Shown: positions 1 to 34,108, counted from the stretch's first letter. The stretch is 34,108 bases of DNA from Pseudomonadota bacterium (GCA_043825875.1 JBDRRF010000053.1:1-34108); one strand, 5' to 3'. Program-made: numbers and translations. Notes: generated by a model not told the origin, from the letters alone.

Positions 1-136
1 AACCATGTCAAGCATTATTTTCTATTTTCAGTCACTACATTGGCTTTTCGACAAACCGCATACTATAATATCAAATAGTTAGATAGTTATGACCGCCAAA
101 TATAATAGATTTTTGCCTGTTTTTGTCGAACTTGGG
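1..136 (-). mobile_element. Probable left end of an insertion sequence (IS1634-like), truncated by the contig edge
   Basis: The minus strand begins CCCAAGTTCGACAAA (136-122), with an internal inverted copy TTCGACAAA at 47-55. It also has a perfect IHF consensus TATCAAATAGTTA at 69-81, a TGTAGTGAC motif at 39-31 and TTGACA at 11-6 pointing off the contig. The family call rests on recalled resemblance only; no transposase lies inside the window. Confidence 0.45.
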
Positions 137-614
137 TTAACGTATGTCCCCATACCTAAGCCCCCCTATTCTTCTATGGCCTAATTGGTCGGCGCCGAAC
201 AGTTGTGATAGATGTAAAATTTGGCATTGAATTTTCCATGTTGGTATCTCAATATTAAATAACATGGAAAATATAGAAAAAATGCGGATTGAAGAACCCG
301 CAGTATTGTGTTTATAAAATGTTGATCGTTTTGTTTTAGATTGAATCATACCCAGTTCCTGAACTGAACAACTTGTTATAAACAATTGTCTGAATCTGAA
401 TATTTTAGAATAGTTAAAGCATAAAAACACTATTCATCATGGTATGTCAATAATTTTTTAGAAGCATTTTTTGGAACATTGGGTAATCGTTTTTGTTTTT
501 AATATATATCAAGGGATGTACTGAACTTTGCCCAATATCTTATGCGGGACAGGAGGCAAAAAAGTGACCGGGTTGGTTCAAATTGGCTGTATATCGAAAG
601 CAGATCTTTTATTA

Positions 615-1055
615 TCAAAAAGGTTTCACCTCAATGATTTCAACCACTACTCCCATCAGGTCATATGTATCCAAATAGGCTGCTTTAACATGACCCATAT
701 GGGGAACATCAGCCTCAACCCGCATTAGAATCTCAATTCCAATACTTTCTGCCCTTTTTAACACTTCGTCACATTCGTCTGTCATAAAGCCGAGATGCTG
801 TACGCCTTCCCCGTGTTTCTCCAAAAAGTCCCTGTGGAATGTTTCGCCACTGTCCCCCTCGATTAACTCCAATGCCAATTGGGGAGTGAGCTGAGTAGTT
901 GCGATCTTCCCATGAGGAATATCGAGAATGGTAAAAGGACCGATACCGATGGCCTTTTCATAATTTTCAATACTCTTGGACAGATCTCGAACTACAAAGC
1001 CGATCTGGGCTATTTGACCCAGATTCAGCGATTTTTTAAGCTGTTCTTGGTTCAT
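615..1055 (-). CDS. VOC/glyoxalase superfamily protein (methylmalonyl-CoA epimerase-like)
   Basis: Motifs QIGFVVRD, LELIE, FLEKHGEGVQHLGF and VVEIIE; GGAGG RBS upstream. Confidence 0.85.
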   Translation of the reverse strand: MNQEQLKKSLNLGQIAQIGFVVRDLSKSIENYEKAIGIGPFTILDIPHGKIATTQLTPQLALELIEGDSGETFHRDFLEKHGEGVQHLGFMTDECDEVLKRAESIGIEILMRVEADVPHMGHVKAAYLDTYDLMGVVVEIIEVKPF

Positions 1056-1265
1056 GGAATCCTCCGTATAAATAAAAATGCAATTATTTTGTAAAAATAC
1101 ATTGGCATATTCTTAAATAGCCATTAAAATGTTTAATGAAAATTATCTGATATCTCTACGGCTTCGTATCTTTCACATTTCCACATTATAAGGCAATGGA
1201 ATCGTATCTTAAATATTCTATGAAATAAATATATAAGATGCGACTTTGGGCGGTTTTAAACAGGA

Positions 1266-1430
1266 GAGCCACTTTCAAAACGTTTCAGTTTGGTCAAGCT
1301 CAAGGCGGGAGAAAATTTCAACCACAGGAATACATCAAGTATTTTGAGGATAGCGCTAAAGCTTCACTTTGTGCGAAATTTGAGCCCAACGCTTAAGATC
1401 GGCCAAAATGGGGCGTTTTGAAACTGGCTC
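1266..1430 (+). mobile_element. MITE-like repeat, copy 1 (165 bp)
   Basis: Terminal inverted repeats GAGCCACTTTCAAAACG...CGTTTTGAAACTGGCTC, flanked by an AGGA direct repeat (1262-1265, 1431-1434). Near-identical to 10646-10810 and 33967-34108. Confidence 0.9.
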
Positions 1431-1445
1431 AGGAGGATAAGGCAT

Positions 1446-1928
1446 ATGACAGAGTCTATAAGTTTTACACTGAATGAAAAACCTGTAACCATAAAAACAG
1501 ACGGTGAGCGGAATTTGCTTTGGGTGTTGCGCTCCGATCTGGGCATCACCGGGCCTAAATACGGTTGTGGTGAGGGTATCTGCGGCTCATGTACCATACT
1601 TGTGGACAATGCACCTGTTAGATCCTGCCAGATGCAGATCAAAGATGTCAATGGTTCGGCAGTTACAACCATTGAAGGGCTTGAAAAAGACGGCTTACTC
1701 CATCCTTTGCAAAAAGCTTTCATAGCGCATGACGCGCTGCAATGCGGATATTGCACACCCGGAATGATTCTTACCGCTTATGGCCTTTTGTCTGATAACC
1801 CCGAACCTACACGTGCCGAAATTCTTGCCGCAATGGAAGATAATCTTTGCCGCTGCGGCGCTCATAAAAGGATTGTCGAGGCCATTCAAACCGCGGCAAA
1901 AGAGATGAAAGGAGGACGATCGCTATGA
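1446..1928 (+). CDS. (2Fe-2S)-binding small subunit of a xanthine-oxidase-family molybdoenzyme (IorA/CoxS-like)
   Basis: KYGCGEGICGSCT, QCGYCTPG and NLCRCG motifs; AGGAGG RBS at 1431-1436. Confidence 0.95.
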   Translation: MTESISFTLNEKPVTIKTDGERNLLWVLRSDLGITGPKYGCGEGICGSCTILVDNAPVRSCQMQIKDVNGSAVTTIEGLEKDGLLHPLQKAFIAHDALQCGYCTPGMILTAYGLLSDNPEPTRAEILAAMEDNLCRCGAHKRIVEAIQTAAKEMKGGRSL

Positions 1929-4090
1929 AACAGGAACAGATCATAGATCATGAGAAGCAGTCCACATCGTCATTATCTTTAAACCGCCGCCAGTTTTTAA
2001 AACAAATGGGAATATGGGGTGGGGGGATTATTGTCTATTTTAGTGTTGGAGATCTTGATGCATGGGCACGAATGAAGCGGGAAGGCTTTTTGAGTGCGAA
2101 AATACCAACTGATTATAATGCCTTTTTAAAAATTGGAACAGATGGAAGAGTTACATGCCTTACCGGAAAAATTGAAATGGGCCAGGGGCCTATTACTTCC
2201 CTGCCCCAGATGCTGGCAGAGGAACTTGATATAGCCTATGATTCTATAAATTTGATCATGGGTGATACGAATCTGTGCCCATGGGATGTTGGAACGTTTG
2301 GTTCTCTTTCTACCCGCCACTTTGGGATTGTGTTAAGAGAAGCAGCAAGCGAAGCAAAAGGTGTATTAAAGGAGCTTGCATCTGAAACTCTTAAATGCCC
2401 GATAGAGAGTCTTGAAACTAAAAACGGTGTTGTTTATGATAAAACCCGGCCAGGTCATAAGGTAACATATGCAAAGCTTGCCAAAGGAAAAACCATTGAA
2501 AGACATTTAAAAGATGCGCCACCTTTAAAACAGCCTGCCGAATATTCAATTATGGGCAAATCCTTTTTGCGCGTGGATTCAAGAGAAAAGGTTACGGGCA
2601 AAGCCAAATATGCAGGAGATATTCGACTGCCGGGCATGCTGTATGCTTCTATTGTAAGGCCGCCTGCTCACGGTGCAAAGCTTAAAAACATCGATGTTTC
2701 TAAAGCGAAAGAGATGAAAGATGTGCTTGTGGTTAAAGATGGGGATTTGACGGCTGTTTTGCATAAATATCCGGATATGGCGGATATGGCCTTATCGAAA
2801 ATAAAGACAGAGTATGATTTGCCCAAAACCGGAGTGGATCACGAAACCATCTTTAAACATCTTTTGGCTGTAGCACCCAAAGGGACAATCCCATCTGATA
2901 TCGGTAATCTTGAGACTGGGAAAAAGATGGCTAAAGATATTGTCGAAAAGACCTATCTGAACAGTTATGTGGCCCATGCACCAATGGAAACTCATACGGC
3001 TGTTGCATCATTTGAAAAGGGAAAGTGCACGGTGTGGGCATCCACCCAGACACCCTTTTCAACAAGGGATCGTATTGCCGGCGTGTTGGGTCTTGAACCG
3101 GATAAAGTAAGAATAATCACGCCTTTTGTGGGAGGAGGTTTCGGTGGCAAGGGAGCTCCAGGTGACCAGGCAGTGGAAGCTGCAAGGTTGGCAAAATTAA
3201 CCGGAAAGCCTGTCCAGGTGGCATGGAGCCGTGAAGAAGAGTTTTTTTATGATACCTTCAGGCCTGCAGCAGTAGTTAAAATAATATCCGGCACAGACGA
3301 AAACGGCAAAATAGTCTATTGGGATTATAATGTCTTTTTTGCCGGTGAAAGGGGAAGCGAACTTTTTTATGATATTGCTCATCATCGCACCACTGTACGC
3401 GGAGAGTGGATGCAAAACTCCGGGGCACATCCTTTTGCAGTAGGCCCATGGCGCGCACCGGGCAACAATACCAATACTTATGCAAGAGAATTTCATATCA
3501 ATTTGATGGCCGCAAAGGCGGGCATTGATCCTTTGGAATTTCGTCTGAAAAACCTGAAAGATAAACGCATGATACGCGTATTAAAAGCTGCGGCACAAAA
3601 GTTCGGATGGCGTGCATCAAAATCGCCCAGCGGCCGGGGTGTCGGCATATCTTGTGCTATTGATGCCGGAACCTATGTGGCCCATATGGCAGAAGTAAAT
3701 GTGGATAAAAGCACGGGAGCAATTCAGGCCAAACGTGTGGTATGCGCTCAGGATATGGGAGTTGTAGTAAATCCGGAAGGAGCCAAAATTCAGATGGAAG
3801 GCTGTATCACTATGGGTCTTGGTTATGCCCTTACGGAAGAAATCCATTTTAAAGACGGTAAAATTTCTGATCTGAATTTTGACTCATATGAACTTCCGCG
3901 TTTTTCATGGCTGCCCGAAATTGAGACCGTGCTTGTGGATAATGTGGATCTGCCGCCCCAGGGAGGTGGGGAACCGGCCATTGTAGGGATGGGTGCGGTT
4001 TTAGCATCTGCAGTCTTCGATGCAACCGGTGCAAATCTGTTTCAGCTTCCTATGACTCCTGATCGGGTTAAAAAAGCCCTTGAAGTTTGA
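1925..4090 (+). CDS. Molybdopterin-binding large subunit, isoquinoline 1-oxidoreductase beta (IorB)-like, with Tat signal
   Basis: N-terminal LNRRQFLK twin-arginine motif; EMGQG, GGGFGGK, WRAPG and GGGEP motifs; ATGA overlap with the small subunit gene. Confidence 0.92.
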   Translation: MKQEQIIDHEKQSTSSLSLNRRQFLKQMGIWGGGIIVYFSVGDLDAWARMKREGFLSAKIPTDYNAFLKIGTDGRVTCLTGKIEMGQGPITSLPQMLAEELDIAYDSINLIMGDTNLCPWDVGTFGSLSTRHFGIVLREAASEAKGVLKELASETLKCPIESLETKNGVVYDKTRPGHKVTYAKLAKGKTIERHLKDAPPLKQPAEYSIMGKSFLRVDSREKVTGKAKYAGDIRLPGMLYASIVRPPAHGAKLKNIDVSKAKEMKDVLVVKDGDLTAVLHKYPDMADMALSKIKTEYDLPKTGVDHETIFKHLLAVAPKGTIPSDIGNLETGKKMAKDIVEKTYLNSYVAHAPMETHTAVASFEKGKCTVWASTQTPFSTRDRIAGVLGLEPDKVRIITPFVGGGFGGKGAPGDQAVEAARLAKLTGKPVQVAWSREEEFFYDTFRPAAVVKIISGTDENGKIVYWDYNVFFAGERGSELFYDIAHHRTTVRGEWMQNSGAHPFAVGPWRAPGNNTNTYAREFHINLMAAKAGIDPLEFRLKNLKDKRMIRVLKAAAQKFGWRASKSPSGRGVGISCAIDAGTYVAHMAEVNVDKSTGAIQAKRVVCAQDMGVVVNPEGAKIQMEGCITMGLGYALTEEIHFKDGKISDLNFDSYELPRFSWLPEIETVLVDNVDLPPQGGGEPAIVGMGAVLASAVFDATGANLFQLPMTPDRVKKALEV

Positions 4091-4105
4091 TTTTTAAGGC
4101 TGTTT

Positions 4106-4447
4106 TTATATAATATTTGCGGAAACAAAATCTTTAAAATACTTTTGGTCTTTATCAAGGATTTTGACAATACATACTCCGATTCCAACCGTTTTATTAT
4201 CATCATCTATTGCACAAAGATCAGACCAGATAACTTTACCGGAAATTTGTATAACCTCATAATTAGGGGGCGATATTTCTATTGTATATGCTTCGCCCAA
4301 ATGGAGAGCTTCGTCACAGTTTATTGACAGGCCCTGGACACTTATATTATTGATTTCACCCTCAACAACTTTGTTGTTTATTGTAATAGTGGCAGGCCAG
4401 TTTACTTCAACCCTCTGATAATGCCTTCTGTCAACCGGGATACTCAA
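4106..4447 (-). CDS. PilZ domain (c-di-GMP-binding) protein
   Basis: RRHYQR (RxxxR) and NISVQG (D/NxSxxG) motifs; AAGGAG RBS and TTG start. Confidence 0.85.
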   Translation of the reverse strand: MSIPVDRRHYQRVEVNWPATITINNKVVEGEINNISVQGLSINCDEALHLGEAYTIEISPPNYEVIQISGKVIWSDLCAIDDDNKTVGIGVCIVKILDKDQKYFKDFVSANII

Positions 4448-4649
4448 TAGTATATCTCCTTTATTAAAGTGCCAAATTGAATAATCAATGCATATGTTTG
4501 TTTCTATATCAGATTCTAATTTTCTTTCAAGACAATTCGATTGTCCTGTTTTCGGTCTTGCTATTTATTGCTATTTATATGAAGTTATGCAATTAGAGAA
4601 GACCATCCAAATGGTTTGATATGTATTTATTAAGGAGTTTTAATCAGTA

Positions 4650-7241
4650 ATGGAAGAAAAATATCTCCCGGAAATTATAGAAAAAAAGTGGCAGACTAAA
4701 TGGGATGAATCCGGCCTTTTTAAAGTCTGCGAAGACAAAAATAAAGAAAAATATTATCTTCTTGAAATGTTCCCCTACCCTTCAGGGAAAATTCATATGG
4801 GGCATGTGAGAAATTATACTATAGGCGATGTGGTTGCAAGATATAAAAGGATGAAGGGGTTTAATGTTTTGCACCCCATGGGATGGGATGCTTTTGGAAT
4901 GCCCGCTGAAAATGCAGCCATAGCAAACAAAACACATCCTGCGGCATGGACTTATCAAAATATCGATTACATGCGTATGCAGTTAAAACGCATGGGGTTT
5001 TCATATGACTGGGACCGGGAAATTGCTACCTGCAACCCCGATTATTACAGATGGGAACAATGGCTTTTTATAAAAATGTATGAAAGAGGGGATGCCTACA
5101 GAAAAGAGTCTTTTGTGAACTGGTGTGATCCCTGCCAGACTGTTCTTGCAAATGAGCAGGTTGAAGCAGGCATGTGCTGGAGATGCGGCAAACAGGTCCG
5201 TCAGAAAAAGCTTTGGCAATGGTTTTTTAAAATTACAAAATATGCCGAAGATCTTCTTGTACATTGTGATATGCTTGCCGGGTGGCCCGAAAAAGTCACT
5301 TTGATGCAAAAAAACTGGATAGGAAAAAGTATCGGAGCGCAAATAAGGTTTCCGGTTGAAAATATGGATGAAGTTATTCCGGTTTTTACCACCAGACAGG
5401 ATACGGTTTTTGGTGCTACATTTATGTGCCTTGCCCCTGAACACCCTCTTGTAACAAAGCTTTCGAAAAATACAGCAGAAGAAAAGAAAGTATCTGAATT
5501 TGTCGAAAGGATTTCTTTGCAAGACAGGTCGGTAAAGGCGATTGAAGGTTATGAAAAAGAAGGTGTTTTTACAGGAGCCTGGTGCATTAACCCCTTAACA
5601 GGCAGGAGAATGCCCATATATACTGCAAATTTTGCCCTAATGGAATACGGTACAGGTGCAGTAATGTCTGTTCCGGCACATGATCAGAGGGATTTTGATT
5701 TTGCAAAAAAATATGGTCTGGATATTGTGGTTGTTGTTAAACCATGTGACAGTGACCTTGATCCGGCTTTTATGACCCAAGCCTATGTTGATGAAGGAAT
5801 AATGGTAAACTCCGGGCAATTTGACGGTTTGAATAATAAAAAAGCTCTTGATGAAATTGCGTCTTTTCTTGAACAAAAAGGTATTGGTGAAAAAACAGTC
5901 AGTTTCAGACTAAGAGACTGGGGCATTTCAAGACAGAGGTACTGGGGTGCTCCTATACCTATGGTTCATTGTAAAAGCTGCGGTATTGTACCTGCTGATG
6001 AAAAAGATCTTCCAATACTGCTTCCTGAAGATGCCGGTCTGCTTGAAGGCGGGCAGTCTCCTCTTCCTTTGCTTGATTATTTTAAAAAAACAAAATGTCC
6101 AAAATGCGGCAATAAAGATGCAGCAAGGGAAACCGATACTATGGACACCTTTGTTGAATCTTCATGGTATTTTGAGCGCTATTGCAGTCCCAAATTTGAA
6201 GGCGGCCTTTTTGATAAAACGGCGGTTGATTACTGGATGCCTGTTGATCAGTATATAGGTGGAGTTGAACATGCCATTTTGCATCTTTTGTATTCAAGAT
6301 ATTTTACCCGAGTTTTAAAAGATATAGGGCTTGTTGAATTCAAGGAGCCTTTTACCAGACTGTTAACCCAGGGAATGGTGTGCAAAGAGACTGTATCCTG
6401 CCCTGAACATGGTTATTTGTTTCCTGAAGAGGTGGTTGGAGAAGCCGAAAAAATCACATGCTCAAAATGCGGGGATGAAGTTGCAATAGGGCGGGTTGAG
6501 AAAATGTCCAAGTCAAAGAAAAATGTTATTGATCCAAATTTTCTGCTTGAAAGGTACGGAGCCGATACAACCAGACTTTTTTGCCTTTTTGCCGCTCCTC
6601 CCGAACGCGATCTTGAATGGAGTGAACAGGGAGTTGAAGGCGGATACCGGTTTTTGACGCGTGTATGGCGGCTTGTAAATACCTGGGTGGATATAATTAA
6701 GCATATAGAACCGTTTAACGAAGACCCCGGACTTCTCGAAGGAGATTTGAAGGAATTATATCAGAAGACACATCAGACAATTTCAAAAGTAACAAATGAT
6801 ATTGAAAACAGGTTTCATTTTAACACGGCAATCAGCGGAGTAATGGAACTTGTTAATATGATGTATGCCATGGGAACCATCAAAGACTCTCCCGAAAAAG
6901 CAGGTGTAATCAGGTTCGCTATTGAATCGACTGTTTTATTATTATCACCCATTGTTCCTCATTTTTCAGAAGAGCTTTGGGAAGCTCTTGGTTATAAGAC
7001 AAGTATTTTTCTCGCAAAATGGCCGTTATACAGAGAAGATGCACTTTTAAAAGATGAAATTTTAATTGTTGTTCAGGTTAACGGAAAGCTTAGAGGAAAA
7101 TTTTCCATAAGTTCCGATGCAAATGATGATGCAATCAAGGAAAAAGCTTTGTCTGATGAAAATGCCATAAAATTTATCGGTAATAAAAAAATAAAAAAAA
7201 TAATAGTTGTTAAGAGAAAACTTGTTAATATCGTTTTATAA
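4650..7241 (+). CDS. leuS: Leucine--tRNA ligase
   Basis: MFPYPSG, HMGH, editing-domain TTR and [21 protein letters not shown]-terminal VQVNGKLR. Confidence 0.98.
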
Positions 7242-7257
7242 AATTAAAGGAGCAGCT

Positions 7258-7770
7258 TTGATAAAAACACGCCTATTGATATTAATTACAGCTATTGCAG
7301 GGTTATTTTTTTATGGTTGCGGGTATAAATTTGCCGGAAGCGGTGAATTGCCGGCTTCCGTTAAAAAGGTGACAGTTTCAGTTCTGGAGAATAAAACCGC
7401 AGAAAGCGGAATTGAAAACATCATTACAAACGATATTATCTATGAGTTCACAAGGCATGGTAAAATTGTTGCAAAGAAAGATGAAGCGGACGCATTCTTA
7501 TACGGAACTGTAGAAACTGCAAGCGATGTGGCGATTTCACGCAGCAGTACCATAACTTCTCTTGAAAGACGGGTTGTAGTTGTTATCAGTTTAAAACTAA
7601 AAGGCAAAGACGGCAATATTATCTGGACAGGCTCAAATATTTCAGATGACCAGGCATTCACCGTGTTATCTGACAAGCTTGCTACTGAAAATGAAATGCG
7701 TAAGGCAATTGAGATTCTTTCAAAAAGACTTGCAGAAAAAGTATACAATAAGCTTACGGATAATTTTTAG
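7258..7770 (+). CDS. lptE: LPS assembly lipoprotein LptE
   Basis: Directly follows leuS. Signal peptide with lipobox-like FYGC then GYKFAG. TTG start at 7258 follows AAGGAG; the ORF-track start at 7207 overlaps leuS. Confidence 0.8.
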   Translation: MIKTRLLILITAIAGLFFYGCGYKFAGSGELPASVKKVTVSVLENKTAESGIENIITNDIIYEFTRHGKIVAKKDEADAFLYGTVETASDVAISRSSTITSLERRVVVVISLKLKGKDGNIIWTGSNISDDQAFTVLSDKLATENEMRKAIEILSKRLAEKVYNKLTDNF

Positions 7771-7896
7771 ATTATATGAATTGTAAGCAGGTTATGCATG
7801 CCAACAAGATATTTATATATACAGCCATTGTCTTAAGGCCGAAGGCAAATAATTTACAGCCTGGGAAAAGTTAGTACTATTTGATTTTATTTGAAA

Positions 7897-7938
7897 CGGC
7901 GGGAGAGACAAGGCTTTTTCCCGCCGAACAATTTTTTT
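7897..7938. terminator. Probable bidirectional intrinsic terminator between convergent lptE and rpsT
   Basis: CGGCGGGA (7897-7904) / TCCCGCCG (7919-7926) stem, followed by a T-run on the + strand and TTTC on the - strand. Confidence 0.65.
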
Positions 7939-8199
7939 TTACGAAGGTATAAGTTTTGACAGGCGGGATATTTTACGGGCGGCGGTTCTTTTATGTATCA
8001 CACCTTTTTTTGCCGCTTTATCGATAATAGACTTTGCGGTGTTCAGTCCTTTTGATAAAGACTCTTTGTTTTCATTATTGCTCGCAGTTGCTCTGATATC
8101 TTTTACGACATTTTTTATTCTTGTTTTTGTAGATTTATTGCGCAAGCGTCTTATTTCATCTTGCCGTACACGTTTTAAAGCAGATTTATGATTGGCCAA
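7939..8199 (-). CDS. rpsT: 30S ribosomal protein S20
   Basis: MANHKSALKR...KGVIHKRTAARKISRL; TTG start with AGGAG RBS. Confidence 0.98.
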   Translation of the reverse strand: MANHKSALKRVRQDEIRRLRNKSTKTRIKNVVKDIRATASNNENKESLSKGLNTAKSIIDKAAKKGVIHKRTAARKISRLSKLIPS

Positions 8200-8237
8200 A
8201 TTTATGACTCCTTTTGTTAGTTTTTTTTAGAGCGCAT

Positions 8238-8266
8238 TTTATACAAAATGAGCTATTATCTGTCAA
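8238..8266 (-). promoter_or_regulatory. sigma70-type promoter for rpsT
   Basis: Minus strand TTGACA-17 nt-TATAAA, about 40 bp upstream of the rpsT start. Confidence 0.65.
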
Positions 8267-8400
8267 GTAATATTAACTTAAATATAGATGATTTTGCAAT
8301 ATGTTTTATGTTTTTAATCAAAATAAGCCTAAATATAGTACATTAATTGCAATAACACCTTATTTATATATAAAGATTCAAATTTAATTTGATAAGTTAG

Positions 8401-9993
8401 ATGAGGGTATTTATGCCTGGGGCGGAAAAAATCCGGGTAACAAAAGCAGCCATGCTTGTGGGTGGAGCAACACTGCTTAGTCGTATACTTGGTTTCGTAC
8501 GAGATATTGTAATCGCATGGTTTTTTGGTGCTGGGCTATATTCAGATGCATTTCTTGTTGCTTTCAGAATACCAAACCTATTTCGGCGGCTTTTTGCCGA
8601 AGGTTCTTTGAGCATTGCTTTCATACCTGTTTTTGCAGACTATCTTGTTAAAGAAGGAAAAGAGGAAGCCAACAATCTTGCCGGATCGGCAGTGCGTCTT
8701 TTATCTGCTATCCTTATTGTTATTACAGTTTTAGGGATTATATTTTCACCTTTTGTTGTCAGGTTAATTGCACCGGGGTTTGCCGATTTCACCGAGAAAT
8801 TTGCACTTACCGTATCTCTTACCCGTATAATGTTTCCATACGTTTATTTAATATGCCTTTTGGGACTTTTTATGGGTATTTTAAATGTGCTGGGACATTT
8901 TGCAGCTCCGGCTTTTGCACCTTCCATATTAAATATTTCAATGATAACAGCTGTCTTGTTTATTTCTCCTTTTACAGGTGAACCGATAAAAGTGCTTGCC
9001 GCCGGGGTGGTTGCCGGAGGGGTTTTGCAGCTTTTGATTCAAGTCCCTTTTCTCATAAAAAATGGCATATATTTCTGGAGAAAAGTAAAAATATTTCATC
9101 CCGGCCTCAAAAAGGTCGGAATTCTTATGCTGCCTGCAATATTCGGTGGTGCCGTTTACCAGATAAATATGTTTGTCAGTACTCTACTGGCATCATTTTT
9201 GCCCGAAGGAAGTATTTCATATTTATATTATGCCGACCGTCTTGTTCAGTTTCCTCTAGGGCTTTTTGCAATTTCCGCCGCTACTGCAATATTTCCGGCT
9301 CTTTCCAGACAAGCTTCTGAAAATGATATGAATGCTCTCAAAGAAACCTTTGACTATTCTATCAGAATGGTAATGTTTATTACATTTCCCTGCATGATCG
9401 GCCTTATTGTATTAAGAGAACCCATTATAGTTCTGCTTTTTAAAAGAGGAGAATTCGATATTCAAACCGCCAAAATGACTGCTCAGGCTCTGTTATACTA
9501 TAGTATCGGATTGTGGGCCTTTGCATCAGTAAAAATTACGGTTCCGGTTTTTTATGCATTAAAAGATACAAAAACTCCGGTAATAGCAGCATTAATATCT
9601 TTTCTGGCAAATATTGCCTTAAGTCTTTTACTGATGAAACCTCTCAAGCATGGAGGACTTGCGCTGGCAAACTCGCTATCAGCGATGTTGAATATTATAC
9701 TTCTTCTCCGGGCACTTAATATTAAAATCGGATATTTGGAGTGGGGGGGCAAGTTGGTTGAGTCAGGCTTAAAGGCTTTCGCTTGTTCACTTCTTATGGG
9801 GGGAGCTGTCTGGTATATGAGCTCTTTAGTTATAACGTATGAAAATATTTCTTTCGGTGTTTTGCTATTAAGTGTATCCTGTTGTTTGTTAACCGGCATA
9901 GTTTTATATGGCTTTTTATCATATTTAGCAAAAAGTTCTGAGATTAAAAGCCTCATGGCTTTGCCCGGAAGGAGCATGAATAAAGTTGAGTAG
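8401..9993 (+). CDS. murJ: Lipid II flippase MurJ (MviN), canonical copy
   Basis: SRILGFVRD, DAF, FRIPNLFRRLFAEG and YYADRLVQFP motifs; divergent from rpsT, the common arrangement. Confidence 0.95.
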   Translation: MRVFMPGAEKIRVTKAAMLVGGATLLSRILGFVRDIVIAWFFGAGLYSDAFLVAFRIPNLFRRLFAEGSLSIAFIPVFADYLVKEGKEEANNLAGSAVRLLSAILIVITVLGIIFSPFVVRLIAPGFADFTEKFALTVSLTRIMFPYVYLICLLGLFMGILNVLGHFAAPAFAPSILNISMITAVLFISPFTGEPIKVLAAGVVAGGVLQLLIQVPFLIKNGIYFWRKVKIFHPGLKKVGILMLPAIFGGAVYQINMFVSTLLASFLPEGSISYLYYADRLVQFPLGLFAISAATAIFPALSRQASENDMNALKETFDYSIRMVMFITFPCMIGLIVLREPIIVLLFKRGEFDIQTAKMTAQALLYYSIGLWAFASVKITVPVFYALKDTKTPVIAALISFLANIALSLLLMKPLKHGGLALANSLSAMLNIILLLRALNIKIGYLEWGGKLVESGLKAFACSLLMGGAVWYMSSLVITYENISFGVLLLSVSCCLLTGIVLYGFLSYLAKSSEIKSLMALPGRSMNKVE

Positions 9994-10291
9994 AAAGCAT
10001 AAAATATTACTGGGTATAGGAATAGGGGTTATTTTTTCATTATTTTTACTGATAATTTTTGGAAACAATGCCATGCTTGAATCAAACAGGCTTAAAAAAG
10101 AGCGAGATAACATTATTGAGAGGAATAAAGAACTGGCTCTGAATAATAATTCAATGTATAATGAAATAAAACGCCTGAAGGATGACCCTGAATATATTGA
10201 AAATGTTGCAAGGCGAGAATTAGGTATGATAAAAAAAAATGAAATCATATTACAATTTAAGGATAAAAAAGAAGTCGCCATTGAAAAATAA
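9986..10291 (+). CDS. ftsB: Septum formation initiator FtsB/DivIC family
   Basis: One TM helix, a coiled coil and the signature YIENVARRELGMIKKNE. Confidence 0.85.
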   Translation: MSRKHKILLGIGIGVIFSLFLLIIFGNNAMLESNRLKKERDNIIERNKELALNNNSMYNEIKRLKDDPEYIENVARRELGMIKKNEIILQFKDKKEVAIEK

Positions 10292-10357
10292 AAACAAGAA
10301 TTTCCTATATGGAAGATATCAACTTACATATAATAATAATTTTGAAAGAAGATAATA

Positions 10358-10639
10358 ATGGCTGATGATAATACTTTTAATACTGTTACTATGGCCGGCA
10401 TATATGCCAAACAAGGCTTGTACGATAAAGCAGCCGAAATTTATAATAAATTATTGGAACAGAACCCGGATAGAGATGATCTTGTTGAGGCCCTTTCCGA
10501 ACTCGATAACATGAGGGCAGAGGTTAATATAGATTTCAAAAAACGACTTATTCCGTTATTTCGAGAATGGTTTGACCTCATGTTATGCAATAACAGAATA
10601 AAATTATTAGAAAGGCTCAAGAATAGCCGAAAATTTTAA
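10358..10639 (+). CDS. Small TPR-containing protein
   Basis: TMAGIYAKQGLYDKAAEIYNKLLEQNP is a TPR-like repeat. Confidence 0.75.
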   Translation: MADDNTFNTVTMAGIYAKQGLYDKAAEIYNKLLEQNPDRDDLVEALSELDNMRAEVNIDFKKRLIPLFREWFDLMLCNNRIKLLERLKNSRKF

Positions 10640-10645
10640 AATATT

Positions 10646-10810
10646 GAGCCACTTTCAAAACGTTTCAGTTTGGTCAAGCTCAAGGCGGGCGAAAACTTCA
10701 ACCAAAGGAATACATTTAGTATTTCGAGGATAGCGCTAAAGCTTCACTTCGTGCGAAATTTGAGCCCAACGCTTAAGATCGGCCGAAATGGGGCGTTTTG
10801 AAACTGGCTC
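10646..10810 (+). mobile_element. MITE-like repeat, copy 2 (165 bp)
   Basis: Same length as copy 1 with 8 substitutions by manual alignment and identical outer 17-bp termini. The flanks TATT/TAAT are not a perfect duplication. Confidence 0.9.
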
Positions 10811-10854
10811 TAATAAGTGACGCTTCCAGTAATATAGCTGCATAAGGATTTTAT

Positions 10855-11442
10855 ATGGAGTGTGATTCTAACGAAATAAGCAATCAATCATTTTTTCTTA
10901 AAGGGCAATTTCTTTTTGCTATGCCTGATATGGCAGACCCGAATTTTTCTAAAACGGTAACATGTATTTCCGAACATACAAAGGAAGGTGCTTTAGGTAT
11001 AGTAATAAACAGAATAAGTTCTTCTATTACCGCAAAAGATGTTTTTGATGAGCTTAAAATAGAATACAATACAGGTGCGGAACTAATACCTGTTTATATT
11101 GGCGGTCCGGTTAATACGGGTGAGATTTTTATTCTTCACAATCAGCCTTTTGAGTCGGAAAGCTGTTTTATGATCACACAGTTTCTTGGTATGAGCAATA
11201 CTATGGATATGCTTACTGCTATTGCAAATGGTAAAGGGCCCGAGTCTTATATTATTGCTCTCGGATGTGCCGGATGGGGCCCCGGACAACTCGAATATGA
11301 AATAAAGGAAAATGCATGGCTGACCTGTAGTGTTTTTGAGGATATTCTTTTCAATACAGAAGCCGAAGCCAGGTGGGATAAGACAGCAGAAAAAATGGGA
11401 ATAAATCCTGCGCTGCTTTCAGTTACGGCAGGTCATGCTTGA
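10855..11442 (+). CDS. YqgE/AlgH family protein (UPF0301)
   Basis: AMPDMADPNF, GALGIVINR, GGPV, LGCAGWGPGQLE and terminal AGHA. Confidence 0.92.
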   Translation: MECDSNEISNQSFFLKGQFLFAMPDMADPNFSKTVTCISEHTKEGALGIVINRISSSITAKDVFDELKIEYNTGAELIPVYIGGPVNTGEIFILHNQPFESESCFMITQFLGMSNTMDMLTAIANGKGPESYIIALGCAGWGPGQLEYEIKENAWLTCSVFEDILFNTEAEARWDKTAEKMGINPALLSVTAGHA

Positions 11443-11506
11443 TTTGGTGTAATTTGTAAAGCTCAAAATAACCTATCAAAACATAGCAGGAAAAAGGATA
11501 AATTAA

Positions 11507-12040
11507 ATGAAAAAAAATATTTTTGTACTACTTGCGTTTATCATTGCTACTTGGATTTTGTTGCCGATAGTGTTTGTTGAGAATGCATCAGCCCAAGGAC
11601 CAAGTGTTGATGTGCATATTTCTCTTCCTCCTCCTCCGCGTATATTTATAAAACCACCTGAAATACTTGTAATCCCAGGGTCACCTGTTGTTGTTGCTCC
11701 CCATCCTGAAGTAGATATTTTCTTTTATGGTGATTACTGGTGGTCTCCCCGCGGAGATCGCTGGTACCGTTCAAACAAGTACGATGGCCCGTGGAAAGAA
11801 ATGAAACACCGCTATGTTCCTGAACATGTACGCGGCGTTCCAAGAAATTATCGCTCAGTCTATAAGCATGAACATCGTATGCCATACGGACAGTGGAAAA
11901 AGCAAAGAAAGCATTTGGAAAAAACGAAATACAAAAAAAGCAAAGAAACTAAATATAAAGAACGAAAAAATAAAACAAGAGAAGAAAGACCGGAAGATAG
12001 AAGAGAAGATGGGCATGGCCATGGGCACGGCAAGAAATAG
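11507..12040 (+). CDS. Secreted Pro/aromatic-rich hypothetical protein with basic low-complexity tail
   Basis: Signal peptide ending ASA; PPPP; DIFFYGDYWW...WYRS...GPW motif; C-terminal GHGHGHGKK; AGGA RBS. Confidence 0.75.
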   Translation: MKKNIFVLLAFIIATWILLPIVFVENASAQGPSVDVHISLPPPPRIFIKPPEILVIPGSPVVVAPHPEVDIFFYGDYWWSPRGDRWYRSNKYDGPWKEMKHRYVPEHVRGVPRNYRSVYKHEHRMPYGQWKKQRKHLEKTKYKKSKETKYKERKNKTREERPEDRREDGHGHGHGKK

Positions 12041-12064
12041 AATTAACCCGAATATATAAAGCAT

Positions 12065-13681
12065 ATGCCGCTTTCCGATTCTAATATATCCGGGAAAAGT
12101 TTTAAAAAAAACAATTCGATTGACTCCGGCTCAAAACGCTATTCATTTTTTGTTGCAGCCGGGATTTTTATCAGCCGGATTGCCGGACTTATCCGCGATC
12201 GCATATTTGCGCATTACTTTGGCAATTCTGATGCTGCGGATGCCTTCAAAGCAGCTTTCCGCATTCCCAATTTTCTTCAAAACCTGTTTGGGGAAGGGGT
12301 GCTTTCAGCTTCTTTCATTCCGGTTTATGCAGGATTGCTGGCACGTGGGGATGATGAAGAGGCAAAACGCACAGCCGGAGCTATTGTAGCCCTTTTAGCG
12401 CTGACAATTTCAATTCTGGTTCTGGCCGGAGTTTTAACAACACCGTATTTGATCGATTTAATAGCGCCGGGTTTTTCCGGCGCTAAGCGGGAACTGACCA
12501 TTCGCCTGGTACGTATTCTATTTCCAGGCGCAGGCCTTCTGGTTTTATCTGCATGGTGTTTGGGAATCCTAAACAGTCATCGCCGTTTTTTCCTTTCCTA
12601 TACTGCTCCGGTTATCTGGAATGCAACGTTAATTGCGGCTTTGCTTTATTATGGCAGCCGATATTCACAATATCCGCTTGCTCAAATTCTGGCATGGGGA
12701 TCAGTGCTTGGAAGTGGTTTGCAGGTGTGCGTGCAGCTGCCTGTCGTACTAAAGCTGCTTCGCGGGCTGCGCCTTTCTCTTAATTATCATGCAAAAAATG
12801 TAAAAACCGTTGTGCTTAATTTCTTTCCTGTTTTTTTTGGGCGGGGTGTTGTGCAGATCAGTGCATATGTTGATGCTCTTTTAGCAAGCCTGCTTCCCAC
12901 AGGTGCAGTTGCAGCGCTTACCTATGCTCAAACAATATATACACTTCCGGTGAGCCTCTTCGGAATGGCGGTTTCAGCTGCAGAACTGCCGTTGATGTCA
13001 GGCGCAACAGGTAGCGAAAAAGAGGTTGCGGATATTTTGCGGGCAAGGCTTGATTCAGGTCTTCGCCAGATAGCCTTTTTTGTTTTACCTTCCGCGGTTG
13101 CTTTTTTATTGATAGGTGATGTAATTGTGGCTGCCATCTATCAGACCGGTCAATTTGTCAGAGCTGATGTAATTTATGTTTGGGGAATTCTTGCGGGTGC
13201 GGCTTTAGGCTTGCCGGCTTCAACTTTTGGACGGCTTTATTCCTCAACCTATTATGCGCTGCGCGACACCAAAACGCCGCTGCGCTATGCAATTTTGCAC
13301 GTTGTTATAGCCACAGTTTTAGGCTATTTATGCGCAGTTCCGCTGCCGCCAGCTATTGGTATTGAACCGCGTTGGGGTGTTGTTGGGCTTACTGTTTCTG
13401 CCGGGATAGCTGCCTGGGTTGAATTTGTACTTTTGCGCCGAAGTCTTAACCGCCGTATAGGTCGCACCGGTTTTAAAGTGTCCTATATTATAAAACTATT
13501 TACTGCAGCACTTGTGGCTGCAGCAACTGGTTGGTGGCTCCGTAATTACTTCTCACACTTTTCTCCTATTATACTTGCTGTTATAGTTATACTCCCCTTT
13601 GTAATAGTCTATTTTACAATGTCTTTGGCTTTCGGTCTGGCTGATGCTCGCACATTTATAAAGCGTTTCTTTAAGGTGTAA
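12065..13681 (+). CDS. murJ: Second, divergent MurJ/MviN-family flippase
   Basis: SRIAGLIRD, DAADAF, FRIPNFLQNLFGEG and YYALRDTKTP motifs; many TM helices. Confidence 0.88.
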   Translation: MPLSDSNISGKSFKKNNSIDSGSKRYSFFVAAGIFISRIAGLIRDRIFAHYFGNSDAADAFKAAFRIPNFLQNLFGEGVLSASFIPVYAGLLARGDDEEAKRTAGAIVALLALTISILVLAGVLTTPYLIDLIAPGFSGAKRELTIRLVRILFPGAGLLVLSAWCLGILNSHRRFFLSYTAPVIWNATLIAALLYYGSRYSQYPLAQILAWGSVLGSGLQVCVQLPVVLKLLRGLRLSLNYHAKNVKTVVLNFFPVFFGRGVVQISAYVDALLASLLPTGAVAALTYAQTIYTLPVSLFGMAVSAAELPLMSGATGSEKEVADILRARLDSGLRQIAFFVLPSAVAFLLIGDVIVAAIYQTGQFVRADVIYVWGILAGAALGLPASTFGRLYSSTYYALRDTKTPLRYAILHVVIATVLGYLCAVPLPPAIGIEPRWGVVGLTVSAGIAAWVEFVLLRRSLNRRIGRTGFKVSYIIKLFTAALVAAATGWWLRNYFSHFSPIILAVIVILPFVIVYFTMSLAFGLADARTFIKRFFKV

Positions 13682-13755
13682 GGGTATTTTTAGTTTTTTA
13701 GTGCGTATGCAAATCGTAGAATTTATATCAGTACTGTATAAATAGCGGGAAAAAA

Positions 13756-15675
13756 TCAGGAAAGAGGTGTGCCGGGTTTTACTTTCTTATCGAGAGTTGC
13801 AAGCGTGCAGCCGTTTTCATCAATTGCGGCAAGCAGCATGCCGTTTGAAACTATCCCCATTATCTTTGCGGGTTTTAAATTTGCAACTACTATGACCTGC
13901 TTTCCGATCAATTCTTCCGGGCTGTAGCTTAAGGCAATGCCTGATATAATGGTTCGGGTATTGCCAAGATCTATTTCGAGTTTAAGAACTTTTTTTGCAC
14001 CTTTAATTTTTTCTGCTTTTACTATGGTTGCGACCCTTAAATCAATTTTTGAAAGCAGATCTATGGTTATTTCAGGTTTTATTTCCAAAACAGCAAGCTC
14101 TGCCTTTGCTTCGGTTACAGCCGTGTCCTCTTTTTTCTTATCGATTCTTGGGAAAAGGGTAATTGCTTTTGGTATACTTGTTCCAGGTGATAGTACTTTC
14201 CATGATTTAAGATGATTTAAATCATAAAATTTACTGTCCGGGTTCTGGCCCAGATGGTGCTGCATGGTTTTTGCCGTATCAGGCATTACAGGATAAATAA
14301 GCCCTGATACAATTCTTAATCCTTCAAGAAGATTATATATGACAAATTCGAGCTGTTTTTTCTCGGATTTCTTTTTTGCAAGCTCCCAGGGTGCAGTAGT
14401 ATCAACATATTTGTTCATTTGACTTATAAATTCCCAAACCGACATTAAAGCCTTATGGAATGAAAAACTTTCCATATCTTTTTCATATTCTTTTAAAGCA
14501 CAAGCCGCATCAAACTTAAGACCGCCTTGCATTTCTTCCTCGGTTTCGGAACTAATTTCGGGTATAACACCACCAAAATATTTGTGAACCATTGTGATTA
14601 CCCTTGAAAACAGATTTCCTATATCATTTGCTAAATCAGAGTTGATACGAGAAACCAGGGCTTCCTCATTGAAACCGGAATCAAGGCCGAAAACCATTTC
14701 TCTTATAAGAAAATATCTGAAAGCATCCAGACCATATGTGTTTTTAAGCGAAAGTGGTTCAATAACATTTCCTATGCTTTTTGACATCTTACTCTGATCA
14801 ACATTCCAGTAACCATGGACATTAAGATGCTTATATAATGGAATCCCTGCGGCTTTAAGCATTATTGGCCAGTATATTCCGTGAGGTTTTAAAATGTCCT
14901 TTGCAATAATATGCTGGGCATTGGGCCAGTACTTATTAAATTGCTCGCCATCTGGGTAACCCAGTGCAGTAATATAGTTAAGAAGGGCATCAAACCAAAC
15001 ATAAGTTACATAATTATCATCAAATGGAAGAGAAATTCCCCATTCAAGACGTGTTTTGGGGCGGGAAATGCAAAGATCTTCAAGGGGCTCTTTTAAAAAA
15101 GACAAAACTTCATTTTTATATCTTTCGGGTCGTATAAAATCCGGGTTTTGTTTTATATGGTCTATAAGCCAGTCCTGATATCGGCTCATTTTAAAAAAAT
15201 AATTTGATTCCTTAATCGATTCCGGCTCAGTTTCATGATCAGGACATTTCCCGTTAACAAGTTCTCTTTCCGTATAAAAACGTTCGCACCCGAAACAGTA
15301 CAAACCTTCATATTCGGAAAAATAAATATCGCCCGAATCATTAATTTTCTGAAGCACCTGCTTAACTGTTTTAATATGTGAAGGGTCAGTTGTACGAATA
15401 AAATAGTTATTATTTACATTCAGTTCAGGCAGCAGATTTTTAAAAAGCCCGCTTATTTTATCTGCATATTCTTTAGGCTTTAAATCCTCCTTCTCTGCTG
15501 CACGAACAACTTTATCGCCATGTTCGTCTGTTCCTGTGAGAAAGAAAGTATCTTTGCCAAGCATTGAATTGTATCTGCACACAACATCTGCAATAATTGA
15601 AGTATAAGCATGCCCAAGATGAGGTTTTGCATTAACGTAATAAATCGGTGTTGTAATATAAAATGTATTATTCAT
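13756..15675 (-). CDS. metG: Methionine--tRNA ligase with C-terminal tRNA-binding (Trbp111/EMAP-like) domain
   Basis: TTPIYYVN, HLGH, GTDEHG, YVWFDAL, KMSKS and C-terminal VVANLKPAK. Confidence 0.98.
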   Translation of the reverse strand: MNNTFYITTPIYYVNAKPHLGHAYTSIIADVVCRYNSMLGKDTFFLTGTDEHGDKVVRAAEKEDLKPKEYADKISGLFKNLLPELNVNNNYFIRTTDPSHIKTVKQVLQKINDSGDIYFSEYEGLYCFGCERFYTERELVNGKCPDHETEPESIKESNYFFKMSRYQDWLIDHIKQNPDFIRPERYKNEVLSFLKEPLEDLCISRPKTRLEWGISLPFDDNYVTYVWFDALLNYITALGYPDGEQFNKYWPNAQHIIAKDILKPHGIYWPIMLKAAGIPLYKHLNVHGYWNVDQSKMSKSIGNVIEPLSLKNTYGLDAFRYFLIREMVFGLDSGFNEEALVSRINSDLANDIGNLFSRVITMVHKYFGGVIPEISSETEEEMQGGLKFDAACALKEYEKDMESFSFHKALMSVWEFISQMNKYVDTTAPWELAKKKSEKKQLEFVIYNLLEGLRIVSGLIYPVMPDTAKTMQHHLGQNPDSKFYDLNHLKSWKVLSPGTSIPKAITLFPRIDKKKEDTAVTEAKAELAVLEIKPEITIDLLSKIDLRVATIVKAEKIKGAKKVLKLEIDLGNTRTIISGIALSYSPEELIGKQVIVVANLKPAKIMGIVSNGMLLAAIDENGCTLATLDKKVKPGTPLS

Positions 15676-16403
15676 CTGGTTTCCTCATCTTTTTCAAGAA
15701 CTTCTTCCGGACTTTTTTTAATGTCTTTGCTTTTCTCATTCTCACAATTCTTATCTGTCTGGGAAAAATCGGTAGGCATTCCGTGTTCAAACGTCAGACA
15801 GCACATAAGTCTGCCGCACTGACCGGATATTTTGGTTGGATTTAAAGAAAGGCTTTGATCTTTTGCCATTTTTATTGAGACAGGTCCGAATTTATCCATG
15901 AAAAGAGAGCAGCAGATTTCACGTCCGCACCTTCCTAATCCACCGCTCATCTTGGCCTGGTTCCGGATTCCGACCTGACGCATTTCAATTCTTACTTCAA
16001 GATTCTTGACAAGCATTTTTACAAGCTGCCTGAAATCAACCCGGCCTTCAGCGGTAAAGTAAAAAGTAAGCTTGCTTGTATCAAATGAACTTTCAACTGA
16101 GAAAAGGTTCATTTTAAGATCAAGTTCTTTGACGCATTTCAAACAGAACGCGTGGGCTTTTTGTTCAATTTCCTGATTTTTTTCTTTTTGCTGGTAATCC
16201 TTTTCATTCGTAAGACGAATCACCTTACTAAGCTGCCTTTCAGGAGGCTTATCCAGAGTAGCAGGAGTAGTCGCCACTGTTCCAAAACTCAAACCCTGTT
16301 CAGTTTCAACAATCACATGGTTTCCAATATTAAGTACAAAACCGCCGCATTCAAAGTCGTATACTTTTCCGGCAGGCTTGAATCTGATGCCTACAACTTT
16401 CAT
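15672..16403 (-). CDS. PSP1 domain protein (YaaT/RicT-like)
   Basis: GRVDFRQLVK, RIEMRQVG, CGREICC and KISGQCGRLMCCL motifs; lies between holB and metG. The start could instead be the TTG at 16418. Confidence 0.9.
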   Translation of the reverse strand: MKVVGIRFKPAGKVYDFECGGFVLNIGNHVIVETEQGLSFGTVATTPATLDKPPERQLSKVIRLTNEKDYQQKEKNQEIEQKAHAFCLKCVKELDLKMNLFSVESSFDTSKLTFYFTAEGRVDFRQLVKMLVKNLEVRIEMRQVGIRNQAKMSGGLGRCGREICCSLFMDKFGPVSIKMAKDQSLSLNPTKISGQCGRLMCCLTFEHGMPTDFSQTDKNCENEKSKDIKKSPEEVLEKDEETR

Positions 16404-16460
16404 ATATATAAAGTCCAAACAAAAGGACTATTTCCCCCATATAAAAAAGCAAAAACGCTA

Positions 16461-17495
16461 TTATAAAGTTTGCGCAACCTGTAATAAAAGAGTTTCTGCT
16501 GTGAGTCTTAAATTTGCATTTGCCCTAATATTTTTACGGGACAATTCAATTGCATCAAGTCTTGAAAAAATACCAGCGTTTGTATGCCGGCCTGATGCAT
16601 TTTGTATTTTATCCAAAAGATCAAAAAAAATTATTTTTTCAGGGTGATATTTACAAACAATAATATCTCTGTACCATATTTTTAAAATATCAAGATATTT
16701 TAAAAATTCTTCTTTATCTTTGGCCAGTTTTTCAGCAAAAAACATAGATTTGCCGATTTCTTTTAAAGATAAGGATTCAATTTCATTTATTATCCACTCT
16801 CTTTTCTTAAGTTCTGCAACACTTCCAATATCAAGTGCTCTCTTAAAACTCCCATTAGCCATAGCTGCGAATATGGCGGCACTATCGGGTGTTATACCAT
16901 TTGCTTCAACCAGCATTTGTGCAATCCTCTTTTCGGAAACAGGATTAAATCTTATAAGCTGGCATCTTGAAGCAATGGTAGGAATAACATCCGATTGTTC
17001 GGTTGCAGTCAGTATCAGAACAGTACTTTCGGGCGGTTCTTCCAGAACTTTTAAGATAGCATTTCCTGCTGCTGAATTCATTGCCTGAACATCCGATATT
17101 ATAGCTACACGGATCTTTGCTTCATAGGGCTTCAGAGCAAGAATATCACACAGATCACGAACCTGGGCAATCTTGATGAAAGAACCGGAAGGTTTTATCT
17201 CGATAATATCAGGGTGACTTTTTGACAGAATTTTCCTGCAAGATACGCAAACACCACACGGAATTTTGTTTATAAGATTATTTAAAACGTCGTCTTCATC
17301 TAAACGTAAATCTGGTGTGTTGGCACTGTTTGCAATGCAATTGCATGCCATCGCAAATCTTATTGCAGCTGCCTGTTTCCCTACACCCTCCATACCCAGA
17401 AAAAGGAGCGCATGCGGGATGGCGCCTTTTCTGAGCAAAGTATTTAAAATTATAGAAGGTGCTTTTTGATCAGCAATAAATTCAAGATCAGGCAC
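16461..17495 (-). CDS. holB: DNA polymerase III delta' subunit
   Basis: HALLFLGMEGVGK, CGVCVSC Zn motif, HPD, LKVLEEPP and SRC. Confidence 0.93.
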   Translation of the reverse strand: MPDLEFIADQKAPSIILNTLLRKGAIPHALLFLGMEGVGKQAAAIRFAMACNCIANSANTPDLRLDEDDVLNNLINKIPCGVCVSCRKILSKSHPDIIEIKPSGSFIKIAQVRDLCDILALKPYEAKIRVAIISDVQAMNSAAGNAILKVLEEPPESTVLILTATEQSDVIPTIASRCQLIRFNPVSEKRIAQMLVEANGITPDSAAIFAAMANGSFKRALDIGSVAELKKREWIINEIESLSLKEIGKSMFFAEKLAKDKEEFLKYLDILKIWYRDIIVCKYHPEKIIFFDLLDKIQNASGRHTNAGIFSRLDAIELSRKNIRANANLRLTAETLLLQVAQTL

Positions 17496-17773
17496 TATTT
17501 AACATCTACCCGTTCCTTCAGCTCTTTGCCTGATTTGAAAAATGGAAGCTTTTTAGGCTTTATAACAACCTTCTCGCCGGTCTTGGGGTTTCTGCCTGCA
17601 TAGCTTTTGTAATTTTTTACATAAAAACTACATAAACCCCTGATTTCAATACGGTCTCCCTTGGCCATGGCATCTGCCATCGAATCAAAAAATATCTGAA
17701 CAACCCTAGCTGCTTCTGCTTTTGAAATGTTTGCTTTATCCTTGATGGCCGAAATTAACTCCAGTTTATTCAT
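17495..17773 (-). CDS. ihfB: Integration host factor beta / HU family protein
   Basis: GDRIEIRGLCSF, GRNPKTGE and PFFKSGKELKERVD; GGAGG RBS. Confidence 0.9.
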   Translation of the reverse strand: MNKLELISAIKDKANISKAEAARVVQIFFDSMADAMAKGDRIEIRGLCSFYVKNYKSYAGRNPKTGEKVVIKPKKLPFFKSGKELKERVDVK

Positions 17774-17862
17774 ATTCCCTCCTTGAAAAATATCTTAAAA
17801 CAAATACCAATATTTTATACTTTAAATATATGTTTATAATAAGTCAAGCACTTATGATAATT

Positions 17863-18375
17863 TTATGTCAAAATCTCAATATCCTCTTCATCTACCTCCA
17901 CAGAAGCAAATTGCCCAAGCGCTTCAATATTGACCACCACACGCCCTGTTTTCCCATGCCTGTCAAAGGTTCCTGTAACACCTTCAAAAGGACCTCTTAT
18001 TACAAATACTTTATCTCCTTTTTGAAGTTTTGTTCCTGTAAGTATTTTCCCATCTCCGGCCGTCATTATTTTTAACGATTCTATTGTTGCATCAGGAACC
18101 GAAACCGGACCACTGCGGCTTCCGACCATACGTACTACTCCAACGGTTTTGACGATTTCAATTTGTCTTTCCGGACTAAGGTCGGATTTTACAAAAAGAT
18201 ATCCGGGGAAAAGTGGTATTTTTATCATAGCTTTTCTGTCAACCCTGCGGCTCCTTACCAGAACTTTGGGCAAAAAAGAATCCACGGATTTTTTTGTTAG
18301 CCCTTCAAGGACTACGTTTTCAAACCTGCTTTTGGTATGAATAACATACCATGATGGTTTTAATATTATCGTCAT
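17863..18375 (-). CDS. Specialised NusG paralog (UpxY/RfaH/LoaP-type antiterminator)
   Basis: WYVIHTKSRFE, PLFPGYLF and KOW motif GDKVFVIRGPFEG. Confidence 0.88.
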   Translation of the reverse strand: MTIILKPSWYVIHTKSRFENVVLEGLTKKSVDSFLPKVLVRSRRVDRKAMIKIPLFPGYLFVKSDLSPERQIEIVKTVGVVRMVGSRSGPVSVPDATIESLKIMTAGDGKILTGTKLQKGDKVFVIRGPFEGVTGTFDRHGKTGRVVVNIEALGQFASVEVDEEDIEILT

Positions 18376-20637
18376 TTAACCGCCCATCCCACCAAGACCT
18401 GTAAAATTAATCAAAAAAGAATATCTCTGGTCATCTACCTCATCAGTATAAAGAAAATCAATCGACCAGCATTGGGCAGTATAAAGAAATCCCAGAGAGG
18501 TTCTTATCCTGTTGTTTTCGCGGATATTTCGCTCATCTTCGGCTTTAAACAAAAGGCCTTCAAAGATTTTTATATTAAAAGTTGAAAATATTGATTCCAC
18601 AAAATCCCGCTGGAATCTGTATTCCCATCCAATCGAATCTCCGCGATAATCTGATAATGTTCCGGAAATGTTCCGGTCAACAAAATTACTGTCATAAGGA
18701 GACCATTTGGCATCTGCCGATAACGATAAATATTTTACCGGAGTATATTTTACTTCTCCATATATGGGAGAAAAAGGCCTTTTGTTGTTTGGGTTTGCCC
18801 AAATAACCGGGTCCTCTTCCCTTTCTTCATTAATGTTATAGCTTTGCTCAAATTTTATCCTCAAAAATTCATTATACCCATAAGAAGGATTTTCAGCTTT
18901 TTTTTCGCCTGATTTTCCGAATTTATTTATTTGAGTTTTTGAGGTAAATGTGTTCAGCAAAGAATATGTTATTAGGTTCTTTGCCCCAATTCGGTCTATG
19001 CTGTCAAAATAAGGATACCCGGTCTGTTTTTTATCCGGAATATACTCATAAATAATCTGGGGCTTAATGGAATGTTTAATGCTGTCCACAAATTCTGTGT
19101 CAATTTTAAGAATTCTGAATACCTCTGTGGAAAGATCAAGTTTGATATCATACATTTCTCTGTCATATGTATCTTTATTTATAGTGTTATCACCCTGATC
19201 TATATACCACGTTGTCTGCCTTAACCCTATTGACGGCTCAAATGAAAAATAGTTATTATATCTGTAAGGCAGATAGAATCTTGGGTATAAATCTATGCGT
19301 TGGCCCGTTACGCCGTCTAGTCTGTAAAAATTGGTATATTCGGAATCAAGATCGGCATACAAAGGGGTATCCATAAATTGCTGTTTTGATCCGTTAAACT
19401 CTATAAAAGGCAGCTTTTGCAAGGTATCGTCATAATCATTCCATCTGCGGTTAACAACATTATCATACCAGCGGGCTTCTGCATTTAATGTAAAAGAAGA
19501 CCAGTTTTTCGTAAAATTCAGACTGTTTACTCTAATAGGGTCATCGTAATTATCTATCTCCCGCCCAAAATCTCTATTAAAATATCTTTCTGTTGAGCTG
19601 AAACCATTGGGGCCATCTTTAAATTCATTAAGATAATCCTGATCGCTTACAATATCTAAATCCAGTTTTGCATTAAAACCGTAAGGCATCGCCTGGTCAG
19701 TTTTCATTCTGAACCAGTACCTGTCGGAATTGGTTCGCGAATATGTATCACCGGTATATCCCCATTGCTCACTTGCTTTAGTACCGTCATCCACCTTTTT
19801 GTCATCAAGAAAATCATACATTATGGTTCCCTTTGATTCCGGGCTTAAAACATAACGGTATTCAGCCCCAAGTTTTTCACCCCGCTTGCTCATATGGTGC
19901 AAATAAAAAGTTGCATCCGTATTTTCATTTATGGCCCAAAAATAAGGCTGATTATATTCTATACCTTTGCGTTCGGACTGAGCTGCCTCAGGAGCAAGAA
20001 GACCTGACTGCCGCTTACTTTTTGCAGGAAAGACGGCAAAAGGCACGTAAACAACCGGCAATTTTTTTGTCCAGAATGTCGCATGATTTATATAACCATA
20101 TCCTTCCAAAGTAATTTTAAGTTTTTTACCTGTTATTTTCCATGCAGGCACATCACCATCACAGGTTGAAACTGTTGCTTTTTCGGCTGTATAGGTATTT
20201 TTACCTGTTTTCTTAATATTATCTCCACTTATGTGATAATTATTTTCTTTTAAAAAAATGTTTCCATTATAAATAACGCCTGTTTCGGACTTTAAATCCA
20301 CATCAATGCCGGAACCCCTGATAACATCCTGCCCCAGATTCATAACTACATTATTCTTCGCATATGCCGTTGATGTTGTTCGATTCAAACGAATAAAATC
20401 AGCGGAAAGCTTTTTGCCTGTTTTGAAAACAATAACATTTCCGGAGGCGGTATATACATCAGTATTACGGTCATAATAAATTTCATCGGCAGTAATATTC
20501 CATGGCTCATCCGGATTATCGTTTTTAAAAGGATCGCTAAATGAATCCACTGCAAAAACTCTTGTAGATATTATAAAAAGGAAAGCAACTGCAAATAACA
20601 GAATATATGAATAGCGAATATTATATTTTTTCAGCAC
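18376..20637 (-). CDS. lptD: LPS assembly outer-membrane protein LptD
   Basis: Signal peptide, OstA-like N-domain (ITADEI...ASGNV), TCD..PAWKI, KRQSGLL, and a beta-barrel C-terminus with QCW. Confidence 0.9.
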   Translation of the reverse strand: MLKKYNIRYSYILLFAVAFLFIISTRVFAVDSFSDPFKNDNPDEPWNITADEIYYDRNTDVYTASGNVIVFKTGKKLSADFIRLNRTTSTAYAKNNVVMNLGQDVIRGSGIDVDLKSETGVIYNGNIFLKENNYHISGDNIKKTGKNTYTAEKATVSTCDGDVPAWKITGKKLKITLEGYGYINHATFWTKKLPVVYVPFAVFPAKSKRQSGLLAPEAAQSERKGIEYNQPYFWAINENTDATFYLHHMSKRGEKLGAEYRYVLSPESKGTIMYDFLDDKKVDDGTKASEQWGYTGDTYSRTNSDRYWFRMKTDQAMPYGFNAKLDLDIVSDQDYLNEFKDGPNGFSSTERYFNRDFGREIDNYDDPIRVNSLNFTKNWSSFTLNAEARWYDNVVNRRWNDYDDTLQKLPFIEFNGSKQQFMDTPLYADLDSEYTNFYRLDGVTGQRIDLYPRFYLPYRYNNYFSFEPSIGLRQTTWYIDQGDNTINKDTYDREMYDIKLDLSTEVFRILKIDTEFVDSIKHSIKPQIIYEYIPDKKQTGYPYFDSIDRIGAKNLITYSLLNTFTSKTQINKFGKSGEKKAENPSYGYNEFLRIKFEQSYNINEEREEDPVIWANPNNKRPFSPIYGEVKYTPVKYLSLSADAKWSPYDSNFVDRNISGTLSDYRGDSIGWEYRFQRDFVESIFSTFNIKIFEGLLFKAEDERNIRENNRIRTSLGFLYTAQCWSIDFLYTDEVDDQRYSFLINFTGLGGMGG

Positions 20638-20957
20638 AATTTCCGATCCGTTTATTGTGTATATAAGAAATCTTTCCTTAATTAAATGTAATAATACTTA
20701 AATGCGAATCATTAATTTTAATTAACCAGTATCTGCTTGAAAGTTCAGCCAGTTTGAGACAAATATTGGCCGATAGAATATAAGAGGGGTTTATAAAAAG
20801 CAAGAGACAGTTTTTAAAAAAATAGTTTCTTTCAAAAAGATTAAATTTGGTCTAATATAAAAAGCCGGATTCGCTGAAAGTGCATTTTTGGTTTTTTGAT
20901 CTTCAAACCTTTTTTGCCAACCGGGCAATGATATAAAAAAATTTAGGTTAAATACAT

Positions 20958-21713
20958 ATGAACGTGCTTATAACCAACGATGATGGCATTTATGCCGAAG
21001 GTCTTGCGGCATTATATAAAACATTTATAAAGTCTCACTCTGTAACAGTGGTTGCTCCCGAACGTGAGAGAAGCGCAGTAAGTCACAGCATTACTCTTCA
21101 TAAACCTCTTCGTGCAAGCAGAATATGTCTGGAAAGCGGACTCTCAGGATATGCCGTAAACGGCACGCCGGCAGATTGCGTCAAGCTGGGAATTCTTGAA
21201 ATACTTGGTTCTAAACCGGATATAGTTATATCCGGTATAAATCCGGGTGCAAATATAGGCATTAACCTGAATTATTCGGGAACTGTTTCGGCAGCTAAAG
21301 AGGCTGCTTTGTGTGGCATTAACGCTATTGCAGTATCTATACAGGGATATGCTTCAACCCATCTGGATAATGCAGCCATTTTTGCTGAAAAACTTGCAAG
21401 AAAAGTTGTCGAAAAACAACTGCCTCGAGGAACCTTTCTCAATGTTAATTTGCCGGATATGCCTTTTGAAAAAACAGCCGGAATAAAAATCAGCACGCAG
21501 GACCTATCGGTTTTTTCAGAGTTTTTCGAAAAAAGAATTGATCCCAGAAACCGCACATATTATTGGCAGGGAGTCAGCTCAAATCATTCGGGATATAACC
21601 CTGATAGTGACGGAGAGGCACTTTCCGGTAATTATATATCAATAACTCCGATAAAGTGTGATATGACGGACTATAATATGATAGAAGATATTAAGAAATG
21701 GGACATGGATTAA
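20958..21713 (+). CDS. surE: 5'/3'-nucleotidase SurE
   Basis: LITNDDG, VVAP, GTPADCV, SGINPGAN and YSGTV. Confidence 0.96.
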   Translation: MNVLITNDDGIYAEGLAALYKTFIKSHSVTVVAPERERSAVSHSITLHKPLRASRICLESGLSGYAVNGTPADCVKLGILEILGSKPDIVISGINPGANIGINLNYSGTVSAAKEAALCGINAIAVSIQGYASTHLDNAAIFAEKLARKVVEKQLPRGTFLNVNLPDMPFEKTAGIKISTQDLSVFSEFFEKRIDPRNRTYYWQGVSSNHSGYNPDSDGEALSGNYISITPIKCDMTDYNMIEDIKKWDMD

Positions 21714-21759
21714 AAAGTAAATTGCAAATTTTACTGTTTGAAATACTATCTAATAAACG

Positions 21760-22749
21760 GTGGAAAATATGAAAAAACAATATGCCGGATCTGTAAGGGC
21801 AGGAGAATTAGTGAATGATATTTTTGTTTTGTCTGAAAAAAATATTTCACAAAAAAAAGATGGAAGCGATTATATTAATGTTCTTCTTTCAGACAAAACA
21901 GGAAAGCTTAAGGGCGTTGCATGGGATAATGTGGATAAAATATCAGCAGACAAAAATCCGGGTGATTTTGTTCATGTTAAGGGAAGCATATCGGAATACA
22001 AAGGGGCTTTGCAGATTGTAATAAAAGATATGGAAAATATATCTTCCGATTCAATTGATCCCTCCGATTTTCTTCCTTCAACAAAGCAAAATATCGATTT
22101 AATGTTTGAACGTTTGCTAAAGCTTTCCGGCTCAATAGAAGAGAAAAACTTAAAAGCACTTTTGGATGCATTCTGGGCTGACAACAAGTTTGTCGAAAAC
22201 TTTAAAATAGCTCCTGCTGCAAAAAAAATGCATCATGCATATTCAGGCGGCCTGTTAGAACACACGCTTTCAATGGCTCTTTTAGCAGACAAAATCGCAG
22301 GTCATTATATTGGAATAGACAGAGATCTTCTTATTGTGGGCACAATTCTTCATGATATCGGAAAAGTCAGGGAATTTGTTTATAAATACAGCATTGATTA
22401 TTCGGATGAAGGCAGGCTTTTAAGCCATATAGTAATAGGAATTGGTATGCTTGATGAGAAAATCAAAACCATTAAAGAGTTTCCTGAGACTCTTGCAGTA
22501 CTGTTAAGGCACATGATAGTAAGCCATCATGGCACAAGAGAATTTGGTTCTCCGGAGCCTCCAAAAACAATTGATGCGGTTTTGCTTAATTATATAGATG
22601 AAATTGATTCAAAGATAAGCGGCATACGTGATTATATTTCTTCAGATGATGCCGGAGGAAACTGGACATCCTATCACAGGCTACTTGGGCGCCATTTTTA
22701 TACGGCAAATAACAACATGCAAAACAAAGAAGATGAAATTAGCGAATAA
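21760..22749 (+). CDS. yhaM: 3'-5' exoribonuclease YhaM/Cbf1 family (OB fold + HD)
   Basis: N-terminal OB fold, PAAKKMHHAY, GGLLEH, LHDIGK and SHHG. Confidence 0.88.
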   Translation: MENMKKQYAGSVRAGELVNDIFVLSEKNISQKKDGSDYINVLLSDKTGKLKGVAWDNVDKISADKNPGDFVHVKGSISEYKGALQIVIKDMENISSDSIDPSDFLPSTKQNIDLMFERLLKLSGSIEEKNLKALLDAFWADNKFVENFKIAPAAKKMHHAYSGGLLEHTLSMALLADKIAGHYIGIDRDLLIVGTILHDIGKVREFVYKYSIDYSDEGRLLSHIVIGIGMLDEKIKTIKEFPETLAVLLRHMIVSHHGTREFGSPEPPKTIDAVLLNYIDEIDSKISGIRDYISSDDAGGNWTSYHRLLGRHFYTANNNMQNKEDEISE

Positions 22750-22777
22750 ACCAGTTTAAAGTAACAAGGTAAAAATA

Positions 22778-23398
22778 ATGTTTATTACATTTGAAGGTAT
22801 CGAAGGCTCAGGGAAAACTACACAGATACGACATGTCATGGAATTTTTAGAAAATTCAGGAAAAGCTTGCGTAATGACCCGTGAACCAGGGGGTACAATT
22901 ACAGGGCAAAAAATCCGTTCTATTTTGCTTGACCCTGATAATAACGGAATGGATCATTCGACTGAACTCCTGCTATATCTGGCTGATAGAGCTGAACACG
23001 CAAACAAAATTATAAAGCCTGCTCTATCGGCAGGAAAAACCGTTTTATGCGACAGATATTATGACGCAACTAAGGCCTATCAGGGTTATGCACGCGGATT
23101 GGATATGGATTTGCTGGATAAATTGCATAAACTGATAATACATGATTTAAAGCCGGATATAACAATTCTGCTCGATCTTGACCCCAAAACCGGGCTTTCA
23201 CGGGCATGGAAGCAGATAAATGCAGGGGAAAGGACTGAATTTGAAACAAGATTTGAAAAAGAAACTCTTGATTTTCATGATAAAGTCAGAAAAGGCTATC
23301 TTGAGCTTGCGCGCATTGAGCCTAAACGTTTTATAATTGTAGATGCCACAAAAGATGAAAACCAGGTAAAAAAAGATATAATAAAGGCACTTTCTTGA
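22778..23398 (+). CDS. tmk: Thymidylate kinase
   Basis: FITFEGIEGSGKTT, REPGG, CDRY and AYQG. Confidence 0.97.
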   Translation: MFITFEGIEGSGKTTQIRHVMEFLENSGKACVMTREPGGTITGQKIRSILLDPDNNGMDHSTELLLYLADRAEHANKIIKPALSAGKTVLCDRYYDATKAYQGYARGLDMDLLDKLHKLIIHDLKPDITILLDLDPKTGLSRAWKQINAGERTEFETRFEKETLDFHDKVRKGYLELARIEPKRFIIVDATKDENQVKKDIIKALS

Positions 23399-25677
23399 TG
23401 AGCTATTCTATCTTAGATACAATAGGCAACACCCCTCTTGTTGAAATCAAAAAATTAAACCCGAATCCCAAGGTAAAAATTCTTGCCAAGCTTGAATACT
23501 TTAATCCCGGTGGTTCAATAAAAGACAGAGCAGCTCTTTTTATGATCGAAGATGGAGAAAAGTCGGGAGAGCTTACCCCTGATAAAACCGTGATAGAGGC
23601 AACGAGCGGAAATACAGGCATCGGCCTTGCGTTGGTCTGCTCAATTAAGGGTTACAAACTTCTTCTTACCATGTCCGAATCGGCAAGCATTGAACGCCAG
23701 AAGATACTAAAAGCCCGCGGAGCCGATATTCTTCTTACTCCAGGACATCTTGGTACTGACGGAGCTATTGAAGAAGTATACCGTCTTTGCAGGGAAAATC
23801 CGCCTGCTTATTTCATGACCGATCAATTCAATAATGAAGCAAACTGGAAAGCGCATTATTATACTACAGCAGAAGAGATCTGGAAACAGACGGAAGGCAA
23901 AATTACGGCAGTTGTTGCCACCCTTGGCACAACCGGGACTGTAATGGGAATTTCGCAAAGGCTTAAGGAATATAATCCGGATATAAAAATAATTGCGGTA
24001 GAACCATATCTGGGCCATAAAATCCAGGGCCTCAAAAATATGAAGGAAGCATACCGGCCTGAGATTTACGATAAAAAGCGCATTGATAATATTGTCAATA
24101 TCGATGATGAAGAAGCTTTTGAAATGGCAAGACGCCTTGCAAAAGAAGAAGGATTGTTTGTGGGAATGAGCAGCGGAGCTGCTATGGTGATCGCACAAAA
24201 CAAAGCATCTGAAATGGAAGATGGCACAATAGTTGTTATCTTTCCGGATAGCGGAGAAAGATATTTAAGCACTTCCCTTTTTACAGTAAAAGAAAAAATA
24301 AACCTTTCGCTTTTTAATACCATTACAAGAAGCAAGGAACCTTTTGAGCCTATTAACCCCGGAAAAGTATCCGTTTATTCCTGCGGGCCGACCGCACATG
24401 CAAGGATGCATCCGGGAGAGTGCCGCCGTTTTGTGTTTTCGGACCTGTTGTGCCGTTATCTTGAATACAGAGGATATTTAGTAAAACATATAATGAACAT
24501 AACGGATCTTGACGACAAAACCATAAACGGATCTGAAAAAGCGGGTCTTGAACTATCAGAATTCACCGAAAAGTATATTGATCTGTTTCAGGAAGATCTC
24601 AAACTTCTTGGAATCAAACCAGCAGAAGATTATCCAAAGGCTAGTGAACATATTAATGATATGGTTATGCTTGCAGAAAAACTTGTTAAAAAAGGCTATG
24701 CATATGAAAAGCTGCGCTCTTTGTATTTTGATATCTCCAGGTTTTCGGATTACGGAAAATTATCGGGAATTGATTTAAATAAAATAAGAATAGGCGCAAC
24801 CGTTGACCTTGATGAATATGAAAAGGATAATCCGAGAGATTTTACCCTGATGAAAAGAGCAAAACTTTCGGAGCTTAGACGGGGGATTTATACTGCAACC
24901 GACTGGGGGAATGTCAGGCCTTCCTGGCATATCCAGTGCGCTGCAATTGCAATGAAATACCTTGGCGAAAGTTTTGATATTCATACAAGCAGCAGGGAAC
25001 TCATCTTTCCGCATCATGAGAATGAAATTGCCATTTCAAAGGCTTTGACAGGAAAACCTCTTGCGAAATTCTGGATGCACTGTGACAGGGTGCTTGTTGA
25101 TGGGAAAAAGGTTGATGAATCAAAAGAGCGGCTTTGTGTTTCAGACCTTGCAGATATGGGCTATACGGGCAGAGAAATAAGATTCTGGCTGATTTCAACT
25201 CACTACAGAAAGCCCATTGTCTTTTCAAGCGAACGGCTTGAAGATGCAAGAAAATCCCTGAAAAGGCTGGACACATGTGTTCGTGCTTTGCTTGATATCA
25301 AAACAGGAGAGCCATATCCTGAAATTGATCAGCTTCTTTATGATATTAAAAGCGGGTTTGCGGGTGCAATGGACGATGATCTTAACATATCTGCCGCGCT
25401 ATCTTCCATATTCAAGGTTATAAGAAAGGTAAATGTTCTTACTAAAGATAAAAATATAGACGAAACCGGCGCAAAAAAAATTCTGGACGCATTTAAAGAT
25501 ATTGATTCTGTGCTTAATATTTTTGATTTTGGATACTGCTTTCTTGATCCGGAAGTAAAACGTCTTATAGAGGATCGTGACAAGGCAAGAAAAGAAAAAA
25601 AATGGGACGTTGCAGACGATATCCGCAAAAAACTGGAATCAATGGGAGTTGCAATAAGAGACCGGAAAACCAGATAA
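23398..25677 (+). CDS. Fusion of PLP-dependent cysteine synthase (CysM-type) and a degenerate cysteinyl-tRNA synthetase-like domain
   Basis: N-half: IGNTPL, SIKDR (PLP Lys), TSGNTG, GTTGT and PDSGERYLS. C-half: FNT, CGPT, NITDLDDK, WHIQC, FPHHENE, HYR, AMDDDLN and the anticodon helix. Single uninterrupted frame; TGATG overlap with tmk. Confidence 0.93.
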   Translation: MSYSILDTIGNTPLVEIKKLNPNPKVKILAKLEYFNPGGSIKDRAALFMIEDGEKSGELTPDKTVIEATSGNTGIGLALVCSIKGYKLLLTMSESASIERQKILKARGADILLTPGHLGTDGAIEEVYRLCRENPPAYFMTDQFNNEANWKAHYYTTAEEIWKQTEGKITAVVATLGTTGTVMGISQRLKEYNPDIKIIAVEPYLGHKIQGLKNMKEAYRPEIYDKKRIDNIVNIDDEEAFEMARRLAKEEGLFVGMSSGAAMVIAQNKASEMEDGTIVVIFPDSGERYLSTSLFTVKEKINLSLFNTITRSKEPFEPINPGKVSVYSCGPTAHARMHPGECRRFVFSDLLCRYLEYRGYLVKHIMNITDLDDKTINGSEKAGLELSEFTEKYIDLFQEDLKLLGIKPAEDYPKASEHINDMVMLAEKLVKKGYAYEKLRSLYFDISRFSDYGKLSGIDLNKIRIGATVDLDEYEKDNPRDFTLMKRAKLSELRRGIYTATDWGNVRPSWHIQCAAIAMKYLGESFDIHTSSRELIFPHHENEIAISKALTGKPLAKFWMHCDRVLVDGKKVDESKERLCVSDLADMGYTGREIRFWLISTHYRKPIVFSSERLEDARKSLKRLDTCVRALLDIKTGEPYPEIDQLLYDIKSGFAGAMDDDLNISAALSSIFKVIRKVNVLTKDKNIDETGAKKILDAFKDIDSVLNIFDFGYCFLDPEVKRLIEDRDKARKEKKWDVADDIRKKLESMGVAIRDRKTR

Positions 25678-25698
25678 AAGTTTTTAACAAGGACCACA

Positions 25699-26679
25699 AT
25701 GAAACCTTTATATTTTCCATTTACATATATCAATGATGCTAAAGCAGCAAATCTGTGCGCCTGTTTTAAACAGATAGCCGTTTACCAACCAGGTTTTTTG
25801 AACCTTTCTGAAAACATGCAAAAACTTTCCGATAAAGGCCTTATCGATATCCGGGTTCCCGGCAAAGGGGATGAAGCAAAGCTTAAAGCTCTTTTAAATG
25901 AATACAAAGCATGGGCAGAACTTCATCAAAAAAGCGATATAGCTTTTTTAAACGCAACGGAAGGGAAACATCCTTTTTTTGATGAAACATTTCCATCACA
26001 GCTTGCTTCGCAGATTAAAAAAAATATGGGTGGGAACCAAGTAAAAGCAAAAACCGATTTCCTCTTTAATTCAAGATTGTTTCTTGGCATAGCTCAGGAA
26101 TATGACCAGCAGCAGGAGGCAATAATAAAAAACCTGGCTTCTGTAAGTGAAATGGAAAAGAAACTTCTATCAGATTTAACCGATGAAGATGAAAATATAT
26201 TCAGTAATAGTGCCGGAGCTTTTTTTAAAACAGGCCATGAACCGGAAAGATACAAAATAAAAGAAAGACTTGAGGCATGGATATATCTTTTAATAAATGA
26301 TAAGGAAAAACCGTGTTTTTTTATTACAGACAGCAAAGATGTAATTGATCTTATTATAGAAACAAATCCTGATTTTGAAGAAGTTGTTGATTTGCAGAAA
26401 ATTCCTGTCTGCATTGTCCCGGATATTATGGATAACTGGCAAATTATGCTTGCCAAACAAGTAGAAGGTTTGTTATCGGATAAAAACTTTAAAGTGAGCA
26501 AAGATATTAATAATATCCCTGCTGTTAACAAGACCGAAAGAAACGTATCTTTGAAGATTTTCAGGATAAGCAATAAATCCTGGTACGAATTTTTCCAAAA
26601 TATCCTTGCCAAAGATATTGATGTTATACAAAATGACGATAAAATTAATAAATGCATATTAATTGGCATTGTTGAATAA
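25699..26679 (+). CDS. Hypothetical protein
   Basis: 326 aa ORF with AAGGA RBS, 21 bp after the fusion gene; begins MKPLYFPFT; no family recognised. Confidence 0.75.
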   Translation: MKPLYFPFTYINDAKAANLCACFKQIAVYQPGFLNLSENMQKLSDKGLIDIRVPGKGDEAKLKALLNEYKAWAELHQKSDIAFLNATEGKHPFFDETFPSQLASQIKKNMGGNQVKAKTDFLFNSRLFLGIAQEYDQQQEAIIKNLASVSEMEKKLLSDLTDEDENIFSNSAGAFFKTGHEPERYKIKERLEAWIYLLINDKEKPCFFITDSKDVIDLIIETNPDFEEVVDLQKIPVCIVPDIMDNWQIMLAKQVEGLLSDKNFKVSKDINNIPAVNKTERNVSLKIFRISNKSWYEFFQNILAKDIDVIQNDDKINKCILIGIVE

Positions 26680-26860
26680 TCCCGTTTATCTTTATGATAT
26701 AACATCAAATAAATTCTATCCCCCCGTTTCTTTTTTTTATTCAAAAAAATGAAGAAGAAGGCTTGACTCATATTATCAATTGGTATATGGACTTTGCCCA
26801 ATACTATAAAAAATAGCTGAGCAAACTATTTATTGTTCAATATAGAAAGGAGAAAATAAA

Positions 26861-27049
26861 ATGGCTTTTAATCCTATCGTAGATGAAGACAAATGTCAGG
26901 GATGTGCTGAATGTGTTGATGTATGCCCGGTTGAAGTTTTTGAAATCCAAGATGAGAAATCCGTAGCGGTTAATGCGGAAGAATGTCTCGGTTGCGAAAG
27001 CTGTGTAGAAGTTTGTGAACCAGCCGCAATTACAATTGAAGAAACATAA
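26861..27049 (+). CDS. 2[4Fe-4S] ferredoxin
   Basis: CQGCAECVDVCP and CLGCESCVEVC; acidic, 62 aa; AAGGAG RBS. Confidence 0.95.
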   Translation: MAFNPIVDEDKCQGCAECVDVCPVEVFEIQDEKSVAVNAEECLGCESCVEVCEPAAITIEET

Positions 27050-27058
27050 TTATTAAAG

Positions 27059-27110
27059 CCCCCGGTTTATATACCGTTTTAAGAGCCGGGGGACTTTGAT
27101 TTTTTCTTTA
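27059..27110 (+). terminator. Possible intrinsic terminator after the ferredoxin gene
   Basis: CCCCCGG (27059-27065) / CCGGGGG (27086-27092) followed by a T-rich tract; the loop is long. Confidence 0.5.
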
Positions 27111-27246
27111 TATACTAATCATAATCATTTCTGTTTTTTTATCATTCAGATTCATAAGGGTATTTTTGTCTTTTCAAATTAACATTATCTGAATTTTCCA
27201 TTCTGATATATTATATATAAACATCAATAAATAATGTATAGATACC

Positions 27247-28500
27247 ATGATATATCCTGATACAGCCCTGGTATCACAAAAGCTGTATAATTCTCCGGTA
27301 AATGATATCAAGAGTGAACTTGACTCCTCTTTATCTGCTATTTCTTTTTCCGGTAAAATCAAACCGGGAGAAACTGTTGCCATTGCTGTGGGCAGCAGGG
27401 GTATAGATAAAATAGATTCAGTTGTTTATAGCTGTGCAAGATTTCTTGAAAATCTTGGATTAAAACCTTTTATAATTCCGGCTATGGGAAGTCATGGCGG
27501 GGCAAATGCCGAAGGCCAGAAAAATATACTTGAAAAACTTAAAATAAGTGAAGGTACAATCAAAATTCCGGTTTATCCGGACATGGAAACAGATAGCATC
27601 GGCAAGCTATCTTGTGGTTTAGATATCAATTTTTCAAAAAAGGCACTTTCAGCCGATCATATTGTTGTAATCAACAGGATTAAACCTCACACAAAATTTA
27701 CGGCAGATATAGAAAGCGGCATTTGTAAGATGCTTACCATAGGGCTTGGAAAAGAAAGAGGCGCATCAGCTTTTCACAATTTTGCCGTACAACACGGCTT
27801 TGGTATTATTGAAGAAGCTGCCGATTATATTATTAACAAACTAAATATCTTGTTTGGAATCGCTCTTCTTGAAGACGGTTATGGTAACCTTTCAAAGATT
27901 GAGGTGATACAACCCCACAATATTATCAGTCGCGAAAAAGAGCTTTTAATACAGGCAAGAAAGATGATGGGAAGTATTGCCTTTGATTTTCTTGATCTTC
28001 TGATCATTGATTTTTTCGGAAAGGATATAAGCGGCATAGGCATGGATTCCAATATCACAGGAAGGCACAGAGATATTGTCGGAGATTTTTATACTTCTCC
28101 TCATGCTAAGCGTATTTTTGTAAGAGATTTATCTCCCGGCTCCGATGGAAACGCTAATGGAATAGGGCTTGCCGATATAACTACTACCCGCCTTGTAAAT
28201 GGCCTTGATATGAATAAAACCTATGCCAATGCCATAGCGGCCATTTCCCCCGAAAAAGCTGCTATCCCGATTCATTTCGGCACAGACCGCGAATGCCTTG
28301 AGGTTTGCGCAAAAACACTCGGCCTTGAATCATTGCAAAATTCCCGCATTGTAAGAATAAGAGATACCAAACACCTTGATCTGATACAGGTTTCAAAAGC
28401 TCTTGAAGAAGAAATTGAATCAAACCCGAATTTAAAAAGGGTTTCAGATTGGGAGCAATTTAAATTTGATGGGAATGATAATCTTACTTCCTTTTCTTAG
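27247..28500 (+). CDS. Lactate racemase (LarA)-like / DUF2088-DUF362 domain protein
   Basis: VAIAVGSRG, PAMGSHGGA, NRIKPHT, ESGICKMLTIGLGK and GKDISGIGMD. Confidence 0.8.
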   Translation: MIYPDTALVSQKLYNSPVNDIKSELDSSLSAISFSGKIKPGETVAIAVGSRGIDKIDSVVYSCARFLENLGLKPFIIPAMGSHGGANAEGQKNILEKLKISEGTIKIPVYPDMETDSIGKLSCGLDINFSKKALSADHIVVINRIKPHTKFTADIESGICKMLTIGLGKERGASAFHNFAVQHGFGIIEEAADYIINKLNILFGIALLEDGYGNLSKIEVIQPHNIISREKELLIQARKMMGSIAFDFLDLLIIDFFGKDISGIGMDSNITGRHRDIVGDFYTSPHAKRIFVRDLSPGSDGNANGIGLADITTTRLVNGLDMNKTYANAIAAISPEKAAIPIHFGTDRECLEVCAKTLGLESLQNSRIVRIRDTKHLDLIQVSKALEEEIESNPNLKRVSDWEQFKFDGNDNLTSFS

Positions 28501-28619
28501 CTTCTTATATTGTAGCATAAGAATATTATTCATATTGTGATTGAACATATATCATAGCATGAGTAATATTGAAGTCCACTCGCTGCAAGCAATGGTATAG
28601 AATGTCCCCCCATATTCTC

Positions 28620-29325
28620 TTATTCTACCCCCTGGAAACTTAAAACATCTTTAGGTAGTTTTCTATCCATAGCATCTTGACATGTTTTGATTTGCACATT
28701 GGCTGAGCCTGCTAAGAGAATAGTAGGGTAATTGTTCGCAATAAATTTATATTGTATTATAGCTTTTTCATATTCTTTTAATCTCATTAAATTCATTCCT
28801 ATATACATATGAAATATTACACTTATATTTATTTCATCGGATAAATTTGAATCGAAAAGCTTCCTATAATTGTTAAAAATTGATTTTTCCATCGCATTTT
28901 TTGTCACTTTATCAAGTCTATCTTTAGAGGCAATAGCAATATAATCTTTGAGAATGTTTATGGCCTTTTGAATCAGCACTTTATTTTGGGGATCTATTTC
29001 GACTAGTGTATTATACAAGACAGCTCGACAGAAAATCGAATCAATTACCCACCTTTTAGAGGCTGCTGTTTCTGCAAAATAGTTAAAAGCATTATCTATA
29101 TCATCCCATTCCTGTGCTGTTCTTTTATAGAAAGAACTCAATAATTTCTTATCTTTCCAAAAAGCAGTTACATATCCTACCTTCTTCTTTTTGACGGGAA
29201 TCTTCTCATATTCTATCAGCAAAGCATTTAATTTTTTTATCATCTTGTGATAAATCACTACCACATGCTTCAATGTTTATTAATAAAATTAAAGAAATAA
29301 AAATATATGTTATTATTTTAAGCAT
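28620..29325 (-). pseudogene. Frameshifted exported protein with TPR-like C-terminus
   Basis: The ATG at 29325 gives MLKIITYIFISLILLINIEACGSDLSQDDKK. Removing one base of the A7 run (29232-29238) joins it to the 217 aa ORF at LNALLIEYEK. Confidence 0.6.
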
Positions 29326-29459
29326 AAAGTATTTCTATCACTACTCTATATTTCTTGGGTCACAGCAACCATAGTAATAGCCTCATTAGTTAACCAGTGT
29401 TTACTAATCGGCATCTGCGAATGATTACAACATCCTATATCGATATCCCAATTTTCCCC

Positions 29460-29885
29460 TTATACAATTCTATTCGTAAGGCTATATAGAAATATTTCAT
29501 ATTTTATGCTGTCCCCAACTTCAACAAGTCTAAAAAAATAAATGCCACAAACAGAATAATATTTTCCGATTTCTAAAGGGACTGCTGGAATAACTTCGTT
29601 ATAGCCTTTCGGTATATTGCCATATATAACATGATTCACACCATCGTTAGAAGTAGGCTCTAACCACCACATCTTTTTTATAAATTCTTCTTTCTCATTG
29701 ACCTCCCTAATATCAATAAAAGCAAATTTTACTCCAGACCCTTTACATTTTTCAGACGTACTAAAACAAAAATGAGGTTGTGTTGGATTGCTCGTATCAA
29801 TAATAGAGAAATACCACTTTTTGGGACAACCAACGATAAATAAAAATAAGAAGAAAAGTACAAAATATTTTTTCAAATTATTCAT
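29460..29885 (-). CDS. Hypothetical lipoprotein
   Basis: MNNLKKYFVLFFLFLFIVG-C has a basic N-region, hydrophobic core and lipobox IVGC. The start may instead be at 29903. Confidence 0.7.
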   Translation of the reverse strand: MNNLKKYFVLFFLFLFIVGCPKKWYFSIIDTSNPTQPHFCFSTSEKCKGSGVKFAFIDIREVNEKEEFIKKMWWLEPTSNDGVNHVIYGNIPKGYNEVIPAVPLEIGKYYSVCGIYFFRLVEVGDSIKYEIFLYSLTNRIV

Positions 29886-30041
29886 ACACATAAATAAAAA
29901 CATCCCTATATTTCAAAAAATTATTTCAAATACTATGTTTTTCAAATTTGGCTTTGGTTCTATAAAAAACAGTTATAGCAATTACAACTAAACAATCGGA
30001 ATATTGTTATGACAAACTCTGTATATCAAAAAAAGCAAATA

Positions 30042-30740
30042 TCAGATCAGCCCGCGGATCAAAACCGCTATGATTAAAAGAGCAGCGATTATTATGGCAA
30101 TACGAGCAGGTTTCACCAGAAAATTTTCGCGAAATTTAGTCTTAAGTGTCGTGCTGCCTTCGTTAAGGTGCGGGAAAGGTGTGTCTTTCGGGATATCACA
30201 GTTCAGGAAAGCACATAATGGTTCCCATCCTTCCTTTACACGAAATACAAGGAGACGATCACCTGGTACCGTTTCTTGTACCTTAAGAATATGTCGTTCA
30301 TAGCCTTCAATGAATGCTTTTCTGTCTCTGGTTGGAGATATAAACTTGTCGCAAAGACTATCCACCAATCGGATAAACCGCCCCAAAGTCGGAATTGCAT
30401 ATCCTATGGGACGCAATGGTTTCATCGTTTTAAACAAAGTCATTATGCTTTCATACCAGCGATTTGAGTCCCTGACTGTAAGGACTACTTTGGCATCAGG
30501 AAATTCGCGGAGAAGTTCTGCATAATAAAAGCATGCTGGTGCATCAACAGTAGCCTGATAGTCTTGAAAAAGCTTCTTCCAATCTATACCTCTTCCTTTG
30601 ACCAGGTCAGTCCATGCTTGAACGTGACCCTTTTCTCGCGATACATTTTGCATATGATAACAACGATAACCGAGCCTGGTAAGCGCTGCCTGCATCGACA
30701 TAGTTCCAGTGCGCGGGAATCCCGCTCCGATAACTTTCAT
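30042..30740 (-). CDS. Sulfotransferase-family (Sulfotransfer_4-type) P-loop protein with C-terminal TM helix
   Basis: KVIGAGFPRTGT, CYHM, AKVVLTVRD..RWYES, EGWEPLCAFL and PFPHLN; AGGAG RBS. Confidence 0.88.
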   Translation of the reverse strand: MKVIGAGFPRTGTMSMQAALTRLGYRCYHMQNVSREKGHVQAWTDLVKGRGIDWKKLFQDYQATVDAPACFYYAELLREFPDAKVVLTVRDSNRWYESIMTLFKTMKPLRPIGYAIPTLGRFIRLVDSLCDKFISPTRDRKAFIEGYERHILKVQETVPGDRLLVFRVKEGWEPLCAFLNCDIPKDTPFPHLNEGSTTLKTKFRENFLVKPARIAIIIAALLIIAVLIRGLI

Positions 30741-30853
30741 AGCTATATTTCTCCTATTACCTGAATTTTAAAATAATCTTTTTGTCATTGATAAGATGAT
30801 TTAAAACTATAACCACAAGCGTAATAGCGCGTCCTCTAGTTATTCAGTTCCTT

Positions 30854-31477
30854 TCAATTCAAGCCTGACCCTTTTGTTTTTTTATCTTTAAGGCAGTTAA
30901 ATACTTCTATTGCTTTTTGCTTTGTAGCTTCAATACTTTCGCTGTTATCAATTACTATTGTGGCATGCTGTTTTTTTTCTTCTATCGGCATCTGTGAACG
31001 AATCTTATACATTGCATCAGTTTCGGAAATTGAGTCTCTTTCCATAAGCCTTTTTAACTGAATTTCTTCAGGTATATAAACAAGGATCACATCTTCAAAC
31101 CTTTTATACGTTCCTGACTCGATAAGAAGAGGAATATCAAGGATTAGTACCGAATCAGGAGATGATTGCCTGGTTTCTTCCACCATTTCAAACATTTTTT
31201 TTGAAACATATGGATGCACAATTTTGTTCAAGACCACTTTTTTGCTATGGTCCCTGAAAATAATATCACCAAGATAAGTTCTGTTTATTTCCCCATCGGC
31301 AAGAAGTACTTCTTTGCCAAAGGCTTTAATAATATCATGCCAGGCCGGACTGTTTTTTATAACAGCTTCTTTTGCAATAATGTCCGCATCTATGATTGTT
31401 GCACCTGCTTCTTTTAAAAAAGAGGATACTGTGCTTTTGCCTGTTGCTATTCCGCCTGTTAGTCCGGCTGTAATCAA
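30854..31477 (-). CDS. coaE: Dephospho-CoA kinase
   Basis: GLTGGIATGKS, IDAD, IVHP, DIPLL, RLMERD and IDN. Confidence 0.96.
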   Translation of the reverse strand: MITAGLTGGIATGKSTVSSFLKEAGATIIDADIIAKEAVIKNSPAWHDIIKAFGKEVLLADGEINRTYLGDIIFRDHSKKVVLNKIVHPYVSKKMFEMVEETRQSSPDSVLILDIPLLIESGTYKRFEDVILVYIPEEIQLKRLMERDSISETDAMYKIRSQMPIEEKKQHATIVIDNSESIEATKQKAIEVFNCLKDKKTKGSGLN

Positions 31478-31503
31478 AATATGACTCTCCTGTTTAAAAA
31501 ATG

Positions 31504-32607
31504 TTAAGCGTTAAGTGTTTTTTCAGAACTCCTGCTGAAAAGTATGAAATAAAGCATAACAGCGTAAAGAATTACTGCAAAAACAGCAAAGGGTTTAAAA
31601 TAGTAACCCAATGGCGCAAGGATTACTACCGTAATCCAGTGAACAACAATAATAGCTTTTGAGTCAAGCATTATCGGAAAATCATTGTATCTGCATAAGA
31701 TCGCAAGCCCGCTTAAATTCCATCCGTAAAGAGAAGCAAAGGCATGCAGCCTTAACAGGAGTTTTAATTCATCCTGGTTGTAACCGGGAAGAAATTTCAT
31801 AATAATATACAGTATGCCTGTCACAGCAGTAAAAAGAAGAAATACCATACCTGAAGTCAAAAAGTTTTTCTGTTGAGCTTTTATTCCAAGTTTTGCAAAA
31901 AGCACAAAAATCATAACTACCGCAAAAAAAAGAAGAGTTGTTACAATAAGCTGGGATTTGAGTTTTTCAAACATGATAAAAAGAAAAAATATTATTACCC
32001 CAAGATTAACCATCCAGAAACCGGCATCTTTTAACAGACGTATGTTAAAACTTGCATCATCTTTCATAAGAGAAAACATTACAGACATTGTAATTAAGGA
32101 TAAAGGAAATGAAAATCCCAAAAAAAATGTATCCATTGTAAGTTTTGAAAAAGATACAAGCCTTAAATATTCGTTATTTGCTATAACAAGAGCAGATATT
32201 ACAAGTCCGACCGAAAGACATAAAAGAGATGCCTGATGAAACTTTTCTGAAACAGGCGAATAACTGAAAAAATTGTACGGGAAAAAAGTAAATTTCTTAA
32301 GTCTTATTTTTTCAACAATAACAGCAAGCGCCAAGGCTATAAGCATTGAAACAAAATAAAGCTTTAAAAAAGCAAAAAGCGCGTAACTTAATGCAAGGAT
32401 GGAAAAGAGAAGAGTTTTTTTTGTAAGATGTTCTTTGCCTTCGCTGAAATACAACAGTATAGTTCCGCCGCTGCATAAATTAAAAAGAAATATATGAAGT
32501 CTCTCAAAATTATATATTTTTCCATCTATAATAAAAATATGAAGAAAGCCGAAGAAAAGTGCAAGCGTCATCAAAATCATCAAATAAGCTTTTAGTTTTA
32601 CCGACAT
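31504..32607 (-). CDS. Polytopic membrane protein of unknown function
   Basis: About 12 hydrophobic segments, with His-containing motifs ERLHIFLFNL and RLHAFASLYGW. Confidence 0.8.
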   Translation of the reverse strand: MSVKLKAYLMILMTLALFFGFLHIFIIDGKIYNFERLHIFLFNLCSGGTILLYFSEGKEHLTKKTLLFSILALSYALFAFLKLYFVSMLIALALAVIVEKIRLKKFTFFPYNFFSYSPVSEKFHQASLLCLSVGLVISALVIANNEYLRLVSFSKLTMDTFFLGFSFPLSLITMSVMFSLMKDDASFNIRLLKDAGFWMVNLGVIIFFLFIMFEKLKSQLIVTTLLFFAVVMIFVLFAKLGIKAQQKNFLTSGMVFLLFTAVTGILYIIMKFLPGYNQDELKLLLRLHAFASLYGWNLSGLAILCRYNDFPIMLDSKAIIVVHWITVVILAPLGYYFKPFAVFAVILYAVMLYFILFSRSSEKTLNA

Positions 32608-32656
32608 TCTTCTTCCATCTCTTTATGCTTTGCTCTCAAAAAAATTATCTAAAAAC

Positions 32657-33427
32657 CTATAGCTTTGAATCAACATAATCAAATGCCGTTTTTACAAGTT
32701 CCGATATTTCTTTATTAGCGGGAAGAGTTTTTGCTATCATTTCTAAATAACAATTATTCTTTAATATTTTAAATGACGGTATAAAATTTATGTCAAACAC
32801 CCAGCCTATCTGAAGCAGTTTAAAATCATTTAATGTTTTTAAATCCTTCATATCAATAATTGCATGTTTATAAAAAGAATCAATAATGTGTTTTGAACAC
32901 ACAGGTTCATCCGGAAGGTCAAGCGCTATGGTGTTGCCCGGCCATTTTTCTCTGTAATAATCTGCAAAAACCCTCCAGATATCCAGTTTGTCTGCATCTC
33001 TTATCAGCTTTATAAAAAAAAGCGTTTTTTCATCTTCTTTGGGAAGAGATAAGGCATTATGATATGCTATAGCCTTCGCTATCAAGCGTTTGTCAGTTTT
33101 TGAAAATTTTGACAATACTTTGTGAATCCCTATCTGCTTCAACCCCAGTCTGGCATGATTTTCAGAAATAGAATCAACGAAAGTATTATATAACTCATAC
33201 TGCCGGAACCTTCCGATATCATGTAGTAATGCAATAACTTCTGCAATTATCAAATCCTGCGATTCAAGACCAAGCTCTTTGCCTATCATTGTTATATTAC
33301 TGCAAACACGCCTGGTATGATGTTCTTTAAGGCTTACGGGGCGGTTATATTCCGGGTCATCTTTATAGAAGCCCGACACATAACCGGCAAACCAGCTTTT
33401 TAAAAAGGTTAAGGTATCCGTGTTCAT
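32657..33427 (-). CDS. HD-domain phosphohydrolase
   Basis: KEHHTRRV, LLHDIGRF, NHARLG, IAYHN and IRDADKLD. Confidence 0.9.
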   Translation of the reverse strand: MNTDTLTFLKSWFAGYVSGFYKDDPEYNRPVSLKEHHTRRVCSNITMIGKELGLESQDLIIAEVIALLHDIGRFRQYELYNTFVDSISENHARLGLKQIGIHKVLSKFSKTDKRLIAKAIAYHNALSLPKEDEKTLFFIKLIRDADKLDIWRVFADYYREKWPGNTIALDLPDEPVCSKHIIDSFYKHAIIDMKDLKTLNDFKLLQIGWVFDINFIPSFKILKNNCYLEMIAKTLPANKEISELVKTAFDYVDSKL

Positions 33428-33906
33428 AGAAACTTATTTTCTATAAGATCGGCTATGCCATTTATATCTTTATGAGAAAATTTTGGCACAGTGATATCTA
33501 TTTTATCATCTGTTACAAATGCAAACAGGTTATTATCATCAATGCAGGCAGGTTCCTCGTGTCTGGCTTTTCTGAAAACCTCAATTTTAGGCTTATTATC
33601 TTTTTTGAATCCTTCGGTTATTATAATATCCACACCGGTAATATAGCCTGCTATCAAATCAAGAGACTCACCGTCATTATTTTTATTTATCACAATGCGA
33701 TCTTTTGAAACAATTATTGTAGTATCTGCTCCGGCATCAATATGACGCTGGCTGTCTTTTCCTTTCTTATCCATATCAAAACCGTGAAAGGCATGTTTTA
33801 AAGTACCTATTTTATATCCCCTTTTTTTAAGTTCGAGGATCAATCTTTCAATAAGTGTTGTTTTACCTGATTCAGCTTTGCCAACTATTGATATAATGGG
33901 GGTCAT
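33424..33906 (-). CDS. mobB: Molybdopterin-guanine dinucleotide biosynthesis protein B
   Basis: SIVGKAESGKTTL, LKHAFHGFDMDKKGKDS and EGFK. Confidence 0.93.
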   Translation of the reverse strand: MTPIISIVGKAESGKTTLIERLILELKKRGYKIGTLKHAFHGFDMDKKGKDSQRHIDAGADTTIIVSKDRIVINKNNDGESLDLIAGYITGVDIIITEGFKKDNKPKIEVFRKARHEEPACIDDNNLFAFVTDDKIDITVPKFSHKDINGIADLIENKFL

Positions 33907-33966
33907 TATGTATTACCTGAATGGTTTTTAGTTTTGGTTATTCTTCTGATTTTTCCGTACCCTTAA

Positions 33967-34108
33967 GAGCCAGTTTCAAAACGCCCCATTTTGGCCGATC
34001 TCTGCGTTGGGCTCAAATTTCAATCCTCGAAATACTCTATGTATTCCTGTGGTTGAAATTTTCTCCCGCCTTGAGCTTGACCAAACTGAAACGTTTTGAA
34101 AGTGGCTC
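33967..34108 (-). mobile_element. MITE-like repeat, copy 3 (142 bp short variant), ending exactly at the contig end
   Basis: Reverse complement of copies 1 and 2 but lacking the internal AGCGCTAAAGCTTCACTTYGTGC segment; preceded by TTAA. Confidence 0.9.

Follow-up and report, generated by a model that had tools for sequence, protein, structure and literature searches.

One open frame in the window (the whole 34,108-nucleotide stretch of DNA from a Pseudomonadota bacterium that was analysed) joins a cysteine synthase to a full-length paralog of cysteinyl-tRNA synthetase (CysRS). As judged from its motifs, the CysRS-like half is best explained as a paralog that has lost ATP-dependent activation of cysteine and has been repurposed, not randomly decayed. 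The reading we prefer, with a probability of about 0.45, is that this half would regulate the synthase as a module that binds tRNA(Cys) but does not charge it. Source databases label the family ‘cysteine--tRNA ligase’, in line with the cysS label that a preliminary description of this DNA had given for such fusions, and for the fusion this label is very probably wrong.

Architecture of the fusion and its synthase half

The fusion gene (23398..25677; plus strand, as for all features below) encodes 759 residues plus a stop, with no internal stops. The protein consists of several parts: a CysK/CysM-type PLP cysteine synthase domain (residues 1-296, 23398..24285; Pfam, NCBIfam and motifs), an inter-domain linker predicted to be flexible (residues ~289-302, 24262..24303), a CysRS-like Rossmann fold with the CP insertion and KMSKS-loop region (residues 303-618, 24304..25251; Pfam and alignment), and an anticodon-binding C-terminal domain (residues 716-759, 25543..25674; alignment to 1li5). 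The CysRS paralog spans residues 303-759, and the junction lies at about residue 300 (nucleotide ~24295), where the preliminary description had placed the join of a CysM-type PLP enzyme to a CysRS fold; Pfam and NCBIfam both agree with this single-frame architecture. Pfam assigns PALP to 6-284, tRNA-synt_1e to 316-618, DALR_2 to 654-709 and CysS_C to 716-759, and NCBIfam assigns cysKM (376.1 bits, cut-off 344) and cysS TIGR00435 (373.7 bits, cut-off 340), the latter match covering model positions 1-458 of 466. On the synthase half, TIGR01136 (CysK/CysM) passes its cut-off at 376.1 bits against 344.15, while both equivalog models fall below theirs (cysM 356.6 against 394.2, cysK 333.5 against 350.95), so that this half belongs to the CysK/M family and is assignable to neither cysM nor cysK. 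The MshC model TIGR03447 scores 191.9 bits, below its cut-off of 485.1, and the ATP motifs are also lost.

In the full-length AF2 model (mean pLDDT 84.8, domains confident; pTM 0.60) the linker is disordered, with pLDDT below 50 for residues 289-299, and a fixed interface able to carry an allosteric signal is not predicted, a point against regulation of the synthase by the CysRS-like half. The CysRS-like half adopts the same fold over its entire length as 8QHP, its closest solved relative (E 1e-102), and as 1LI5 (E 7e-79).

The synthase half carries the PLP lysine K42 in SIKDR, the Asn loop TSGNTG (69-74), the Gly loop GTTGT (177-181) and GMSSGAA (256-262). Across 34 aligned fusions SIKDR, TSGNTG and GTTGT are invariant or differ solely at the middle residue, and the PLP motifs vary little or not at all in 86 family members (46 from the family and 40 at phylum level). 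The fusion is the sole CysK/M match over cut-off in this genome, which is 99.8% complete, and the sole match at E <= 1e-60 in 32 of the 129 carriers of the order sample (hand count of tables); since it is the only cysteine synthase in these carriers, it must make free cysteine. A cysE gene at a contig edge (G000:C80:46-357) makes O-acetylserine a plausible substrate. The half is best explained, on these sequence features, as an O-acetylserine sulfhydrylase-type housekeeping cysteine synthase with predicted activity.

Upstream lies tmk (thymidylate kinase, 22778..23398), to which the fusion is translationally coupled: its ATG at 23398 shares one base with the tmk TGA stop (TGATG). The gene order surE / HD-OB / tmk / fusion is conserved. 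Scans of 20600-27300 returned promoters (23 against 22.0 expected) and terminators (6 against 5.4 expected) at the level of chance. Two metatranscriptome runs of the same study contain next to no sequence words of 22700-26800, which speaks neither for nor against expression.

Stepwise loss of the ATP and Zn sites

Motifs were assigned by residue-by-residue alignment to E. coli CysRS 1li5. HIGH is replaced by HPGE (residues 338-341, 24409..24420), GGGxD (GGGSD in E. coli) by TSSRE (residues 530-534, 24985..24999) and KMSKS by KVDES (residues 571-575, 25108..25122), each where the preliminary description had located it, and acidic residues (E, E and D/E) sit at ATP phosphate-binding positions within the three. 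The first motif is of the HxGE type in most of 121 close homologues and variable across the order, where the KMSKS position is hypervariable. The architecture and motif states recur in 121/121 close homologues, so the pattern is not a product of chance.

Two further residues of the active site are changed: the E208 equivalent is Q513 and the Q241 equivalent is I546. No bacterial fusion keeps Q at the latter position (0/62), and the GG of GGGxD is kept in 3/62 and lost in 59/62, against 100% and 97% conservation of GGGxD and Q241 in 80 canonical CysRS. Among 41 degenerate fusions, the H of the HIGH equivalent is kept in a fraction of 0.51, the G in 0.71 and the second lysine of KMSKS in 0.07. 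Of 75 columns conserved at >=90% in the 80 canonical enzymes, 40 are retained in >=90% of these 41 fusions and 15 in <=15%, the latter comprising the ATP motifs and their surroundings.

Conservation of the motif loss across fusions, proposed earlier as a check, holds throughout the close homologues and does not extend to the whole family: 12/62 bacterial fusions, relatives from other orders, have near-intact HxGN/KMSRS and a Zn site, and an independent archaeal fusion has every motif intact. Loss of the ATP motifs requires at least 7 changes on the tree of the 62 bacterial fusions and, because relatives in other orders are near-intact, is derived and repeated.

In the Zn site all four ligands are present: C329 (E. 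coli C28) in CGPT at 24382..24384, C514 (C209) in WHIQC at 24937..24939, and H539 and E543 (H234 and E238) within FPHHENE at 25012..25026; W510 of WHIQC corresponds to W205. The preliminary description had noted these residues, along with the C-terminal anticodon helix, as kept, which is correct for this protein. Close homologues keep CGPT (121/121) and the C209 equivalent (121/121; 119 WHIQC and 2 WHLQC), and E543 is changed to K, I or V in 14/121. Among the 41 degenerate fusions the C28 equivalent is kept in 0.78 and the C209 equivalent in 0.76, and the surrounding pocket has acquired its own conserved substitutions (E208Q 0.95, Q241I 0.95, G204S 0.88, G201V 0.85 and S210A 0.85). Both Zn cysteines are lost in 17/62 bacterial fusions, for which the tree requires at least 4 changes, and these 17 remain full length with their anticodon readers kept. 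The earlier claim that loss is confined to the ATP site therefore stands for this protein and its near kin and fails across the family. As read from these alignments, erosion is stepwise across the family: the ATP motifs go first and the Zn cysteines next, with the anticodon readers retained.

A canonical cysS with intact HIGH/GGGKD/KMSKS is present elsewhere in this genome (G000:C15:22133-23557, 581.5 bits), and the second cysS that the preliminary description had suggested looking for occurs, separate and intact, in 38/38 genomes checked (this one and 37/37 other carriers). The fusion itself is present in 129/151 sampled genomes of the order and in 120/301 of the phylum. For two unsaturated pairs, dS being saturated beyond the genus, dN/dS is 0.105 and 0.088 in the CysRS-like half and 0.075 and 0.060 in the synthase half; the dead half is under strong purifying selection, with dN/dS about 0.1. 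The second cysS and these ratios agree with the earlier view of a repurposed pseudo-synthetase as opposed to random decay. A candidate stand-alone dead CysRS, which would have been a split form, was rejected because the 2852-base contig that carries it ends within its sequence.

Anticodon readers, tRNA-contacting modules and a downstream neighbour

The C-terminal RDKARKEKKWDVADDIR...RD of the anticodon domain is present in the fusion. Seven residues of this domain, R727, R731, W736, D740, R743, G750 and D755, correspond to E. coli R423, R427, W432, D436, R439, G446 and D451, and are invariant or >=90% conserved in 34 fusions. The 61 bacterial fusions that have residues at these positions all retain, in E. 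coli numbering, R423, R427 (or K in its place), W432 (or F or Y), D436 and D451; R439 and G446 are retained in 60/61. According to passages of one source, the residues in contact with G34 of tRNA(Cys) in the 1U0B structure are Arg427, Asp436 and Trp432, with Arg423 taking part via water (PMC12684709); an excerpt of another names Arg427, Trp432, Asp436 and Arg439 as the anticodon-domain residues mutated to alter anticodon specificity (PMC13449415). The residues could in principle be retained for structural reasons.

The pseudo-synthetase and the essential canonical CysRS were compared by mean pairwise identity in the same 21 genomes. Over the whole length the values are 0.58 and 0.62. The KMSKS loop and SC fold are less conserved in the pseudo-synthetase (0.46 versus 0.62), while the CP insertion (0.74 versus 0.71), the helical domain (0.50 versus 0.41) and the anticodon-binding domain (0.47 versus 0.53) are close to or above the canonical values. 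By this measure, relaxation falls in the ATP elements, and the tRNA-contacting modules are as slow-evolving as in a real synthetase. The pseudo-domain is also the more basic of the two, its mean net charge being +2.0 against -10.4 for the canonical enzyme in the same genomes. The genome encodes 45 tRNAs, including one tRNA-Sec, and none of the 45 is encoded close to the fusion. Unusual tRNAs were considered and rejected, the only tRNA-Cys being a single ordinary GCA species distant from the fusion. Both observations count against the tRNA(Cys)-based reading.

A conserved gene for a 326-aa protein, a candidate partner, lies downstream (25699..26679), 21 nt past the fusion stop. By hand count, 75 of the 82 genomes bearing this neighbour have the fusion, and the neighbour occurs in 7/181 fusion-less genomes. 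By their source labels, carriers of the neighbour gene include Desulfatibacillum alkenivorans and Desulfobacterium spp. Its AF2 model has a pLDDT of 77.6 and a pTM of 0.75. Pfam places it in no family and NCBIfam gives no match below E 0.15; Foldseek against the PDB returns nothing at E <= 0.001 (best 0.76), the top VIA-align wide match is to a helical hairpin at Z 5.0, and ESM Atlas scores are at most 0.88, under the trust level. A GT-B-like fold was considered and rejected, the weak rows at Z 3.6-4.0 being within noise. Predicted binding of the neighbour to fusion residues 300-759 gave a score of 0.00 and a mark of 0.32, which counts neither way.

Proposed function and comparison with known systems

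In the proposed mechanism, the dead synthetase half, tethered by the flexible linker, would bind tRNA(Cys) through its unchanged anticodon domain and the conserved acceptor-side CP insertion, and would thereby sense the state of the tRNA(Cys) pool. Members that keep the Zn site may also sense the cysteinyl group or free cysteine. The attached synthase would then be tuned by the dead half; HisZ-HisG and the HisRS-like domain of GCN2 follow the same logic, which here would be contained in one polypeptide. We infer the tRNA binding, the regulatory coupling and the direction of that coupling. In the canonical binding mode the bound tRNA(Cys) would be unavailable to the real CysRS, and the module might compete with charging instead of sensing. 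The preliminary description had offered a sensor of cysteine or of tRNA(Cys); because the anticodon readers are kept in 61/61 fusions, the tRNA(Cys) sensor is the better fit of the two, and because the Zn cysteines are lost in 17/62, cysteine sensing through Zn cannot be a family-wide role.

A sensor of the product cysteine is an unlikely reading. Here the Zn site would bind free cysteine and feedback-inhibit the synthase, as HisZ acts with histidine, and any tRNA binding would be incidental. The complete set of Zn ligands with the W205 equivalent, the invariance of CGPT and of the C209 equivalent among close homologues, and the conserved pocket substitutions all agree with a retained cysteine site. 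Such a role does not explain the 17 fusions that have dropped the Zn cysteines while keeping their length and anticodon readers, nor the changes at the E238 equivalent in 14/121 close homologues, and the presence of cysE means that the classical feedback point already exists in this genome.

More doubtful is a purely structural role, in which the half would serve folding, solubility, oligomer geometry or docking, for instance of the 326-aa neighbour, and would bind neither tRNA nor cysteine. Progressive erosion of the active site and the co-occurrence of the neighbour family with the fusion fit a scaffold. Such a role leaves unexplained why the GCA-anticodon-reading surface residues are preserved in 61/61 fusions, and why conservation of the tRNA-contacting CP and helical modules matches that in the real enzyme.

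The preliminary description had also suggested that the PLP enzyme is targeted to an aminoacyl-tRNA(Cys) for tRNA-dependent cysteine synthesis or sulfur transfer; a wider version would bring it to tRNA(Cys) itself or include persulfide chemistry. Such tRNA-directed chemistry is improbable. The synthase is an ordinary fold-type II CysK/M enzyme whose intact TSGNTG loop presumably binds the free alpha-carboxylate of the substrate, as in established structures, and an ester-linked aminoacyl-tRNA has no such free group. SepRS is absent from the 99.8% complete genome (best match 27.1 bits against a cut-off of 380.65), and the 32 carriers in which the fusion is the sole cysteine synthase need free cysteine from it. 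What this chemistry has in its favour is the position of tRNA-binding determinants beside a sulfur-handling PLP enzyme, and the precedent for tRNA-dependent cysteine synthesis in SepRS/SepCysS, as given in part of PMC5424206.

That the fusion still works as an odd, bifunctional cysteinyl-tRNA synthetase can hardly be credited: the TIGR00435 score above cut-off, the 12/62 relatives with HxGN, KMSRS and a Zn site, and the archaeal fusion with all motifs are set against altered HIGH, GGGxD and KMSKS with acidic residues at phosphate-binding positions, the loss of Q241 in 62/62 and of GG in 59/62 bacterial fusions, and an intact cysS in 38/38 genomes.

The tRNA(Cys)-binding regulatory module that we favour has partial counterparts among known systems. 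The HisRS-like domain of GCN2 is a pseudo-synthetase fused to an effector; it binds uncharged tRNA and reports amino-acid supply. The fusion likewise joins a pseudo-synthetase domain to an effector enzyme, but GCN2 is a eukaryotic protein with a kinase as effector and responds to many tRNAs, whereas the effector here is a biosynthetic enzyme, the readers are GCA-specific and tRNA binding is predicted. T-box leaders of Gram-positive cysteine genes make the expression of supply genes depend on whether tRNA(Cys) is charged; they are RNA elements at the level of transcription, whereas the fusion's protein domain would target the enzyme directly. HisZ is not known to have an anticodon-binding domain. 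HisZ with HisG resembles the fusion in joining an inactive paralog of the cognate synthetase to a biosynthetic enzyme of the same amino acid, but HisZ forms a subunit of its own, derives from class II and senses the amino acid, whereas the paralog in the fusion is class I, acts in cis, keeps its anticodon domain and, unlike HisZ, has lost its amino-acid site in part of the family. According to PMC9437257, HisZ mediates allosteric control by histidine.

Canonical CysRS (E. coli CysS, 1LI5/1U0B) shares with the fusion the whole-length fold, the Zn ligands and the anticodon readers, and differs in HIGH, GGGxD, KMSKS, E208 and Q241 and in not being fused to a PLP enzyme; in all 38 genomes checked the fusion coexists with it. 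Excerpts of two sources describe MshC (mycothiol cysteine ligase; PMC9437257) and CysRS* of Desulfobacterales (PMC5389517) as CysRS paralogs with roles beyond ordinary charging. Both are ATP-dependent ligases, and CysRS*, which lacks an anticodon domain and charges selC* tRNA, is the opposite of the fusion's CysRS-like domain, in which the anticodon domain is kept and the ATP site lost. No description of a cysteine synthase-CysRS fusion appears in the non-subscription full-text literature searched, which includes PMC2922099, PMC5424206, PMC5388404, PMC9437257, PMC5389517 and PMC8762117. The stepwise erosion, the 61/61 anticodon retention, the slow tRNA-contacting modules and the co-occurring 326-aa neighbour are new here.

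A more far-reaching proposal, put forward tentatively, is that the fusion may be a bacterial, protein-level counterpart of T-box/GCN2 logic, in which a dead CysRS would read the tRNA(Cys) pool through its intact anticodon domain and gate cysteine synthesis at the enzyme, perhaps with the 326-aa protein; the family would then document how a synthetase turns into a tRNA sensor step by step. If true, this would be a novel coupling of amino-acid synthesis to translation, by a class I pseudo-synthetase that retains tRNA recognition and is joined to a biosynthetic enzyme. The ‘cysteine--tRNA ligase’ label, carried in hundreds of genomes, masks the sole cysteine synthase in about a quarter of carriers. 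Active sites across the family range naturally from near-intact to fully eroded while the anticodon domain stays untouched, and this gradation makes it directly testable what the dead synthetase is kept for. For sulfate reducers, the finding bears on how cysteine supply may be controlled in sulfide-rich cells.

Architecture of the fused gene and its two halves

The fusion occupies an uninterrupted frame of 759 codons at window positions 23398-25677 (+), and its ATG overlaps by one base the TGA of tmk (thymidylate kinase), the gene before it (TGATG). The protein consists of several Pfam domains: a PLP-dependent enzyme domain (residues 6-284), a class I CysRS catalytic domain (316-618), a DALR_2 helical domain (654-709) and a CysRS anticodon-binding domain (716-759). 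Against NCBIfam profiles, the N-terminal half scores 376.1, above the cysKM cut-off of 344 and under both equivalog cut-offs, cysM and cysK; the C-terminal half scores 373.7, above the cysS cut-off of 340. The AF2 model of the full-length protein is confident inside the domains (mean pLDDT 84.8); pLDDT falls under 50 in the disordered linker (residues 289-299), and the model does not predict a fixed arrangement of the domains (pTM 0.60).

Motif and residue equivalences were taken from an alignment to E. coli CysRS (1LI5). HPGE (residues 338-341) stands where CysRS has HIGH, TSSRE (530-534) where the E. coli enzyme has GGGSD, and KVDES (571-575) where CysRS has KMSKS. Residues C329, W510, C514, H539 and E543 correspond to E. 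coli C28, W205, C209, H234 and E238, and the C-terminal helix retains R727, R731, W736, D740, R743, G750 and D755 (E. coli R423, R427, W432, D436, R439, G446 and D451). The alignment bears out every motif named in the preliminary description, which had reported a CysM-type synthase joined to a CysRS-like domain without its ATP-binding motifs. In the synthase half, SIKDR, TSGNTG, GTxGT and GMSSGAA show no or almost no variation among the 46 + 40 family members tabulated; judged by its sequence, this half is a real cysteine synthase.

Cysteine synthases and stand-alone cysS genes in carrier genomes

In the genome carrying the window (G000, 99.8% complete), the fusion is the sole CysK/M match over the cut-off. 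Because the stand-alone cysK there is a broken remnant with an internal deletion and stops (G000:C114:10403-10728 (-), inside a 35.9-kb contig and away from its ends), no intact cysteine synthase other than the fusion remains; the three congeneric genomes sampled all have an intact stand-alone cysK. A cysE gene is present, extending past a contig edge, and a profile search of the genome found SepRS absent. Across the order Desulfobacterales, 32 of 129 carriers, about a quarter, have no CysK/M match besides the fusion-type one (E <= 1e-60, counted by hand from the table); completeness reaches 95% or more in 18 of these 32. In two genomes of the order without a fusion, stand-alone cysteine synthases of ~300 aa (L046 in G059, and G124:C45:4654-5532) share 56-58% identity with the synthase half; they are candidate split forms, or candidate relatives of the gene as it was before fusion.

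A separate contig of G000 carries a 486-aa cysS (581.5 bits) with CGPT, HIGH, GGGKD and KMSKS all intact. The second canonical cysS for which the preliminary description had proposed a search was thus found here, and a separate stand-alone gene over the cut-off is present in 37/37 further carriers (27 of the order and 10 from other orders of the phylum). Motifs are intact in all 26 stand-alone genes extracted from carriers. The CysRS-like half is a paralog, not the synthetase of the cell.

Comparison of the stand-alone loci L088-L107 with L110-L114 distinguishes two kinds of cysS within the order: a HIGH/GGGxD/KMSKS kind (21 of the 26 genomes, GGGKD in 17; 520-605 bits) and a HIGN/CGGxD/KMAKS kind (5 genomes; 432-450 bits), with DVHHTNE (NVHHTNE in one) replacing FPHHENE in the latter. 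Elsewhere in the window, a 639-aa ORF at 13756-15675 (-) gives two weak cysS-profile matches (34.5 and 30 bits) and is presumably another class I synthetase.

Distribution, active-site erosion and constraint

The fusion, whole or in large part, occurs in 129 of 151 order-sample genomes (best E <= 1e-150, counted by hand) and, at E <= 1e-150, in 120 of 301 phylum-sample genomes, where its presence by family is largely all-or-none. The best 120 database matches (758-765 aa, 74-96% identity) have the same architecture, and the named ones among them are labelled cysteine--tRNA ligase; one strongly eroded member, from Desulfovibrio ferrophilus, carries the label 'cysteine synthase'. A quick maximum-likelihood tree of 95 hand-chosen rows (LG+G4, SH-aLRT support only, outgroup rows not monophyletic) places 62 of 63 fusion rows in one clade (support 99), along with a small number of metagenome sequences that are stand-alone or fragmentary. 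The remaining row, P0125, a CysM-CysRS protein from a MAG labelled Nanoarchaeota, has all catalytic motifs intact, including HIGN, HTGGID, KMSKS and Q241; its place in the tree is among ordinary stand-alone CysRS (support 93), and it is therefore an independent fusion. P0138, a 468-aa stand-alone CysRS-like protein with HIGL/HTSGQD/KMSRS, represents a cluster of 58 members, many exactly 468 aa; since it nests in the fusion clade, metagenomes seem to contain near-intact forms that are not fused. One genome (G125) holds two full-length fusion copies on different contigs (L042 and L043), both with replaced Zn cysteines (SGPA, WHIQS) and FPHHENK.

Loss of the ATP motifs with retention of the Zn cysteines, as first described, holds among the 121 close homologues, in which HxGE, HTSSRE and KVDEx appear fixed as replacements, and applies to the wider family only in part. 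The replaced motifs vary across the order, the KMSKS position being hypervariable, and many members from other orders retain HLGN/HLGL, HTSGxD, KMSRS and WHIEC. Among the 62 bacterial fusion rows of the tree, ATP-like motifs are kept in 12 and lost in 50 (at least 7 changes), both Zn cysteines are kept in 45 and not in 17 (at least 4 changes), and no row has ATP motifs without Zn cysteines. Q241 is lost in 62/62 and the GG pair in 59/62, positions conserved at 97% and 100% in canonical CysRS (n=80); the departure from the canonical active site therefore dates to the base of the whole clade. As read from these sequences, the order of decay is repeated loss of the ATP motifs after this basal departure, with the amino-acid site following later in some lines.

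Within-genus pairs, the only unsaturated ones, give dN/dS values of 0.075 (synthase half) and 0.105 (CysRS-like half) for G000 against L008, and 0.060 and 0.088 for L009 against L010, both fusion loci. With both proteins taken from one set of 21 genomes, mean pairwise identity of the CysRS-like half versus the essential canonical CysRS is 0.58 versus 0.62 for the whole domain, 0.46 versus 0.62 for the KMSKS loop and SC fold, 0.58 versus 0.67 and 0.71 versus 0.83 for the first and second Rossmann halves, 0.74 versus 0.71 for the CP insertion, 0.50 versus 0.41 for the helical domain, and 0.47 versus 0.53 for the anticodon-binding domain. The CysRS-like half is thus relaxed at its ATP-binding parts, with constraint held at the canonical tRNA-contacting parts.

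Gene neighbourhood, putative tRNA-facing residues and possible function

Upstream of the fusion lies a string of surE, a 329-aa OB-fold and HD-domain protein (YhaM-like by domains) and tmk (20958-23398, +), an order that recurs with the fusion across Desulfobacterales. That an RNA-end nuclease-like gene shares the string with a putative tRNA-binding pseudo-synthetase could be either meaningful or incidental. A 326-aa ORF (25699-26679, +) begins 21 nt past the fusion stop; it has no family in Pfam or NCBIfam and no match to its fold among solved structures, and its database relatives are all 'hypothetical protein', none with Pfam domains. It shows a dN/dS of 0.21 against its nearest homologue and a conserved N-terminal M-x-P-x-YFPFT motif. 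At 31 of the 40 order-level loci, 25 of which had trained the profile, the fusion is followed directly by a homologue on its own strand, and at two loci from other orders (L053, L056) a homologue directly precedes it; 2/3 sampled same-genus genomes lack one at the downstream position. The family occurs in 82 of 301 phylum-sample genomes, 75 of which carry the fusion (75 of 120 carriers versus 7 of 181 non-carriers, a hand count in which related genomes are not independent). Since the profile was built from one order, misses in distant carriers are expected. Beyond this ORF, 26861-28500 (+) encodes a 62-aa 2x[4Fe-4S] ferredoxin and a 417-aa LarA-N/DUF362-like protein; a LarA-like gene lies within 1.6 kb downstream in 6/40 order-level loci.

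Among bacterial fusions, equivalents of R423, D436 and D451 are present in 61/61 and of R439 in 60/61, the W432 position is aromatic in 61/61, and the R427 position is R in 56/61 and K in 5/61. The canonical rows vary to the same extent at these positions. According to PMC12684709, Arg427, Asp436 and Trp432 recognise G34 of tRNA(Cys), and Arg423 takes part in the water network; PMC13449415 describes altering Arg427, Trp432, Asp436 and Arg439 to retarget the enzyme to another anticodon. The fusions retain the CP motif YGxLSG as well; the corresponding xSGx stretch of a deltaproteobacterial CysRS, placed on the fusion by motif only, is linked to the first acceptor base pair in PMC5389517. Mean net charge is +2.0 for the CysRS-like half and -10.4 for the real CysRS of the same genomes, the former being the more basic.

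A cysteine sensor fits this protein, with its retained Zn cysteines, but not the quarter of the family without them. A pure scaffold would leave the retained anticodon readers unaccounted for. For tRNA-directed chemistry a mischarging enzyme is missing, and such chemistry would conflict with the free-carboxylate loop of the synthase. Charging activity remaining in this protein, with its HPGE, TSSRE and KVDES, is very unlikely. In conclusion, the data fit a non-charging module, predicted to bind tRNA(Cys), permanently joined to a cysteine synthase. Tentatively, at a probability of roughly 0.45, its role is regulatory: the CysRS-like half would read the tRNA(Cys) pool, and the attached synthase would be tuned by that reading, adjusting cysteine synthesis.
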